Source of the DNA: Nanobdellota archaeon
GTDB lineage: Archaea; Nanobdellota; Nanobdellia; Pacearchaeales; GW2011-AR1
Assembly: GCA_038045965.1 (NCBI GenBank)
Contig: JBBSXD010000001.1
Span: forward strand, 103,474 to 150,743
Direction of reading: 5' to 3'
Length of the DNA stretch: 47,270 bases
The notes under the pieces are model-generated. The model was not told the origin of the DNA, did no database searches, and saw only the letters and a program-made list of their open reading frames with translations. Positions 1-47,270 of the stretch are shown here, piece after piece. Numbering within the stretch: position 1 is the first letter of the stretch; every line of letters begins with the position of its first letter. Both the position numbers and the translations under genes were made by a program.

Positions 1-3
1 ATG

Positions 4-864
4 TTAAAACAAAGCAGGAGTTATAAAAACTTCAATTAAAGAGGCTATAAATAAAATTATTACCGCTACTATTATAAGATTTAATGAATCTTGTAAAATA
101 GTCCAAAATTTATCAGATTTTATATCATGTTTAATTATGGCAACACTTACTATACCTCCAGCTAAAGCTCCTATAAAATAACTAGCAATTTCAGGCAATC
201 CATGTATCATATATCTCCCAATAGCTAAAGGCAATTTACTTAAACTTCCTTTAGAAAAAATGCCTATGGCAGAAGCTATAACACTAGCGTTCCAAGCTAA
301 AATAAATATAGCTCCAGCTCCAAATATTAAAGAAAAAAACAAAGTAAATATCAAAACATAAATATTATTCATAAATATATTTACTACTTTAGTTCTAGCT
401 GAAGAAAATCCAGTAGGACTTTTATCATGACCGATACCATAGTCAGAAATACATTGATCAAAATTATTAGGTCTATTGATTAAACAATAAGTTTCTATTT
501 GTGCTTTAAAATTTTGATTTCCATCTTCAAATACTATATACCAAAAAGAAAAAGCTACAACAAATCCCATAAACAAAAAAATTAAATAAGTTAAAGCTTT
601 TCCATGCTCTTCTAATAATCTAAAGAAACCAATATTCTCTAAATCTTTTTCTTCTTCATATTTTATCGCAAAATATAGAAATGGAATTGTAAACATTACA
701 CAGAAAGTAACTATTAACATTCCAGAATATTGAGACAATACGGGATCCTTTGAAAATATCCATTGAGTTAAAAACAAAGAAAGAGTTGCATAAAAAGCTC
801 CTATAAAGAACATTTCCCAAGGTCTTTTTTCAGCCTTAACAGGATTAATCAGCATCTCAAACAT
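4..864 (-). CDS. Polytopic membrane protein, SpoIIM/DUF95-like
   Basis: 286-aa ORF with about 6 hydrophobic helices. The C-terminal 'IHGLPEIASYFIGALAGG' resembles the conserved region of stage II sporulation protein M-type (DUF95) proteins common in archaea. Family recalled from memory only. Confidence 0.5.
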   Translation of the reverse strand: MFEMLINPVKAEKRPWEMFFIGAFYATLSLFLTQWIFSKDPVLSQYSGMLIVTFCVMFTIPFLYFAIKYEEEKDLENIGFFRLLEEHGKALTYLIFLFMGFVVAFSFWYIVFEDGNQNFKAQIETYCLINRPNNFDQCISDYGIGHDKSPTGFSSARTKVVNIFMNNIYVLIFTLFFSLIFGAGAIFILAWNASVIASAIGIFSKGSLSKLPLAIGRYMIHGLPEIASYFIGALAGGIVSVAIIKHDIKSDKFWTILQDSLNLIIVAVIILFIASLIEVFITPALF

Positions 865-1154
865 TTTTACACCTTTTTCTTTTCTTTATATGATATCACA
901 ATAATAGTATATAAAGATTTTAGTACCAAATCTTTTTTAATCATTAAAAAAATAAGACCAAGAGAGTATAGAAAATTCTGATAAATTAATCAAAGAATAT
1001 AAAGAAAAGATAAAAAAATTAAAAATAAAAAACCATAGCTGAATTATTATAGGAGTAAACAAATTGAAGATTTTGAGAGAGAAAAAGAAAAGGAAGAAAG
1101 AAAGTTAAAAAAGTAAATCAACACATTTTTATAACTAATATTATTAATTTTATA

Positions 1155-1949
1155 ATGAAAAGAGACGAATTTGATAAAATATCTAAAGATATAAAATCTA
1201 TAAAAATTCAGGGAGCCAGAAATGTGGCAATAGCAGGATTAAAGGCCTATTCATTAAATCCAGCAAAATCTTCCAAAAAAAAGATTCTTTCTTTAAGGCC
1301 AACAGAACCTATGTTAAAACATGTTTTAGATTTAGCAGAAAAAAAATCCATAAAAGAAATATTAAATCATTTTTCAGAAGCTCAAGAAAAAATAAATATA
1401 AATGCTTATAAAATAATAAAAAAAGATGATAAGATATTTACTCATTGTCATTCAACCAATGTCATAAATTCTTTAATATACGCTAAAAATAATAAAAAGA
1501 ATTTTGAAGTTTATAATACAGAAACTAGACCATTATTTCAAGGCAGAGAAACTTTACTTGAATTAAATAAGGCAGGTATAAAAGTTACTATGTTTATAGA
1601 TTCAGCAATGCTAACTGCTATAAAAAACAAAAAAGTAAATAAAATAATGATAGGAGCAGACGCTTTAACAAATAAAGGTATAATTAATAAGATAGGTTCT
1701 GGCATGCTTGCAGAATTGGCAAAAAATAATAGAATTCCTTTTTATGTAATAGCCGACTCATGGAAATATTCTAATAAAAAGATCCCAATAGAAAATAGAA
1801 GTTTAAATGAGATATGGGATAAATCTCCAAAAAAATTAAAAATAAAAAATCCGGCATTTGAATTTGTAGATAAAAGATATATAACAAAAATAATAACAGA
1901 ATTAGGGATTCTTAGCTATGATAATTTTCTGAGAAAAATGGGGAAATAA
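1155..1949 (+). CDS. eIF-2B alpha/beta/delta family protein, likely ribose-1,5-bisphosphate isomerase
   Basis: 264 aa. Family motifs 'THCHS', 'NTETRPLFQGRE', 'IGADALTNKGIINKIGS', 'PFYVIADSWK'. The isomerase assignment is inferred from the AMP phosphorylase gene in the same window. Confidence 0.65.
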   Translation: MKRDEFDKISKDIKSIKIQGARNVAIAGLKAYSLNPAKSSKKKILSLRPTEPMLKHVLDLAEKKSIKEILNHFSEAQEKININAYKIIKKDDKIFTHCHSTNVINSLIYAKNNKKNFEVYNTETRPLFQGRETLLELNKAGIKVTMFIDSAMLTAIKNKKVNKIMIGADALTNKGIINKIGSGMLAELAKNNRIPFYVIADSWKYSNKKIPIENRSLNEIWDKSPKKLKIKNPAFEFVDKRYITKIITELGILSYDNFLRKMGK

Positions 1950-2336
1950 TTATTTTTGTTCTTTTTGAATTTCATTGATCATTTTTTCCATCTCTTCTTG
2001 AAGATCATTCAATTTTCTTATTATAATATTTTTATTATATTTCAATTTATCTCTTTCTTGCTCAACAGTTTTTTTTATTTCTTCTGCAGACTTCTTGACA
2101 AAATTTCCTTTTCCTACATCTACAAAAAATTTTTTATCTTTAATATCAACTGGTAAGAAAATTCTTTTACCTAAATTTACCATAACTTCTTTAACCCCAT
2201 CTTTTTTAATTTCTTCTAAACTATTAATTAATTCATCCATTTCTTGGGTATTTTGTTCCAAAAATTGTAATTGCTCATTCAACTGATTTGTTTCCTGTTC
2301 CATCATCTGAATTTTTATAATAGATTCTTGATTCAT
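1950..2336 (-). CDS. pfdA: Prefoldin alpha subunit
   Basis: 128 aa with coiled coil, central double beta-hairpin ('VMVNLGKRIFLPVDI...FFVDVGKGNFVKKSAEE'), then coiled coil. This architecture is typical of archaeal prefoldin alpha. Confidence 0.7.
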   Translation of the reverse strand: MNQESIIKIQMMEQETNQLNEQLQFLEQNTQEMDELINSLEEIKKDGVKEVMVNLGKRIFLPVDIKDKKFFVDVGKGNFVKKSAEEIKKTVEQERDKLKYNKNIIIRKLNDLQEEMEKMINEIQKEQK

Positions 2337-2456
2337 TATAATCTGGGCTTAATAACATTTTTAAACATTATGTCCAAAAGTTGAAATCTCACTTTGAAAC
2401 ATGAGATCGTTTAGAATTACAATAATACTTAAAAATAATTTATTATTTTAAAATAG

Positions 2457-2822
2457 ATGATTTACATATTTGAGAAAAATAGAGGAGTATCAATTATAAT
2501 AACTTTGATGATTTCTTTAATTATTTTTTATGTATCTTCATTAAGTTTTACAGCAGGAGGGGGAAAATCTTCAGTAGCTGTTATATATCACTTTACAGCT
2601 TTTTCATATTTATCTCTTTTCTTATTAATCTCATTGACTAAAGGAAAACTAAATAAATCATTAATAATATTGGGAATTATTTTAGTAATAATTTATGGAA
2701 TTACAGACGAGATTCACCAACTTTTTGTTTCAGGAAGATTTTTTTCTATTAAAGATATTTTAACAGATTCTTTTGGATCCATAATAACTGGTTTGGCTTA
2801 TATGAATTATATAAAAGAATAG
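2457..2822 (+). CDS. VanZ-like small membrane protein
   Basis: 121 aa with 4 hydrophobic segments. 'TDEIHQLFVSGRFFSIKDILTDSFG' matches the VanZ-family signature as I remember it. Confidence 0.55.
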   Translation: MIYIFEKNRGVSIIITLMISLIIFYVSSLSFTAGGGKSSVAVIYHFTAFSYLSLFLLISLTKGKLNKSLIILGIILVIIYGITDEIHQLFVSGRFFSIKDILTDSFGSIITGLAYMNYIKE

Positions 2823-3227
2823 TTATTGCAATCCAAATCCTTTACTAAAAATTATACTAAAAATTATAGAACTTATAATATACCACCATAACCATGTATC
2901 AGCAATAGCCGTAATAGAATAAACAGATCTCATCCAAGCAAAAATAAGTAATATAGGAATTAAAGTTATTAACATTGGTTTAAAACTTTGCTTCATTTGT
3001 TCAGGCATATCATTCAACATTTTTTGATTTATCTCCATCATTTTTTCAGGATTATTTTTATACATCTTCATTTCTGCTCTAAGATTTTTTTGCTTTTCTT
3101 TTATTTCTTTCATCTTTTCTTTATCAGTCATAAAATATCTTATTAAAGTTATAAACAAACTAATTAAAAAAGAAATAATTACTATAGATACTTTAGGATT
3201 GCTTATTATTAAATTTTGAATACCCAT
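2823..3227 (-). CDS. DUF106 / EMC3-Oxa1-like membrane protein (archaeal YidC-like insertase candidate)
   Basis: 134 aa with an N-terminal TM, a K/E/M-rich helical segment ('EKMKEIKEKQKNLRAEMKMYKNNPEKMMEINQKM') and two C-terminal TMs. Start abuts the secY stop (3227/3228), the conserved archaeal position for this family. Confidence 0.6.
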   Translation of the reverse strand: MGIQNLIISNPKVSIVIISFLISLFITLIRYFMTDKEKMKEIKEKQKNLRAEMKMYKNNPEKMMEINQKMLNDMPEQMKQSFKPMLITLIPILLIFAWMRSVYSITAIADTWLWWYIISSIIFSIIFSKGFGLQ

Positions 3228-4592
3228 TTAAACACCCATTATTTTTTTCATTGCAGGATTCATGTCTAAGGCATGTTGTTGTGCAATATTTTGATAAAAT
3301 TGGAAAGTTATCATTATTCCTAACAATAATGCGGTTCCACCAACTAAGGTTCCTAATACATCTGCTAATGCTGCCAACAATCCTATAGCTAATCCTCCCA
3401 TAACAGTCAAAGGCATAATATATCTAGATAAAACCGATTCTAAAATTCTATGATCTTTTCTGAAACCAGGAATTTGTAATCCCGATTTTAATATATTATT
3501 AGATTGTGCAGTTGCATCCATTCCGCTTGTTTTAACCCAAAATACAGAAAATGTTGCAGCAAAAAACATATAGAATATAACATGTCCAAAAGTTTGAAGA
3601 AGCAGAGAATTTTCCCAGCTTCCAGTTATTATTCTTTCAACAATATTTGTACTATCTATCCAATACAAAAAACCAGAAACGGCTCTACCATTAACTATAT
3701 TTCCAAAATAAGTTGGATTTCCAGACCAGTTTTGGATTAAACCTCCAAATAATTGTAAATTAGCAATTAATGCACTTGTTAATATTACTGGAATATTATT
3801 TGCATAAAAAAATTGTAAAGGCCATTTCATCCCATATCCTCTCAATCTATCATAACTTAAAGGGATTTCAATTTTCAGATTTTGAGCCCATACTACTACT
3901 AAAAACAAGATTACTGTAGCTACAATAGATGTTCCAGCTAGTAAAGCTCCTTGACTATCAGCATTTATCAAACTTACTACAAATGAAATAATCTTACCAC
4001 TTGCTTGAAATTGTCCCTGAGTTCCTAAAAATCCAAAACTTGCAGTTATTAATTGCCATCCAACTCCAGCAGCTATAAATAAACTAACTCCAGAACCAAA
4101 TCCCCATTTGTGACAAACTTCATCCATAAATAATATAACTAATCCCCCAAGCATTAATTGAAAAATTACAATTGTAGTATATCCAGGAGCAGCTTTAATT
4201 CCTCCCATAAGTACATAAATCATAGCCTCAAAAATTATAAAAAAGAATACCATTAATTTTTGTAATCCCTGGAAAAATTTTTTTCCTTCTTCAGTTTTTG
4301 TATCAATATTTATTATTTGGCTCCCAACTAATAATTGTAAGATAATACTAGCCATAACTATAGGACCAATACCTAATGAGATTATAGATCCAAAATTTGT
4401 ACCTAAAATTACTGCTAAGAATTCAAACTGATCTAAAAATCCAGGATCAGCACCATAAAGTGCAATATTAGACATTACAAAAAATGCAACAATTATAATT
4501 AAAGTCCATTTAAGTTTAATATTAAAACTAAGTTTTTTTTCCGTAGGACTAATTACTTCAGGTAGGTTACGCAAAATATCTATAAATGCCAT
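3228..4592 (-). CDS. secY: Preprotein translocase subunit SecY
   Basis: 454 aa with about 10 TM segments. Typical archaeal SecY N-terminus ('LPEV..P..K.SF..KL.WT') and the position directly after uL15. Confidence 0.95.
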   Translation of the reverse strand: MAFIDILRNLPEVISPTEKKLSFNIKLKWTLIIIVAFFVMSNIALYGADPGFLDQFEFLAVILGTNFGSIISLGIGPIVMASIILQLLVGSQIINIDTKTEEGKKFFQGLQKLMVFFFIIFEAMIYVLMGGIKAAPGYTTIVIFQLMLGGLVILFMDEVCHKWGFGSGVSLFIAAGVGWQLITASFGFLGTQGQFQASGKIISFVVSLINADSQGALLAGTSIVATVILFLVVVWAQNLKIEIPLSYDRLRGYGMKWPLQFFYANNIPVILTSALIANLQLFGGLIQNWSGNPTYFGNIVNGRAVSGFLYWIDSTNIVERIITGSWENSLLLQTFGHVIFYMFFAATFSVFWVKTSGMDATAQSNNILKSGLQIPGFRKDHRILESVLSRYIMPLTVMGGLAIGLLAALADVLGTLVGGTALLLGIMITFQFYQNIAQQHALDMNPAMKKIMGV

Positions 4593-4593
4593 A

Positions 4594-5037
4594 TTACTCA
4601 GAAGGATTTATATTTTTAGATAATACCTCTATCTTTCCACCAGCTTTTTCAATTTTCTCTTTAGCATTTTTACTTACACTTAAAGCTTTAATTTTCAACT
4701 TATTTTTAATTTCTCCATCTCCCAAAACTTTATATTCAGATAAATCAATCCACCCATCTTTTTCAGAAAATTTTGATAAATTTTTCTCAATATCAATAAT
4801 ATTAATTCTTTTTCTTTTATCTCTTTTTGTGCCTTTACTCGTTATTCCTTGTTTTCCAAAGTATTTATTTCCATATAATTTATTTATTAAAGTTTTTTTA
4901 TGGTCTGCTCTTTTACCTGTTCCAGCCATGCCAACCCCCCCCTTATGACCACTTTTTTTCCATTTTTTTCTAGCTCCATGACCATAAGTAGTTCTACCTC
5001 TTTGCCCTACTGATTTTTTCTTTTTCTTTACTTTCAT
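4594..5037 (-). CDS. rpl15: 50S ribosomal protein uL15
   Basis: 147 aa. 'GHGARKKWKKSGHKGGVGMAGTGKRADHK' is a glycine/basic uL15 signature. Operon position between uL30 and secY. Confidence 0.9.
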   Translation of the reverse strand: MKVKKKKKSVGQRGRTTYGHGARKKWKKSGHKGGVGMAGTGKRADHKKTLINKLYGNKYFGKQGITSKGTKRDKRKRINIIDIEKNLSKFSEKDGWIDLSEYKVLGDGEIKNKLKIKALSVSKNAKEKIEKAGGKIEVLSKNINPSE

Positions 5038-5043
5038 TTATAA

Positions 5044-5523
5044 CTACAACATCCTCTCAATTAATTTATTTATATCTTTTTTATTGTCTCCTAAGACTCC
5101 TTTAGGATAATGCAATTTAGATTTAATTCCTTTTCTTGGAGGATGAAGTCTAAAAAAATCTTTTAATTTAAAATCCTTTAATTCTTTATTTTTAAATAAA
5201 CCTTCTACAACTTCATCTACATCAACTTTAATCTCACTCTTTCTACCACTTAAATTTTCAGCTCTTTCTAAAATTAATTTTTTTAATGAATCTTTATCTA
5301 TATATCCATAAGCCACACAATTTTTAACTTTTTTTAGCATACCATATACATTTTTATTATTCTTATTTAATAAAACACATGAATATTTTCTTCTAAGTTT
5401 TAATCTATCAAGAGTTTCACTAATATCTTTTCTAATTTTAACCATGCCTGATATTCTTACTACTACTAAGATTTTATTGATGTTTTCTTCTTTATTTTCA
5501 ATTTTATTTTTTTGCATTTTCAT
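5044..5523 (-). CDS. rpl30: 50S ribosomal protein uL30
   Basis: 159 aa. 'VVVRISGMVKIRKDISETLDRLKLRRKYSCVLL' is the uL30 core. Directly upstream of uL15. Confidence 0.85.
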   Translation of the reverse strand: MKMQKNKIENKEENINKILVVVRISGMVKIRKDISETLDRLKLRRKYSCVLLNKNNKNVYGMLKKVKNCVAYGYIDKDSLKKLILERAENLSGRKSEIKVDVDEVVEGLFKNKELKDFKLKDFFRLHPPRKGIKSKLHYPKGVLGDNKKDINKLIERML

Positions 5524-5526
5524 ATT

Positions 5527-5841
5527 TTATGATATTTCAATACTGTCTTGTGAAAAACCAAGTTTAATTAAAGTTTCTTTAGCTTTATTTAAATGGTCTC
5601 CTTGCAGTTCCACTTTATTTTCTCTGGTTGTTCCTCCACATGCTAGCGCATGTTTAAGATCTCTTGCTATAGCTTTCAAATCCACACCTTGAAACCCAGA
5701 GATTACAGTAATAAACTTTCCGAATTTTTTTTTCTCAGTAGTTATTTGTATTCTTTGTTCAGTTTTAGCAATTTCTTCACAGACACAAGCTTGTAAAGGC
5801 AATCCACATTTTGGACATATATCCATATTATTTATTTTCAA
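5527..5841 (-). CDS. sui1: Translation initiation factor aIF1 (SUI1)
   Basis: 104 aa. N-terminal 'CPKCGLPLQACVCEE' zinc knuckle and 'GF...DLKAIARDLKHALACGGT...VELQGDH' SUI1 core. Confidence 0.9.
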   Translation of the reverse strand: MKINNMDICPKCGLPLQACVCEEIAKTEQRIQITTEKKKFGKFITVISGFQGVDLKAIARDLKHALACGGTTRENKVELQGDHLNKAKETLIKLGFSQDSIEIS

Positions 5842-6028
5842 CTGATTTGTTTAATCTGTTGAAAGTTAGTAATCTAGCAATAGTTCTTTTAATTTCTTTT
5901 ATTTTAATTTTCCCACCTTTTGCTACATTTATTTTTTCTTTTATTAATTCCATTCCTAATTCTTTAATTCTCTCCAGTCTTTCATTATTAGACATTTTTT
6001 TTATATCTTGATTTTTAATTATTGCCAT
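5828..6028 (-). CDS. rpl29: 50S ribosomal protein uL29
   Basis: 66 aa helical hairpin protein ('IKKMSNNERLERIKELGMELIKEK...IKEIKRTIARLLT'). Follows uS3 as in the canonical operon. Confidence 0.8.
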   Translation of the reverse strand: MAIIKNQDIKKMSNNERLERIKELGMELIKEKINVAKGGKIKIKEIKRTIARLLTFNRLNKSVENK

Positions 6029-6743
6029 TTTTTATATCTTCACTAATTTCTTTGTCTTTATTATTCTTTTTATTTTTTCCTTTTTTAACAATTTCTTTTT
6101 TTTCTTCAATATCATTGTTTAAAATAACCAAACTAATTTTCTTTCTTACTTCATCATCTATTATTATTCTATCATACAATCTAGCATCAGGAGGCATTAT
6201 AGCTACTTTTATACCAATTATCCCTGTTTTAGTTAATGCTGTTGATTGAGCTCTCTCAACTTCATTTGAAGAATCACCAGCTTTCTTTAAATATCCCTCT
6301 GCAAATCTCCAGCTTTTTGCTCTTTCACTTGGTAATTTTCCAGATAATCTTAATTCACATCCTAAAGCTCCAGCTTTAATTATTTCTTGTAATTTCCTAT
6401 AAGCAATAACTTTAAATTTAAGATTACCCATTCTTTCTAAAGCTAAAGCAATTTCATCAGCTACTCCTTGAGCATCTAACAATGGATTTTTAATTTCACT
6501 GATTTCTATATGGGGATTTTCTAATCCAAATTTCTTTTTTAGGAAATCTGTTAATTGTTGAATTTGTTCTCCTTTTCTTCCTATAACTAATCCAGGTTTA
6601 CTTGTACTTATTATTATTTTTTCTCCAACTGGTGTATATTCAATATTTAGATTACTAATTTTACCTTTGCCAAGCTGCCTCTTTATATATTCTTTAATTC
6701 CATATTCTTCTTTCTTTAATTTTATAAATTTTCTTTCTTCCAT
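6015..6743 (-). CDS. rps3: 30S ribosomal protein uS3
   Basis: 242 aa. KH-domain motif 'PGLVIGRKGEQIQQL' and a C-terminal uS3 domain ('GCELRLSGKLPSERAKSWRFAEGYLKK'). Has a Lys-rich C-terminal tail. Confidence 0.9.
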   Translation of the reverse strand: MEERKFIKLKKEEYGIKEYIKRQLGKGKISNLNIEYTPVGEKIIISTSKPGLVIGRKGEQIQQLTDFLKKKFGLENPHIEISEIKNPLLDAQGVADEIALALERMGNLKFKVIAYRKLQEIIKAGALGCELRLSGKLPSERAKSWRFAEGYLKKAGDSSNEVERAQSTALTKTGIIGIKVAIMPPDARLYDRIIIDDEVRKKISLVILNNDIEEKKEIVKKGKNKKNNKDKEISEDIKNGNN

Positions 6744-6744
6744 T

Positions 6745-6885
6745 TTTTCATTTCTTCCATTTTTTTATTTTCTCCCGTTAAAAAATGGGAGTTTGAAAAT
6801 CTCAATTTTCATTTCTTCCATTTTTTTATTTTCTCCCGTTAAAAAATGGGAGTTTGAAAATCTCAATTTTCATTTCTTCCATTTT
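6745..6885. repeat. Perfect 61-bp tandem repeat, about 2.3 copies, between uS5 stop and uS3 start
   Basis: Units 6746-6806 and 6807-6867 are identical by base-by-base comparison, with a partial third unit at 6868-6885. Each full unit carries a CTCCC-N10-GGGAG inverted repeat (e.g. 6772-6791). On the minus strand each carries an identical 18-codon mini-ORF, MEEMKIEIFKLPFFNGRK, at 6826-6882 and 6765-6821. The mini-ORF first codons mimic the uS3 start (ATGGAAGAAA...). Confidence 0.9.
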
Positions 6886-7600
6886 ACATCTCCGTAGTTT
6901 TTCTTAAAGCATCAATACAAGCTTTAGCCATATTTATTGTTGTTCTTTTTTTGCCTTTAGTATTACTATAAACATCTTTTATTCCGGCGACTCTTAGAAT
7001 CTTTTTTATTTCATCTCCTGCAACTAATCCTGTTCCTTGAGGAGCAGGAATTAATTTTATTCTACTGCCTCCACACTTACCTTCTACTATAAATGGAACA
7101 GTATGATTTTCACCACAATTACAATCAAAACTAGCACACGCAGTTCTTATTTTAATTAAATTAAGTTTAGATTTTCTTACAGCTTTTGCTCTTGCTGGAA
7201 GTGTTTCTTGGGCTCTTCCATAACCCAATCCAACATAATTATCATTACCAACAACTATCATACAAGAAAAAGTAGCAACATTACCTTCTTTAGTCTTTCT
7301 TTGAGTTTGTCTCCAAGCTCTTCTTTTTCCTCCACCAAATTTCCCTTTTGCTTGTCCTATATTAATAACTTCTTCTCTTGTTTTTAACAAACTATCTACT
7401 ATTTCTGGTTCTAAAATTTTATATTTTAAAGCCTCATCTATACTCTTTATCTTAGCTTCTCTAACTTTCTTTCCCAAGATTGTTTTTGGAACCCAATTTT
7501 CAAGTTCTTTAGATTGGATTTCTCTTATTCTTTCTTCTCTGAATTTTTCCAAATCTTTTTTTGATTTTCTATTATTTATATTAATTCTTTCTTGTTTCAT
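6884..7600 (-). CDS. rps5: 30S ribosomal protein uS5
   Basis: 238 aa. 'KGKFGGGKRRAWRQTQ', 'VVGNDNYVGLGYGRAQE' and 'GTGLVAGDEIKKILRVAGIKDVYS' are uS5 dsRBD/C-domain signatures. Confidence 0.9.
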   Translation of the reverse strand: MKQERININNRKSKKDLEKFREERIREIQSKELENWVPKTILGKKVREAKIKSIDEALKYKILEPEIVDSLLKTREEVINIGQAKGKFGGGKRRAWRQTQRKTKEGNVATFSCMIVVGNDNYVGLGYGRAQETLPARAKAVRKSKLNLIKIRTACASFDCNCGENHTVPFIVEGKCGGSRIKLIPAPQGTGLVAGDEIKKILRVAGIKDVYSNTKGKKRTTINMAKACIDALRKTTEM

Positions 7601-7601
7601 T

Positions 7602-8081
7602 TCATTTCTTATCCTCTATATTTTTTTTAATTTTATCTAAAAAAGAATATTTATTAATCATATCATTAGTAGGTAAGATATTCTTATCATGAGGGATTTT
7701 TAATCCTCCATCAATAGCTCCTTTAACACAAGCATAAATTCTAGATCCTTTAGTACTTGGGATTAATCCACTATCTAATATACATTCTTTTATTTTTTTA
7801 TTTACACTTTTTTTAGCTATAAGAATTCCAGCTAAATAAGCCGCAGATAAACTCTTTAAACTTCCAACATTTTCCTTAGGCCAGCCATACTTTAATAATT
7901 CTTTAGTATTTACACTAACAATTACTTTATCTTGAGCTTTATCACTCTCAACTATTTGTAATATTATATATCTATTAGTTTTTCTTACAATTAGTCTAGG
8001 AGTATCGCTTTTAAGCAATATTAATCTTTTGAGATAATTTGTTTTATTTTCTCTTCTTCTTCTCTTATCTAATTTTTTCAT
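7602..8081 (-). CDS. rpl18: 50S ribosomal protein uL18
   Basis: 159 aa. 'RRRRENKTNYLKRLILLKSDTPRLIVRKTNRYIILQIV' is the uL18/L5e signature. Operon position. Confidence 0.85.
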   Translation of the reverse strand: MKKLDKRRRRENKTNYLKRLILLKSDTPRLIVRKTNRYIILQIVESDKAQDKVIVSVNTKELLKYGWPKENVGSLKSLSAAYLAGILIAKKSVNKKIKECILDSGLIPSTKGSRIYACVKGAIDGGLKIPHDKNILPTNDMINKYSFLDKIKKNIEDKK

Positions 8082-8083
8082 TT

Positions 8084-8542
8084 TTAAATTTTTATTTTAG
8101 TATTTTCTTTAATCCCTTTTTTATTAGTTTCTAGTTTAATGCCTAAACTTTTAAGATATTCCTTCATATTAGACTTACTTTTAAATTCTCTCATCCTTAT
8201 TTTATTTCTAAGTTTTTTATACAATTCTCTTTCAATTAAACTCATATTTTTTAAGCTCATTAAATAGCCTCTTAATTTTCTTGTTATTTTAACATAATTT
8301 TGTTTTCTTCTATTTATTTTCATTTTAATTTTTCCAGGACCTCTTCTATATTTTCTTTTAACTATTTTTCTTCTTCCTTTTATATCTTTTATTTTTATTA
8401 TTCCTTCACTATAAAGTTGTTTTATATCCTGTCTGGTTATAGCTTCTTTTATTTCTTTCAAATTTTCATTCTTGAATATTATTCTACCCTTACCAACTCT
8501 TAAAACCTTCGCTGCCAATGCTTTTTTCTTATTTAAATTCAT
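8084..8542 (-). CDS. rpl19e: 50S ribosomal protein eL19
   Basis: 152 aa. 'KKALAAKVLRVGKGRI', 'RRGPGKIKMK..RRKQNYVKITRKLR' are typical of L19e. Confidence 0.9.
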   Translation of the reverse strand: MNLNKKKALAAKVLRVGKGRIIFKNENLKEIKEAITRQDIKQLYSEGIIKIKDIKGRRKIVKRKYRRGPGKIKMKINRRKQNYVKITRKLRGYLMSLKNMSLIERELYKKLRNKIRMREFKSKSNMKEYLKSLGIKLETNKKGIKENTKIKI

Positions 8543-8544
8543 TT

Positions 8545-9135
8545 TTATTTCTCCTCAATTTTAGCTTCTTTAATTTTTTTCTCATCTTCATTCAATACTT
8601 CTTCATTAGCATTTTTATTTTCCACTTTCTTCTCTAATTTTGTATGATCTTTATCTTTTTCCTCTAACTTATTTTTTTCTTCTTTCTCTTTAGATTTTTT
8701 ATCTCTATTCATCTTCTCAACAATTCTTCTTTCTTTACTTTTTTTAGATAATTTCATTTTTTCTTCCAAATTTCTTAAAAAATTTTCAGGATTAAACTTA
8801 TAAATATTTATTTTTTGTTTAATTACTTCTTCAGCTATAATTTTCTTGTTTTTATTACCTATCTTTGCAATAATTCCTATATTATCTTTTCCAATTTTTT
8901 TTAGGTCTTTTAAATTATAAACCATTACAACATTCTTTCCATTTAACAAATTTCTAGTAGAACTTTGATTTTTAAAACCAATTTTAACTTTTCTTAATCT
9001 TCCAGCTCTATTAAGTCTAATTTTATTATCCCCCCCGCCTGGTCTTCTATATTTTAATTTTTTCTTTCTTCTTAATCCCAGTTTAGAATAATTATGTGCA
9101 CTTACTTGTCTGAAAATTGGTTTTAGTTTTGTCAT
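8545..9135 (-). CDS. rpl32e: 50S ribosomal protein eL32 with long K/E-rich C-terminal extension
   Basis: 196 aa. The N-terminal ~120 aa match L32e ('YRRPGGGDNKIRLNRAGRLRKVKIGFKNQSSTRNLLNGK'). The last ~70 aa are Lys/Glu-rich low complexity. Confidence 0.85.
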   Translation of the reverse strand: MTKLKPIFRQVSAHNYSKLGLRRKKKLKYRRPGGGDNKIRLNRAGRLRKVKIGFKNQSSTRNLLNGKNVVMVYNLKDLKKIGKDNIGIIAKIGNKNKKIIAEEVIKQKINIYKFNPENFLRNLEEKMKLSKKSKERRIVEKMNRDKKSKEKEEKNKLEEKDKDHTKLEKKVENKNANEEVLNEDEKKIKEAKIEEK

Positions 9136-9440
9136 TTTGAATAAATTCTAGTAATTTTTTTAATAATCTTTTTTAAAAAATTAGTATTTTTGCTTATCAT
9201 TGTAACAAAAGGATTATCTTCAAAATAGATAAAATCATCTTGGTTTATTTTATAGGTTCTGTAATTAGCATATGTTTCATTTATCTCTATAGTTGATATA
9301 TTCTTTTCATTTAATTTTACTAAGGTTTCTCTTCTACCTCTATTTAAAATAATATCCCCTAATCTAATAAGTGATAATTCTACTATTTTATTTTTTGGTA
9401 ATTCAAATTCTAATCCCAATCCAAATTTTCTCTCTAACAT
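9132..9440 (-). CDS. Hypothetical protein embedded in the ribosomal operon (between uL6 and eL32)
   Basis: 102-aa ORF. Its start overlaps the uL6 stop (TAATG at 9440) and its stop overlaps the eL32 start (ATGA at 9132-9135). The sequence is not low complexity. I recognise no family. Confidence 0.5.
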   Translation of the reverse strand: MLERKFGLGLEFELPKNKIVELSLIRLGDIILNRGRRETLVKLNEKNISTIEINETYANYRTYKINQDDFIYFEDNPFVTMISKNTNFLKKIIKKITRIYSK

Positions 9441-10006
9441 TATAAATAAGTCCTCCCAGGTTTTTCGATAATAAAAATTCCATCCTGGTAAATTCTTCTA
9501 TCAAAATTTTTTACTTTAGAACCTTTTTCTATACTAGATGCAACTATTCCAGCTTTTTCTATATCATAGCTGCTTACTATAACATCTTCTCCATTAATCT
9601 TAATATCAACATTATCTATTATTTTTATTATTCTATCTTTTTTCTCTCCCAGGAAATTTTTAATTACAAACTCTCTTTTATCTTTGTTGAAAACTACGTT
9701 CATCGGAAAATGAACATTTGACACCCTCAATTTATAATTAAACCCTTCTGTTAGACCTTTAATCATATTTTTTATATGGGCAATATAGGTAAAAAATATT
9801 TTTTTTTCTTTTTTTCTTTTAGTCTTGGAGCTTAAAACTATTTTATTTTCTTTAATCTTAATATCTATCAAATGAATAAAGCTTCTAGATATCTTTTTAT
9901 CATTGTGTTTAAATGTAAAACTCTTATCTTCTATAATGGTTTCTATGCCTTCAGGAATATCAATTTCTTGATATAATCCAATTTTATTCTTTTCATTATT
10001 ATCCAT
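9440..10006 (-). CDS. rpl6: 50S ribosomal protein uL6
   Basis: Two-domain uL6 pattern ('IAHIKNMIKGLTEGFNYKLRVSNVHFPMNV', 'EKAGIVASSIEK...DRRIYQDGIFI'). I place the start at ATG 10006 (MDNNEK...), which forms TAATG with the uS8 stop, not at the track's 10030. Confidence 0.85.
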   Translation of the reverse strand: MDNNEKNKIGLYQEIDIPEGIETIIEDKSFTFKHNDKKISRSFIHLIDIKIKENKIVLSSKTKRKKEKKIFFTYIAHIKNMIKGLTEGFNYKLRVSNVHFPMNVVFNKDKREFVIKNFLGEKKDRIIKIIDNVDIKINGEDVIVSSYDIEKAGIVASSIEKGSKVKNFDRRIYQDGIFIIEKPGRTYL

Positions 10007-10377
10007 TAGTACATATATGCAACTAAGCATCCTCCTAAACTTTCCTTTTCAGCTTTTTTATGATCCATCAACCCTTGATTTGTACTAACAATAATAAACC
10101 CAAAATTTTTAGCAGGTAAATATCTTCTAACATAATAATCAATTTTTTTTACAGGAACAGTATATCTTGGTTTAATAGCCATAATATAGTTCAAATCTTT
10201 TATTTCTACAATTAATTTTGTATTTTGAATCTCATAATCTAATAATCCATTTTCTTTAGCAAAATCCAAAATATGTTTTAATAATTTTGAGTATTTATTT
10301 ATAATTACATTTGTTTTTCTTGCTTTCTTAGCATTCATTATTTGGTTAAGTGCATCAGCAACTGTATCTTGACTCAT
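10006..10377 (-). CDS. rps8: 30S ribosomal protein uS8
   Basis: 123 aa. 'DTVADALNQIMNAKKARK' N-terminus and 'IIVSTNQGLMDHKKAEKESLGG' C-terminus. Confidence 0.9.
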   Translation of the reverse strand: MSQDTVADALNQIMNAKKARKTNVIINKYSKLLKHILDFAKENGLLDYEIQNTKLIVEIKDLNYIMAIKPRYTVPVKKIDYYVRRYLPAKNFGFIIVSTNQGLMDHKKAEKESLGGCLVAYMY

Positions 10378-10378
10378 T

Positions 10379-10609
10379 TTAACTGTATTTTTTAAATCCC
10401 AAATCCTCCGCTATTTCTCTAAAACAATGTCTACATAAATTCAGACCATAACTATTTATCATAGCTCCAAATCTACCACATCTTTCACATTTTTTCCTAG
10501 CTATTCCTGTGGTCCTATCTTTTGGTTTGTTATGTTTTATAACTTTATTTCTCATAGCAGGATTATTCTTAAATTGCTTTAACATTTTTTTCCAATCACT
10601 TGCTGTCAT
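10379..10609 (-). CDS. rps14: 30S ribosomal protein uS14 (zinc-binding type)
   Basis: 76 aa. '[25 protein letters not shown]' is the CxxC...CxxC motif. Confidence 0.85.
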
Positions 10610-11126
10610 TGTATTCTATCTCCAATTTAAAATTTTTAGTTAAATAATCTATTATTTCCTCTTTGGTTACATCTTGTCTTTTAGGATATTTGCCAGTCTT
10701 TATTTTCTTAAGTTTGACACTTTTACCTTTTCTCTTAAATACAACCATAACTTCAAATCCTAAAATTCCTATATCTCTAATATATTCTAATCCTGGAATT
10801 TCTATATATTCACGAATTCCAAAACAAGCATGATTAGTTGTTATTTGTTTAGACTTTAATATATTATTAATCGCTAAGAATAATCTGTCTAATAATTCTT
10901 TTATTCTTTTTTTATCTCTAATTGTTATCTTTGCCCCAGATTTTTTTCCAGGACTAATTCCAAAAGCAGGGATTCTTTTTCTAGATTTTATAACATAAAT
11001 CTTATTGCTTCCGGCTATCATCTCAAGTAATTTTACAGATTTCTCTAATTTATCTTCAGTTCCGCCACAATGCAAAACTAATTTTTCTATTTCAATATTC
11101 CTCATATTATTAATTTTCATTTTCAA
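10596..11126 (-). CDS. rpl5: 50S ribosomal protein uL5
   Basis: 176 aa. '[10 protein letters not shown]', '[18 protein letters not shown]', '[11 protein letters not shown]' uL5 motifs. The start may be a downstream Met (MRNIEI...). Confidence 0.9.
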
Positions 11127-11757
11127 TCACAATAATATTTTTTATCCAAACATTTATTTTATTTCCAGTATCAATTTTAACTAATTTTTTACCATTTATA
11201 TTTAAGATTTCTAAAATCTTCCCTTTAGCTCCGCTATTTTTACCGCTAACTACAAAAGCATAACTTCCCTTTTCAATCTTAATTATCTTTTTTATTTTTT
11301 TACTATTAAAATCAAAAACTATAGAATCATTTACATTAGCTTTTTCATTAGTTATTATATTTCTTCCATCCATTAAATTTAATTGTATTTTATTTTTTCC
11401 TAAATTTTTCTTTCCAATTATTTTTAAGACTTTTAAATTAACATCATTTTTAATCTCCTCAAAAAATGTTTTCTTACCATTAAAATTACATCTATAATTT
11501 TTATCATGAATGGTTAAAACATCAAATAAACTTAAAGGATATTTTATATCTCTAATCTCCTTTCCATTTATTTTAATTTCCTTTTCATTTAAGACTTTTT
11601 TTAATTCTCTAATATTTCTAACTAATTTTAATATATCTCTAACTACAACAGATAAAGGAATGGAATTATTTTTATTATGAAGACTTACCGCTACATATTT
11701 TGTTCCTTTTCTTGGCACTGGCCAAAAATTACCCGTGTTCTTTCTATTTTTGTGCAT
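11110..11757 (-). CDS. rps4e: 30S ribosomal protein eS4
   Basis: 215 aa. 'WPVPRKGTKYV', 'PLSVVVRDILKLVRNIRELKKVL', 'KYPLSLFDVLTI' are S4e signatures. Confidence 0.9.
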   Translation of the reverse strand: MHKNRKNTGNFWPVPRKGTKYVAVSLHNKNNSIPLSVVVRDILKLVRNIRELKKVLNEKEIKINGKEIRDIKYPLSLFDVLTIHDKNYRCNFNGKKTFFEEIKNDVNLKVLKIIGKKNLGKNKIQLNLMDGRNIITNEKANVNDSIVFDFNSKKIKKIIKIEKGSYAFVVSGKNSGAKGKILEILNINGKKLVKIDTGNKINVWIKNIIVIENEN

Positions 11758-11758
11758 T

Positions 11759-12211
11759 TTATTTTTGATTTTTATTTATTTTTTTATTTGGTAAAGGTTT
11801 TGGTTTAATCTCTTTTTTTATTTCAGGAGTAGACTTTCTTTCTAAAGCTATTTTTCTTTTTTTATCGTTTAAATCTAGTTCTTTCATTTGTAGATTAGAT
11901 GGATCAAATTTAACACTTATTTTTGTTCCATCTTTTTTAGTTCTGTAAATTCCTTCAATCATCAATTTCATTTTTTTTAATATAACTTTTTCTACTTTTC
12001 CGTATTTCCCTTTAAATTCTCCCATCATTACTCTAACGATATCACCTTTTCTAGTAGGAAAATTTCTTTTTCCATATTTTTTTCTAAGATCCTTAGTTAA
12101 ATTAATACTCATCATTTTATTCCTTATATGCAATGGAGCATTATGTCTATACTTTCTTTGTTTTCTTGGTTGTTTACTACTAATCCATTTATTTGAAAAT
12201 TCTTGTTTCAT
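11759..12211 (-). CDS. rpl24: 50S ribosomal protein uL24
   Basis: 150 aa. 'SSKQPRKQRKYRHNAPLH' and KOW motif 'KGDIVRVMMGEFKGKYGKVEKV'. Confidence 0.9.
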   Translation of the reverse strand: MKQEFSNKWISSKQPRKQRKYRHNAPLHIRNKMMSINLTKDLRKKYGKRNFPTRKGDIVRVMMGEFKGKYGKVEKVILKKMKLMIEGIYRTKKDGTKISVKFDPSNLQMKELDLNDKKRKIALERKSTPEIKKEIKPKPLPNKKINKNQK

Positions 12212-12609
12212 AGAACATACCTCGCTATTTTATTTACAAAAGGAAATCTTTCTCCAGTTTCTTTCGCAATAGGTCCTTTAATTTGAGTTCCTTTAGGATT
12301 TCCTTTATCATCTTTTAATAAAACAACTGCATTATCTGTAAAAGCTACTCTTTCTCCATTTAATCTTCTATATGGTTTTTTTTGTCTTATAACAACTGCA
12401 TCAAATACTTCTCCTTTCATTTTTGGATCTCCTTTTCTCACTGATACTTTAACCCAATCCCCTATCTTTGCATATTGTTGTCTTTTTTTTCTTGTTTTAC
12501 CACCTTTAACACCAACTATTCTAACAATTCTCGCTCCACTATTATCACTAGCATTAACCAAACTTCCTATATTTAATCCTCTAGTAGCTTTAGCTGCAAA
12601 TGCTTTCAT
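12208..12609 (-). CDS. rpl14: 50S ribosomal protein uL14
   Basis: 133 aa. 'NASDNSGARIVRIVGVKG', 'AVVIRQKKPYRR.NGERVAFTDNAVVLL' are highly conserved uL14 sequence. Confidence 0.95.
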   Translation of the reverse strand: MKAFAAKATRGLNIGSLVNASDNSGARIVRIVGVKGGKTRKKRQQYAKIGDWVKVSVRKGDPKMKGEVFDAVVIRQKKPYRRLNGERVAFTDNAVVLLKDDKGNPKGTQIKGPIAKETGERFPFVNKIARYVL

Positions 12610-12950
12610 TTTTTTACCTCTAATTTATTTATTTTATTTTCATCATTAACTTTTCCAATTAAAATAAAATGAATAATCTTAGAAATAGGTCTGCATTCTT
12701 TAATTTCTACATAATCACCTATCTGAATATTATTGCTGATACAGTCAGGTAATCTAGCATGTAATTTAGTTTTTCTTTTAGCATATCTTTCATACTTCTT
12801 TACATAAATAGTTCTCTCGAATTCTATTACAACCCTCTTCGGAAATTTTTTTATGACATTTCCTTTAAAAGTTCTACCTCTTAAACTGATATTTCCATGA
12901 GTAGGGCATGCAAAATCTTTACATTCTATATTTTTTTCTTTATTTTTCAT
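12606..12950 (-). CDS. rps17: 30S ribosomal protein uS17
   Basis: 114 aa. 'CPTHGNISLRGRTFKGNVIK', 'YERYAKRKTKLHA', 'GDYVEIKECRPISK' uS17 motifs. Its start overlaps the uL22 stop directly, so no uS3/uL29 lies between. Confidence 0.9.
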   Translation of the reverse strand: MKNKEKNIECKDFACPTHGNISLRGRTFKGNVIKKFPKRVVIEFERTIYVKKYERYAKRKTKLHARLPDCISNNIQIGDYVEIKECRPISKIIHFILIGKVNDENKINKLEVKK

Positions 12951-13491
12951 CTTGTTTTGTTTCTATTGGTATTAATTTAATTTGAACATGAGCCCTTTTA
13001 TGATACCCTTTACCTAATCTTTTTATAGGTCTTGAAGCCACATTAGCCATTGAAGCCAATTTTAATTTTTCTAACTCTAATTCATTATTTATCGCATTTG
13101 CTTTTAAACTTTTTAATAATATTAAAAATTCTTTAACAGCATTTATTGGATATCTACCACTCATCATCCCTTTTCTATGAGGGATTTCTCCTTTCATAGG
13201 AACAGCAATTTTCATTTTTTTAACCTCTTCAAGTTTATTAATAGCTTCTTCAATATTCTTATTTTTAATAAATTTACATACTGCTACTGCATGTTTCAAT
13301 GAAATTTTAATATCTTTGCCATTCACAACAGCTTCATTTTTTTTAATTATTTCTTCTATTTTTTTTTCTGTATTAATTTTTTTATCTTGTTTAGTTTCTT
13401 CATTTTTTTTATTAATATATTTCACTTTTTCATTTTTCATTTTTTCTAAATTTTTAGTTCTCTCAGGTAGATTCATTGGTCTTTCAGTCAT
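12940..13491 (-). CDS. rpl22: 50S ribosomal protein uL22 with basic N-terminal extension
   Basis: 183 aa. The core starts near residue 60 ('ISLKHAVAVCKFIKNKNIEEAINKLEEV', 'IPHRKGMMSGRYPINAVKEF'). The first ~55 aa are K/E/N-rich. Confidence 0.85.
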   Translation of the reverse strand: MTERPMNLPERTKNLEKMKNEKVKYINKKNEETKQDKKINTEKKIEEIIKKNEAVVNGKDIKISLKHAVAVCKFIKNKNIEEAINKLEEVKKMKIAVPMKGEIPHRKGMMSGRYPINAVKEFLILLKSLKANAINNELELEKLKLASMANVASRPIKRLGKGYHKRAHVQIKLIPIETKQDEK

Positions 13492-13492
13492 T

Positions 13493-13915
13493 TTATTTCA
13501 CACTCTTTGATGCACTAGATCTAGTAGCTCCTATCCCAGCTAATCCGTGCTTAACTTTAATTCTTGTAGGCGAAAATTCTCCTAACCTATGCCCCAACAT
13601 CTCTTCTATTATATCCACCGGAGCAAAATTCTTTCCATTATATACGCTGATTTTCATACCAATCATATTTGGAACTATTATTAAATGTCTTAAATGAGTT
13701 CTTATCTGCTTTTTATTTTTAATTTTTTTATTACAATCTGTCAAGAACTGATGAATTTCATTATATTGTCTTAAAGCAGTTCTTTTTTCATTTGATTTAA
13801 GCAGTCTTGCAAATTCTCTTATATCTAAACCTTTTAATTCATTTAGAGATTTTCCTCTATAATTGAATTCTTTTTTAGTTATAATTTCTGAATTAATTTT
13901 TTTATCTTCTGTCAT
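13493..13915 (-). CDS. rps19: 30S ribosomal protein uS19
   Basis: 140 aa. 'IVPNMIGMKISVYNGKNFAPVDIIEEMLGHRLGEFSPTR' is the uS19 core. Confidence 0.9.
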   Translation of the reverse strand: MTEDKKINSEIITKKEFNYRGKSLNELKGLDIREFARLLKSNEKRTALRQYNEIHQFLTDCNKKIKNKKQIRTHLRHLIIVPNMIGMKISVYNGKNFAPVDIIEEMLGHRLGEFSPTRIKVKHGLAGIGATRSSASKSVK

Positions 13916-13920
13916 TTTAA

Positions 13921-14655
13921 TTATATTTTTTTCCTCCCAGTTTTTCTAGGTCTAATATGTCCTACTTTCGCACCTGGAGGAGCATTTCTCTTAGCAATTT
14001 TGCTTTTAATTCTTTTCCCTCTTCCACTACCAAATGGATGATCTACTGCATTGGATTTAACTGCGCTAATTCTGTGCCATTTTCTGCCTACAGCCTTCAT
14101 CATATGAAAATGTTTACCTGCTTTTACTAAAGGTTTTATTAATCTTCCATCTCCAGCAATTACCCCAATAACAGCTCTGCAGTTTTCATTTAATTTAATC
14201 TTTCTTTTTTTAATTTGTAACTCAATAACATTATTATCATTAGAACTAATTATTGCAGAATTTCCTCCTGTTCTGATTAGCTTACCACCTTTTCCAGGAA
14301 CTAATTCTACATTGAAAACTTTTGTTCCAACAGCTATATCCTTAAGCATTAAAATATCTCCACTCTGATTATTAACATTCTCAGGTCTTTTTCCAATATA
14401 AATTTCTTGACCCTCATAAATTCCATTTGCTGCAGGAATTATAAATTTAATTTCTTTATTTTCTAGAGAAAAATTTATCATTTGAATTTCAGCAAGCGGA
14501 GAGGTATGCCCACTAGAATTAAATAATTTAATTACTTTAGCAGCTCCATTAACATTAAGATGAGGATAAGTTATTTTATATCTATAAGCTCTTGGTCTGA
14601 CTCTAAAAGTCATACTTCCTTTTCCTCTAGCTTGTTGTGTTGTTCTTTTTCCCAT
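13921..14655 (-). CDS. rpl2: 50S ribosomal protein uL2
   Basis: 244 aa. 'GHTSPLAEI', 'VELVPGKGGKLIRTGGNSA', 'VDHPFGSGRGK', 'PGAKVGHI' uL2 motifs. Confidence 0.95.
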   Translation of the reverse strand: MGKRTTQQARGKGSMTFRVRPRAYRYKITYPHLNVNGAAKVIKLFNSSGHTSPLAEIQMINFSLENKEIKFIIPAANGIYEGQEIYIGKRPENVNNQSGDILMLKDIAVGTKVFNVELVPGKGGKLIRTGGNSAIISSNDNNVIELQIKKRKIKLNENCRAVIGVIAGDGRLIKPLVKAGKHFHMMKAVGRKWHRISAVKSNAVDHPFGSGRGKRIKSKIAKRNAPPGAKVGHIRPRKTGRKKI

Positions 14656-15032
14656 TATATTGAAGTTTCTCTTATGAAACCGGATTTATTTATAATTTCC
14701 ATTTCTCTTTTTCCATTTTCAGATTCAGTTGAATATCTATAAACTTCAGGATTTCTAATAACTAAATTTTCATTATAAACTCTTATATTATCTTGATGAA
14801 TTTTATATTCTACAATTGACCCATCCCAATCATATTCAATGAATCTATGTAATTCGTCCTCTAATCCTCTATAAACTACCCATTTAAAACTATTCTCATT
14901 TAGTAATTTAGCTCTAACTAATTTATTCTCTCTGTTAGATAAATATGAAGGAACATTTTTTCTACTATTAGGAATATCTTTGCTTAATAAATTAACTTTC
15001 CATAATTTTTTTCTTAAGCTTTTTTTTATCAT
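14655..15032 (-). CDS. Hypothetical protein embedded in the ribosomal operon (between uL23 and uL2)
   Basis: 125-aa ORF joined by TAATG overlaps at both ends (15030-15034 with the uL23 stop, 14653-14657 with the uL2 start). Basic N-terminal third, then a beta-rich region ('WVVYRGLEDELHRFIEYDWDGSIVEYKIH'). I recognise no family. Confidence 0.5.
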   Translation of the reverse strand: MIKKSLRKKLWKVNLLSKDIPNSRKNVPSYLSNRENKLVRAKLLNENSFKWVVYRGLEDELHRFIEYDWDGSIVEYKIHQDNIRVYNENLVIRNPEVYRYSTESENGKREMEIINKSGFIRETSI

Positions 15033-15268
15033 TATATCATTCCCAACCTTGTAGCTACATCTATAGCCAAGTTCTTTGCATTTAATTTAACATAAACATA
15101 TTTCTTATTATTTTTTATTAGACTATTAATACTATCAATTTTAATATCAAAATTTCTCTCTAAATCTTCTTTAATTTCTTTTTTATTCATTCTTCTATCC
15201 ACTTCAAAAACTAAAGTATTATTTAATTCTATTAATCTTACTGCTTTTTCCGAAGTTATTGTTTTCAT
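15032..15268 (-). CDS. rpl23: 50S ribosomal protein uL23
   Basis: 78 aa. 'NTLVFEVDRRMNKKEIKEDLERNFDIKIDSINSLI' is the uL23 fold signature. Operon position after uL4. Confidence 0.85.
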   Translation of the reverse strand: MKTITSEKAVRLIELNNTLVFEVDRRMNKKEIKEDLERNFDIKIDSINSLIKNNKKYVYVKLNAKNLAIDVATRLGMI

Positions 15269-16074
15269 TTTTTCTTTTCCATTTTATTCTTTTTGTTTTT
15301 TAAAATAGATTCAAGCTCTTCAATAGCTTTCTCACTAAACAAAGTTAGTCTAGCTCCTCCAGAAGCAAGATCACTTACTCTTAACTCATTGGCTTTAACA
15401 AAATCTAATCCATTAAACTCTTTATTTTCTTTTGATGAAACAACAAATAACATTCCAGCATTTTCTTTGTATTTTCTTCCTCTTCTCTTACCTACACCAC
15501 TTCTGATACTCTTTTCTTTTATAGCTACTTCATATAAATTTCCTAAAACTTTTTTTAAATTACTAAAAAATTCTTTTGTTTTTAAATTAAGAATATTATC
15601 TTCAATAATTAAAGGCAATTTAATATTTACTTTGTCAATACTGCTATATTTTTTTTCTAACTCTTTAGAATTTGAAATATAACTTAATGAACTCAATAAA
15701 GCCTTATTTAATTCCTTTTTATTTATTTTTTTAATATTTGGATATCCTTTTGGTGGATGAGCTCTTCTTCCTCCTCTAGTAGAGGGGACTATAGCTCCTT
15801 CCCATGAAAATTGTGTACCTCTTCTCCAAAATGCTTTTTTTGGGATTCTAGCTAAACCTCTTCCTCTATCAGATTTCCATGAATGTCTTTTGTGTCTGAC
15901 ATTTCCACTTGCAGATCTATTCATTCCAGCAAGATATTTATTGGAATAGGGATGTTTAAATTTTTCAGCTTCAATAACTTTACTTATAATATCAATTCTT
16001 ATTGGTTCTTCAAATAACTCTGTTTCTTTTTCTTTTATTTTATTTCCTTCTTTATTTAATATTTGTAATTTCAT
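15265..16074 (-). CDS. rpl4: 50S ribosomal protein uL4
   Basis: 269 aa. 'SASGNVRHKRHSWKSDRGRGLARIPK', 'GGRRAHPPK' uL4/L1e motifs. Confidence 0.9.
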   Translation of the reverse strand: MKLQILNKEGNKIKEKETELFEEPIRIDIISKVIEAEKFKHPYSNKYLAGMNRSASGNVRHKRHSWKSDRGRGLARIPKKAFWRRGTQFSWEGAIVPSTRGGRRAHPPKGYPNIKKINKKELNKALLSSLSYISNSKELEKKYSSIDKVNIKLPLIIEDNILNLKTKEFFSNLKKVLGNLYEVAIKEKSIRSGVGKRRGRKYKENAGMLFVVSSKENKEFNGLDFVKANELRVSDLASGGARLTLFSEKAIEELESILKNKKNKMEKKK

Positions 16075-17063
16075 CTTGTCTCAATAAATTCATAATTTTT
16101 TTTAGATTGATTTTTAGAAATTCTTACTGGAGCAGTAAAAAGTAACTGTCTTTTAGGTGGACCCATAATACTTCCATGAATTAAAGCATAATCATTTTTT
16201 ATTATACCATATCTATTAAAACCACTCTTTGGATTAATATCTTTTTCTTTAATATTTTCAATCATCAGAATTTTACCACCATTTATAGTCCTAGAGAAAT
16301 ATCCTAATTGCCCAGCTTTTGGCTGAGTAAAATCGACTCTTGCAGGATGCCAAGGTCCACCGGATCCAGCTCCCCTTACACCTTTCTCCGATTTATGAAA
16401 TCTTAATTTTAATCCAAATCTTTTTGTAGAACCTTGAAATCCTCTTCCCGTACTAACTCCTCTTATATCTATTAGTCCTTTTTTTATATTTTCATTTTTG
16501 GAAAATTCTCTAACGTTAATTTCTTTTGTTAAATTTTCTTTCACAAAATTAATTTTATCTTCTTTGCTTCCACCCAAAATAATCTCTATAATATCAGGAT
16601 TTTTTTTAATAACTGTTTTTTTGACTTGGCTATAAGCAATAATTTTTAAATCATCATAATTGTCTTTATTAAATTCTTCTATTTTTTTTATTATTAAATC
16701 TTTAGAAATAGAACTATTATTTTTAGGAATTTTTATTTTTCTTTTTATTTCTTTATCAATATTATAATTTAATATCTCATAAACCACTTTTCTATTTTTA
16801 TAAAATCTTACAGAAAGAATTTTGATTGTAGGAAATTCTACAACCGTTGCAGGAATTGTGATTTTTTGTCCTTTTGTTAAAGAAGTAGAAGAAATATCTT
16901 TTACATAAACACTAATCATCCCAACTTTATATCCAATAAATCCTAATAATCCTGTTTCTGTTTTATTTAAACTTTTAAGGTTAGCACTAGGTAAAATTTT
17001 TTCTGCCCTTTTTCTAGGCCAGAACTGCAAACTTCCATGTCTTATATGTCCTTTATGTCCCAT
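16071..17063 (-). CDS. rpl3: 50S ribosomal protein uL3
   Basis: 330 aa. 'HGSLQFWPRKRA', 'GFIGYKVGM', 'SKGRGFQG'-like 'STGRGFQGSTKRFG' and 'GSGGPWHPARV' uL3 motifs. First gene of the operon. Confidence 0.95.
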   Translation of the reverse strand: MGHKGHIRHGSLQFWPRKRAEKILPSANLKSLNKTETGLLGFIGYKVGMISVYVKDISSTSLTKGQKITIPATVVEFPTIKILSVRFYKNRKVVYEILNYNIDKEIKRKIKIPKNNSSISKDLIIKKIEEFNKDNYDDLKIIAYSQVKKTVIKKNPDIIEIILGGSKEDKINFVKENLTKEINVREFSKNENIKKGLIDIRGVSTGRGFQGSTKRFGLKLRFHKSEKGVRGAGSGGPWHPARVDFTQPKAGQLGYFSRTINGGKILMIENIKEKDINPKSGFNRYGIIKNDYALIHGSIMGPPKRQLLFTAPVRISKNQSKKNYEFIETR

Positions 17064-17208
17064 ATTATAATAAAATTAATGACAGCAAACAAGAATAATA
17101 TTCTTGAGACATTCGGTAAAAACCAAATACTATCAAAAATTTTGCTAAGATACATTTACCTTAGTAAACAACTTCTAACTACCTGGAAAATAAGCTTTAA
17201 AAACCTAT

Positions 17209-17928
17209 CTAAATCTCAAAATCTTTTTCAGAAATTTTTTCAATACCATCAATTTTTATTTTTCTAATAATCTTTCCTTTTCTTTTGGCTTTCTCTTTTA
17301 TCAAAGCATAATCATTTCCGGTCTCTCCTTTTAATTTATCATCAATTATAATCTCTTTAATTAAAAAAGTATGATTTATTTCTATTTTCTTAAAATCTTT
17401 AATATCAAATATTAAATTGTTAATTAATTCTTTATCATCTGTTTTTAATTTACAGAAATCTACTTTTTGCTCACTTTCTCCTTTGGTACTAGGTTTTGAA
17501 GATTTAGGAGCTTTTTGTTTAATATTTAATTCAGTATTATTAACGCTAAAATTTAATCCAAAAAAAGCATTTGGAAATTTATCACACAAATTTATTATAT
17601 CTAAACCAGTCATATTCTTATTTATAATATATTGTTTAATTCCCATAAATTGTTTCTTATCTTGAAAATCTAATTCTCCAGTTAAATCTCTAGTTGAAAC
17701 AATTATTCCATTAACATTAGTAGAATTCTTATTTAATTTTTCTGCTAAAAATCTTACAAATTCATTTGCATATTCTGAAGTTGTATTTATTTTATAAATT
17801 CTTTTAGGCAGAGATTTACAAGAAATCATGGCTTTGTTTTTAAATTCGCCTCTACTAAATTTAGAAAATTGTATATGTACTAAATTATCATTTTCATTAT
17901 CAAATATCTTATTAATAAAAAATTTCAT
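17209..17928 (-). CDS. Hypothetical protein upstream of the uL3 operon
   Basis: 239-aa ORF on the same strand as the operon, 145 bp upstream of uL3. Non-repetitive sequence. I can name no family with confidence. Confidence 0.5.
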   Translation of the reverse strand: MKFFINKIFDNENDNLVHIQFSKFSRGEFKNKAMISCKSLPKRIYKINTTSEYANEFVRFLAEKLNKNSTNVNGIIVSTRDLTGELDFQDKKQFMGIKQYIINKNMTGLDIINLCDKFPNAFFGLNFSVNNTELNIKQKAPKSSKPSTKGESEQKVDFCKLKTDDKELINNLIFDIKDFKKIEINHTFLIKEIIIDDKLKGETGNDYALIKEKAKRKGKIIRKIKIDGIEKISEKDFEI

Positions 17929-18032
17929 ATTATATTTTCTTTATCTTAATTTATAAACATTTTTATTTACCAATTAACTATTAATAATGTTTTTATATAC
18001 TATTATTCTATTTAATGTTAAATAGGTGAGAG

Positions 18033-19496
18033 ATGAAACTTTTTATAAAAAGATTAAGATTTTCGGCAGAACGTCCAATTTGTATGATTCATGCAGATAC
18101 TGCAAAAGAATTAAGCTTACACGTTGGTAATAGAGTTTTAATAGACAAAGGAAAAAAAGATTTAATATGTAGCATAGATACTATAGACGGAATAGTTAAT
18201 AAAAAAGAAATAGCGGTTTCAGAAGATGTAATAGAAAAATTAAATTTAAAATCCAGAGATTTAGTAAATGTTGATATAATAAAAAAACCTTTAAGCATAG
18301 ATTTAATAAAGAAGAAACTTGAAGGACATAGATTAACTAAAAAAGAAATTTATGAAATAATAAGAGATATAGCGAATAATTCTTTAACAGAGGTCGAGAT
18401 AGCTTTTTTTGTTTCTGCAGTTTATATTGATGGGATGACTACAAATGAACTTAAAAACTTAACCGAAGCTATGGTAGAAATTGGAAATAAACTAAAGTTA
18501 AAGGGAAAAATTTTTGATAAACATTGTATAGGTGGCGTCGCCGGAAATAGAACTACTCCAATAGTGGTATCTATTTGTGCTGCTGCAGGACTTATAATTC
18601 CTAAAACTTCTTCGAGAGCAATTACGAGTGCAGCAGGAACCGCTGATGTAATAGAGACTATAGCAAAAGTGGAGTTTAGTATATCTGAAATAAAAGAAAT
18701 AGTAAAGAAAACTAATGCATGTTTAGTTTGGGGCGGTGCTTTGGGTTTGGCTCCAACAGACGATCAAATAATAAAAATTGAAAGGATTGTTAATATAGAT
18801 TCTAAATCACAACTTCTTGCAAGTATCTTATCTAAAAAAATATCTGTTGGAAGTAAAAATATTCTTATAGATATCCCATTCGGAAAATCTGCAAAAGTTT
18901 CAAAGAAAGAAGCTAAAATATTAAAAAGAGAATTTCTAAAGATTTCAAATAAATTTGATCTAAATTTAAAAGTTTTAATGACTGACGGTTCAGAACCTAT
19001 AGGAAACGGAATAGGCCCTAAATTAGAAATGCAGGATGTAATTAATGTTTTGTCGAGAACAAATTCTCCTAAAGATTTAGAAGAGAAATCTATAAAACTT
19101 TCTGCAGAATTATTAAAATTAGCTGGAAAAAATCCAAAAATAGCAAAAGAAATTTTATATTCCGGAAAAGCATATAAAAAATTTTTAGAGATAATAAAAT
19201 CACAAAAGGGAGATATTAATCTATTAAAAAAATTAAAACCCAAATTTATTTATAATATAAAATCTAAATCTAATTCAAGAATAAAACATATAGACAATGA
19301 GCTAATTAATAGATTAGCAAGGCAAGCGGGATGTCCTGAAGATAAAGCTGCAGGAATTTATATATATAAAAAGAAAAACAATTCAATAAAGAAAGAAGAG
19401 AAGATTTTAACTATTTTAACAACTTCAAAAGAGAAAATGGAACACGCAAAGAATTTCTATAAAAAAAATGATAGAAAAATTATAGAATTTCATTAA
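18033..19496 (+). CDS. deoA: AMP phosphorylase (archaeal thymidine-phosphorylase-family DeoA)
   Basis: 487 aa. The N-terminal extra domain ('ERPICMIHADTAKELSLHVGNRVLI') is characteristic of the archaeal AMP phosphorylase. Followed by 'DKHCIGGVAGNRTT', 'SRAITSAAGTADV', 'LVWGGAL' thymidine-phosphorylase motifs. GGTGA Shine-Dalgarno-like element 5 nt upstream. Confidence 0.85.
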   Translation: MKLFIKRLRFSAERPICMIHADTAKELSLHVGNRVLIDKGKKDLICSIDTIDGIVNKKEIAVSEDVIEKLNLKSRDLVNVDIIKKPLSIDLIKKKLEGHRLTKKEIYEIIRDIANNSLTEVEIAFFVSAVYIDGMTTNELKNLTEAMVEIGNKLKLKGKIFDKHCIGGVAGNRTTPIVVSICAAAGLIIPKTSSRAITSAAGTADVIETIAKVEFSISEIKEIVKKTNACLVWGGALGLAPTDDQIIKIERIVNIDSKSQLLASILSKKISVGSKNILIDIPFGKSAKVSKKEAKILKREFLKISNKFDLNLKVLMTDGSEPIGNGIGPKLEMQDVINVLSRTNSPKDLEEKSIKLSAELLKLAGKNPKIAKEILYSGKAYKKFLEIIKSQKGDINLLKKLKPKFIYNIKSKSNSRIKHIDNELINRLARQAGCPEDKAAGIYIYKKKNNSIKKEEKILTILTTSKEKMEHAKNFYKKNDRKIIEFH

Positions 19497-19537
19497 ATTA
19501 AATTTATAAATAATAAATTACAAATTAAAAAAGGAAA

Positions 19538-21244
19538 ATGGAGGATATTTTTATTAATATTAGTTTAATTATATCATTAGTTTTTGTAATATGTTTTTTT
19601 ACTAGATTGATAAAACAACCCTTAATTATAGGGTATATAATCTCTGGGATTATTGCAGGACCTATTTTTTTAAATATAATTCCAGACGAAGGAACAATAT
19701 CTACTTTTGCAGAAATGGGAATTTCATTTCTTTTATTTATAGTTGGACTTCATTTATCTCCAAAGGTCATAAAAGATATAGGAGTATTTTCATTATTTAT
19801 AGGAATAAGTCAGATTTTATTTACAACTGTTATAGGATATTTTATATCTCTGGCTTTAGGTTTCTCTAGGATAACTGCTCTATATTTAGCAATCGCATTA
19901 TCTTTTTCTTCTACTATTATAATTATGAAATTATTATATGATAAAGAAGCACTAGAAAAACTTTATGGAAAAATATCTATTGGAGTTTTATTGATTCAAG
20001 ATTTAGTAGCTATAGCATCACTTTTATTTATTTCTTCTTTATCTAATGGAAATATATATGGTTTAATAACTAACACATTATTAAAAGGAATAATTTTATT
20101 TATAGTTCTTATACCTCTATCGATATATATACTGCCAAAATTTACTTACTTTTTTGCAAAATCCCAAGAATTTTTATTTATATTTGCAATATCCTGGGGA
20201 TTGGGTTTAGCTTCTTTATTTAACTATTTAGGATTCTCTTTGGAAGTCGGTGCTTTAATTGCAGGAATAATTTTATCCATGACTCCTTATAGTTATGAAA
20301 TTTCTTCGAAATTAAGATCATTAAGAGATTTTTTTGTTATATCTTTTTTTATACTTCTAGGATCTCAAATGATTCTTTTTGATATTAACAATTTATTAAT
20401 TCCAATAATAGTATTATCCATATTTATATTAGTGGGAAAACCTTTAATTATATTTTTATTAATGACTATTTTTGGATATACCAAAAATACTAGTTTTATG
20501 TCAGGAACTGCTTTAGCTCAAATTTCAGAATTTTCATTAATACTAATATCTTTAGGTATAAAAGTAGGGCATATTCCTCAAGAGACTTTATCTTTAATAA
20601 CTGCATTAGGAATTATTACAATAGCAGGGTCTAGTTATATGATTCTTCTATCAGAAAAAATTTATTCATATCTAGAAAAACCTTTAAATTTGATTGGAAA
20701 AAGAAATATAAAAGAGAAAAAAATAAAGATTAGAGAGTATAAATATTTTCTTTTGGGAGAAAATAGAATAGGGTATTCTATAATGAAATCTTTTAAAAAA
20801 ACAAAAAGAGATTTTTTAGTTATAGATTACAATCCAGAAACAATAAAAAGATTAGCTCTAGAAAAAATAAATTGTTTATATGGCGATGTTTCAGATATAG
20901 ACTTTTTAGATTCTATAAATTTTACTAAATCAAAGATTATAGTATCAACAATCCCGGATTTAGAAACTAATTTAATAATGTTAAAAGAAATAAGAAAAAT
21001 AAACAAATCTAGTGTAATTATTATTACTTCAAATGATATTTTATATGTTAAAGAACTGTATAATGCAGGAGCAGATTATGTAGTATTAACTCATTTTTTA
21101 GGGGGAAATTATATAGCTAATATCATAGAAAATCTAGGGGAAAATAAAAATAAATATAAAAATTACAAGTTAGCGCAATTAAAAGAATTAAAAGAAAGAA
21201 TTAATAGGGGGCATACTCATCCAAAAATTGAGAAAAACAAATAA
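19538..21244 (+). CDS. CPA2-family cation:proton antiporter fused to an RCK/TrkA-N domain (Kef-type)
   Basis: 568 aa. About 12 TM helices of Na+/H+-exchanger type, then a C-terminal Rossmann-like RCK domain ('YFLLGENRIGYSIMKSF...FLVIDYNPE...LYGDVSD'). Confidence 0.85.
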   Translation: MEDIFINISLIISLVFVICFFTRLIKQPLIIGYIISGIIAGPIFLNIIPDEGTISTFAEMGISFLLFIVGLHLSPKVIKDIGVFSLFIGISQILFTTVIGYFISLALGFSRITALYLAIALSFSSTIIIMKLLYDKEALEKLYGKISIGVLLIQDLVAIASLLFISSLSNGNIYGLITNTLLKGIILFIVLIPLSIYILPKFTYFFAKSQEFLFIFAISWGLGLASLFNYLGFSLEVGALIAGIILSMTPYSYEISSKLRSLRDFFVISFFILLGSQMILFDINNLLIPIIVLSIFILVGKPLIIFLLMTIFGYTKNTSFMSGTALAQISEFSLILISLGIKVGHIPQETLSLITALGIITIAGSSYMILLSEKIYSYLEKPLNLIGKRNIKEKKIKIREYKYFLLGENRIGYSIMKSFKKTKRDFLVIDYNPETIKRLALEKINCLYGDVSDIDFLDSINFTKSKIIVSTIPDLETNLIMLKEIRKINKSSVIIITSNDILYVKELYNAGADYVVLTHFLGGNYIANIIENLGENKNKYKNYKLAQLKELKERINRGHTHPKIEKNK

Positions 21245-21282
21245 ACACAAGTTTTTTTAAATAACCTTAAATTATATAAAAT

Positions 21283-21540
21283 ATGTTAATAGAACAACTT
21301 GCAGAATATGTAGTTAAAAATCTGAAGAAAGGATATACTTTAGACTCTTTAAGATTTTCTTTGATTAGTCAGGGATATTCTAGAATCTCTATTGAAAAAG
21401 CTATAGAAACTGCTAATAAGATTATGGCCAATGAGATTCCCAGAATAAAAGAAAAGCCAGAAATATTATACAAAGTTTTAGATGAACCAAAATCTATTAT
21501 TTCTAAGATTAAAGATTTCTTTACAAATTTATTTAAATAA
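21283..21540 (+). CDS. Small hypothetical protein
   Basis: 85-aa ORF with plausible helical sequence ('LKKGYTLDSLRFSLISQGYSRISIEKAIETA'). No family assigned. Confidence 0.4.
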   Translation: MLIEQLAEYVVKNLKKGYTLDSLRFSLISQGYSRISIEKAIETANKIMANEIPRIKEKPEILYKVLDEPKSIISKIKDFFTNLFK

Positions 21541-21722
21541 TCTTTTTGATTTGAATAAATTTTTAATACAATTTTCCTGAGAAATTTAGCAAGAACTCAC
21601 ATAGATTTAATATAAAAATAATTTTACAAGATTTTAATAAACAGCAAAGAGATTATTTTTAATAATATTATTTCAACAAAGCTACAACTATCTTGCTCTA
21701 TTCTAAATATAAATTAAAATAA

Positions 21723-22010
21723 TTAACCGAATAGAGCACTAAGCCCAGCTGCAGATTCTTCTCTCTTCTCTTGTTTAGGTGCTTCTTCTGCTTTTGTTTC
21801 TTTATCACTTGATACAACAGAAACTGTACTAGCAACAATAGCATTTTTCAATTCTGCATCTATATCTATTCCTTTTAGACTTGCAACAAGACTCTTAATT
21901 TTGCTTTCATCTACTTTAGCTCCACTAGCATTCAGAACTTTATTTATATGTTCTTCATCTATTGGGCTTCCAGACTTGTGCAAAAGCAGAGCTGCATAAA
22001 TTGCTTCCAT
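21723..22010 (-). CDS. rpl12: 50S ribosomal stalk protein P1 (aL12)
   Basis: 95 aa. 'MEAIYAALLLHKSG..I.EE.I.KVL.A.G' N-terminus and the conserved tail 'EESAAGLSALFG'. GGAGG Shine-Dalgarno upstream (22023-22027). Confidence 0.9.
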   Translation of the reverse strand: MEAIYAALLLHKSGSPIDEEHINKVLNASGAKVDESKIKSLVASLKGIDIDAELKNAIVASTVSVVSSDKETKAEEAPKQEKREESAAGLSALFG

Positions 22011-22076
22011 TATGCGCTTTCCTCCGGTTTATTTAATTTAGCATAATTTTTTAATTTATAAAGATAATTCATTATT

Positions 22077-22859
22077 CTATTCATTTTTATTTTCTCCTAT
22101 AATATTTTCATATTTACTTAAAGCATTAGCATGACTATTAGCTTTAGATAATAAATAATTTATTGTATCTTTACATACATACAAAATTTTTTGAGCAAAT
22201 CCTAAAGATTTACTAGCAGCTTCTTTTAATTCTCTAGCATATCCTTCAGGATCAATTTTTAATTCAGTATAAATTTTATTATTATGAATATCATAAGATG
22301 CATTTACATTTAATCCAACATTAAATGGCATTATATTTAATTTTTGAAGTATACTTGCTTCATTCTCTTTAATTTTCTGACCTTTTTTTATTACTACTTT
22401 AGATTTTCTAATAGAAATTTTTCCATTCTCAACTGAAACTTGCAAACCTAACGCTCCTAATTCACTTATTGCTGGACCTGGCACTAAACTAGTAGGCCCA
22501 TCTTTAATTTCTATATCTTCTAAAGCTATTTGCCCAGCTTTTGCAAAGACAGGAGTTTTTTTCTTAGCTAATTTTGCAGCCAGATCGTACGATTCTAAGT
22601 CGGAGATTATTAGAATACAATCCGATACTATATAATCATTTAAACCAATTATATTAGATTTTTCAAGAGATCTAATCATTATATTTTTTTTGGCAACTCT
22701 AACATAAGCATCTTTTCTAATTGATTTTTTTATATCCTGAAATTGTTTTGAAGGTAAATTCTTAATACTAGCTATCATCAAAGTTCTAGATTTTTTAATT
22801 TTCTGAGCCAATTCTTCAACATTTTTTTCTTTTAGATTTATAGTATTTTTTTTATCCAT
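22077..22859 (-). CDS. rpl10: 50S ribosomal protein uL10 (P0), short form
   Basis: 260 aa. uL10 N-domain ('RTLMIASIKNLPSKQFQDIKKSIR') and the archaeal insertion domain. It ends 'ALSKYENIIGENKNE' with no acidic/'GLSALFG' tail. Confidence 0.85.
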   Translation of the reverse strand: MDKKNTINLKEKNVEELAQKIKKSRTLMIASIKNLPSKQFQDIKKSIRKDAYVRVAKKNIMIRSLEKSNIIGLNDYIVSDCILIISDLESYDLAAKLAKKKTPVFAKAGQIALEDIEIKDGPTSLVPGPAISELGALGLQVSVENGKISIRKSKVVIKKGQKIKENEASILQKLNIMPFNVGLNVNASYDIHNNKIYTELKIDPEGYARELKEAASKSLGFAQKILYVCKDTINYLLSKANSHANALSKYENIIGENKNE

Positions 22860-23494
22860 TATCTAATCTCCACAGTAACAGGTTTACTCATAGTAAATTT
22901 AACTTTAACATTTTTAATATTATCAATCCCTTTTGGTAAATTATTTAAGATTTGATTGTAAGCATTAACTAAATTATCAACTATTTTTTCATTTTCTAGA
23001 CTTAATTTTGCAACTCCAATTTTAATGCTCGGTTGCTTAACTATAATTCTAACACTTTTATTTACCTTTTCAATAGTATTCTTAATTATAGTTTCTTCCT
23101 CATTTGCTAGTATTCCTAATTGAGGACTTGGCATTTTACCAGCAGGACCCAATATTCTACCAAAACTAGTAGCTACAGATGGCATTAATTTTGCGTTGGC
23201 TAAAAAGAAATCATAACTTTTAACTAATTTTTTAATATCTTTTTTATTTTTATACATTAAAAAATTATCTTTTTTAACAACATCAATTAATTTATTCTCT
23301 TTATCAAAAAATCCAGCAATTTTTTTATCTTTAATTTTATTTGGAAGATTTATAAAAGTATTAAAAGCTTGTTTTCTAATGTCAAAATTTTTTAGATTTA
23401 CAATTATATCTATAGTTTGATCAAACTTTCTTTCTTTCTTATTTTCTTCTCTTAGCTTATTAACAGCCTTAAGAAAACTGTCTTTCATTTCCAT
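22859..23494 (-). CDS. rpl1: 50S ribosomal protein uL1
   Basis: 211 aa. 'FDQTIDIIVNLK', 'LGPAGKMPSPQLG' uL1 motifs. First gene of uL1-uL10-P1. Confidence 0.9.
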   Translation of the reverse strand: MEMKDSFLKAVNKLREENKKERKFDQTIDIIVNLKNFDIRKQAFNTFINLPNKIKDKKIAGFFDKENKLIDVVKKDNFLMYKNKKDIKKLVKSYDFFLANAKLMPSVATSFGRILGPAGKMPSPQLGILANEEETIIKNTIEKVNKSVRIIVKQPSIKIGVAKLSLENEKIVDNLVNAYNQILNNLPKGIDNIKNVKVKFTMSKPVTVEIR

Positions 23495-23601
23495 TTTATA
23501 GTTCGCAAATTTTTGCTTCTACCTATTCAAATAAAATTCAAGAAGATAGAATTTACTTGATGTAGTTATTATTTTTACAAAATCAACCTTTTTAAACTTT
23601 T

Positions 23602-24063
23602 TCAATTTCCATTATATTTCTCTAATTCTTCTAAATATTCTTTTACTCTCAATATTATTTGAGGTATAACAAATTTTTCTATATTCTTTTCGAAAATATT
23701 CTTTAAAGAATCACTCTCATGTAAACAATAAAAATTAGTTTGTTTATCGACTAACATATAATCTCTTAATCTTTTTAACTGTCTTCTAATATTACTTTCA
23801 GCTAATCCTTTTGTCTCTAAACTGTATTTTTTTCTAATTAATTCTACTTTCTCACCAATCTCAATACTTGTAAACTTATGATTTTTATAATCAGGATCAG
23901 TTAAAACCATTAATATATCAACTATAACATCTCTTGAATCTCCCAATTGAAGCAAACCAAGACTCAAACAAATTTTTCTAATAAGTTCCCTTTTTTCTAA
24001 TCCTTCTGGTTTCTCATACTTTCTAAGTGTAATCTCTGATAATGGAATATCTTTCATTTTCAA
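23602..24063 (-). CDS. Predicted winged-helix transcriptional regulator
   Basis: 153 aa. 'ITLRKYEKP...RELIRKICLSLGLLQLGDSRDVIVDIL' and 'ESNIRRQLKRLRDYMLV' look like an archaeal wHTH regulator family. Assignment by recollection only. Confidence 0.45.
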   Translation of the reverse strand: MKMKDIPLSEITLRKYEKPEGLEKRELIRKICLSLGLLQLGDSRDVIVDILMVLTDPDYKNHKFTSIEIGEKVELIRKKYSLETKGLAESNIRRQLKRLRDYMLVDKQTNFYCLHESDSLKNIFEKNIEKFVIPQIILRVKEYLEELEKYNGN

Positions 24064-24159
24064 TAAAACAAATCATATTATTTAAAATATACTAATTTAT
24101 TTATTAAAGTTCATCTTCCATCATATAAAACCTTATAAATTTATTTAGTTTTTTAATAA

Positions 24160-24507
24160 ATGGAACTTGTAGCATTATTGGGAAAAGGAGAAGGAACTTG
24201 GGGGCAGGTAGCTGGTGTTATAAATAAAGGAGATTGGGAAAAGATAATTTTAATAGGAGATAATTTTGCAAAACAATTTACAACCAAAAAAGATTTTGAA
24301 TTTATAGAAATAAAAGAATCATCAATTACCGATTTAAAGAACGAAATATTAGAAAAACTTAAAAATAAAATTAATGGAACTGAAGCTATATTATCTATTG
24401 CAAGTGGAGAAGGAAAACAGCATATGGCATTAATTTCAGCTTTATTATCTCTTCCCGTCGGCATACGTTTTGTTGCATTAACCAAAGATGGCTTGATCTT
24501 TATGTAA
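24160..24507 (+). CDS. Hypothetical small alpha/beta protein
   Basis: 115-aa ORF with balanced composition ('LLGKGEGTWGQVAGVINKG', 'SIASGEGKQHMALISALL'). Preferred over the antisense F/S/I-rich ORF 24153-24485. Confidence 0.4.
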   Translation: MELVALLGKGEGTWGQVAGVINKGDWEKIILIGDNFAKQFTTKKDFEFIEIKESSITDLKNEILEKLKNKINGTEAILSIASGEGKQHMALISALLSLPVGIRFVALTKDGLIFM

Positions 24508-24796
24508 CTGTTACTTTTATGAAAAATTTTCTCTTTACAAGACCTTTATTTACTTTTCTTCCTAACTCTAAAGCATCTTTCTCAGTTAATTTTGATTTTG
24601 AGACAATGGAACGAAGTCTTGACAATTCAGATATTTTTTCACGTATAAATGTATCTATAATAGAATCCCAATCAGTTGAAAGTTCCAACATTTTTTTCTT
24701 TAAATCTTCTGAAATTTCTATCCTTAATTCTATCATAAATATTATAAAAGATCCAAGTATAAAAATTTTCAAATTAAAATAAATAATATTAATCAA
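24500..24796 (-). CDS. Hypothetical small protein (possible ribbon-helix-helix/antitoxin-like)
   Basis: 98-aa ORF. A likely shorter start is 'MIELRIEISEDLKKKM' at 24736. The 'SKLTEKDALELGRKVNKGL' tail recalls small archaeal antitoxin-like proteins. Weak call. Confidence 0.3.
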   Translation of the reverse strand: MINIIYFNLKIFILGSFIIFMIELRIEISEDLKKKMLELSTDWDSIIDTFIREKISELSRLRSIVSKSKLTEKDALELGRKVNKGLVKRKFFIKVTVT

Positions 24797-24811
24797 CTAA
24801 AAAATAATTCA

Positions 24812-26287
24812 TCAAAACACAGCTAAAAACCAACCAATCATTAATAAAGCTAAACTTCCCAATATTAAATAAGTTACAAATCTAAATACATTCTCAGCAA
24901 ATTTTTTATTTCCAGTTAAACCCCATATTGTTATCATAAAAAATCTACCTCCATCAAATATAGCTACAGGCCACATATTCATTAAAGCCACACTAAGATT
25001 AATTAGAGCTAGCCACCAAATTAAATTATAAATGAATAATATTAAATCTGGATTATATTTTGGCTGGTAATCTGTGTCAGTTTTCTTAAAAAAATTAAAA
25101 AATTCTGTTACTTTTCCAAAAACTCTGCCATTATCCCTGTCTATTAAAGCAATTCCAATAACTGCTCTTTCAGGATTTTTAGAATCTGCAGCTAAATTAA
25201 TATTATAATTTAATATTTCTTCTTGATCTCTGGTTATTATTTTAACATTATCTCCTACTTTAAAATTTTTTAATGTTAAACTTAAATCTACCCCCTCCCT
25301 TATTTCATAACTATTAATTTTTATTATAGCTCCTCTTAACCCAGCTTTTAATGCTGGTAGATCTTCAAATAAAATTACATTTCCCTCATTGTTTTTATTT
25401 TTCAATTGAGTAATAAAATTATCTAATGTAATATAATATTTTTTATTACCTGCTTTAATCTCAGTTAGTTTTATTTGATTATCTTCACTTCCCAAAATAA
25501 GTTCATCTCTTAATCCATTACTTTCAATAACATTTAAAATACTATTTACAGAATTATCACTAATATCTTTTCCTCCAATCATACTAATATCAGAAATTTT
25601 TACAATTCCAGGAGTATAACTATTAAATACAGCTCCTGCTGGAGCATATGCTGCTAAAAAGAAAATAGATAATAATAAAAAAAACAAAATAGATAATAAT
25701 AAATTTGTAAATACTCCTGCCGATAAAACTGCTAGTTGATGGTATTTTGATTTATTTTCCATATCTTTTTCATCTGGCTCAACAAAAGCTGCTAAGAAAG
25801 GACCTAGAAAACCAAATCCAGTAGTTAATATTTTAATATTATATCTTCTTGCAATTATCCCGTGAGCAAATTCATGAAACAGAGCAATAACAGCAATACT
25901 AATTATCCAATAAGTAAAATAAAACGGCGGAAGAAAACTGATATTAAAAGCTTCTGGCAAATAAGGAATTAAAGGCATTAACGGAGGAATTTTTATCGCT
26001 CTTACTATATCAGGATTAAATAAATAGATAGACAAGAGTTTATATAAAAACCAGACCATACTAAACATTAAAAAGTATCCTACTATAACTCCGATAAAAG
26101 CATAAACACTAAGAAACTTTTTGTATTTAGCTCCTATATAATCAATAAATTTAATTCCAACTTTAGTTCTATATAAATACATAATTCCTTCTCTCTTAAG
26201 ATTACTTCTTCTTTTATATAAAAACCAAATTACAAATAAACTAAAAATAATTAGAAAACTAATATCATAAATATAAACACTAGACAT
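24812..26287 (-). CDS. Site-2 protease family (M50) membrane metalloprotease with internal PDZ-like region
   Basis: 491 aa. 'HEFAHGIIARRYN' HExxH motif in a TM helix and C-terminal 'NLSVALMNMWPVAIFDGGRF' (NxxPxxxxDG) motif. A long soluble insert lies between them. Confidence 0.85.
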   Translation of the reverse strand: MSSVYIYDISFLIIFSLFVIWFLYKRRSNLKREGIMYLYRTKVGIKFIDYIGAKYKKFLSVYAFIGVIVGYFLMFSMVWFLYKLLSIYLFNPDIVRAIKIPPLMPLIPYLPEAFNISFLPPFYFTYWIISIAVIALFHEFAHGIIARRYNIKILTTGFGFLGPFLAAFVEPDEKDMENKSKYHQLAVLSAGVFTNLLLSILFFLLLSIFFLAAYAPAGAVFNSYTPGIVKISDISMIGGKDISDNSVNSILNVIESNGLRDELILGSEDNQIKLTEIKAGNKKYYITLDNFITQLKNKNNEGNVILFEDLPALKAGLRGAIIKINSYEIREGVDLSLTLKNFKVGDNVKIITRDQEEILNYNINLAADSKNPERAVIGIALIDRDNGRVFGKVTEFFNFFKKTDTDYQPKYNPDLILFIYNLIWWLALINLSVALMNMWPVAIFDGGRFFMITIWGLTGNKKFAENVFRFVTYLILGSLALLMIGWFLAVF

Positions 26288-26435
26288 TTTCTCTCCTAAC
26301 TTATCAAAAGTTTAAATATCTTTTTAAATCTTGGGATTTTATAAATTAAGTATTAAATTTAGAAGTTTTTGTATTGCAAATTTGTAGTATCTTCAGATTA
26401 CAAATTTAGGTATTATCATATAATTCATGAAACAA

Positions 26436-26482
26436 TCTAGCTGGACAATTGATAACAAATGAAAATAAATTGTCTAGCTGGA
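26436..26482. promoter_or_regulatory. Direct repeat of a GC-rich quasi-palindromic 10-mer in an AT-rich intergenic region
   Basis: TCTAGCTGGA occurs at 26436-26445 and 26473-26482, 37 nt apart, flanked by CAATTG/AATTG. It lies between the eL40 stop and the M50 protease start. Confidence 0.35.
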
Positions 26483-26533
26483 ATATTTGGATTTATAAAA
26501 ATTTATCAAAAATAAGATTTTATATATCAGAAT

Positions 26534-26698
26534 TTATTTTTTTCTAATAGATCTAAATTCACTCTTTAAACATTTTCTACATCTAACCTTTTTTTCAAAA
26601 ATTTTTCTAGGATCAGCTCTAATTTTTATTTTACAATTTTTACATACAAACATATTTCTATATAATCTTGCTTGAGCCGCAGGTAATTTTGTTCCCAT
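26534..26698 (-). CDS. rpl40e: 50S ribosomal protein eL40
   Basis: Not in the ORF track (54 aa). Minus-strand translation is MGTKLPAAQARLYRNMFVCKNCKIKIRADPRKIFEKKVRCRKCLKSEFRSIRKK. It has a CxxC...CxxC zinc ribbon and the L40e-like 'A..RL....CR.C' pattern. Confidence 0.75.
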   Translation of the reverse strand: MGTKLPAAQARLYRNMFVCKNCKIKIRADPRKIFEKKVRCRKCLKSEFRSIRKK

Positions 26699-26715
26699 TT
26701 TAGATTGTTATTTAT

Positions 26716-27105
26716 TTAATTCTTCCTCTTTATAATTTTTACTCCTTCTATATTCCAATATTCAACTTGATCCTCTTCTTTTATCTGCCCTTTTAATTCT
26801 TCTATAATGGGAATTTCTAAAGTTTCATAATTATCTAAATCCATAACACTTGCATTATCACCAATTATATTTAAAACTTGAGCCTTGTTTTTTTCAATCA
26901 TTGGAACTTCCATTCTTTCATGACCAGCACTAACAAAGACCTTTTTCTTGCCATCAATTATTCCAATAGCTTCTATTCTACATTTAGCATGACCATGTTT
27001 TCCAGTTTTAGAGATATCATTACTTTTGACAACACAGGCAGTTCCATCAACCATTATAGTAGCACCAGGTTTAGCTTCTGTTGCACTAATTAATTTAAAC
27101 GCCAT
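26716..27105 (-). CDS. eif5a: Translation initiation factor 5A (aIF5A)
   Basis: 129 aa. Hypusine-loop motif 'SKTGKHGHAKCRIEAIGI'. Confidence 0.95.
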   Translation of the reverse strand: MAFKLISATEAKPGATIMVDGTACVVKSNDISKTGKHGHAKCRIEAIGIIDGKKKVFVSAGHERMEVPMIEKNKAQVLNIIGDNASVMDLDNYETLEIPIIEELKGQIKEEDQVEYWNIEGVKIIKRKN

Positions 27106-27149
27106 TCAACACCATTATTATTTTTATGATATAGATTAAAAAAATATGT

Positions 27150-27971
27150 TTATAAATCTTGTGCAGACCCAAGGAAATTATCATAATTATCTTTAAGTAG
27201 AAATCTTAAACATTCATTAGATATATTACTATTTTTTAGCCATTCAATAAAACATTCTTTAGGAATTCTTCTTTCTAAAGAGAGTGGTAATGTAAATCCT
27301 TTTAATTTTCCGTAATCAAATTGTTTAAAAAGAGATTTATCTGGAATTTTAGATATACGACTTAATTCTTCAATAGTATATAACTTAGAATCTAAATAAT
27401 TAATCATCTCATTATCATTAAGAAATTTAATAAGATCTTCTCCCTTGACATTTCTTTTTTTATTTAATACTTTTACTCTTTCACCTTTGATATATCCTAA
27501 ATCTATCCATCTAGAAACAATTTTTGGAGAAAACTTAGTAATTTTAAAAATATCATATGTACTATAATCTGCGTCAGGACATATAGAAATTTTATTAGAA
27601 TCATAAGATTCATAAAATTTTTTAACTCTTTCAGAAATTAATTCAATACCATTATTATAATTTGGAATTATTAGAGATTCTTGAAAAAGCCCTTCTAAAT
27701 TATTATATTTATTCTCTCTATAAAATCCTATCTTATATTTTTTATTTCTCTCAGAAAAAATAATATATTCTCTATACTCATCATTAATCATCTCTAAATC
27801 AGCTAAAATTAATTTAGAATTTAGTATCTGGCTTTTAGAATTAGTCTCTCTAAAAATTAAAACTTCTTTACCAGTTTCAGATAATTTTTTTGATAAATTT
27901 TGATAAAATGTTCTTCTTGAATCCAAATGATTAGTAGGAATCGCAAATATAATTATATCATATTTTTGCAT
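27150..27971 (-). CDS. Hypothetical protein with two C-terminal helix-turn-helix-like repeats
   Basis: 273 aa. Unassigned N-terminal alpha/beta-looking domain. Two similar segments ('YDIFKITKFSPKIVSRWIDLGYIKGERV' and 'YTIEELSRISKIPDKSLFKQFDYGKLKGFTL') resemble excisionase/MerR-type HTH. Confidence 0.45.
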   Translation of the reverse strand: MQKYDIIIFAIPTNHLDSRRTFYQNLSKKLSETGKEVLIFRETNSKSQILNSKLILADLEMINDEYREYIIFSERNKKYKIGFYRENKYNNLEGLFQESLIIPNYNNGIELISERVKKFYESYDSNKISICPDADYSTYDIFKITKFSPKIVSRWIDLGYIKGERVKVLNKKRNVKGEDLIKFLNDNEMINYLDSKLYTIEELSRISKIPDKSLFKQFDYGKLKGFTLPLSLERRIPKECFIEWLKNSNISNECLRFLLKDNYDNFLGSAQDL

Positions 27972-28043
27972 CTAAAAAAAGTAAATTATAATATTTAAAT
28001 TTTTATACATAAACTTTTAATACTAATTATTATAGATTTTATA

Positions 28044-28706
28044 ATGACTTTAATAAAAAAAAATGATTTTATAGAAATAGATTTTACTGGATATGCAAAT
28101 AATCAGATTTTTGATACTACAAATTCAAAAGATGCTGAAAAAATAGGTTTAGAAATAAAAGATATAAAACCTTTAACAATTTCAGTAGGAAATCAAATGG
28201 TTATTAAAGGATTAGATGAGGATTTAGAAAAAAAAGAAATAGGAAAAGAATATTCTGTTGATATATCTCCAGAAAAAGCTTTTGGAAAAAGAAACCCTTC
28301 CATGATAAAAACTTACGGAATAAATAATTTTAAAAAACAAAATTTAAATCCCTATACTGGAATGGTTTTACAATTAGATAATATGATTGCTAAGGTTATA
28401 TCTGTAAATGGGGGTAGAGTTACTGTTGATTTTAATAATCCTTTAGCAGGAAAAAGTATAAACTATAAATATAAAATAAATAAGATAATAACAGAAGATA
28501 AAGAAAAAGTAAATGCTATACAAGATTTCTTTTTTAGAAAACGTCTTGAATTTATTATAAAAGATAAGAAAGTAATATTTAAAGATGAAGAAATAAAACC
28601 TTTTATAGAATTAATAAACCCAAAATTAAAAGATATGACTGGATTGACATTCGAGATAGAAATTAAATCAGAAAATAAAGAGATTAAAGAAAAAACAATC
28701 ATATAA
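28044..28706 (+). CDS. FKBP-type peptidyl-prolyl cis-trans isomerase (SlyD-like, with insert-in-flap domain)
   Basis: 220 aa. 'IDFTGY.....FDTT', 'GNQMVIKGLDEDL' and 'VDFNNPLAGKSINYKYKI' FKBP motifs. Confidence 0.85.
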   Translation: MTLIKKNDFIEIDFTGYANNQIFDTTNSKDAEKIGLEIKDIKPLTISVGNQMVIKGLDEDLEKKEIGKEYSVDISPEKAFGKRNPSMIKTYGINNFKKQNLNPYTGMVLQLDNMIAKVISVNGGRVTVDFNNPLAGKSINYKYKINKIITEDKEKVNAIQDFFFRKRLEFIIKDKKVIFKDEEIKPFIELINPKLKDMTGLTFEIEIKSENKEIKEKTII

Positions 28707-28765
28707 ATCAAAACACTCAATAAAACTCCATAATATTTATATACAGATTCTAGTTGTTTATAAAA

Positions 28766-29974
28766 ATGGAAGAGGATTACGAAAAAGAGGATTTTATTCC
28801 TAAATATAGAAATGGCTCAGATTTTGCTAGAAAAGAAATTAATTATCCTCACTTTCATAGTTCTGATAATCCAAATCAAAAAGGATTCAAATCTGTATCA
28901 TCTAATTTAAGTAAAAGTCAAGAGCTCAGCGATATAGATAAAGAATTAGAAGAACTAGTTAAAAAACAACATGCAAAAGTAAAAGTCTTTGGAGTTGGAG
29001 GAGCTGGAGGAAACACTATTTCTAGAATGAGAGAAATTGGAATTAAAGGCGGAGAATTTATAGCTCTTAATACAGATGCTCAAGATCTTTTATATTCAAG
29101 TGCTGATTATAAAATATTATTAGGAAAGGAATTGACTATGGGATTGGGAGCTGGTTCTAATCCAAAAGTTGGAGAAGAAGCAGCACATGAATCTGAACAA
29201 GAAATAAAAAAAAGATTAACTGGTTGTGATATGATTTTTGTAACATGTGGTTTAGGAGGAGGAACTGGTTCTGGTGCTGCTGGTGTTATAGCAAGTTTAG
29301 CGAAAAAACAAGGTGCTCTAACTATAGGAGTTGTAACAATGCCTTTTACTATTGAAGGTAAAAAAAGAATAGAAAATGCAGAATATGGATTAGAAAGATT
29401 GCAATCTTCCGTAGATACTTTAATAGTAATTCCTAACGATAAACTTTTAGAGATAGCTCCAGAATTACCATTACAAACTGCTTTTAAAGTAGCTGATGAA
29501 ATTCTCACAAATGCTGTGAAAGGAACAACAGAACTTGTTACAAAATCAGGACTTGTTAATCTTGATTTTGCAGATGTTAAAGCCGTAATGTCAAATGGAG
29601 GAGTTTCCTTAATAGGAATGGGAGAATCAGATTCAGCGAACAGAGCTCAAGATGCAGTAGAAAAAGCTCTAACAAATCCTTTGTTAGATGTAGATTTATC
29701 AGATTCAACAGGAGCCTTAATAAATATTATAGGGGGAAATGATATGTCTTTAGATGAAGCACGAGCAATTATTTCTTCAGTTGGACAGAGATTAAATCCT
29801 AATGCAAAAATGATTTGGGGAGCACAAATATCTCCAGAAATGGAAAAATCTATTAGAGTTATGATTATAATAACTGGAGTAAAATCATCTCAGATAATTG
29901 GAAGCGATTTACCAATAGAAATGAAAAAACAACTAGAAATGGAAGATGAATTAGGAATTGAATTTTTGGAATAG
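28766..29974 (+). CDS. ftsZ: Cell division GTPase FtsZ with ~70-aa N-terminal extension
   Basis: 'FGVGGAGGNTISRM', tubulin signature 'GLGGGTGSGAAGVIA', 'NTDAQDL'. I place the start at ATG 28766 rather than the track's TTG at 28754. Confidence 0.95.
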   Translation: MEEDYEKEDFIPKYRNGSDFARKEINYPHFHSSDNPNQKGFKSVSSNLSKSQELSDIDKELEELVKKQHAKVKVFGVGGAGGNTISRMREIGIKGGEFIALNTDAQDLLYSSADYKILLGKELTMGLGAGSNPKVGEEAAHESEQEIKKRLTGCDMIFVTCGLGGGTGSGAAGVIASLAKKQGALTIGVVTMPFTIEGKKRIENAEYGLERLQSSVDTLIVIPNDKLLEIAPELPLQTAFKVADEILTNAVKGTTELVTKSGLVNLDFADVKAVMSNGGVSLIGMGESDSANRAQDAVEKALTNPLLDVDLSDSTGALINIIGGNDMSLDEARAIISSVGQRLNPNAKMIWGAQISPEMEKSIRVMIIITGVKSSQIIGSDLPIEMKKQLEMEDELGIEFLE

Positions 29975-30027
29975 ATTTTTACTTAAATATAATAATTTTT
30001 AAATAGTATTTATGCGATAATGATTTT

Positions 30028-30237
30028 ATGAAATCAAAAGTTAAAATGACAATGAGAGATTATGAAGATTTTAAATTATTTAGAAGATTATGTTTAGCAG
30101 GATTACTATTTCTTGGAGGAATTGGATGCTACCAAGAAATTTCTGGAAGCATTAAAAAATATGGTTCATTTAAAAATTTTTATAATCATCATATGGAAGA
30201 ACTTAATAAAATTAATTTTAGAGGAATTTACCCTTAA
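30028..30237 (+). CDS. Small hypothetical single-pass membrane protein
   Basis: 69-aa ORF with one hydrophobic helix ('LCLAGLLFLGGIGCY') between ftsZ and secE. No family. Confidence 0.3.
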   Translation: MKSKVKMTMRDYEDFKLFRRLCLAGLLFLGGIGCYQEISGSIKKYGSFKNFYNHHMEELNKINFRGIYP

Positions 30238-30300
30238 TCTTATTTTTATAGGGTCTTTAAAAATCTAAAACTTTTTAAACTAACAATCACAAATTTTATT

Positions 30301-30474
30301 ATGTTAAATATAAAATCTTTTTTAAATCAAAGTTTGAGAGTATGGAAATTATTAAAAAAACCAACTAACGAAGAATTTAAAACAATATCTAAAGTTTCTG
30401 CGATAGGACTTTGCATAATTGGACTTTTAGGATTCTTAATTAATTTAATAATGACTTATCTTAATTTATCTTAA
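30301..30474 (+). CDS. secE: Preprotein translocase subunit SecE (Sec61 gamma)
   Basis: Not in the ORF track (57 aa): MLNIKSFLNQSLRVWKLLKKPTNEEFKTISKVSAIGLCIIGLLGFLINLIMTYLNLS. Has the 'KKPT..EF' motif and a single C-terminal TM. Conserved position just upstream of spt5/nusG. Confidence 0.75.
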   Translation: MLNIKSFLNQSLRVWKLLKKPTNEEFKTISKVSAIGLCIIGLLGFLINLIMTYLNLS

Positions 30475-30558
30475 GCTTGCAAAAAATTTATATACTCCTT
30501 ATTTTAACTAATATTATCTTTCTAAGTGTTTATCATTTAGTTGGAGCTGAAAAATAAA

Positions 30559-31182
30559 ATGGAAGAAATAAAAAATAATCAAGAATCTCAAATATTTATA
30601 ATTAAAGTAACAACTAATAAAGAAGATCGTGCACTTGAATTAATTTCCGAGAAAATACACAAGAAAGAACTTAATATTTATTCTCTTTCTAGACCTCATG
30701 GATTAAGAGGTTATATTTTCTTAGAAGCTGCTGATAGAGATTCTGCAGAAGAGGCATCTTACAATCTTCCATATGTAAAAGGTATAATCGGAAAGACAGT
30801 TAGTTACGAAGAAATTAAAAATATGTTAGAGCCTGTTTTAGAAGAAATCAATATAGAAAAAGGAGATATAGTTGAGATAATAGGGGAGCCATTCAAAAAA
30901 GAAAAAGCAAAAGTTATTAGAGTTGATAAATCTAAAGGAGAATCAGTAGTTACTCTTTTGGCAGCAGTAGTTCCAATCCCCGTTACTGTAAGATTAGATA
31001 ATATTAAAGTAATAAGAAGAGAAAAAGAAGAAAATTCAGAAGAAGATTTAAATGAATCAGGGGAAAGTTTTAATAAGAAATCCAGTGAGATAAATGAAGA
31101 AACTCCTTTAGGAGACGCTCCAGATATTAGTCAAGATTATAAAGAATCTACAGGAAGTTTAGTTCCAGATGATGATTATTAG
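30559..31182 (+). CDS. spt5: Transcription elongation factor Spt5 (NusG) with acidic C-terminal extension
   Basis: NGN domain ('IFIIKVTTNKEDRA', 'GYIFLEA') and KOW motif ('GDIVEIIGEPFKKEKAKVIRVD'). About 55 extra acidic residues follow the KOW domain. Start placed at ATG 30559, with GGAG 12 nt upstream. Confidence 0.9.
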   Translation: MEEIKNNQESQIFIIKVTTNKEDRALELISEKIHKKELNIYSLSRPHGLRGYIFLEAADRDSAEEASYNLPYVKGIIGKTVSYEEIKNMLEPVLEEINIEKGDIVEIIGEPFKKEKAKVIRVDKSKGESVVTLLAAVVPIPVTVRLDNIKVIRREKEENSEEDLNESGESFNKKSSEINEETPLGDAPDISQDYKESTGSLVPDDDY

Positions 31183-31226
31183 ATAAATTTAAATAATGTG
31201 AATAAAATCAAAATAATAAAATTATT

Positions 31227-31928
31227 ATGGTTAAAATTAATTTATTGATAGAGGGAGGAAATATGAAACCGGGACCAGCTATAGCTCAGCAACTTGGACC
31301 TATGGGCATAAATATAGGTAAAGTTATTTCTGAAGTCAATGAATCTACAAAATCTTTTAATGGGATGAAAGTTCCAGTAGAATTAGATATCAATGAAAAA
31401 ACTAAAAATTTTGTAATAAATATATCTTCTCCACCAACTTCAGAATTAATAAAAAAAGAACTTAATATAGAAAAAGGTACAAACAAAAATAAAGAAATAA
31501 AAGTTGGCAATGCTTCAATAGAAGATATTATAAAAATAGCTAAAATTAAATTTCCAAATATGCTTGATAAAGATATTAAATCGGCAGTTAAATCTATTTT
31601 AGGAACTTGTGCTTCAGTAGGAATATTAGTTGAGAATAAAAATCCTTTAGAATTAGTAGAGTTAGTAAATAAAGGTGAATTTGATTCAGAAATTAATTCA
31701 GAAAAATCTGAGACCTCTAATGAAAAGAGAAAGATGATAAATGATTTTTTCTCACAAATTAGATCTCAACAAGATGCAAAAGTGGTTGCAGAAAAGAAAG
31801 CTGCTGAAGAAGCTGCTGCAAAAACTGAAGAAACAAAAGCTGTTCCTGCCACCACAACTACAAAAGCTCCAGAGAAAAAAGCTCCAGAGAAAACAGTACA
31901 AAAAGAAAAAACAGTTTCAAAGAAATGA
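31227..31928 (+). CDS. rpl11: 50S ribosomal protein uL11 with A/K/E/T/P-rich C-terminal extension
   Basis: 233 aa. 'GGNMKPGPAIAQQLGPMGINIGKV' uL11 N-domain. The last ~70 aa ('EKKAAEEAAAKTEETKAVPATTTTKAPEKKAPEK...') lie beyond the usual ~160-aa protein. Confidence 0.9.
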   Translation: MVKINLLIEGGNMKPGPAIAQQLGPMGINIGKVISEVNESTKSFNGMKVPVELDINEKTKNFVINISSPPTSELIKKELNIEKGTNKNKEIKVGNASIEDIIKIAKIKFPNMLDKDIKSAVKSILGTCASVGILVENKNPLELVELVNKGEFDSEINSEKSETSNEKRKMINDFFSQIRSQQDAKVVAEKKAAEEAAAKTEETKAVPATTTTKAPEKKAPEKTVQKEKTVSKK

Positions 31929-31983
31929 CTTAATAAAATTATTTGTAAAGATTTTTAAACATATAAATTTATTAATTTTGTAT

Positions 31984-32057
31984 GGGGCTGTGGGGAAGCC
32001 TGGTTATCCTCCGAGGTTTGGGACTTCGTGTCCCCGGTTCAAATCCGGGCAGCCCCA
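31984..32057 (+). tRNA. tRNA-Pro (anticodon UGG), no intron, no encoded CCA
   Basis: Folded by hand. Acceptor GGGGCTG/CAGCCCC (7 bp). D stem GGGA/TCCT with a GG-containing loop. Anticodon stem CGAGG/CTTCG and loop TT-TGG-GA. 4-nt variable region. T arm CCCGG-TTCAAAT-CCGGG. Discriminator A. Confidence 0.85.
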
Positions 32058-32105
32058 TTTAAATTTAAGACAAAGATTTTTAAACCAATTATAATAAATC
32101 TTATT

Positions 32106-32321
32106 ATGAGAACAAAAAAAATTAAGTCTGCAGGAAGATTTGGTTCTAAACATGGAGTAAGAGTTAGAAGAAAGATAACAGAAATTGAATCTACTCAAAG
32201 AAAAAAACAAAATTGTATTTTTTGTAATGGGATAGCAAAAAGAATCTCTAAAGGATTATGGGAATGTAAAAGATGTGAAAAAAAATTTAGCGGACATACT
32301 TATTTTATAAATAAAAAATAG
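32106..32321 (+). CDS. rpl37ae: 50S ribosomal protein eL43 (L37Ae)
   Basis: 71 aa from ATG 32106. 'RTKKIKSAGRFGSKHGVRVRRK' and the zinc ribbon 'CIFCNG...WECKRCEKKFSG'. The longer track ORF (from 32028) overlaps the tRNA. Confidence 0.9.
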   Translation: MRTKKIKSAGRFGSKHGVRVRRKITEIESTQRKKQNCIFCNGIAKRISKGLWECKRCEKKFSGHTYFINKK

Positions 32322-32355
32322 AAACAATTAAATACAAATAAATAATAAAAACATA

Positions 32356-32493
32356 ATGACATCCTACAAATGTTTTAAATGTGGAAAGAAAATAACTTCT
32401 TTAGCTTTGGGAAAAAGATTTCTTTGTCCTAATTGCAGATATAAAATATTCTACAAACCAAGAACTCATGTAGTTAAAATAAAAGCAGTATAA
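32356..32493 (+). CDS. rpoP: DNA-directed RNA polymerase subunit P (Rpo12)
   Basis: Not in the ORF track (45 aa): MTSYKCFKCGKKITSLALGKRFLCPNCRYKIFYKPRTHVVKIKAV. Has a CxxC...CxxC zinc ribbon and the 'R...KpR' tail. Conserved position after L37Ae. Confidence 0.8.
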   Translation: MTSYKCFKCGKKITSLALGKRFLCPNCRYKIFYKPRTHVVKIKAV

Positions 32494-32526
32494 TTATTTT
32501 CTATTATATTGTCTATAATAAATAAA

Positions 32527-32856
32527 ATGGAATTTGATAAACAAACTCAAAACAAGATTTATGAACTTCAGTTGCTAGAGCAAAATTTACAAGGTTTAAT
32601 TATGCAAAAACAAGCTTTTCAGATAGAACTTTCAGAAACAGAAAATGCACTTAATGAAATATTTAATTCTAAAGAAGATGTTTTTAAGTTAGTTGGAAAT
32701 ATAATGATAAAGTCTGACAAGAAAAAAATCTCCGATGAATTAAAAAGAAAGAAAGATATTATAATATTAAGACTAAAATCAATAAACTCAGAAGAAAATA
32801 ATATTAACAATCAAATTGAAGAAATAAAAAAAGAAGTAATGACAAAAATAAAATAA
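32527..32856 (+). CDS. pfdB: Prefoldin beta subunit
   Basis: About 109 aa from ATG 32527. Coiled coil, single hairpin ('DVFKLVGNIMIKSDKKKISDEL'), coiled coil. Conserved L37Ae-RpoP-PfdB neighbourhood. Confidence 0.8.
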   Translation: MEFDKQTQNKIYELQLLEQNLQGLIMQKQAFQIELSETENALNEIFNSKEDVFKLVGNIMIKSDKKKISDELKRKKDIIILRLKSINSEENNINNQIEEIKKEVMTKIK

Positions 32857-32955
32857 ATCTTTAATAATTTCTGATATAAATAAATTATGAAATATTCTGT
32901 ATAATATTTTAACAATCATAGAAATATTTATATAGTTCTCAATTTAGAAAGAACT

Positions 32956-33318
32956 ATGTTTGATGGTATAAAAAGAGCGTTTAGTTCAGAGGGAGGACCC
33001 GAACACGAGTATATAGAAATAGATTTGGGTAGAGAAGTTAAAAAATCAAAAGTTTTAGTGCACCCTTTTGTTTTAAAAAGTTTTGAAGATATCAATCCCA
33101 TATTAAATGCGTTAAGAGAGGGATACACTATTGCAATTATTGATATAAAACCATTAAGATCCAAAGATATAATAGAACTTAAAAGAGCAATATCTAAAAT
33201 AAAGAAAACAGCAGATGCACTTGAAGGGAGTATTGCTGGTTTTGGAGAGAATATAATAATAGTAACTCCTCAATTTGCAAATATTCATAGATCTTCTCCA
33301 GAAGAGTCTAAAATTTAA
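32956..33318 (+). CDS. sepF: Cell division protein SepF (archaeal FtsZ anchor)
   Basis: 120 aa. 'VLVHPFVLKSFEDINPILNALREGYTIAIIDIKPL', 'ELKRAISKIKKTADALEGSIAGFGENIIIVTP' match the SepF/DUF552 pattern. Confidence 0.75.
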   Translation: MFDGIKRAFSSEGGPEHEYIEIDLGREVKKSKVLVHPFVLKSFEDINPILNALREGYTIAIIDIKPLRSKDIIELKRAISKIKKTADALEGSIAGFGENIIIVTPQFANIHRSSPEESKI

Positions 33319-33501
33319 TTCATTATTTTATATAAAATCATTGAATTTAAATTTTGAGACAATTTGTTAAATAAATTTGAAAAGGTAAATATAAATTTAT
33401 TATCGCTAAATTTGAGAAAATTAATTAAAATAAATAGAAAATTATATATCTTTTGTAGAACCATAAACTTTATAAAGGTGTTGTAACTCAAAAATCATAA
33501 C

Positions 33502-35172
33502 ATGAAAAAAATAAAAGTTTTCACAATTTTTTTAATGACTTTAGTTTTAGCTTCAGTTTTAGTTTTCGCTGGAACATCAAGCCCTTCTAAATTATTATAT
33601 AATCAGCCTACTACTTCATTAAATGCTACATTAAGTTCACTTGTTACTGGATCTAGTTATAATATTACAACTCCTAATATAGTTCAATCTAATAATGTTC
33701 CTATAACATTTACAGTTACTGGATCTGAAGTTGCTGGTAATGTTTTAACAACATCTGGGACAACATCTACAATAACCGTAGTTACAAATGTAGACTACAC
33801 TCAATTAAAAATTGGTAGTTCATACACTGGCAATATAGTTATAAATCAACAATCTGGAAACGATACTGTAACAATACCTGTAGAATTTGTAAGTTCTTTT
33901 TGTTCTAATGGTGAAAAAGGTGGTAATTTAGAAATCTCAAATGTAGAATTTGATAATAACGATGGAGAAGATGATGAATGGAGTCCATTTGATGAATTAG
34001 AAATAAGTGTAGAAGTTACTAATAATGGTAATGTTAAAATCAAAGAAGTAGTTGTTGAATTAGGATTATATAATTCAAATGGAAAAAATATAGTAAAAGA
34101 TATGGATGAACTAGAAGACAGAAAAATAAAATTAGGAAGTATAAATGACGATAACGAGGAAACTGCTACATTTAAATTTAAGGTTCCAGCAGATTTTGAA
34201 GAAGATAATTATAAATTAGTAATAAAAGCTTATAGTGATAATCTTAATGAAGAGAATGAATGTACTTCAAAAATAGATGATTTTGATACAAATGATTTCT
34301 ATCAGTCTATAGACGGAGTTAGAGAAGAAGAAGAAGAAAAACACATCATATTTAGCAATATAAATGTTTCACCGAGTCCTGTTCAATGTGGAGAGAAAGT
34401 ACAGGTTACTGGAGAAATCTTTAATATTGGAGATGAAGACTATGAAGATCAAGTGCGTGTTACTTTAGTTAGTGATGGATTAAAGCTTAATACAGAAAAG
34501 ATTGTTAGAGAAGATTTCAGTCAAGGTGATTCAAAATTAATAGATTTTGAATTCGATGTTCCAGTGGGAACTACAGAAAAATTGTATAATTTAGAATTTA
34601 GAACATATTATGATTATAATAAAGACACTGATAAATATCATATAATCTCTGAAGATAAATTTACAACTTCTTTAAAAGTTACTGGGAATTGTAATGTACA
34701 AAAAGCTAGTGTAGTAATAACTGCAGATTTGAATCCAGAAACACCAGAAGTAGTTGCAGGAAAAAAAGTAATAATTGATACAAAATTAAGTAATACAGGA
34801 GATATTCCTACAACATATATAGTTTCAGTATCTGGAAATTCTGAATGGTCTATTTTATCATCTATAGAACCTCAATCAGTTAATCTTAATCCTGGCGAAT
34901 CTAAAGATGTTAGTATAGCTATAAACGTGGATGAAGATGCTTCTGGAGATAAAGAATTAACAATAAGAGCCGTTTACAATGAACAAATTTCTGAACAAAA
35001 AGTTATTTTAACTATTAACGAAACTAAATCAGAATCTAATGTAAGTGTGGGCCCTTTCTTTGATCACATAAAAAATAACTGGTTCATTTATTTAATAGTA
35101 ATAGTTAATGTAATACTAATAATAGCTATAATTTTAGTTATAAGAAGTATGGTTTCACCAAGACCATTATAA
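33502..35172 (+). CDS. Secreted, C-terminally anchored surface protein with CARDB-like beta-sandwich repeats
   Basis: 556 aa. Sec-type signal peptide ('FLMTLVLASVLVFAG'). Repeated modules of the type 'V.P.P...GE.V.V...I.N.G' and 'LNPGESKDVSIAINV'. C-terminus is 'VGPFFDHIKNNW', a 20-aa TM helix, then 'RSMVSPRPL'. Confidence 0.6.
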   Translation: MKKIKVFTIFLMTLVLASVLVFAGTSSPSKLLYNQPTTSLNATLSSLVTGSSYNITTPNIVQSNNVPITFTVTGSEVAGNVLTTSGTTSTITVVTNVDYTQLKIGSSYTGNIVINQQSGNDTVTIPVEFVSSFCSNGEKGGNLEISNVEFDNNDGEDDEWSPFDELEISVEVTNNGNVKIKEVVVELGLYNSNGKNIVKDMDELEDRKIKLGSINDDNEETATFKFKVPADFEEDNYKLVIKAYSDNLNEENECTSKIDDFDTNDFYQSIDGVREEEEEKHIIFSNINVSPSPVQCGEKVQVTGEIFNIGDEDYEDQVRVTLVSDGLKLNTEKIVREDFSQGDSKLIDFEFDVPVGTTEKLYNLEFRTYYDYNKDTDKYHIISEDKFTTSLKVTGNCNVQKASVVITADLNPETPEVVAGKKVIIDTKLSNTGDIPTTYIVSVSGNSEWSILSSIEPQSVNLNPGESKDVSIAINVDEDASGDKELTIRAVYNEQISEQKVILTINETKSESNVSVGPFFDHIKNNWFIYLIVIVNVILIIAIILVIRSMVSPRPL

Positions 35173-35218
35173 TTTTATTTTAATTAACTATATAAATTAT
35201 TAGTTACTTTTATTTTTT

Positions 35219-36067
35219 ATGGAAGTATCTAAGAAAATTAATTTTGATAAGAAAATAATTGGAATGATTATTATCTTTATAGGATTAACTGGAATATTGA
35301 TTCCTGGAATACCAGGAATACCTCTAATAATCTTAGGATTATCTATATTAGGTTTTGATGAATTAAGAGAAAAAATAAAAGATCTTAAAATTAAGATAGA
35401 GAAAAATAACTTCGAGAAAAAATCTTCTTTGTTAATTAAATTATATTTAATACCTTTAGAATGGATGCTTCTTTTAGAAAAGAAGAAAATAGAGAAAAAA
35501 ATAGATGAGATAAAAGAAGATAAAATAAATTTTAGTAAAAATAAGATATATCTTATTTTATCTAGATACTTAATATTATTGTTAATAGTTTTGATTAGTC
35601 CATTAATTATAGTTTTTATATTAAAACCACTAACAATAAAACTCTCAGTATTTTTGTTAGATATTTTTTATAATATATCAATCAATAGAAATTTAATAAT
35701 AATAAATTATAAAACTTATATTTCTATTATAGATGCTTGTATAGCCGGTTCAGCATATCTTCTTTTATTAATTCTTAATTTAACTACTCCTATGAAAGAA
35801 AATATAAGAATAAAATCTTTTATTTTCTCCTGGATATTATTATTTATTTTAAATATTTTAAGAATAATTATTTTAAGTATATTATATCATGAGGATTTTA
35901 GATATGTAAACTTTACTCATGCTTTTTTTTGGTATGGATTAAGTACTATATTTGTTATATTAATTTGGTTTTTAACTATAAAAATATTTAATATTAAAAG
36001 CATTCCTATATATAATGATTTTTTTTATCTCAAAAATATTTCTTTTTTAAAAAATAAAATAAAATAA
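35219..36067 (+). CDS. Archaeosortase/exosortase-family protein fused to an N-terminal PGPGW/YbaN-like membrane hairpin
   Basis: 282 aa. Residues ~105-282 are polytopic and carry 'IIDACIAGSAY' (Cys), 'LNILRIIIL' (N-x-x-R) and 'RYVNFTHAFFWYG' (Arg/His), in the order expected for exosortase/archaeosortase. Residues 1-50 carry 'ILIPGIPGIPLIILGL'. From motif memory, no search done. Confidence 0.55.
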   Translation: MEVSKKINFDKKIIGMIIIFIGLTGILIPGIPGIPLIILGLSILGFDELREKIKDLKIKIEKNNFEKKSSLLIKLYLIPLEWMLLLEKKKIEKKIDEIKEDKINFSKNKIYLILSRYLILLLIVLISPLIIVFILKPLTIKLSVFLLDIFYNISINRNLIIINYKTYISIIDACIAGSAYLLLLILNLTTPMKENIRIKSFIFSWILLFILNILRIIILSILYHEDFRYVNFTHAFFWYGLSTIFVILIWFLTIKIFNIKSIPIYNDFFYLKNISFLKNKIK

Positions 36068-36650
36068 AAATAATTACAGATATTATTAAAAACCAATTTA
36101 TAATATTTAGATTATTTTTTATTATTTCCATATTTTCACCAAATACATATCCTAAATAAATTAATATGAAAGACCATATTCCAGCTCCTAAACAAGTATA
36201 AATACAAAATTTATCTAATCGCATTTTACTAAATCCGGCAGGGATAGATATCCATTGTCTTATAACAGGTATCAATCTGCCTGTAAAAGTGGTGATCTCT
36301 CCATGTTTATTAAAAAAATGATCAGTTTTATCCAATTTATTATTATCTAAAAGAAACACTTTTCCATATCTTCTTATTAATAATTCAACTCCTTTCCTTC
36401 CAAAATGAAGTGATATAAAATAATTAAATAAAGCTCCTGTTAAACTACCAAAAATTCCCATTAATAAAACTAAAATAAAATTCATTTTCCCTTGCTGAAC
36501 TAAGAATCCTGCAGGAATTAATACCACTTCACTTGGAAATGGAATAAAAGAACTTTCTATAGCCATTAAAATAAATATCCCAAAATATCCTAAACTATTT
36601 ATTATTTCAACAGAATTTTCTGCAATAGAATAAAAAATTTCAATAGACAT
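36030..36650 (-). CDS. DedA / VTT-domain membrane protein
   Basis: 206 aa. 'ESSFIPFPSEVVLIPAGFL', 'RLIPVIRQWISIPAG' DedA-family motifs. The 3' end overlaps the convergent gene by 38 nt. Confidence 0.85.
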   Translation of the reverse strand: MSIEIFYSIAENSVEIINSLGYFGIFILMAIESSFIPFPSEVVLIPAGFLVQQGKMNFILVLLMGIFGSLTGALFNYFISLHFGRKGVELLIRRYGKVFLLDNNKLDKTDHFFNKHGEITTFTGRLIPVIRQWISIPAGFSKMRLDKFCIYTCLGAGIWSFILIYLGYVFGENMEIIKNNLNIINWFLIISVIIFILFYFLKKKYF

Positions 36651-36691
36651 TAATTAAAGAAATAATTACAATTTAAATAATTAATTAAAAT

Positions 36692-37453
36692 TTATTTCTT
36701 GAATCTATCTCCATATTGTTCAAGAATATTTAATACAAATTTCTCACTAACTTTTAAAACCTCACAATCTTTAAATTTTAATTCAAAACAACTTGGTTGA
36801 ATTTCATTTATTACACTTTTATTGCCATCCGTTATTATTATAACAGTACTCAAAGGGTCACACCATTTATGTGTTTCATTATTTGCTTTAGCATAAGCTT
36901 TGTCAGTCACAGCAGACCTTACATTTAATCCCGAATCTCTTAAAAATCCAGATAAAGTTAATAAAGAAATTCCACTATCATCACAAATTTTCATAAAAGG
37001 ATTTATAGAAATATAAGTTGGAGCATATATCTTTGTATCATTTTTCATTATTAAACTAAATTTAATATCTCCTTCATTAACATTAACTGGAATATAATCT
37101 AAACTTCTAGGATCATTTCTTAAATTTATAGCATAATCTCCAGTTACTTGTCCTGTAGTACTTACAACAGGAAATTTAGCAGAGTAAAAAATTAAATCTC
37201 CTAATTGAGTCTTTTGAAAAGTTATTTCATGATATTCAAATTTATTGATAAAATTATTATTAACAAAAGTAATAAGTACTATTATTAAAATAATTCCTAC
37301 CATTAAATAAATAGCCCACCTTAATTGATTTTCATATCTTTTATTTTCTTTGTTACTATCTTCCAACAAGCTTTCTTGTTTGCCATCAGAACCTTCAATT
37401 CTTTTCTCAATTAAATCATCATCTATTTTTTCATCTTTATTCATCAAAAGCAT
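36692..37453 (-). CDS. Membrane-anchored extracellular protein, paralog of 37504-38100
   Basis: 253 aa. Charged N-terminus, one TM helix ('ENQLRWAIYLMVGIILIIVLITFV'), then a beta-rich ectodomain with 4 Cys. The C-terminal half aligns by eye with the neighbouring ORF. Confidence 0.5.
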   Translation of the reverse strand: MLLMNKDEKIDDDLIEKRIEGSDGKQESLLEDSNKENKRYENQLRWAIYLMVGIILIIVLITFVNNNFINKFEYHEITFQKTQLGDLIFYSAKFPVVSTTGQVTGDYAINLRNDPRSLDYIPVNVNEGDIKFSLIMKNDTKIYAPTYISINPFMKICDDSGISLLTLSGFLRDSGLNVRSAVTDKAYAKANNETHKWCDPLSTVIIITDGNKSVINEIQPSCFELKFKDCEVLKVSEKFVLNILEQYGDRFKK

Positions 37454-37503
37454 AGAAAAATTTACTTTTTAAACTTTTTTAATATACATAATATATACTA
37501 AAT

Positions 37504-38100
37504 TCATTTAATATCTAACAGGCTAAATAAATAAGCATCCGCATATTTAGCTTCATTTTCTTTTTTAACAGTTATATAAACACAGTTTTTTTCAGATATT
37601 ATTTCTTCTTTAATATTCATATCTTCAATTTCTATTATATTTCTAATAATTATTATATTATCAGAATCACAATTTTTTATTGGGTAATTTTCTTTACATT
37701 CTTTGTCTAAACAAGCATTACTAATTCTAAGAGCATAATTATCTAATGACCTATACAATTCAGAAAAACCATCTCCAACATTTCCTACAAAATATAAGGG
37801 CTTATTATTATATTTTTCTATATTTTCACTTGTTGAAAATTGAATATCAGAAACTTCTTGAGGATTATATAATGTATAAAATTTATTGCTATTAAAATTA
37901 AAAGTCCAATAACCATTTACATCTCTAACAAATTCTATATCTTTATACTTTATTTTTTCTGTATCATTTTCATTACCATTAAAATTAAAAGCAAATCCTA
38001 TTGTACTAAATATCATCAAAAATATTAATAAAATCCCTACAATTAATTGATTTCTTTTAGCTATTTTCTTTCTTTCTTCATAATTAATTATTTTCTTCAT
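37504..38100 (-). CDS. Membrane-anchored extracellular protein, paralog of 36692-37453
   Basis: 198 aa. 'KKIAKRNQLIVGILLIFLMIFSTIGF' N-terminal anchor (pilin-like K-R-x-Q + hydrophobic). Ectodomain with 'ACLDKECKENYPIKNCDSDNIIII'. Confidence 0.5.
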   Translation of the reverse strand: MKKIINYEERKKIAKRNQLIVGILLIFLMIFSTIGFAFNFNGNENDTEKIKYKDIEFVRDVNGYWTFNFNSNKFYTLYNPQEVSDIQFSTSENIEKYNNKPLYFVGNVGDGFSELYRSLDNYALRISNACLDKECKENYPIKNCDSDNIIIIRNIIEIEDMNIKEEIISEKNCVYITVKKENEAKYADAYLFSLLDIK

Positions 38101-38154
38101 TTGTTAGAATATCATCTTAAGTTTTTAAGGATTTACATTTCCAAATAGTTTATA

Positions 38155-38190
38155 GAAAAATAAAAAAAAAAGAAAAATAAAAAATTAAAA
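38155..38190 (-). terminator. Oligo-T tract immediately downstream of the S-layer gene
   Basis: The minus strand reads TTTTAATTTTTTATTTTTCTTTTTTTTTTATTTTTC right after the TAA at 38192-38194. Archaeal terminators are oligo-T runs, though the AT-rich background lowers specificity. Confidence 0.45.
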
Positions 38191-38191
38191 T

Positions 38192-40822
38192 TTACGCACT
38201 TGCGATTGGATAAACTTGACTTGTTTCAGCATCACTCATAACTCCTTCTAAAGCTTTCTTTACAGCGTTAACTGTATCAGCAGCTTCATAACCAGCAACA
38301 AGCATTGCAACTTTAGAATCACTCCAAGGTGATTTAACAGTTTTGATTATATACTGTCCAGCTCCAACACCTGTCTTCTCAGTAAATGACGAAGTACATA
38401 AAGGTGAATCACTGTCTAAAATTTTAGCAGCAGCTGTATTAATACAACTTCCTCCTACAACAACTAAGTTCTTTCCAGAAACTGAAGTCAATTCTGAATC
38501 TTTAACGATTAGAACTTGTCCACCTGAACCAGTACTTGTTGTTCCTGGTGTAATTGCAGCAGAAGCTTCAGCCATATAAATTTGACCATGAACTTGTTCA
38601 TCTGGATAACTTATAGTAGCTGTTGTCTGATCTGAATCACCAGCATCAGTGCTAGCAATAGTACCCCACAAATCAATATCATCTGTGATATCAGTATTTG
38701 TTTTTCTTGTTGATTCCCAAGATCCTGAATCATTTGTCCAAGTGTCTTCAACATCATTAACTCCGATACCATCATCAGAATTTACTCCATTTTCAACAGT
38801 TAAAACTATTGCCTCATATACATTATTATCATCCTTTTCTTCCCAAAGGACTAATGCAGGAGCATCAATATTGCCTCCACCTGGTTGTGTTAGATAAATC
38901 TTTACAGTTCCATTCAAATTATTATCATTAGTTATATTATAAACTAATTTTCCAATTTGACCACTAATACCGCTATTAGCAGATCCTCCTATTGAAGTAT
39001 TAAGAAGTGTACTAGTTCCATCAATAGCAAATATCCAAGACTTATTATTATTAAGACTGTTAGCAGGTTTAGTAATAGTTATACTTTCATATCCATCTCC
39101 GTCAGGAATTTTAATCTCTGTAAGATTTTTATGAGTTCCTTGTGGAGTATTGTCTGCACCAGTTAAATTAATAACTACTGGCTCATAAAATCCAAACTTT
39201 GCACCTTTTGAGGTTTCTATAGTTGGGTAAATTACAAGAACGTTTGCAGCGCTATCTGGATAGTCAATAGTAACATTAGTTCCAGTATCACCTGTAGCAA
39301 TAGTTGAATCACCAGTCATAGTAACTGTGTATGATAAACCACCAACTGTCAGCGTACCAGTTCCTTCAGCAGTCCATGTTGTATCGATAGTATCTCCACT
39401 AGCAACATCAACAAATCTCGCTTTATCATTACTTGTTCCAGCAGTACTTGAATTAGCAGTACTATCAAGTTTTAGCAAATAACCATCATCTTCATTTCCA
39501 ACAACAACATAATCTCCAACATTCAATATTTCAGATTCTCTTATAGAAATATTTTCATTGTCATCATTATGCATCAATTCAAAAAATTTAGTTCCATTTT
39601 TAGCAAAGATAGTATTGATAGTTTTTCCACGATGTTCTGCGAAAATAACATTCATCAGATCATCACCACTATTTTTTATAGTAAAAGCTTCTCTTGCTGT
39701 AGAATCTCTATCAATATTCAATCCAGCAAAATTTAATTTCATGGTTCCGAAAACAGGGTCTACATAAGACTCTCCAACATTTATTGAATCTTTATCAGCA
39801 GAAGGAGCATCAAAACTAACAGTTAGTTTTGTTAAAGCATCCGGATCTCCACTATAAAATTCAACTACTGAACCATCAATTACTTCATCACTTTCACCCT
39901 TTAAGACAGAACCCCCATCTTCAAGAGTTATTTTGTCTGAACCAGCTACAACAGTAGCTGATAACTTAAGATTTGTTTCATCAGCAACAGTAACAGCAAT
40001 AGTAATTCCATTTACTTTTTTGGATGCAGCCTCATTAATTTCTTTACTTTCAGATTTTCCAGAGCTATCAATAACTTTAATAGTTGCGGCAGTATCTGAA
40101 GAAGAAACTAATTCTATTGTATAAGTAGAACCATCAATAGTAACATCCCCTGAAGGATTACTACTATCTAAAGATAATTTTTCAGCACTTTTCAATAATA
40201 CAATTGTATCATCATCAGTATCAGCACTTATTGTAAATTCCATTCCAAACAAATTAATAGTTTCTCCTTCAGAATCTGCATGAGTGAAATTCACTGCTTT
40301 GCTAAAAGTAGCTGTAGCATTCCACATAGGTTTAGTATTTGTTGTACTTGTTTTAATACCTAATACTGGATCAGTCGAACTTGTCGGCTGCTTTTCAAAA
40401 GTAATTTTTGGATCAGGTCCAATCTCAATTGTCTGAGTAATTTTAGAATCTACATTTCCTGAGAAAGTAGTTTCTTTAAGTACGTTTGGCATATCATCTT
40501 TTGTTACAGTTGTTTTAACAAGATTTAAACTATCATTTATATAGAGTTTTGTTCCACCACTAAATAGGGGAGTAGCTTCTCCGATAACAGCAGCACTCGA
40601 TGTACCTGTTGATGAGCTAACCAAAGCTCCTAAATTTTGTTGAACATCAATTGCAGAAGTTAAATCACTTACAGCAGCATTTGCACCCCATACAACAGCA
40701 GCGTCTGCTGTTCCATCTTTAACAAAAGGTTCAGGATAATTTGCAGCCATAGCAAAACCTATAGTACTAGATAACATAACCGCACTAGTTAATACACTCG
40801 CTATTTTTTTAAAATTAAACAT
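38192..40822 (-). CDS. S-layer protein (Methanococcales-type N- and C-terminal S-layer domains)
   Basis: 876 aa. Signal peptide 'VLTSAVMLSSTIGFAMA'. 'ANYPEPFVKDGTADAAVVWGANAAVSDLTSAIDV' N-domain pattern. C-terminal 'KNLVVVGGSCINTAAAKIL...AMLVAGYEAADTVNAVKKAL' pattern. T/S/G/D/A-rich with no C-terminal TM. Strong GGAGGT Shine-Dalgarno. Confidence 0.8.
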   Translation of the reverse strand: MFNFKKIASVLTSAVMLSSTIGFAMAANYPEPFVKDGTADAAVVWGANAAVSDLTSAIDVQQNLGALVSSSTGTSSAAVIGEATPLFSGGTKLYINDSLNLVKTTVTKDDMPNVLKETTFSGNVDSKITQTIEIGPDPKITFEKQPTSSTDPVLGIKTSTTNTKPMWNATATFSKAVNFTHADSEGETINLFGMEFTISADTDDDTIVLLKSAEKLSLDSSNPSGDVTIDGSTYTIELVSSSDTAATIKVIDSSGKSESKEINEAASKKVNGITIAVTVADETNLKLSATVVAGSDKITLEDGGSVLKGESDEVIDGSVVEFYSGDPDALTKLTVSFDAPSADKDSINVGESYVDPVFGTMKLNFAGLNIDRDSTAREAFTIKNSGDDLMNVIFAEHRGKTINTIFAKNGTKFFELMHNDDNENISIRESEILNVGDYVVVGNEDDGYLLKLDSTANSSTAGTSNDKARFVDVASGDTIDTTWTAEGTGTLTVGGLSYTVTMTGDSTIATGDTGTNVTIDYPDSAANVLVIYPTIETSKGAKFGFYEPVVINLTGADNTPQGTHKNLTEIKIPDGDGYESITITKPANSLNNNKSWIFAIDGTSTLLNTSIGGSANSGISGQIGKLVYNITNDNNLNGTVKIYLTQPGGGNIDAPALVLWEEKDDNNVYEAIVLTVENGVNSDDGIGVNDVEDTWTNDSGSWESTRKTNTDITDDIDLWGTIASTDAGDSDQTTATISYPDEQVHGQIYMAEASAAITPGTTSTGSGGQVLIVKDSELTSVSGKNLVVVGGSCINTAAAKILDSDSPLCTSSFTEKTGVGAGQYIIKTVKSPWSDSKVAMLVAGYEAADTVNAVKKALEGVMSDAETSQVYPIASA

Positions 40823-40830
40823 CTTTTTTT

Positions 40831-40836
40831 ACCTCC
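40831..40836 (-). promoter_or_regulatory. Shine-Dalgarno element of the S-layer gene
   Basis: The minus strand reads GGAGGT, 8 nt upstream of the ATG at 40822. It is the strongest SD match I saw in the window. Confidence 0.7.
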
Positions 40837-40945
40837 TTTCATCAATAATAAACTTTATGTCCCAATAGACACTTTTTAGTTTCTATTTTAACACTTTTTT
40901 TCTGTAATCTCTATAAGATCTCTGTTTTTTCTGGCCAGTTTAAAA

Positions 40946-40974
40946 TTCATCGATCTTTTAACGATGAATATTCA
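40946..40974. promoter_or_regulatory. Compound palindrome in the S-layer / wHTH divergent intergenic region
   Basis: TTCATCG (40946-40952) and CGATGAA (40962-40968) are exact reverse complements 9 nt apart. They overlap a perfect 10-bp palindrome TGAATATTCA (40965-40974). The half-site ATTCAT occurs three times. Confidence 0.4.
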
Positions 40975-41221
40975 TTAAAAATTTCTTTTCTTTAAAAAGC
41001 TTTCGTAAAAAATAATCCTAAAAATCATTTTTTTAGAGATTTATTTATAAATAACAAGTTACTATTACACAATTAATATCATTTTATAAAGAATAAGAAT
41101 TATATTAAATAGAATATAGTCTATTTTTTTTAACATATATATTAATTTATAACCAGTATCAATAAAATATATAAACTAGATATATGGATAAATATATATA
41201 CTATATAATTTTATATAATCT

Positions 41222-41578
41222 ATGACAGAGAACAATAAGAAAATTAGATCAATTTCTATATTTGAAAAAGAAGGAACATTTTCTACCTTACTTCACAAAT
41301 TTAAATCCTCTAAAAAACAATCTTCTGAAATAAATTTATTAAGACAATTATTTAGTAATGAAAAAGCAAGACTACTACATATATGTAAAACTAAAGAGCC
41401 AGCTTCTATTTATGAATTAGCAAAATTACTGGGAAGAGATTTTAAAGCAGTTAGACACGATATAAAACTATTAGAAAATTTTGGATTTATAGAACTAATA
41501 AGCTCACACAAACAAGGCCGGGAAAGACTAAGACCTATAGTAGATATAAACGAACTAATTATAAAAATAAATATTTAA
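41222..41578 (+). CDS. Winged-helix DNA-binding protein (ArsR/MarR-like; resembles the HVO_A0114-type family)
   Basis: 118 aa. 'EKARLLHICKTKEPASIYELAKLLGRDFKAVRHDIKLLENFGFIEL' is a clear wHTH. 'RLRPIVDINELIIKINI' is a C-terminal strand typical of that family, as I recall it. Confidence 0.55.
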   Translation: MTENNKKIRSISIFEKEGTFSTLLHKFKSSKKQSSEINLLRQLFSNEKARLLHICKTKEPASIYELAKLLGRDFKAVRHDIKLLENFGFIELISSHKQGRERLRPIVDINELIIKINI

Positions 41579-41795
41579 TAGTTCTTACCAATAGTATAAA
41601 TTTACCAAGTGCGTAAATGATATGAGATAAAACTACTCTGACAAACAGTTATTAATAAGCCCGCTAACACAAGCATAATAATTATTAAGACTAGCCCCCC
41701 TTTCCTAATTTAATTCCACATCTTTTTTTTCAAGAGCTATAATACATTATTCTAAATTAGCTTAAAAATATATTTCACATAAAACTCTAATTTAA

Positions 41796-41818
41796 CATTC
41801 TATTAATAGATTAGAATG
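41796..41818 (-). terminator. Hairpin downstream of the sequon-rich surface protein gene
   Basis: CATTCTA (41796-41802) and TAGAATG (41812-41818) form a 7-bp stem with a 9-nt loop. It lies 16 nt after the stop at 41834 and is followed on the minus strand by T-rich sequence. Confidence 0.35.
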
Positions 41819-41833
41819 ATTATATTAGTAAAA

Positions 41834-43615
41834 TTATAAAGATAAATATTTAATAGATTTTTTGTATTTTCTTAATTTATAGTTCTCACCAAGTTTTTTT
41901 TTTAAAACCAAATAAATAATTATAATTAAGATTAGAATAACTATTATAACAGCCCACCAACTTAAATTCGCTATTTTATTCTCTTCTTGAGGAACATTCT
42001 TTTCTTCTTTTCCTGATTCCTTTATTTCTTCTTTCCTTTCTTCAGCAGGAACTGCTTCATTCAAATACTCAATTGTCAAATCTGCTTTTCCATTCAGTAT
42101 ACTATTCAATTTAACATAAACATCATATATTTTATTGTTATCTAAATCAACTTTAGTACTTTGACCAACACTCAATTCAACTTTAACAGGATTACTTTCT
42201 ATCTCAACTACAACACTTTTTGTTTTAACTTCTCTTACTCCAACATAATGTATTTCATTATTTATCTTAATTTTAATTCTCTCCTTATCATCTAAAATTT
42301 GTACAATAGATTTTATTTTCTTTAAATCTCCACTCTTAGGTATAGTTTTAGTATAAAAACTGTTACTTGAACTTCCTCCACCCCCACCACCAGAACTAAT
42401 TCCTCCTTGTTCAACTGTATAACTTCCAGAAGCAGTTCCAGAATTTCCAGCCATATCTTTAAAGCTACAAGTTTCAGTAAATGTTCCAGTATTAGCTGTT
42501 GAAGGATTTGCAGTTATAGTTGTAGCACTTGTATTAATTCCAGAGACAGTTCCAGTACCATCAGTTGGAGAACAAGTACAAGTTACTGTGTCTCCAGAAT
42601 TAACAGTAGCAGGACTACAACTGACACTTCCAGTAGGAGCTTTATTATCTACAGTAACATTAGTTATAATCTTTGAATTATTTAGATTATTATATGAATC
42701 ATTTGCCCATATTGTTATATTATACTGCCCATCTGGAAATTGTGCGGTGTTTAAAGTAACATTCCAATAGATTTCATTCCAAGATTGACCAGTTACATTA
42801 CTTGCTATTAAAGTCCCATTTTGAGAGCCACTACTATTTGTAATATTAAAAAACACATGAGTTATATCTCTAGCATTACCCAATCCAGTTATATTACCAT
42901 TATCTTGCACAGAAACATTAATAACTATTGATCCAGATATATTCTCACCAGACCTATTAAGATCTACAACTGAAGAACTACTCCAAATTTCAACAGTATC
43001 TGGCTTTGTTGAATCATTTACTAAAATAGTTATATTTGTTCTATTTGAAGTAGCACTATTATTAAACTGATAGAATATAGAAAGATTATAAACTCCAGGA
43101 GTAGCTACTGAGAAATTAGCAACTAAATAAACTCCACTTGAAACATTACAACAACTAGCATTTGCAGCATTCATATTAACAGAACTCGTAAGATTTGTTC
43201 CATTCCAACTTAATATATGATGAACATTAGAAACACTTAAATTATAAAAATAAACTTGATTATAATTAGTGTCCTTTCCAGTACTATTTAATGTCGATTT
43301 GTTAGAATTAGATGGAAAAGCAAAATCAAAAGGAATTGTAACGTTAACATCAGTTAGATTTTCAGGACCACCATCAGCAGAATTATTTATAGTAAAATTA
43401 AAAACATATTGCGTATCTTCATTAATTGTAATTTTAAAAGGAGTGCCTCCTCCAAAAGTTACAGAGTAATTTGAGTTTGTATTATTTATTGAAGTATTAA
43501 GAGAAGGAAGAATTTGCATAGAATTAATCAACGGATAAAAACTTAAAATCAAGAAGACAAAAGCTAAAGCAACAAAAATTAAGATACCAATCTTAGCTTC
43601 CTTTTCCATTTTCAC
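41834..43615 (-). CDS. Large surface protein, extremely rich in N-glycosylation sequons, with C-terminal TM anchor
   Basis: 593 aa. N-terminal signal/anchor ('IGILIFVALAFVFLILSF'). More than 30 N-x-S/T sequons by eye in residues ~40-400. Cys-containing Ig-like module ('SVSCSPATVNSGDTVTCTCSPTD'). 'GGGGGGSSS' linker, a beta domain, a K/E stalk, a TM helix ('WWAVIIVILILIIIIYLVL') and a basic tail. Confidence 0.6.
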   Translation of the reverse strand: MKMEKEAKIGILIFVALAFVFLILSFYPLINSMQILPSLNTSINNTNSNYSVTFGGGTPFKITINEDTQYVFNFTINNSADGGPENLTDVNVTIPFDFAFPSNSNKSTLNSTGKDTNYNQVYFYNLSVSNVHHILSWNGTNLTSSVNMNAANASCCNVSSGVYLVANFSVATPGVYNLSIFYQFNNSATSNRTNITILVNDSTKPDTVEIWSSSSVVDLNRSGENISGSIVINVSVQDNGNITGLGNARDITHVFFNITNSSGSQNGTLIASNVTGQSWNEIYWNVTLNTAQFPDGQYNITIWANDSYNNLNNSKIITNVTVDNKAPTGSVSCSPATVNSGDTVTCTCSPTDGTGTVSGINTSATTITANPSTANTGTFTETCSFKDMAGNSGTASGSYTVEQGGISSGGGGGGSSSNSFYTKTIPKSGDLKKIKSIVQILDDKERIKIKINNEIHYVGVREVKTKSVVVEIESNPVKVELSVGQSTKVDLDNNKIYDVYVKLNSILNGKADLTIEYLNEAVPAEERKEEIKESGKEEKNVPQEENKIANLSWWAVIIVILILIIIIYLVLKKKLGENYKLRKYKKSIKYLSL

Positions 43616-43707
43616 ACTCTTTTTTATTAAACAAAATTTAATAGATAATTAGTTTTATTATTTTATTATATATAAATGTTTCTATCATATTTCAAAATAG
43701 AGATCAA

Positions 43708-44508
43708 TTAATAATAATCTCCTACTCCCAACTTTTTAAGTTCATCTTTATCTTTCTCAAATCTTTTTTTAGCTTCGACTAATTTTTTCTTTCTATTTTT
43801 TATTTCATCTAATTCTAATTTAGCTTCAGCCAATTTTCTTTCAGCATCAGCAATTTTTCTTTCATCACTATGAGAATATTTAATAACTTTATAATTATCA
43901 GAACTATTCCACATTCTTCTTCCAGTCTGAATAGCAAATATTAAAACAAAAATTCCAACAACAGCCCCTAAAATATAATAGACAATTTTTAAACTCGAAG
44001 AATCTTTAATCTCTTCAACACTTTTTCCAGTTGCCACAACAGAATCAGATTTCTCCACCTTTTTTTCTTCAATTTTTTCTTTTTGAGTTTCTTCTAAATT
44101 AGTTGTTTCATCTAAAATCTCTTCACTAGTTTTAACTTCTTCTACAACAGGTTTTTCAAAATTATCTACCAACATTTCGTCTTTATCCAATCCAGGTATA
44201 AAATTAATATAAATTATCTTATTCGTCAACAAACTATCAAAATTTCTATTTATTACAACTTCTCCATCTTTTTTTAAACTTAAAACTAAATCCATTTCAT
44301 CAAAATTAAATAATTCACTTGTAATAGAAATATCTCCATTAGCAGTATTAACATGCTGACTATCAACATTAGTTAATTTTCCAGGCTCTCTAAAAAAAGC
44401 TGAAACCCTATGATTTGGTAATGTTTGGATATTTAATTGAACAGCAAGAGCTATTGGACTAAGACTTAAGACTAAAACAACAAACATAAAAAATAAACCC
44501 TTTTTCAT
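43708..44508 (-). CDS. Type I membrane protein with small ectodomain, acidic stalk and cytoplasmic coiled coil
   Basis: 266 aa. Signal peptide ('FFMFVVLVLSLSPIALA'). About 100-aa beta-rich domain, E/K-rich linker, TM helix ('IVYYILGAVVGIFVLIFAI'), then 'ERKIADAERKLAEAKLELDEIKNRKKKLVEAKKRFEKDKDELKK'. Confidence 0.5.
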   Translation of the reverse strand: MKKGLFFMFVVLVLSLSPIALAVQLNIQTLPNHRVSAFFREPGKLTNVDSQHVNTANGDISITSELFNFDEMDLVLSLKKDGEVVINRNFDSLLTNKIIYINFIPGLDKDEMLVDNFEKPVVEEVKTSEEILDETTNLEETQKEKIEEKKVEKSDSVVATGKSVEEIKDSSSLKIVYYILGAVVGIFVLIFAIQTGRRMWNSSDNYKVIKYSHSDERKIADAERKLAEAKLELDEIKNRKKKLVEAKKRFEKDKDELKKLGVGDYY

Positions 44509-44706
44509 TTTACACCTCTTTAAAACTAATATTTTTTTATTTATAAACTTTTTTATTTTTAATAATATATCTTTTTTGCTATTACAAGAGAATTTTTATT
44601 GTTTCCTAAAAATATTCATAATTTTTATAAATATAAAACTTTTAAATATAAATATTATCAATAAACTCTTACACTCATTATTAAGAAAAAATATAAAATA
44701 ATTAAT

Positions 44707-45258
44707 TTAATTTTTACATACTTTTAATTCAGATTCAATTAACCCAAAACCAAAACTACTCACAGGAATAGGATGCTCACCACCAACGATAAAACTACAA
44801 TTATTAAAATTACCTTCATAAAAATTTAAAATTAAATTATTTTTGGTTTCTTTATCATCAGAAGCAAAATAAATATCTATATTATATCCTTTGTTCACTC
44901 CATTCTCATTCACATCTAAACTTTTACCCAAAATTTCTTTTAAGTTTATTTCTAATTGTTCACATACATTTTCTCCATTCAAACAATTTCTAGAGTTTCC
45001 AGATTTATCTTTATAGCATTCTTTAACTAAATCCTGAACATTTCTATATTGAGGAATGTAATTAATAGCACAACTTGTTGTTTGATACATACTAGCTTCT
45101 AATAAATTAGAAACTTCAACACTATTTTGTTTTTCAGTTTTAGGATTTCCTAAAGTTATTGATAAAAAAATAACTCCCACTATACTTACTATTAAAACTA
45201 TCAATACAAATCCAACTATCTCATGTTGTGCTTTTTTAATTTTGTTTTTCATTTTCAT
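44707..45258 (-). CDS. Pilin-like protein (class III signal-peptide-like N-terminus), Cys-rich ectodomain
   Basis: 183 aa. 'KNKIKKAQHEIVGFVLIVLIVSIVGVIFL' has a basic stretch, Ala-Gln, then a ~20-aa hydrophobic helix. 7 Cys downstream. Overlaps the upstream gene. Confidence 0.45.
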   Translation of the reverse strand: MKMKNKIKKAQHEIVGFVLIVLIVSIVGVIFLSITLGNPKTEKQNSVEVSNLLEASMYQTTSCAINYIPQYRNVQDLVKECYKDKSGNSRNCLNGENVCEQLEINLKEILGKSLDVNENGVNKGYNIDIYFASDDKETKNNLILNFYEGNFNNCSFIVGGEHPIPVSSFGFGLIESELKVCKN

Positions 45259-45844
45259 TAACTAATTTAGTTCCAGCAATTATTTTCACAATTTCACATT
45301 TATCGTAGGTATAATCATTTTCAAATTCTTTTCTGCACATTGTTGCAAAACTGCTTATAGCTCTTTCATTTTTCACCTTTTTATCATATATATAAAAAAC
45401 ATCACATTCAGGATAGTTCTCTTTTTTGCATTCTATAATTTCTTTTTCATTTTTATTAAATCCGCTAAATTTAATAACTTTTAAACTGCTGTAGGGCCAA
45501 AACTCTCCATAAATATTTTTTCCAACTAAATTAATTAGTTTATCTCCATCTATACAATTTGATTTAGAACCCACACAACTCATTTCAGGTGTATCCGCTA
45601 AACTAGTTAAAGAACTTAATGTTCTATCTTCAGCTATTTGAGAAGCAGTATCATGGATATTTGTATATACAATAGTAAGTATAAATAAACCTATTAAAAC
45701 AAAAAACAAAAAAACAGCTAATAACATAAATGCCATCTCTTGAATGCGGAGTTCAGCTTTCTTTAAGCATGAAGGTTCCAAAAATCTTTTAAGATTTTTT
45801 AGAATCTGGATTCTCAATTCATTTTTTTTATTTTCTATTTTCAT
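45236..45844 (-). CDS. Pilin-like / N-terminally anchored Cys-rich protein
   Basis: 202 aa. 'LKKAELRIQEMAFMLLAVFLFFVLIGLFILTIV'. 6 Cys including 'ECKKENYPECD', shared with ORF 37504-38100. ATGA overlap with the upstream gene. Confidence 0.4.
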   Translation of the reverse strand: MKIENKKNELRIQILKNLKRFLEPSCLKKAELRIQEMAFMLLAVFLFFVLIGLFILTIVYTNIHDTASQIAEDRTLSSLTSLADTPEMSCVGSKSNCIDGDKLINLVGKNIYGEFWPYSSLKVIKFSGFNKNEKEIIECKKENYPECDVFYIYDKKVKNERAISSFATMCRKEFENDYTYDKCEIVKIIAGTKLVNENEKQN

Positions 45845-46809
45845 TCAAAATCTCCATTATAATATAATTGACATCCACTTTTTGCATCTCTATTTATAGA
45901 ATTTATATCTTCAGCAGCTTCATATAATTCAATTAATCCTCTAGAATCTTCAATTTTCCCCAAAAGTTTTGATAGTTTATCACCTATATTCGATTTACAA
46001 TCTTTTCTTTCTATAATACTAATTTTATCCAGATATATTTTAGCTAATTCATCAAATTTTACTTTAATTCTTTTTATATTACATTCATAAGTTTCAGGAT
46101 CAGAAAATATCGCTCCATAAATTAATTCTCCAACATAATAAACTCTTTTACCATAACTTTTTTTAATAACATATTTTTCATCTTCAAAGATTTTAATTTC
46201 ACAATTAGCTTTACTTCCAAAACATATACTAATTCCCTTACATTTGCTAGTTTCATTGACAAATATTATATTTTTCATATTTAATCCTTCCAAATCTTCT
46301 TTAACATATTCTGGAGCATCATAAAAACAATAGTTTTGATCCTGACTAGTAACTATATTTAAATCAGTTATTTTAAACGGAATAAAAAGGGGTTTTGAAA
46401 AAGCATAAATTTTATCTCCCTCTACAACTCTATCAGAAAAAATATATTTATTTTTAATGCTTACTTCTTCTCCTTTTTCTCCATATACTTCACCAAAAGT
46501 TTGTTCAGAAAAACTTATCGTTTGTTTTCCAAAAGGCGGATTTAAATTTTCATTACACTCAAAAAATAGTTTTGATTTTTTTTTAAAATTAATTTCGTGG
46601 GCTTTTCCTGAAGCTAATCCTGTTTCAAGAGGATCAAATAAGCTAATTAAACTAGCTGCAGTCTCGCTGTAAATAACTTGCTCGCTTGTTCTAATAAATT
46701 TACCAGCAGAAAATATCGCTAAAAACAAAATAAATCCTCCTGCTAAAATAGCAAATATCCAATTAAAAGACATAGCTATCCCTTTATTATTAATTTTTTT
46801 TAAATTCAT
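45841..46809 (-). CDS. Pilin-like protein, large Cys-rich ectodomain
   Basis: 322 aa. 'KKINNKGIAMSFNWIFAILAGGFILFLAIFSAG' is close to archaeal prepilin leaders of the K-G / hydrophobic type. 10 Cys. TAATG overlap with the upstream gene. Confidence 0.5.
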   Translation of the reverse strand: MNLKKINNKGIAMSFNWIFAILAGGFILFLAIFSAGKFIRTSEQVIYSETAASLISLFDPLETGLASGKAHEINFKKKSKLFFECNENLNPPFGKQTISFSEQTFGEVYGEKGEEVSIKNKYIFSDRVVEGDKIYAFSKPLFIPFKITDLNIVTSQDQNYCFYDAPEYVKEDLEGLNMKNIIFVNETSKCKGISICFGSKANCEIKIFEDEKYVIKKSYGKRVYYVGELIYGAIFSDPETYECNIKRIKVKFDELAKIYLDKISIIERKDCKSNIGDKLSKLLGKIEDSRGLIELYEAAEDINSINRDAKSGCQLYYNGDFE

Positions 46810-47270
46810 TATTTTATAATATTCACTAATCTATCATTTAGATCTTTTTCAATATTTATAACAATCTTTCCATTTTCAATATTAATACAATTTGGATTAT
46901 CAATTTTTGTAATTCTTTCTATATCTAAATGATTAATTTGATTAAAAGGCATTTCACAAGCTTTGTTAACAGGATAAAAAAAAGTATTTGCTATTCTTCC
47001 TTCATATAATGAAATATCATAACCTTGTTTTTCAAATTTTCCTTTAATGCTATTTGATAAATTAGCAAAACAAACATAATCAATAACCCCTGGTAAGTTT
47101 CCTTTAAATTCTCCACTAAAACTTTGAGAATTCCAAGTTTTCTTTACTTCGCTGTCAAATCTATCTATAAAAATTCCCAATTCTACACATTTCTTAGTAT
47201 CTAAAAAAGATTTAATTACAATTCCAGCTACTACTATAAAAAATACTATTAATATAATTGAAAATATAAC
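46809..47270 (-). CDS. Pilin-like protein, 5'-partial (runs off window end)
   Basis: The frame is open from 47270 with no stop. The track's TTG start at 47180 is probably internal. The upstream in-frame translation 'VIFSIILIVFFIVVAGIVIKSFLDTKKC' is an N-terminal hydrophobic helix like its three downstream neighbours. 4 Cys. Confidence 0.45.
   Translation of the reverse strand, partial: VIFSIILIVFFIVVAGIVIKSFLDTKKCVELGIFIDRFDSEVKKTWNSQSFSGEFKGNLPGVIDYVCFANLSNSIKGKFEKQGYDISLYEGRIANTFFYPVNKACEMPFNQINHLDIERITKIDNPNCINIENGKIVINIEKDLNDRLVNIIK

Follow-up and report, generated by a model that had tools for sequence, protein, structure and literature searches.

Phage morons, extra genes found between neighbours that related phages keep side by side, usually carry a promoter and a terminator of their own and have a distinct base composition. 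Among operons, new pairs of an ORFan and a native gene probably arise by insertion, through a mechanism that is unclear (Price, Arkin & Alm 2006, PMC1480536), and the same paper ('The Life-Cycle of Operons') proposes that ORFans inserted in this way are expressed by the native promoter. Phylogeny and binning routinely rely on ribosomal-protein gene order, which ranks with the best-conserved traits of prokaryotic genomes, as an invariant scaffold, and the locus described here shows that in one archaeal lineage the seams of this scaffold are open to small accessory genes. A literature search found no paper describing small seam genes of ribosomal operons.

ORF102 (P0001) encodes a protein of 102 amino acids and is located between the uL6 and eL32 genes in the window, that is, the whole stretch of 47,270 nucleotides that was analysed. 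The reading that we favour and consider probable is that ORF102 is a passenger gene, one of a family of fast-evolving small soluble proteins whose genes occupy the seams of co-translated essential genes. As far as can be told from the genomes searched, the family appears to be confined to one taxonomic family of small-genome, DPANN-type archaea. The features of the locus, numbered along the window, are as follows.

9132-9440, minus strand: ORF102 (P0001), 102 aa, member of a new small-protein family, recognized from the open reading frame, its homologues and alignments A4 and A5
9192-9386, minus strand: predicted seven-stranded beta domain, codons 19-83 of ORF102, from the AF2 model, alignment A5 and a tail-less HMM
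9138-9182, minus strand: predicted C-terminal helix, codons 87-101 of ORF102, from the AF2 model and the family alignment
9438-9442, minus strand: TAATG, read from the sequence, the uL6 stop TAA (9442-9440) and the ORF102 ATG (9440-9438) having one base in common
9452-9457, minus strand: GGGAGG, a Shine-Dalgarno-like site in the last uL6 codons (K-P-G-R), 12-17 nt 5′ of the ORF102 start
9132-9135, minus strand: ATGA, read from the sequence, formed by the ORF102 stop TGA (9134-9132) and the eL32 ATG (9135-9133)
9440-10030, minus strand: uL6 gene, the upstream neighbour (Pfam PF00347, Ribosomal_L6, E 8e-12)
8545-9135, minus strand: eL32 gene, the downstream neighbour (Pfam PF01655, Ribosomal_L32e, E 7e-13)

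An earlier note on this DNA had reported an open reading frame where no gene is expected, joined to both neighbours by overlapping start and stop codons and ending in a basic C-terminus. Each of these observations stands, as the frame is present on the minus strand between flanks confirmed by Pfam, both overlaps can be read from the sequence, and the basic terminus KKIIKKITRIYSK is present. On the opposite (plus) strand no open reading frame of 40 aa or more overlaps ORF102, and neither an Rfam match nor a terminator-like site is found within 8400-10100. Promoter-like sites near ORF102 occur at chance level under a consensus that is bacterial only, and the 25 nt before the ATGA shared by ORF102 and eL32 hold no Shine-Dalgarno-like site. 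Codon usage in ORF102 is native (CAI 0.74, where ribosomal proteins range from 0.65 to 0.81; GC3 0.136), and its GC, GC3 and CAI are indistinguishable from those of the adjoining genes. The marks of a moron (an own promoter or terminator and a foreign composition) are thus not those of ORF102. With regard to the neighbours, the annotated uL6 start overlaps uS8 by 25 nt, and a later ATG may therefore be the true start, while eL32 has a long C-terminal extension rich in Lys and Glu.

Several observations indicate that ORF102 is a protein-coding gene with relatives. HMMER searches of 1.84e9 representative proteins identified P0002 (E 7.5e-9) and P0003 (E 6e-8) as true relatives, the metagenome homologues being 37-45% identical to ORF102, and profile searches of 5.8e9 clusters added P0006-P0011, giving about nine proteins, all of them unnamed. 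More distant homologues are found in related genomes. Because homologues exist both in metagenomes and in related genomes, ORF102 is more than a chance open frame and is, on the evidence of these comparisons, a genuine, lineage-specific protein gene. Its narrow taxonomic range is accompanied by absence from curated family libraries, as expected of a passenger gene: searches of Pfam and NCBIfam with ORF102 returned noise only, and for the family as a whole the best E value against PDB sequences is not below 0.4, each PADLOC or PHROGs family matched is matched by one member only, with no consistent match, and scores in the ESM Atlas are at noise level. Scans of genome, metagenome and viral contig collections revealed no related loci.

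The uL6 region was compared among 44 congeneric species and five genomes of the order that belong to different families, by measuring how far the eL32 start lies from the uL6 stop. Among the 44 congeners, 28 have eL32 directly after uL6 (-7 to +8 nt), which bears out the expectation in the earlier note that no gene lies between them, and 5 others have a short spacer of 51-126 nt that holds no long ORF. The remaining 11, which include the ORF102 genome (G000), carry a tightly packed ORF of 73-126 aa at this seam. Outside the genus, uL6 and eL32 abut in 4 of 5 genomes and are separated by a 64-nt spacer in the fifth. The three nearest relatives by uL6 identity (G110, G425 and G416) all lack the ORF. 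As would be expected of a passenger, ORF102 separates two genes that adjoin each other in close relatives.

Six of the 11 seam ORFs are of the ORF102 family, so that a check for homologues in related genomes, suggested in the earlier note, gives 6 of 44 congeners at uL6/eL32. With a first profile, built from five homologues, the ORFs at this seam in G424, G423 and G019 scored 18.8, 17.0 and 12.4 bits, where the background reached at most 9.5 bits over 550 shuffles and 146 ORFs of the window; those of G277 and G023 joined the family after profile iteration. Three further seam ORFs (G012, G118 and G428) are related to one another (alignment A6) and form one family of their own, and G008 has yet another ORF at the same position. 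The seam ORFs of these four genomes were ruled out as members of the ORF102 family by HMM and hhalign comparisons, as was the second orphan ORF of the window (14655-15032).

Profile searches of whole genomes, which extend beyond operons, place almost all matches in seams of the ribosomal-protein superoperon. The family comprises about 25 members of about 80-120 aa each. Of 401 genomes in its own taxonomic family 20 carry a member, as against 0 of 162 near-complete genomes taken from 69 further families of the phylum, the genomes searched being samples of their groups. At least 10 seams are occupied, namely uL6/eL32, uL30/uL15, uL3/uL4, uS17/uL14, uL24/eS4, uL5/uS14, uS8/uL6, uL22/uS3, uS3/uL29 and Rrp41/Rrp42. 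Matches outside uL6/eL32, spanning 20-37 bits overall, are listed below, with each score taken before the sequence was added to the profile.

G479, uS17/uL14: 23 bits, ATGA overlap at both ends
G019, uL30/uL15: 27 bits
G084, Rrp41/Rrp42 (exosome genes): 25.5 bits
G456, uL24/eS4: 24 bits
G007, uS3/uL29: 23.6 bits
G517, uS8/uL6: 21 bits
G159, uL30/uL15: 37 bits
G275, uL30/uL15: 34 bits
G118, uL5/uS14: about 24 bits
G088 and G137, uL3/uL4: about 24 bits each
G538, uL22/uS3: about 24 bits
G001, uL30/uL15: about 24 bits

The distant members rest on profile scores that are weak (18-37 bits), to be read against a noise ceiling over the whole G000 genome of 11.7 bits for A4 and of 9.9 bits for A5, bar one protein. 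That protein, an Ig-repeat surface protein on contig C16 of G000 (19.5-20.7 bits), was treated as an unrelated false positive. Since the shared C-terminal tail provides part of the signal, the profile was also rebuilt without it, and the resulting HMM of the beta domain still finds nine held-out members at 18-33 bits. Four ORFs (in G529, G503, G318 and G165) fall to noise under the tail-less HMM and are counted as doubtful; these may be unrelated ORFs that have converged on the same ribosome-binding tail.

For most members, the offset of start and stop from the adjoining genes is between -4 and +2 nt. The number of copies per genome varies from 0 to 3 or more, with tandem copies in G007, G424 and G001. 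The uL30/uL15 seam is also occupied in G007 and G424, and in G006 by a copy that is frameshifted. The family tree is star-like, with support for a uL30/uL15 clade drawn from two genera (97/95), and a single origin of the uL6/eL32 copies is not rejected (p-AU 0.26). The occurrence of one protein family in at least 10 seams points to movement of the gene and not to a separate origin at each site, and this distribution suggests that members of the family move between seams. No flanking repeats were found at the two ORF102 borders in a repeat search, and no recombinase or other transfer machinery was seen with the family. A bolder version of the passenger reading, in which the family is a mobile cassette that lacks a recombinase, spreads by recombination among the seams of coupled essential operons, is tolerated since its dual-use tail reinstates translation of the essential gene behind it, and encodes a protein that is made at the level of ribosomal proteins and acts on translation or RNA processing or at the host-symbiont interface, appears unlikely in that full form.

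A feature shared by most members is a C-terminus of the form Y-x-x-[YF]-x-x-x-L-x-E-A-G-L(W)-stop. In most members other than ORF102 the DNA of this tail (..G GAG GCx GGx..) creates a GGAGG 8-14 nt before the start of the next gene, and in 15 of 25 members GGAG or GAGG lies within the final 24 nt. These genes are AT-rich, and over the ORF bodies Glu is encoded predominantly by GAA, with a GAA to GAG ratio of 193:44 that turns into 8:16 over the last eight codons (Fisher p 1.8e-6, a value that is somewhat optimistic because the member copies are related). The ribosome-binding signal is therefore one that travels with the cassette, as it is encoded in the conserved tail. In ORF102 itself the helix aligns with the family tail but has diverged to the basic KKIIKKITRIYSK, with no GGAGG. 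Congeners that lack the insert have a conserved GGGAGG embedded in the end of uL6 (K-P-G-R) that precedes eL32; at the ORF102 locus, where the GGAGG tail is missing, eL32 would therefore depend on the ATGA overlap alone.

The resemblance of the ORF102 terminus to that of uL6 was also considered. Anchored comparison of the last 27 nt of the two genes gives 17 in G000 against 11.3 in shuffles, and the likeness exceeds shuffles in G019 too, but not family-wide (mean 12.8 versus 11.4). An origin of ORF102 as a partial duplicate of the uL6 C-terminal domain was rejected when a single-sequence hhalign P of 0.006 turned into 0.3% against a profile of 49 uL6 sequences, and the other ribosomal proteins of the operon, taken as possible parents of ORF102, gave hhalign probabilities below 1%.

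A model for the insertion can be proposed from these borders. The cassette comes without a terminator or spacer of its own and overlaps the uL6 stop at its start and the eL32 start at its stop. ORF102 would be translated from the operon mRNA by means of the GGGAGG at the end of uL6, which in insert-free relatives would serve eL32, and terminating ribosomes would then pass from ORF102 to eL32 through the ATGA overlap. In most other members, to judge by the codons of the tail, the GGAGG would restore the ribosome-binding signal that the cassette has displaced. That ORF102 is expressed from the signals of the host operon is thus suggested by its two overlaps, by the GGGAGG within uL6 and by the missing terminator. 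The cassette would be tolerated because coupling signals are rebuilt at both new borders, and a tail that doubles as the ribosome-binding site of the next essential gene offers a concrete reason for this tolerance. In the earlier note ORF102 was described as locked into the operon and expected to be made in roughly ribosomal-protein stoichiometry; the overlaps at both ends do build it into the operon, so that it should be translated along with uL6 and eL32, while the stoichiometry is a prediction from sequence. As for the protein, it would be a dispensable accessory that does not bind rRNA and whose gene is gained, lost and moved between seams. One guess is that it docks onto other proteins through its C-terminal helix. 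As an alternative to the passenger reading, the near-exclusive placement of the family in operons for translation and RNA processing may mean that it is functionally tied to that machinery.

Structure prediction with AF2 from the family alignment A5 (19 sequences) gives pLDDT 80.4 and pTM 0.72, with the five models at pLDDT 77-80, whereas five sequences alone give pLDDT 58. The homology of the divergent members is supported by this increase, since it was their addition that raised pLDDT from 58 to 80.4. The model of ORF102 consists of seven beta strands (residues 19-83) followed by a C-terminal helix (87-101), and the beta domain carries the family motifs GD[IV][IL], E-[LTV]-[IV], T and Y. Foldseek comparison with the PDB reaches a TM of at most 0.34, VIA-align against 48,161 PDB representatives gives a best Z of 4.3, a second pass over the Foldseek top 1000 gives Z of at most 4.1, and a viral structure library yields nothing above TM 0.45 or below E 0.06. 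The predicted fold therefore matches no solved structure in these comparisons, and novelty of the fold is not claimed. Among known folds, an AbrB/MazE-like swapped hairpin, considered on account of the pattern '[IL]PK...L..GD.[IV]', was set aside as no member has any matching Pfam hit at E<=10. A PD-(D/E)xK nuclease was likewise rejected, with one weak MmcB-like match (E 0.16) in a single member and only one invariant acidic residue, and PH-like, profilin and PC4/Pur-alpha folds reach just Z 3-4 or TM below 0.35. The family thus combines a confidently predicted fold that has no known match with a position from which large amounts of protein would be expected.

Selection on the family was estimated from G019 and G424, the only close pair with DNA available, over 96 codons. 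For the ORF, dN is 0.21 and dS 0.56 (bootstrap 0.33-0.91), so that the dN/dS called for in the earlier note is about 0.38; in this one pair the value is suggestive of purifying selection on the protein. For uL6, eL32 and eL19 taken together, dN is 0.25 and dS 1.57 (bootstrap 1.07-2.73), and third-position identity is 70% for the ORF versus 52% for the flanks. The lower dS hints at a cassette that is more recent than the genes around it, which would agree with lateral exchange, although a single pair of 96 codons makes this suggestive only. Over longer ranges the ORF diverges about twice as fast as the flanks (20-30% versus 50-60% identity). This rapid divergence, together with the patchy distribution and with conservation that lies partly at the nucleotide level (the GGAGG tail), would also be expected if the protein had no function and the ORF were a translated spacer that keeps uL6 and eL32 coupled after an insertion, imprecise deletion being harmful to essential genes. 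Remnants of a decayed insert could look like the short spacers seen in some congeners or like the mini-ORF of 16 codons in G425 and G416. A mere spacer would, however, not be expected to have a beta domain that is conserved without the tail, a confident and consistent AF2 fold from the family alignment, a dN/dS of this order in the closest pair or a length that stays at 80-120 aa across about 25 copies, and a protein without function is accordingly judged very unlikely.

The position of the family in ribosomal-protein operons raises the question of whether the protein belongs to the ribosome. The suggestion in the earlier note of a lineage-specific ribosomal protein is not upheld: the family is patchy, occupies many seams, includes tandem and frameshifted copies and is mostly acidic. 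Its members have a median pI of 5.6 and net charges between -10 and +13, while the 19 ribosomal proteins of the operon all have a pI of at least 9.5. A structural ribosomal protein would be near-universal, single-copy, fixed in position and conserved in its basic composition, none of which describes the family, and ORF102 is very probably not a ribosomal protein. The product of ORF102 is itself basic (pI 9.6), which is not a family trait, and since its gene also lacks the GGAGG tail, this copy may have acquired another function, for instance in binding RNA.

A related proposal is that the family works with the ribosome, whether as a novel accessory ribosomal protein, as an assembly factor or as a chaperone dedicated to basic ribosomal proteins, and that its genes are retained in ribosomal operons because the protein acts together with what these encode. 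The members placed with confidence are nearly all in ribosomal-protein or exosome operons, coupling at both ends predicts synthesis at roughly the level of ribosomal proteins, and a mostly acidic charge would suit the binding of basic ribosomal proteins; moreover, the ORF102 product is basic, and dN between G019 and G424 equals that of the neighbouring ribosomal proteins. It is difficult to reconcile such a role with a gene that is present in so few genomes (20 of 401 in the taxonomic family, 6 of 44 congeners at this seam), is missing from the nearest relatives G110, G425 and G416, and varies in seam and in copy number, with one copy frameshifted. Net charge is not conserved, unrelated small ORFs fill the same seam elsewhere (the A6 family and G008), and no ribosomal-protein fold in the PDB is matched at Z 5. 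A dedicated ribosome-associated function is therefore distinctly unlikely, and the passenger reading is retained.

The earlier note had also seen in ORF102 a faint resemblance to the RNase P protein Rpp29 and raised the possibility of a relocated, highly divergent copy of that gene. The premise is sound, since a six-frame Pfam search of the whole genome detects no Rpp29, although it is detected in control archaea, and RNase P RNA is present at full length (61 bits). The ORF102 protein is in addition small and predicted to be beta-rich, with weak partial alignments (Z 3-4) to the small beta-barrels of Tudor and EF-P domain I. The resemblance itself does not hold up, as PF01868 (RNase_P-MRP_p29) does not match ORF102 even at E<=10, and hhalign of the A5 family profile against six Rpp29 domains from six genomes of the same order gives a probability of 0.06%. 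No Rpp29 or Sm structure is among the fold matches listed for the predicted model (pLDDT 80), a list that does not exclude the fold.

The distribution of Rpp29 is equally at odds with this idea. Three other families of the order have the gene at its canonical operon region, and none of 24 congeners, most of them without the ORF, has a detectable copy. As Rpp29 is undetectable with or without the ORF, ORF102 cannot be the missing Rpp29, and on the evidence of these searches the absence is a clade-wide trait unrelated to the patchy ORF. Pop5 is also undetected in the genome, and Rpp30 and Rpp21 are weakly detected, which suggests that loss or divergence of RNase P proteins is general. An Rpp29 would be expected as one copy wherever RNase P RNA is kept, at the canonical position before uS17, and an essential single-copy subunit would not be multi-copy, shift between seams and be mostly absent from the clade, as this family is. 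The Rpp29 identification is thus close to refuted, as far as sequence methods allow, and is scarcely credible. A false lead is thereby removed: the missing Rpp29 of the clade is not hidden in ORF102, and the protein subunits of RNase P remain largely undetectable.

Comparison with known systems places ORF102 nearest to the ORFans of native operons, with which it has in common a restricted taxonomic range, a lack of known relatives, a position in an older operon, presumed expression from the native promoter and absence from close relatives in which the flanking genes abut. It differs from them in that the host operon is the ribosomal-protein superoperon, among the most conserved gene orders known, that the insert fits to the single base and overlaps both neighbours, that one homologous family fills at least 10 seams, and that, in the family, the 3′ end of the cassette holds the ribosome-binding site of the next gene. 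Phage morons and the old non-ribosomal residents of the superoperon are looser analogies. Like phage morons, the family is small, fast-evolving, dispensable by all appearances, patchy and situated between conserved neighbours; unlike them, ORF102 has neither a terminator of its own nor promoter-like sites above chance level, is native in codon usage and resides in an essential cellular operon. The genes for aIF1/SUI1, Rpp29, SecY, Adk and Cmk are likewise co-transcribed with ribosomal-protein genes without being parts of the ribosome, but these are ancient, universal in archaea, fixed and single-copy, whereas the ORF102 family is patchy, mobile among seams and sometimes in tandem. Finally, both borders of ORF102 use overlaps of the kind known from termination-reinitiation coupling (ATGA, TAATG and an upstream Shine-Dalgarno site), and the family departs from the usual arrangement in that the ribosome-binding site lies within the conserved protein tail (E-A-G-L) of the inserted gene.

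In some congeners of the source genome, the seam between uL6 and eL32, that is, the junction between these adjacent genes, is occupied by ORFs other than members of the ORF102 family (small proteins found in seams between essential genes):

L016:2060-2422, + strand, ORF of a different family, genome G012
L067:628-990, + strand, ORF of a different family, genome G118
L068:661-1029, + strand, ORF of a different family, genome G428
L010:1164-1496, - strand, a further and again different orphan ORF, genome G008

The first three ORFs (121-123 aa) form a single family distinct from that of ORF102, with pairwise identities of 27-30% and no Pfam match, and by eye their sequences look helical. G425 and G416, two of the closest relatives by uL6 identity, share a conserved spacer at this position:

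L063:678-728 (G425) and L064:644-694 (G416), 51-nt uL6-eL32 spacer

This spacer holds a 16-codon mini-ORF that ends as ATGA at the eL32 start, and could be the leftover of a deleted cassette.

Three further features lie within the window itself:

14655-15032, - strand, orphan ORF P0012 (125 aa), wedged between uL23 and uL2
5527-6885 and 12940-12950, placement of the uS3-uL29-SUI1 block
10006-10030, 25-nt overlap of the longest uL6 ORF with uS8

P0012 has no Pfam match and is unrelated to the ORF102 family by HMM and hhalign. In the source genus, uS3-uL29-SUI1 sits as a block between uS5 and uL30, not after uL22, an order common to G019, G007, G001 and G006; the canonical uL22-uS3-uL29-SUI1 order is retained in G538, and uS3-uL29-SUI1-uS17 in G479. 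Translation of uL6 probably begins at an ATG in the same frame, eight codons further downstream (MDNNEK...).

The source genome encodes an RNase P RNA that covers the full model at 61 bits, below the Rfam gathering score of 84:

Contig C7:11044-11319 (L050), RNase P RNA

The whole genome gave no confident match to any of the four protein subunits of RNase P: Rpp29 and Pop5 had no match at all, and Rpp30 and Rpp21 reached 18 and 15 bits. Rpp29 went undetected in all 24 congeners searched, but three other families of the same order do have it.

Copies of the ORF102 family also occur at other seams, and one further ORF lies beside a doubtful match to the family:

L089:1465-2811, exosome operon with inserts, G084
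L107:839-1753 (G007), L108:1194-1830 (G424) and L122:377-1178 (G001), tandem small ORFs between uL30 and uL15
L125:1379-1668, uL30/uL15 copy split in two overlapping frames, G006
L093:484-1047, + strand, 188-aa ORF with two LAGLIDADG-like motifs, G530

Because the exosome operon of G084 also carries inserts (gene order: Rrp4, a 97-aa orphan, Rrp41, an ORF102-family member of 114-122 aa, Rrp42), seam-filling extends beyond ribosomal-protein operons. Each uL30/uL15 array comprises two or three small ORFs, including at least one clear family member; the remaining ORFs score just 6-12 bits, yet have the same E-A-G-[LI]-type tail. The frameshifted G006 copy, whose frames score 28.5 and 23.4 bits, is probably decaying. 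The G530 ORF, which adjoins a weak and doubtful family match (18 bits), is likely a homing endonuclease.

Follow-up and report, generated by a model that had tools for sequence, protein, structure and literature searches.

The window analysed here (the whole stretch of DNA, 47,270 nt in length) ends in four overlapping open reading frames on the minus strand, genes A to D, all of which an ORF read-out recovered where the preliminary description had placed them. The junctions between them, i.e., TAATG, ATGA, and a 23-nt overlap, likewise read from the sequence as previously given, and the N-termini of A–D match those quoted before, each with a basic leader followed by a hydrophobic helix of ~22 residues and then by a Cys-rich ectodomain. 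The features of this cassette and its surroundings are listed below, with a downward arrow marking a predicted cleavage site.

46809..47270, minus strand: gene A, partial (3' portion); the window covers 153 of its 202 codons; 4 conserved Cys
45841..46809, minus strand: gene B, the largest putative subunit; 322 aa; predicted site NNKG11↓I12; 8 invariant Cys
46702..46809, minus strand: leader and hydrophobic helix of gene B, residues 1-36; class-III-like signal
45236..45844, minus strand: gene C; 202 aa; predicted site LKKA30↓E31; 5 conserved Cys
44707..45258, minus strand: gene D; 183 aa; predicted site IKKA10↓Q11-H-E13; 6 conserved Cys
43708..44508, minus strand: gene E, a variable accessory gene; signal peptide, C-terminal TM helix, K/E coiled-coil tail
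41834..43615, minus strand: gene F, a variable accessory surface protein; 593 aa, C-terminal TM helix, 35 N-x-S/T sequons, weak match to Big_3_3
41222..41578, plus strand: HTH regulator of the HVO_A0114 family; constant neighbour, convergent with the cassette and divergent from the S-layer gene
38192..40822, minus strand: S-layer protein (S_layer_C); 876 aa; constant neighbour
37504..38100, minus strand: x198, directly after the S-layer gene; N-terminally anchored, 4 Cys; paralogue of x253
36692..37453, minus strand: x253; N-terminally anchored, 4 Cys; paralogue of x198

The leader and predicted site of gene A (S41↓Q42) fall outside the window end and were read from the near-identical strain contig L001, where the gene is whole and encodes 202 aa (...KSKRS↓QETLGISFGVIF). 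In some genomes, a toxin-antitoxin pair sits between A and B. Gene E has its own TATA-like box and a GAGGTG ribosome-binding site. That A–D are real genes follows from the conservation of each family in ~80 species-level genomes, together with the confident structural models obtained for B and D.

Prepilin-like N-termini and Cys-rich ectodomains

The preliminary description had compared the layout of the N-termini to that of class III (prepilin) signal peptides, and the family-wide behavior fits this comparison, including a Gln at +1 as in the EppA-type pilins of Methanococcus (PMC3875500). The motif comparison spans 80 related genomes and includes a fifth family, c8. At the helix edge, families A, C, D, and c8 carry [K/R][G/A/S]↓Q, and family B carries [K/R][G/A]↓[I/F]. 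The string [KR][GAS]Q was found at this place in 47/72 A, 64/77 C, 62/78 D, and 22/34 c8 proteins, compared to 6 of the 303 (2%) other N-terminal-helix proteins of those loci. Since the motif is frequent in A, C, D, and c8 and occurs at 2% in the background, the N-terminal feature of A–D goes beyond chance. Counted the other way, 199 of 211 motif-bearing ORFs in ~1.2 Mb of loci fall in A, C, D, and c8.

Position by position, every scored member of A, B, C, D, and c8 has K/R at -2 and G/A/S at -1. Gln occupies +1 in most scored members (A 47/66, C 66/72, D 63/64, c8 33/33) and is absent from family B, which has I/F, and from this organism's own C, which has Glu; the consensus of family C at the site is [KR][AGS]↓QLKIQEMAF. 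A Glu follows the site at +2 in A and B, at +3 in D, and at +6 in C, rather than at +5, and in family D, 63 homologues share Q11, E13, G16, and F17 without exception. Leader lengths range from 3 to 78 aa with family medians of 8-18, and the invariant residues start exactly at the predicted site; in this organism, the leader of A (41 aa) and that of C (30 aa) are long, with uncertain ORF start calls, given that class III leaders typically stay below ~15 aa. In each protein, conservation is highest in the N-terminal helix, with helix-to-ectodomain ratios of 1.31-1.39 in A–D and c8, compared to 1.09 and 0.88 in anchor-only controls. The anchored proteins x198 and x253 were rejected as additional members of the pilin-like group, as they lack the small -1 residue and have leaders of fixed length.

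The full A–D proteins matched none of the Pfam or NCBIfam models for pilins or class III signals (PF04021, PF07790, PF01917), and when 142 N-termini were searched against Pfam at E<=10, no pilin or class III signal match was retrieved, the only matches being weak and generic TM ones, including PF13400 (Tad) in 10 members. The charged +2/+3 residues of A, C, and D would presumably also fail the FlaFind pattern.

As for the ectodomains, their earlier description as Cys-rich stands (4, 8, 7, and 6 Cys in A, B, C, and D), with its range of 4-10 Cys corrected to 4-8. Cys makes up 2.5-3.5% of A–D, compared to a median of 0.42% in the window and 0.79% overall. The Cys conserved within families (A 4, B 8, C 5, D 6) form a pattern which fits extracellular disulfides. 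The ectodomains of A–D and c8 are mutually unrelated (hhalign probability <1%), whereas the x198/x253 pair scores 96.8% by the same method. Some D homologues bear extra inserted domains, and the D family as a whole comprises 1,263 clusters at 50% identity.

AlphaFold2 yielded confident models for B (pLDDT 88.6) and D (pLDDT 87.8). In the B model, a continuous 43-residue N-terminal helix (residues 15-57) runs into the globular part, which has a beta-rich middle followed by a helical C-terminal domain; the D model has an N-terminal helix (11-37), three further helices, and a 4-strand antiparallel sheet. Foldseek at E<=0.001 retrieved no match, and no pilin, for B (PDB, BFVD) or D (PDB), and PDB sequence profiles retrieved nothing for either. 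The best Foldseek match of D, ribosomal uS3, was rejected as noise (TM 0.29). The suggestion that these are undescribed families is thus borne out: Pfam, NCBIfam, PHROG, and the PDB searches (for B and D) gave no match, and the homologues of A–D are all named 'hypothetical'.

Synteny, the S-layer gene, and the search for pilus machinery

The treatment of A–D as one unit in the preliminary description is upheld in relatives, where the complete set in the fixed order A-B-C-D was found in 62/68 loci, with each gene in single copy per locus. This order and the chromosomal context are kept in ~80 species-level genomes, with the identity of B going down to 32%. The constant neighbours of the cassette are the HTH regulator, the S-layer gene, and the two paralogous anchor proteins, in surroundings that are otherwise of a housekeeping kind (ribosomal genes, FtsZ). 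The S-layer gene, which appears to be the main one, is syntenic with the cassette in 46/49 loci; its product has neither a TM helix nor a sorting signal of its own. Even the most distant relatives, which lack the adhesin-like genes upstream, retain this linkage. We would like to note that this near-invariant S-layer synteny is the strongest context signal, and that the preliminary description did not include it.

For genes E and F, the earlier descriptions of the proteins themselves hold, but their membership in a conserved module does not, as both are variable inserts. Clustering across ~90 loci gave no more than 25 proteins for E and 15 for F (counts which include strain duplicates and paralogues), with varying positions and orientations, and on synteny we rejected both as core parts. 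Upstream of the cassette, the 40 relatives with at least 8 kb available encode giant Cys-rich secreted proteins as well as the pilin-like c8. The giant proteins were tried as paralogues of A and rejected, having been joined to that family via a single fused ORF (L076_0) in single-linkage clustering. No small major-pilin gene was found near the cassette.

The preliminary description had seen no assembly ATPase, platform protein, or prepilin peptidase anywhere in the window, and this continues to hold. The proposal that such genes may lie just past position 47270, on the other hand, found no backing, as the 40 relatives with at least 8 kb of upstream sequence show no secretion ATPase; for this population itself, every assembly compared (ENA contigs of 79.9 and 151 kb, the NCBI MAG, and Logan contigs) stops 15-160 nt past the window. 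More broadly, no relative has a secretion ATPase, a FlaJ/TadC-like platform, or an A24 peptidase within 10 kb of the cassette. The 10 kb beyond the window's other end contain AglB and glycosyltransferases instead of pilus genes, and Pfam searches of ten other large ORFs in the window detected no pilus machinery. A search of 1,278 ORFs of related loci for Walker-A and GxGD patterns found no secretion ATPase, and neither the window nor ~1.2 Mb of related loci yielded a prepilin peptidase. Given this absence of linked machinery, cleavage and filament formation are steps that we infer. In the literature, type IV pilus components are stated to be missing from DPANN genomes in a preprint (bioRxiv 10.1101/2020.05.14.094862), whereas FlaI/J/K are reported in Nanoarchaeota, Woesearchaeota, and Micrarchaeota (PMC8407392, PMC8561730); Pacearchaeota are addressed by neither side.

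Candidate roles of the A–D proteins

We consider it moderately likely that the four A–D proteins, though not homologous to one another, are all type IV pilin-like, each with a disulfide-stabilised ectodomain on a class III (prepilin) signal and a conserved N-terminal helix, and that they form a lineage-wide, minor-pilin-like set of new families. In the mechanism that we propose, a single translationally coupled operon would supply the four subunits in equal amounts. The helix of each would go into the membrane while the basic leader remains cytoplasmic, and a PibD/EppA-type aspartic prepilin peptidase, encoded elsewhere, would then cleave after [K/R][G/A/S], leaving a new N-terminus with Gln (A, D, and C in most relatives) or Ile/Phe (B) and a Glu 2-6 residues in. 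The N-terminal helices may then bundle the four mature subunits into a heteromeric complex, modelled on the priming/tip complexes that minor pilins and pseudopilins form in type IV pili and type II secretion systems. Such a complex could cap or initiate a filament made of another pilin or, alternatively, could serve as a short stalk through the S-layer which displays adhesins, the candidates in relatives being the giant Cys-rich proteins encoded directly upstream. That A–D are cleaved, join in a complex, build a filament or stalk, and act in attachment is what we infer, and the cassette is a good candidate for part of the attachment apparatus of these archaea.

A rather unlikely alternative is that A–D are uncleaved, signal-anchored (type II) proteins which make up a sub-S-layer complex, tethering or assembling the anchorless S-layer protein, in which case [KR][GAS]Q would be a topogenic or oligomerisation feature and no peptidase site. 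Such a role would suit an S-layer protein without a TM helix or sorting signal whose gene is the tightest conserved neighbour of the cassette (46/49), even in the most distant relatives, and would also suit pilus machinery being unlinked to the cassette and the lack of any match to pilin models or folds. It accounts less well for the signals themselves: a small residue and Gln (I/F in B) recur in the same place across five unrelated families and are absent from the anchors x198 and x253. Furthermore, leader length is free, yet conservation begins abruptly at the predicted cut, and the helices of A–D outdo the ectodomains in conservation, unlike those of the control anchors.

Less probable still is a reading in which A–D are true prepilin-peptidase substrates that form no filament and work as surface-tethered proteins, e.g., binding or uptake components. 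There is a precedent, as the sugar-binding proteins of the Sulfolobus bindosome use class III signals, and this reading shares the class III-like signal evidence with the pilin-like one; large, mutually unrelated ectodomains, unlike known pilins, and the extra inserted domains of some D homologues point the same way. However, fixed order, single copy, and translational coupling favour one stoichiometric complex over independent binders, transporter genes are unlinked, and the strong conservation of the helix suggests helix-helix assembly. That the cassette is a chance set of unrelated, ordinary membrane proteins or the cargo of a virus or mobile element, as the toxin-antitoxin insertion and the lack of any annotated family match might suggest, is highly improbable: the synteny data, which cover ~80 species-level genomes with B as low as 32% identical, effectively refute it. 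It also sits poorly with the absence of PHROG matches and with the housekeeping neighbourhood of ribosomal genes, FtsZ, and the S-layer gene.

Returning to the pilin-like reading, a more specific version of it, which we regard as improbable, is a DPANN-specific, S-layer-coupled pseudopilus or stalk, in which the four pilin-like subunits, with ectodomains that match nothing known, would be assembled with no canonical linked machine (possibly by a reduced or unrecognised one) and would present the giant Cys-rich adhesins. If true, this pseudopilus or stalk would give Pacearchaeota their long-sought device for host attachment or uptake. These archaea and the Woesearchaeota, both thought to be host-attached, are abundant, ultrasmall, uncultured groups whose pilus gene content is, to our knowledge, barely described. 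The present analysis defines four wholly unannotated protein families, plus a fifth, c8, upstream in relatives; A–D form a near-universal single-copy cassette adjoining the S-layer gene, and all five families carry the hallmarks of prepilin-peptidase substrates, a class missed by standard pilin predictors and domain models. These families are concrete targets for metaproteomics (mature N-termini), cryo-tomography, complex prediction, and heterologous cleavage assays.

Comparison with known systems

In the EppA substrates of Methanococcus, a short leader with a small residue at its end precedes a Gln at +1 and a Glu close by, and the minor pilins are unlinked from the machinery genes (PMC3875500). 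A–D resemble these EppA-processed (DUF361/Class_IIIsignal) pilins, such as EpdA-C of Methanococcus maripaludis, in their basic leader with a small residue at its end, +1 Gln (I/F in B), Glu, and hydrophobic helix, and also in that several minor pilins share an operon unlinked from ATPase and platform genes. They differ in the position of the Glu (+2, +3, or +6, versus +5 in EppA pilins), in a -1 residue that is often Ala/Ser, in far larger (~140-285 aa), Cys-rich ectodomains of unrecognised fold, and in having neither a PF04021 (DUF361) match nor a linked EppA gene.

Cys-rich sets of minor pilins, together with S-layer-like proteins, are also known from pilus loci of archaea (Makarova, Koonin & Albers 2016, PMC4858521). 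As in the present cassette, sets of small secreted or pilin-like multi-Cys proteins there adjoin an S-layer-like protein and large putative adhesins, and many pilin genes lie outside machinery loci; in contrast, no linked ATPase/TadC pair was found in our ~90 loci. The Pacearchaeota and Woesearchaeota genomes studied here are not part of that census. Among episymbionts, pilin sets drive host attachment in Saccharibacteria (CPR) (PMC9894109, PMC11623550). The shared ultrasmall, episymbiotic lifestyle makes this an ecological analogy only, as the Saccharibacteria type IV pili are bacterial, use canonical machinery, and have been shown experimentally.

Compared to GspH-I-J-K of type II secretion and FimU-PilV-W-X of type IVa pili, A–D show no detected sequence or fold similarity, lack the G↓F...E5 N-methylation motif, and come from an archaeal host, so that any resemblance is one of working principle only and not of family membership. 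Like these bacterial minor-pilin and pseudopilin sets, however, the cassette comprises four pilin-like genes that are co-transcribed and whose products differ in their ectodomains, and one of these genes encodes a much larger subunit (B, 322 aa; GspK has ~320 aa). In both, the genes are in single copy and fixed order, which implies a 1:1:1:1 complex.

The cassette genes and their N-terminal signals

The window is AT-rich (~25% GC) and comes from a Hainich groundwater archaeon, a DPANN member of the Pacearchaeota/Woesearchaeota group. ORF calling recovered the same four minus-strand genes that the preliminary description had picked out, joined as it had reported by a TAATG junction, an ATGA junction and a 23-nt overlap:

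46809-47270, minus strand: gene A, truncated at the window end
45841-46809, minus strand: gene B, 322 aa
45236-45844, minus strand: gene C, 202 aa
44707-45258, minus strand: gene D, 183 aa

When completed from a near-identical strain contig (L001), A is 202 aa long and has a 41-residue leader ending KSKRS before QETLGISFGVIF. The four proteins contain 2.5-3.5% Cys each, against a window median of 0.42%.

For comparison, ORFs were called and clustered across 80 loci taken from species-representative genomes, together with the earlier metagenome contigs L001-L010. The N-termini of A, C, D and c8, a fifth pilin-like family (~250 aa) encoded upstream of A in relatives, have in common [K/R][G/A/S] then Gln, the B family has [K/R][G/A] then Ile or Phe, and in all five a ~22-residue hydrophobic helix follows directly. 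A Glu lies at +2 from the predicted site in A and B, +3 in D and +6 in C. In the D family, Q11, E13, G16 and F17 do not vary, in contrast to the leader, which ranges from ~6 to 50 residues; distant D relatives begin MKKGQEEIVGF. The motif of A, C, D and c8 is specific to these families: it is present in 47/72 A, 64/77 C, 62/78 D and 22/34 c8 proteins, compared with 6/303 other proteins with an N-terminal helix, and 199 of the 211 motif-bearing ORFs in ~1.2 Mb of loci belong to them. It is absent from x198 and x253, true anchor proteins encoded beside the S-layer gene. Additionally, the helix is 1.3-1.4 times as conserved as the ectodomain in A-D and c8, as against 1.09 in x198 and 0.88 in x253. 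No homology was found by hhalign between the ectodomains of the five families (probability <1%); by the same method, x198 and x253 score 96.8% as remote paralogues. None of the curated pilin or class III signal models gave a match, even at E<=10.

A long leader, F-L-x-x-P-K-S-K-R-S followed by Q, recurs in different genomes and non-homologous families (A, L001:15-140; D, L021, L048 and L053; C, L027 and L031; B, L062 and L082; c8, L037 and L063), and looks as if it were either a module swapped between genes or one selected by a common processing enzyme. In the leader of C (window 45755-45844), the cleavage-site region is present a second time in degenerate form (KKNELRIQILK ... KKAELRIQEMAF), and the gene C leader of the related locus L047 is likewise duplicated (KKAQLKIQ ... 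SKGQLKIQEMAF).

Protein families and structure models

Homologues of A (96), B (263) and D (73) in a 90%-clustered database are all unnamed or "hypothetical", and none carries a Pfam domain; a D profile search retrieved 1,263 clusters (50% identity), including 836 below 1e-10. A-D themselves matched nothing in Pfam, NCBIfam, PHROG or PDB sequences. The AlphaFold2 models of B (pLDDT 88.6, pTM 0.83) and D (pLDDT 87.8, pTM 0.73) are confident. In the former, residues 15-57 form one unbroken helix, the middle part is rich in beta structure and the C-terminal domain is helical; the latter has a helix at 11-37, three more helices and a four-strand antiparallel sheet. Foldseek returned no match below E=0.001 for B against PDB and BFVD or for D against PDB; the top matches of D, to uS3, had a TM of 0.29 and were rejected as noise.

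Some D homologues have segments inserted in the ectodomain between its conserved halves, ~170 aa in P0194 (347 aa) and ~290 aa, with an apparent tandem repeat, in P0198 (467 aa). Modular variation of this kind is common in adhesive pilins.

The genomic neighbourhood

The co-conservation of the four genes, proposed as a check in the preliminary description, was found: A-B-C-D is complete and in order in 62 of the 68 loci with room for it. The downstream surface-protein genes E and F are as first described, E encoding a signal peptide, a C-terminal TM helix and a K/E-rich tail and F 35 N-glycosylation sequons. Their inclusion in the module was not borne out, as they are variable inserts: clustering across ~90 loci gave just 25 E and 15 F proteins, strain duplicates and paralogues included, and position and orientation vary. 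Other variable genes at this position encode an S-adenosylmethionine synthetase, a lipase-like protein and a VTT-domain protein.

The constant downstream neighbours are an opposite-strand HVO_A0114-type HTH gene, the S-layer gene, x198 and x253, often with an archaeosortase-like gene. The HTH and S-layer genes are both present within 9 kb in 46/49 loci, an arrangement that persists around the most divergent D homologues, including those with housekeeping genes upstream. Next after the S-layer gene come x198 (37504-38100, minus strand) and x253 (36692-37453, minus strand), which each encode an N-terminal membrane anchor and four conserved Cys, are kept in ~40 loci, and are candidates for the S-layer membrane anchor. 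The archaeosortase-like membrane protein (35219-36067, plus strand), conserved in the neighbourhood, has a weak Exosortase_EpsH match; the S-layer protein lacks a C-terminal sorting signal of its own, but F and family c11 terminate in a TM helix with a basic tail behind it. The GC content of the S-layer gene (33% in window 38001-40000 vs ~25% around it) fits strong expression or compositional constraint, and an AglB/STT3 oligosaccharyltransferase and glycosyltransferase cluster just beyond window position 1 (L091:11347-17144) fits the sequon-rich F and S-layer proteins. Two records with bacterial labels, L040 (JAFCCB010000037.1, Dojkabacteria) and L050 (DAOTCN010000002.1, Paceibacterota), nevertheless contain the archaeal cassette, adjoined in L050 by an S_layer_C-type S-layer gene, while L040 stops at the HTH gene; both are probably mis-binned or mislabelled.

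Upstream of A on the same strand, relatives encode giant Cys-rich secreted proteins (21 to 70 Cys; 23/40 loci) and c8 (24/40 loci). The giant proteins (e.g., L047:16-3417, L047:4297-8160 and L008:413-2491, with 21 or 43-70 Cys) share a recurrent motif, CCEKT..GAWCQN, and no Pfam family beyond weak Ig-like matches. All independent assemblies of this population (79.9-kb and 151-kb ENA contigs, an NCBI MAG and Logan contigs) end ~15-160 nt upstream of A (window end 47270; L001:1-15). This points to sequence that is repeated or varies between strains, plausibly duplicated giant Cys-rich genes as in relatives. In nine loci (L014, L015, L018, L029, L040, L049 and others), a nucleotidyltransferase/HEPN-like toxin-antitoxin pair (~176 and 139 aa), also found elsewhere in several other loci, is inserted between A and B, where it disrupts the translational coupling observed in the window.

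In agreement with the preliminary description, which saw no assembly ATPase, platform protein or peptidase in the window, the search for a T2SSE-type ATPase, a FlaJ/TadC-like protein or an A24 peptidase was negative for the window, for the 10 kb that precede its start and for all the related loci.

A putative pilin-like complex and known systems

On the best-supported reading, A-D constitute a set of four type IV pilin-like proteins, which would be produced in equal amounts. A prepilin peptidase encoded apart from the cassette would cut their precursors, and the mature proteins would join through the conserved helices to form a single heteromeric complex, the way the minor-pilin/pseudopilin complexes work in type IV pili and in type II secretion. 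We infer this cleavage and complex formation, as well as formation of a filament or stalk. The main rival, that A-D form an uncleaved anchor complex serving an anchorless S-layer, draws on the synteny with the S-layer gene and on the pilus machinery missing from the loci, but it does not account for the common motif at the cut site, the variable leader lengths or the helix conservation.

Pilin-like proteins in themselves are expected in archaea; read as a pilin-like set, the cassette supplies specific candidates, open to testing, for the apparatus by which a major uncultured group attaches. Reports on DPANN pilus genes are contradictory and include nothing specific to Pacearchaeota (bioRxiv 10.1101/2020.05.14.094862; PMC8407392; PMC8561730). 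Archaea offer precedents for minor pilins that are unlinked, for minor-pilin sets rich in Cys and for pilus loci that include S-layer-like proteins (PMC3875500, PMC4858521). In Methanococcus maripaludis, the published signature of EppA substrates is a 5-13 aa leader ending in Gly, then Gln at +1, with a Glu that is also conserved (PMC3875500), and the pattern of the N-termini described above resembles it. The cassette, with its EppA-type signal, would work like minor-pilin sets. Its proteins fail membership of DUF361 and all other curated pilin families, and the B and D models are without match among solved structures; we class them as new pilin-like families, lineage-wide in Pacearchaeota/Woesearchaeota. 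The cassette is coupled to the S-layer locus and not to the assembly genes.
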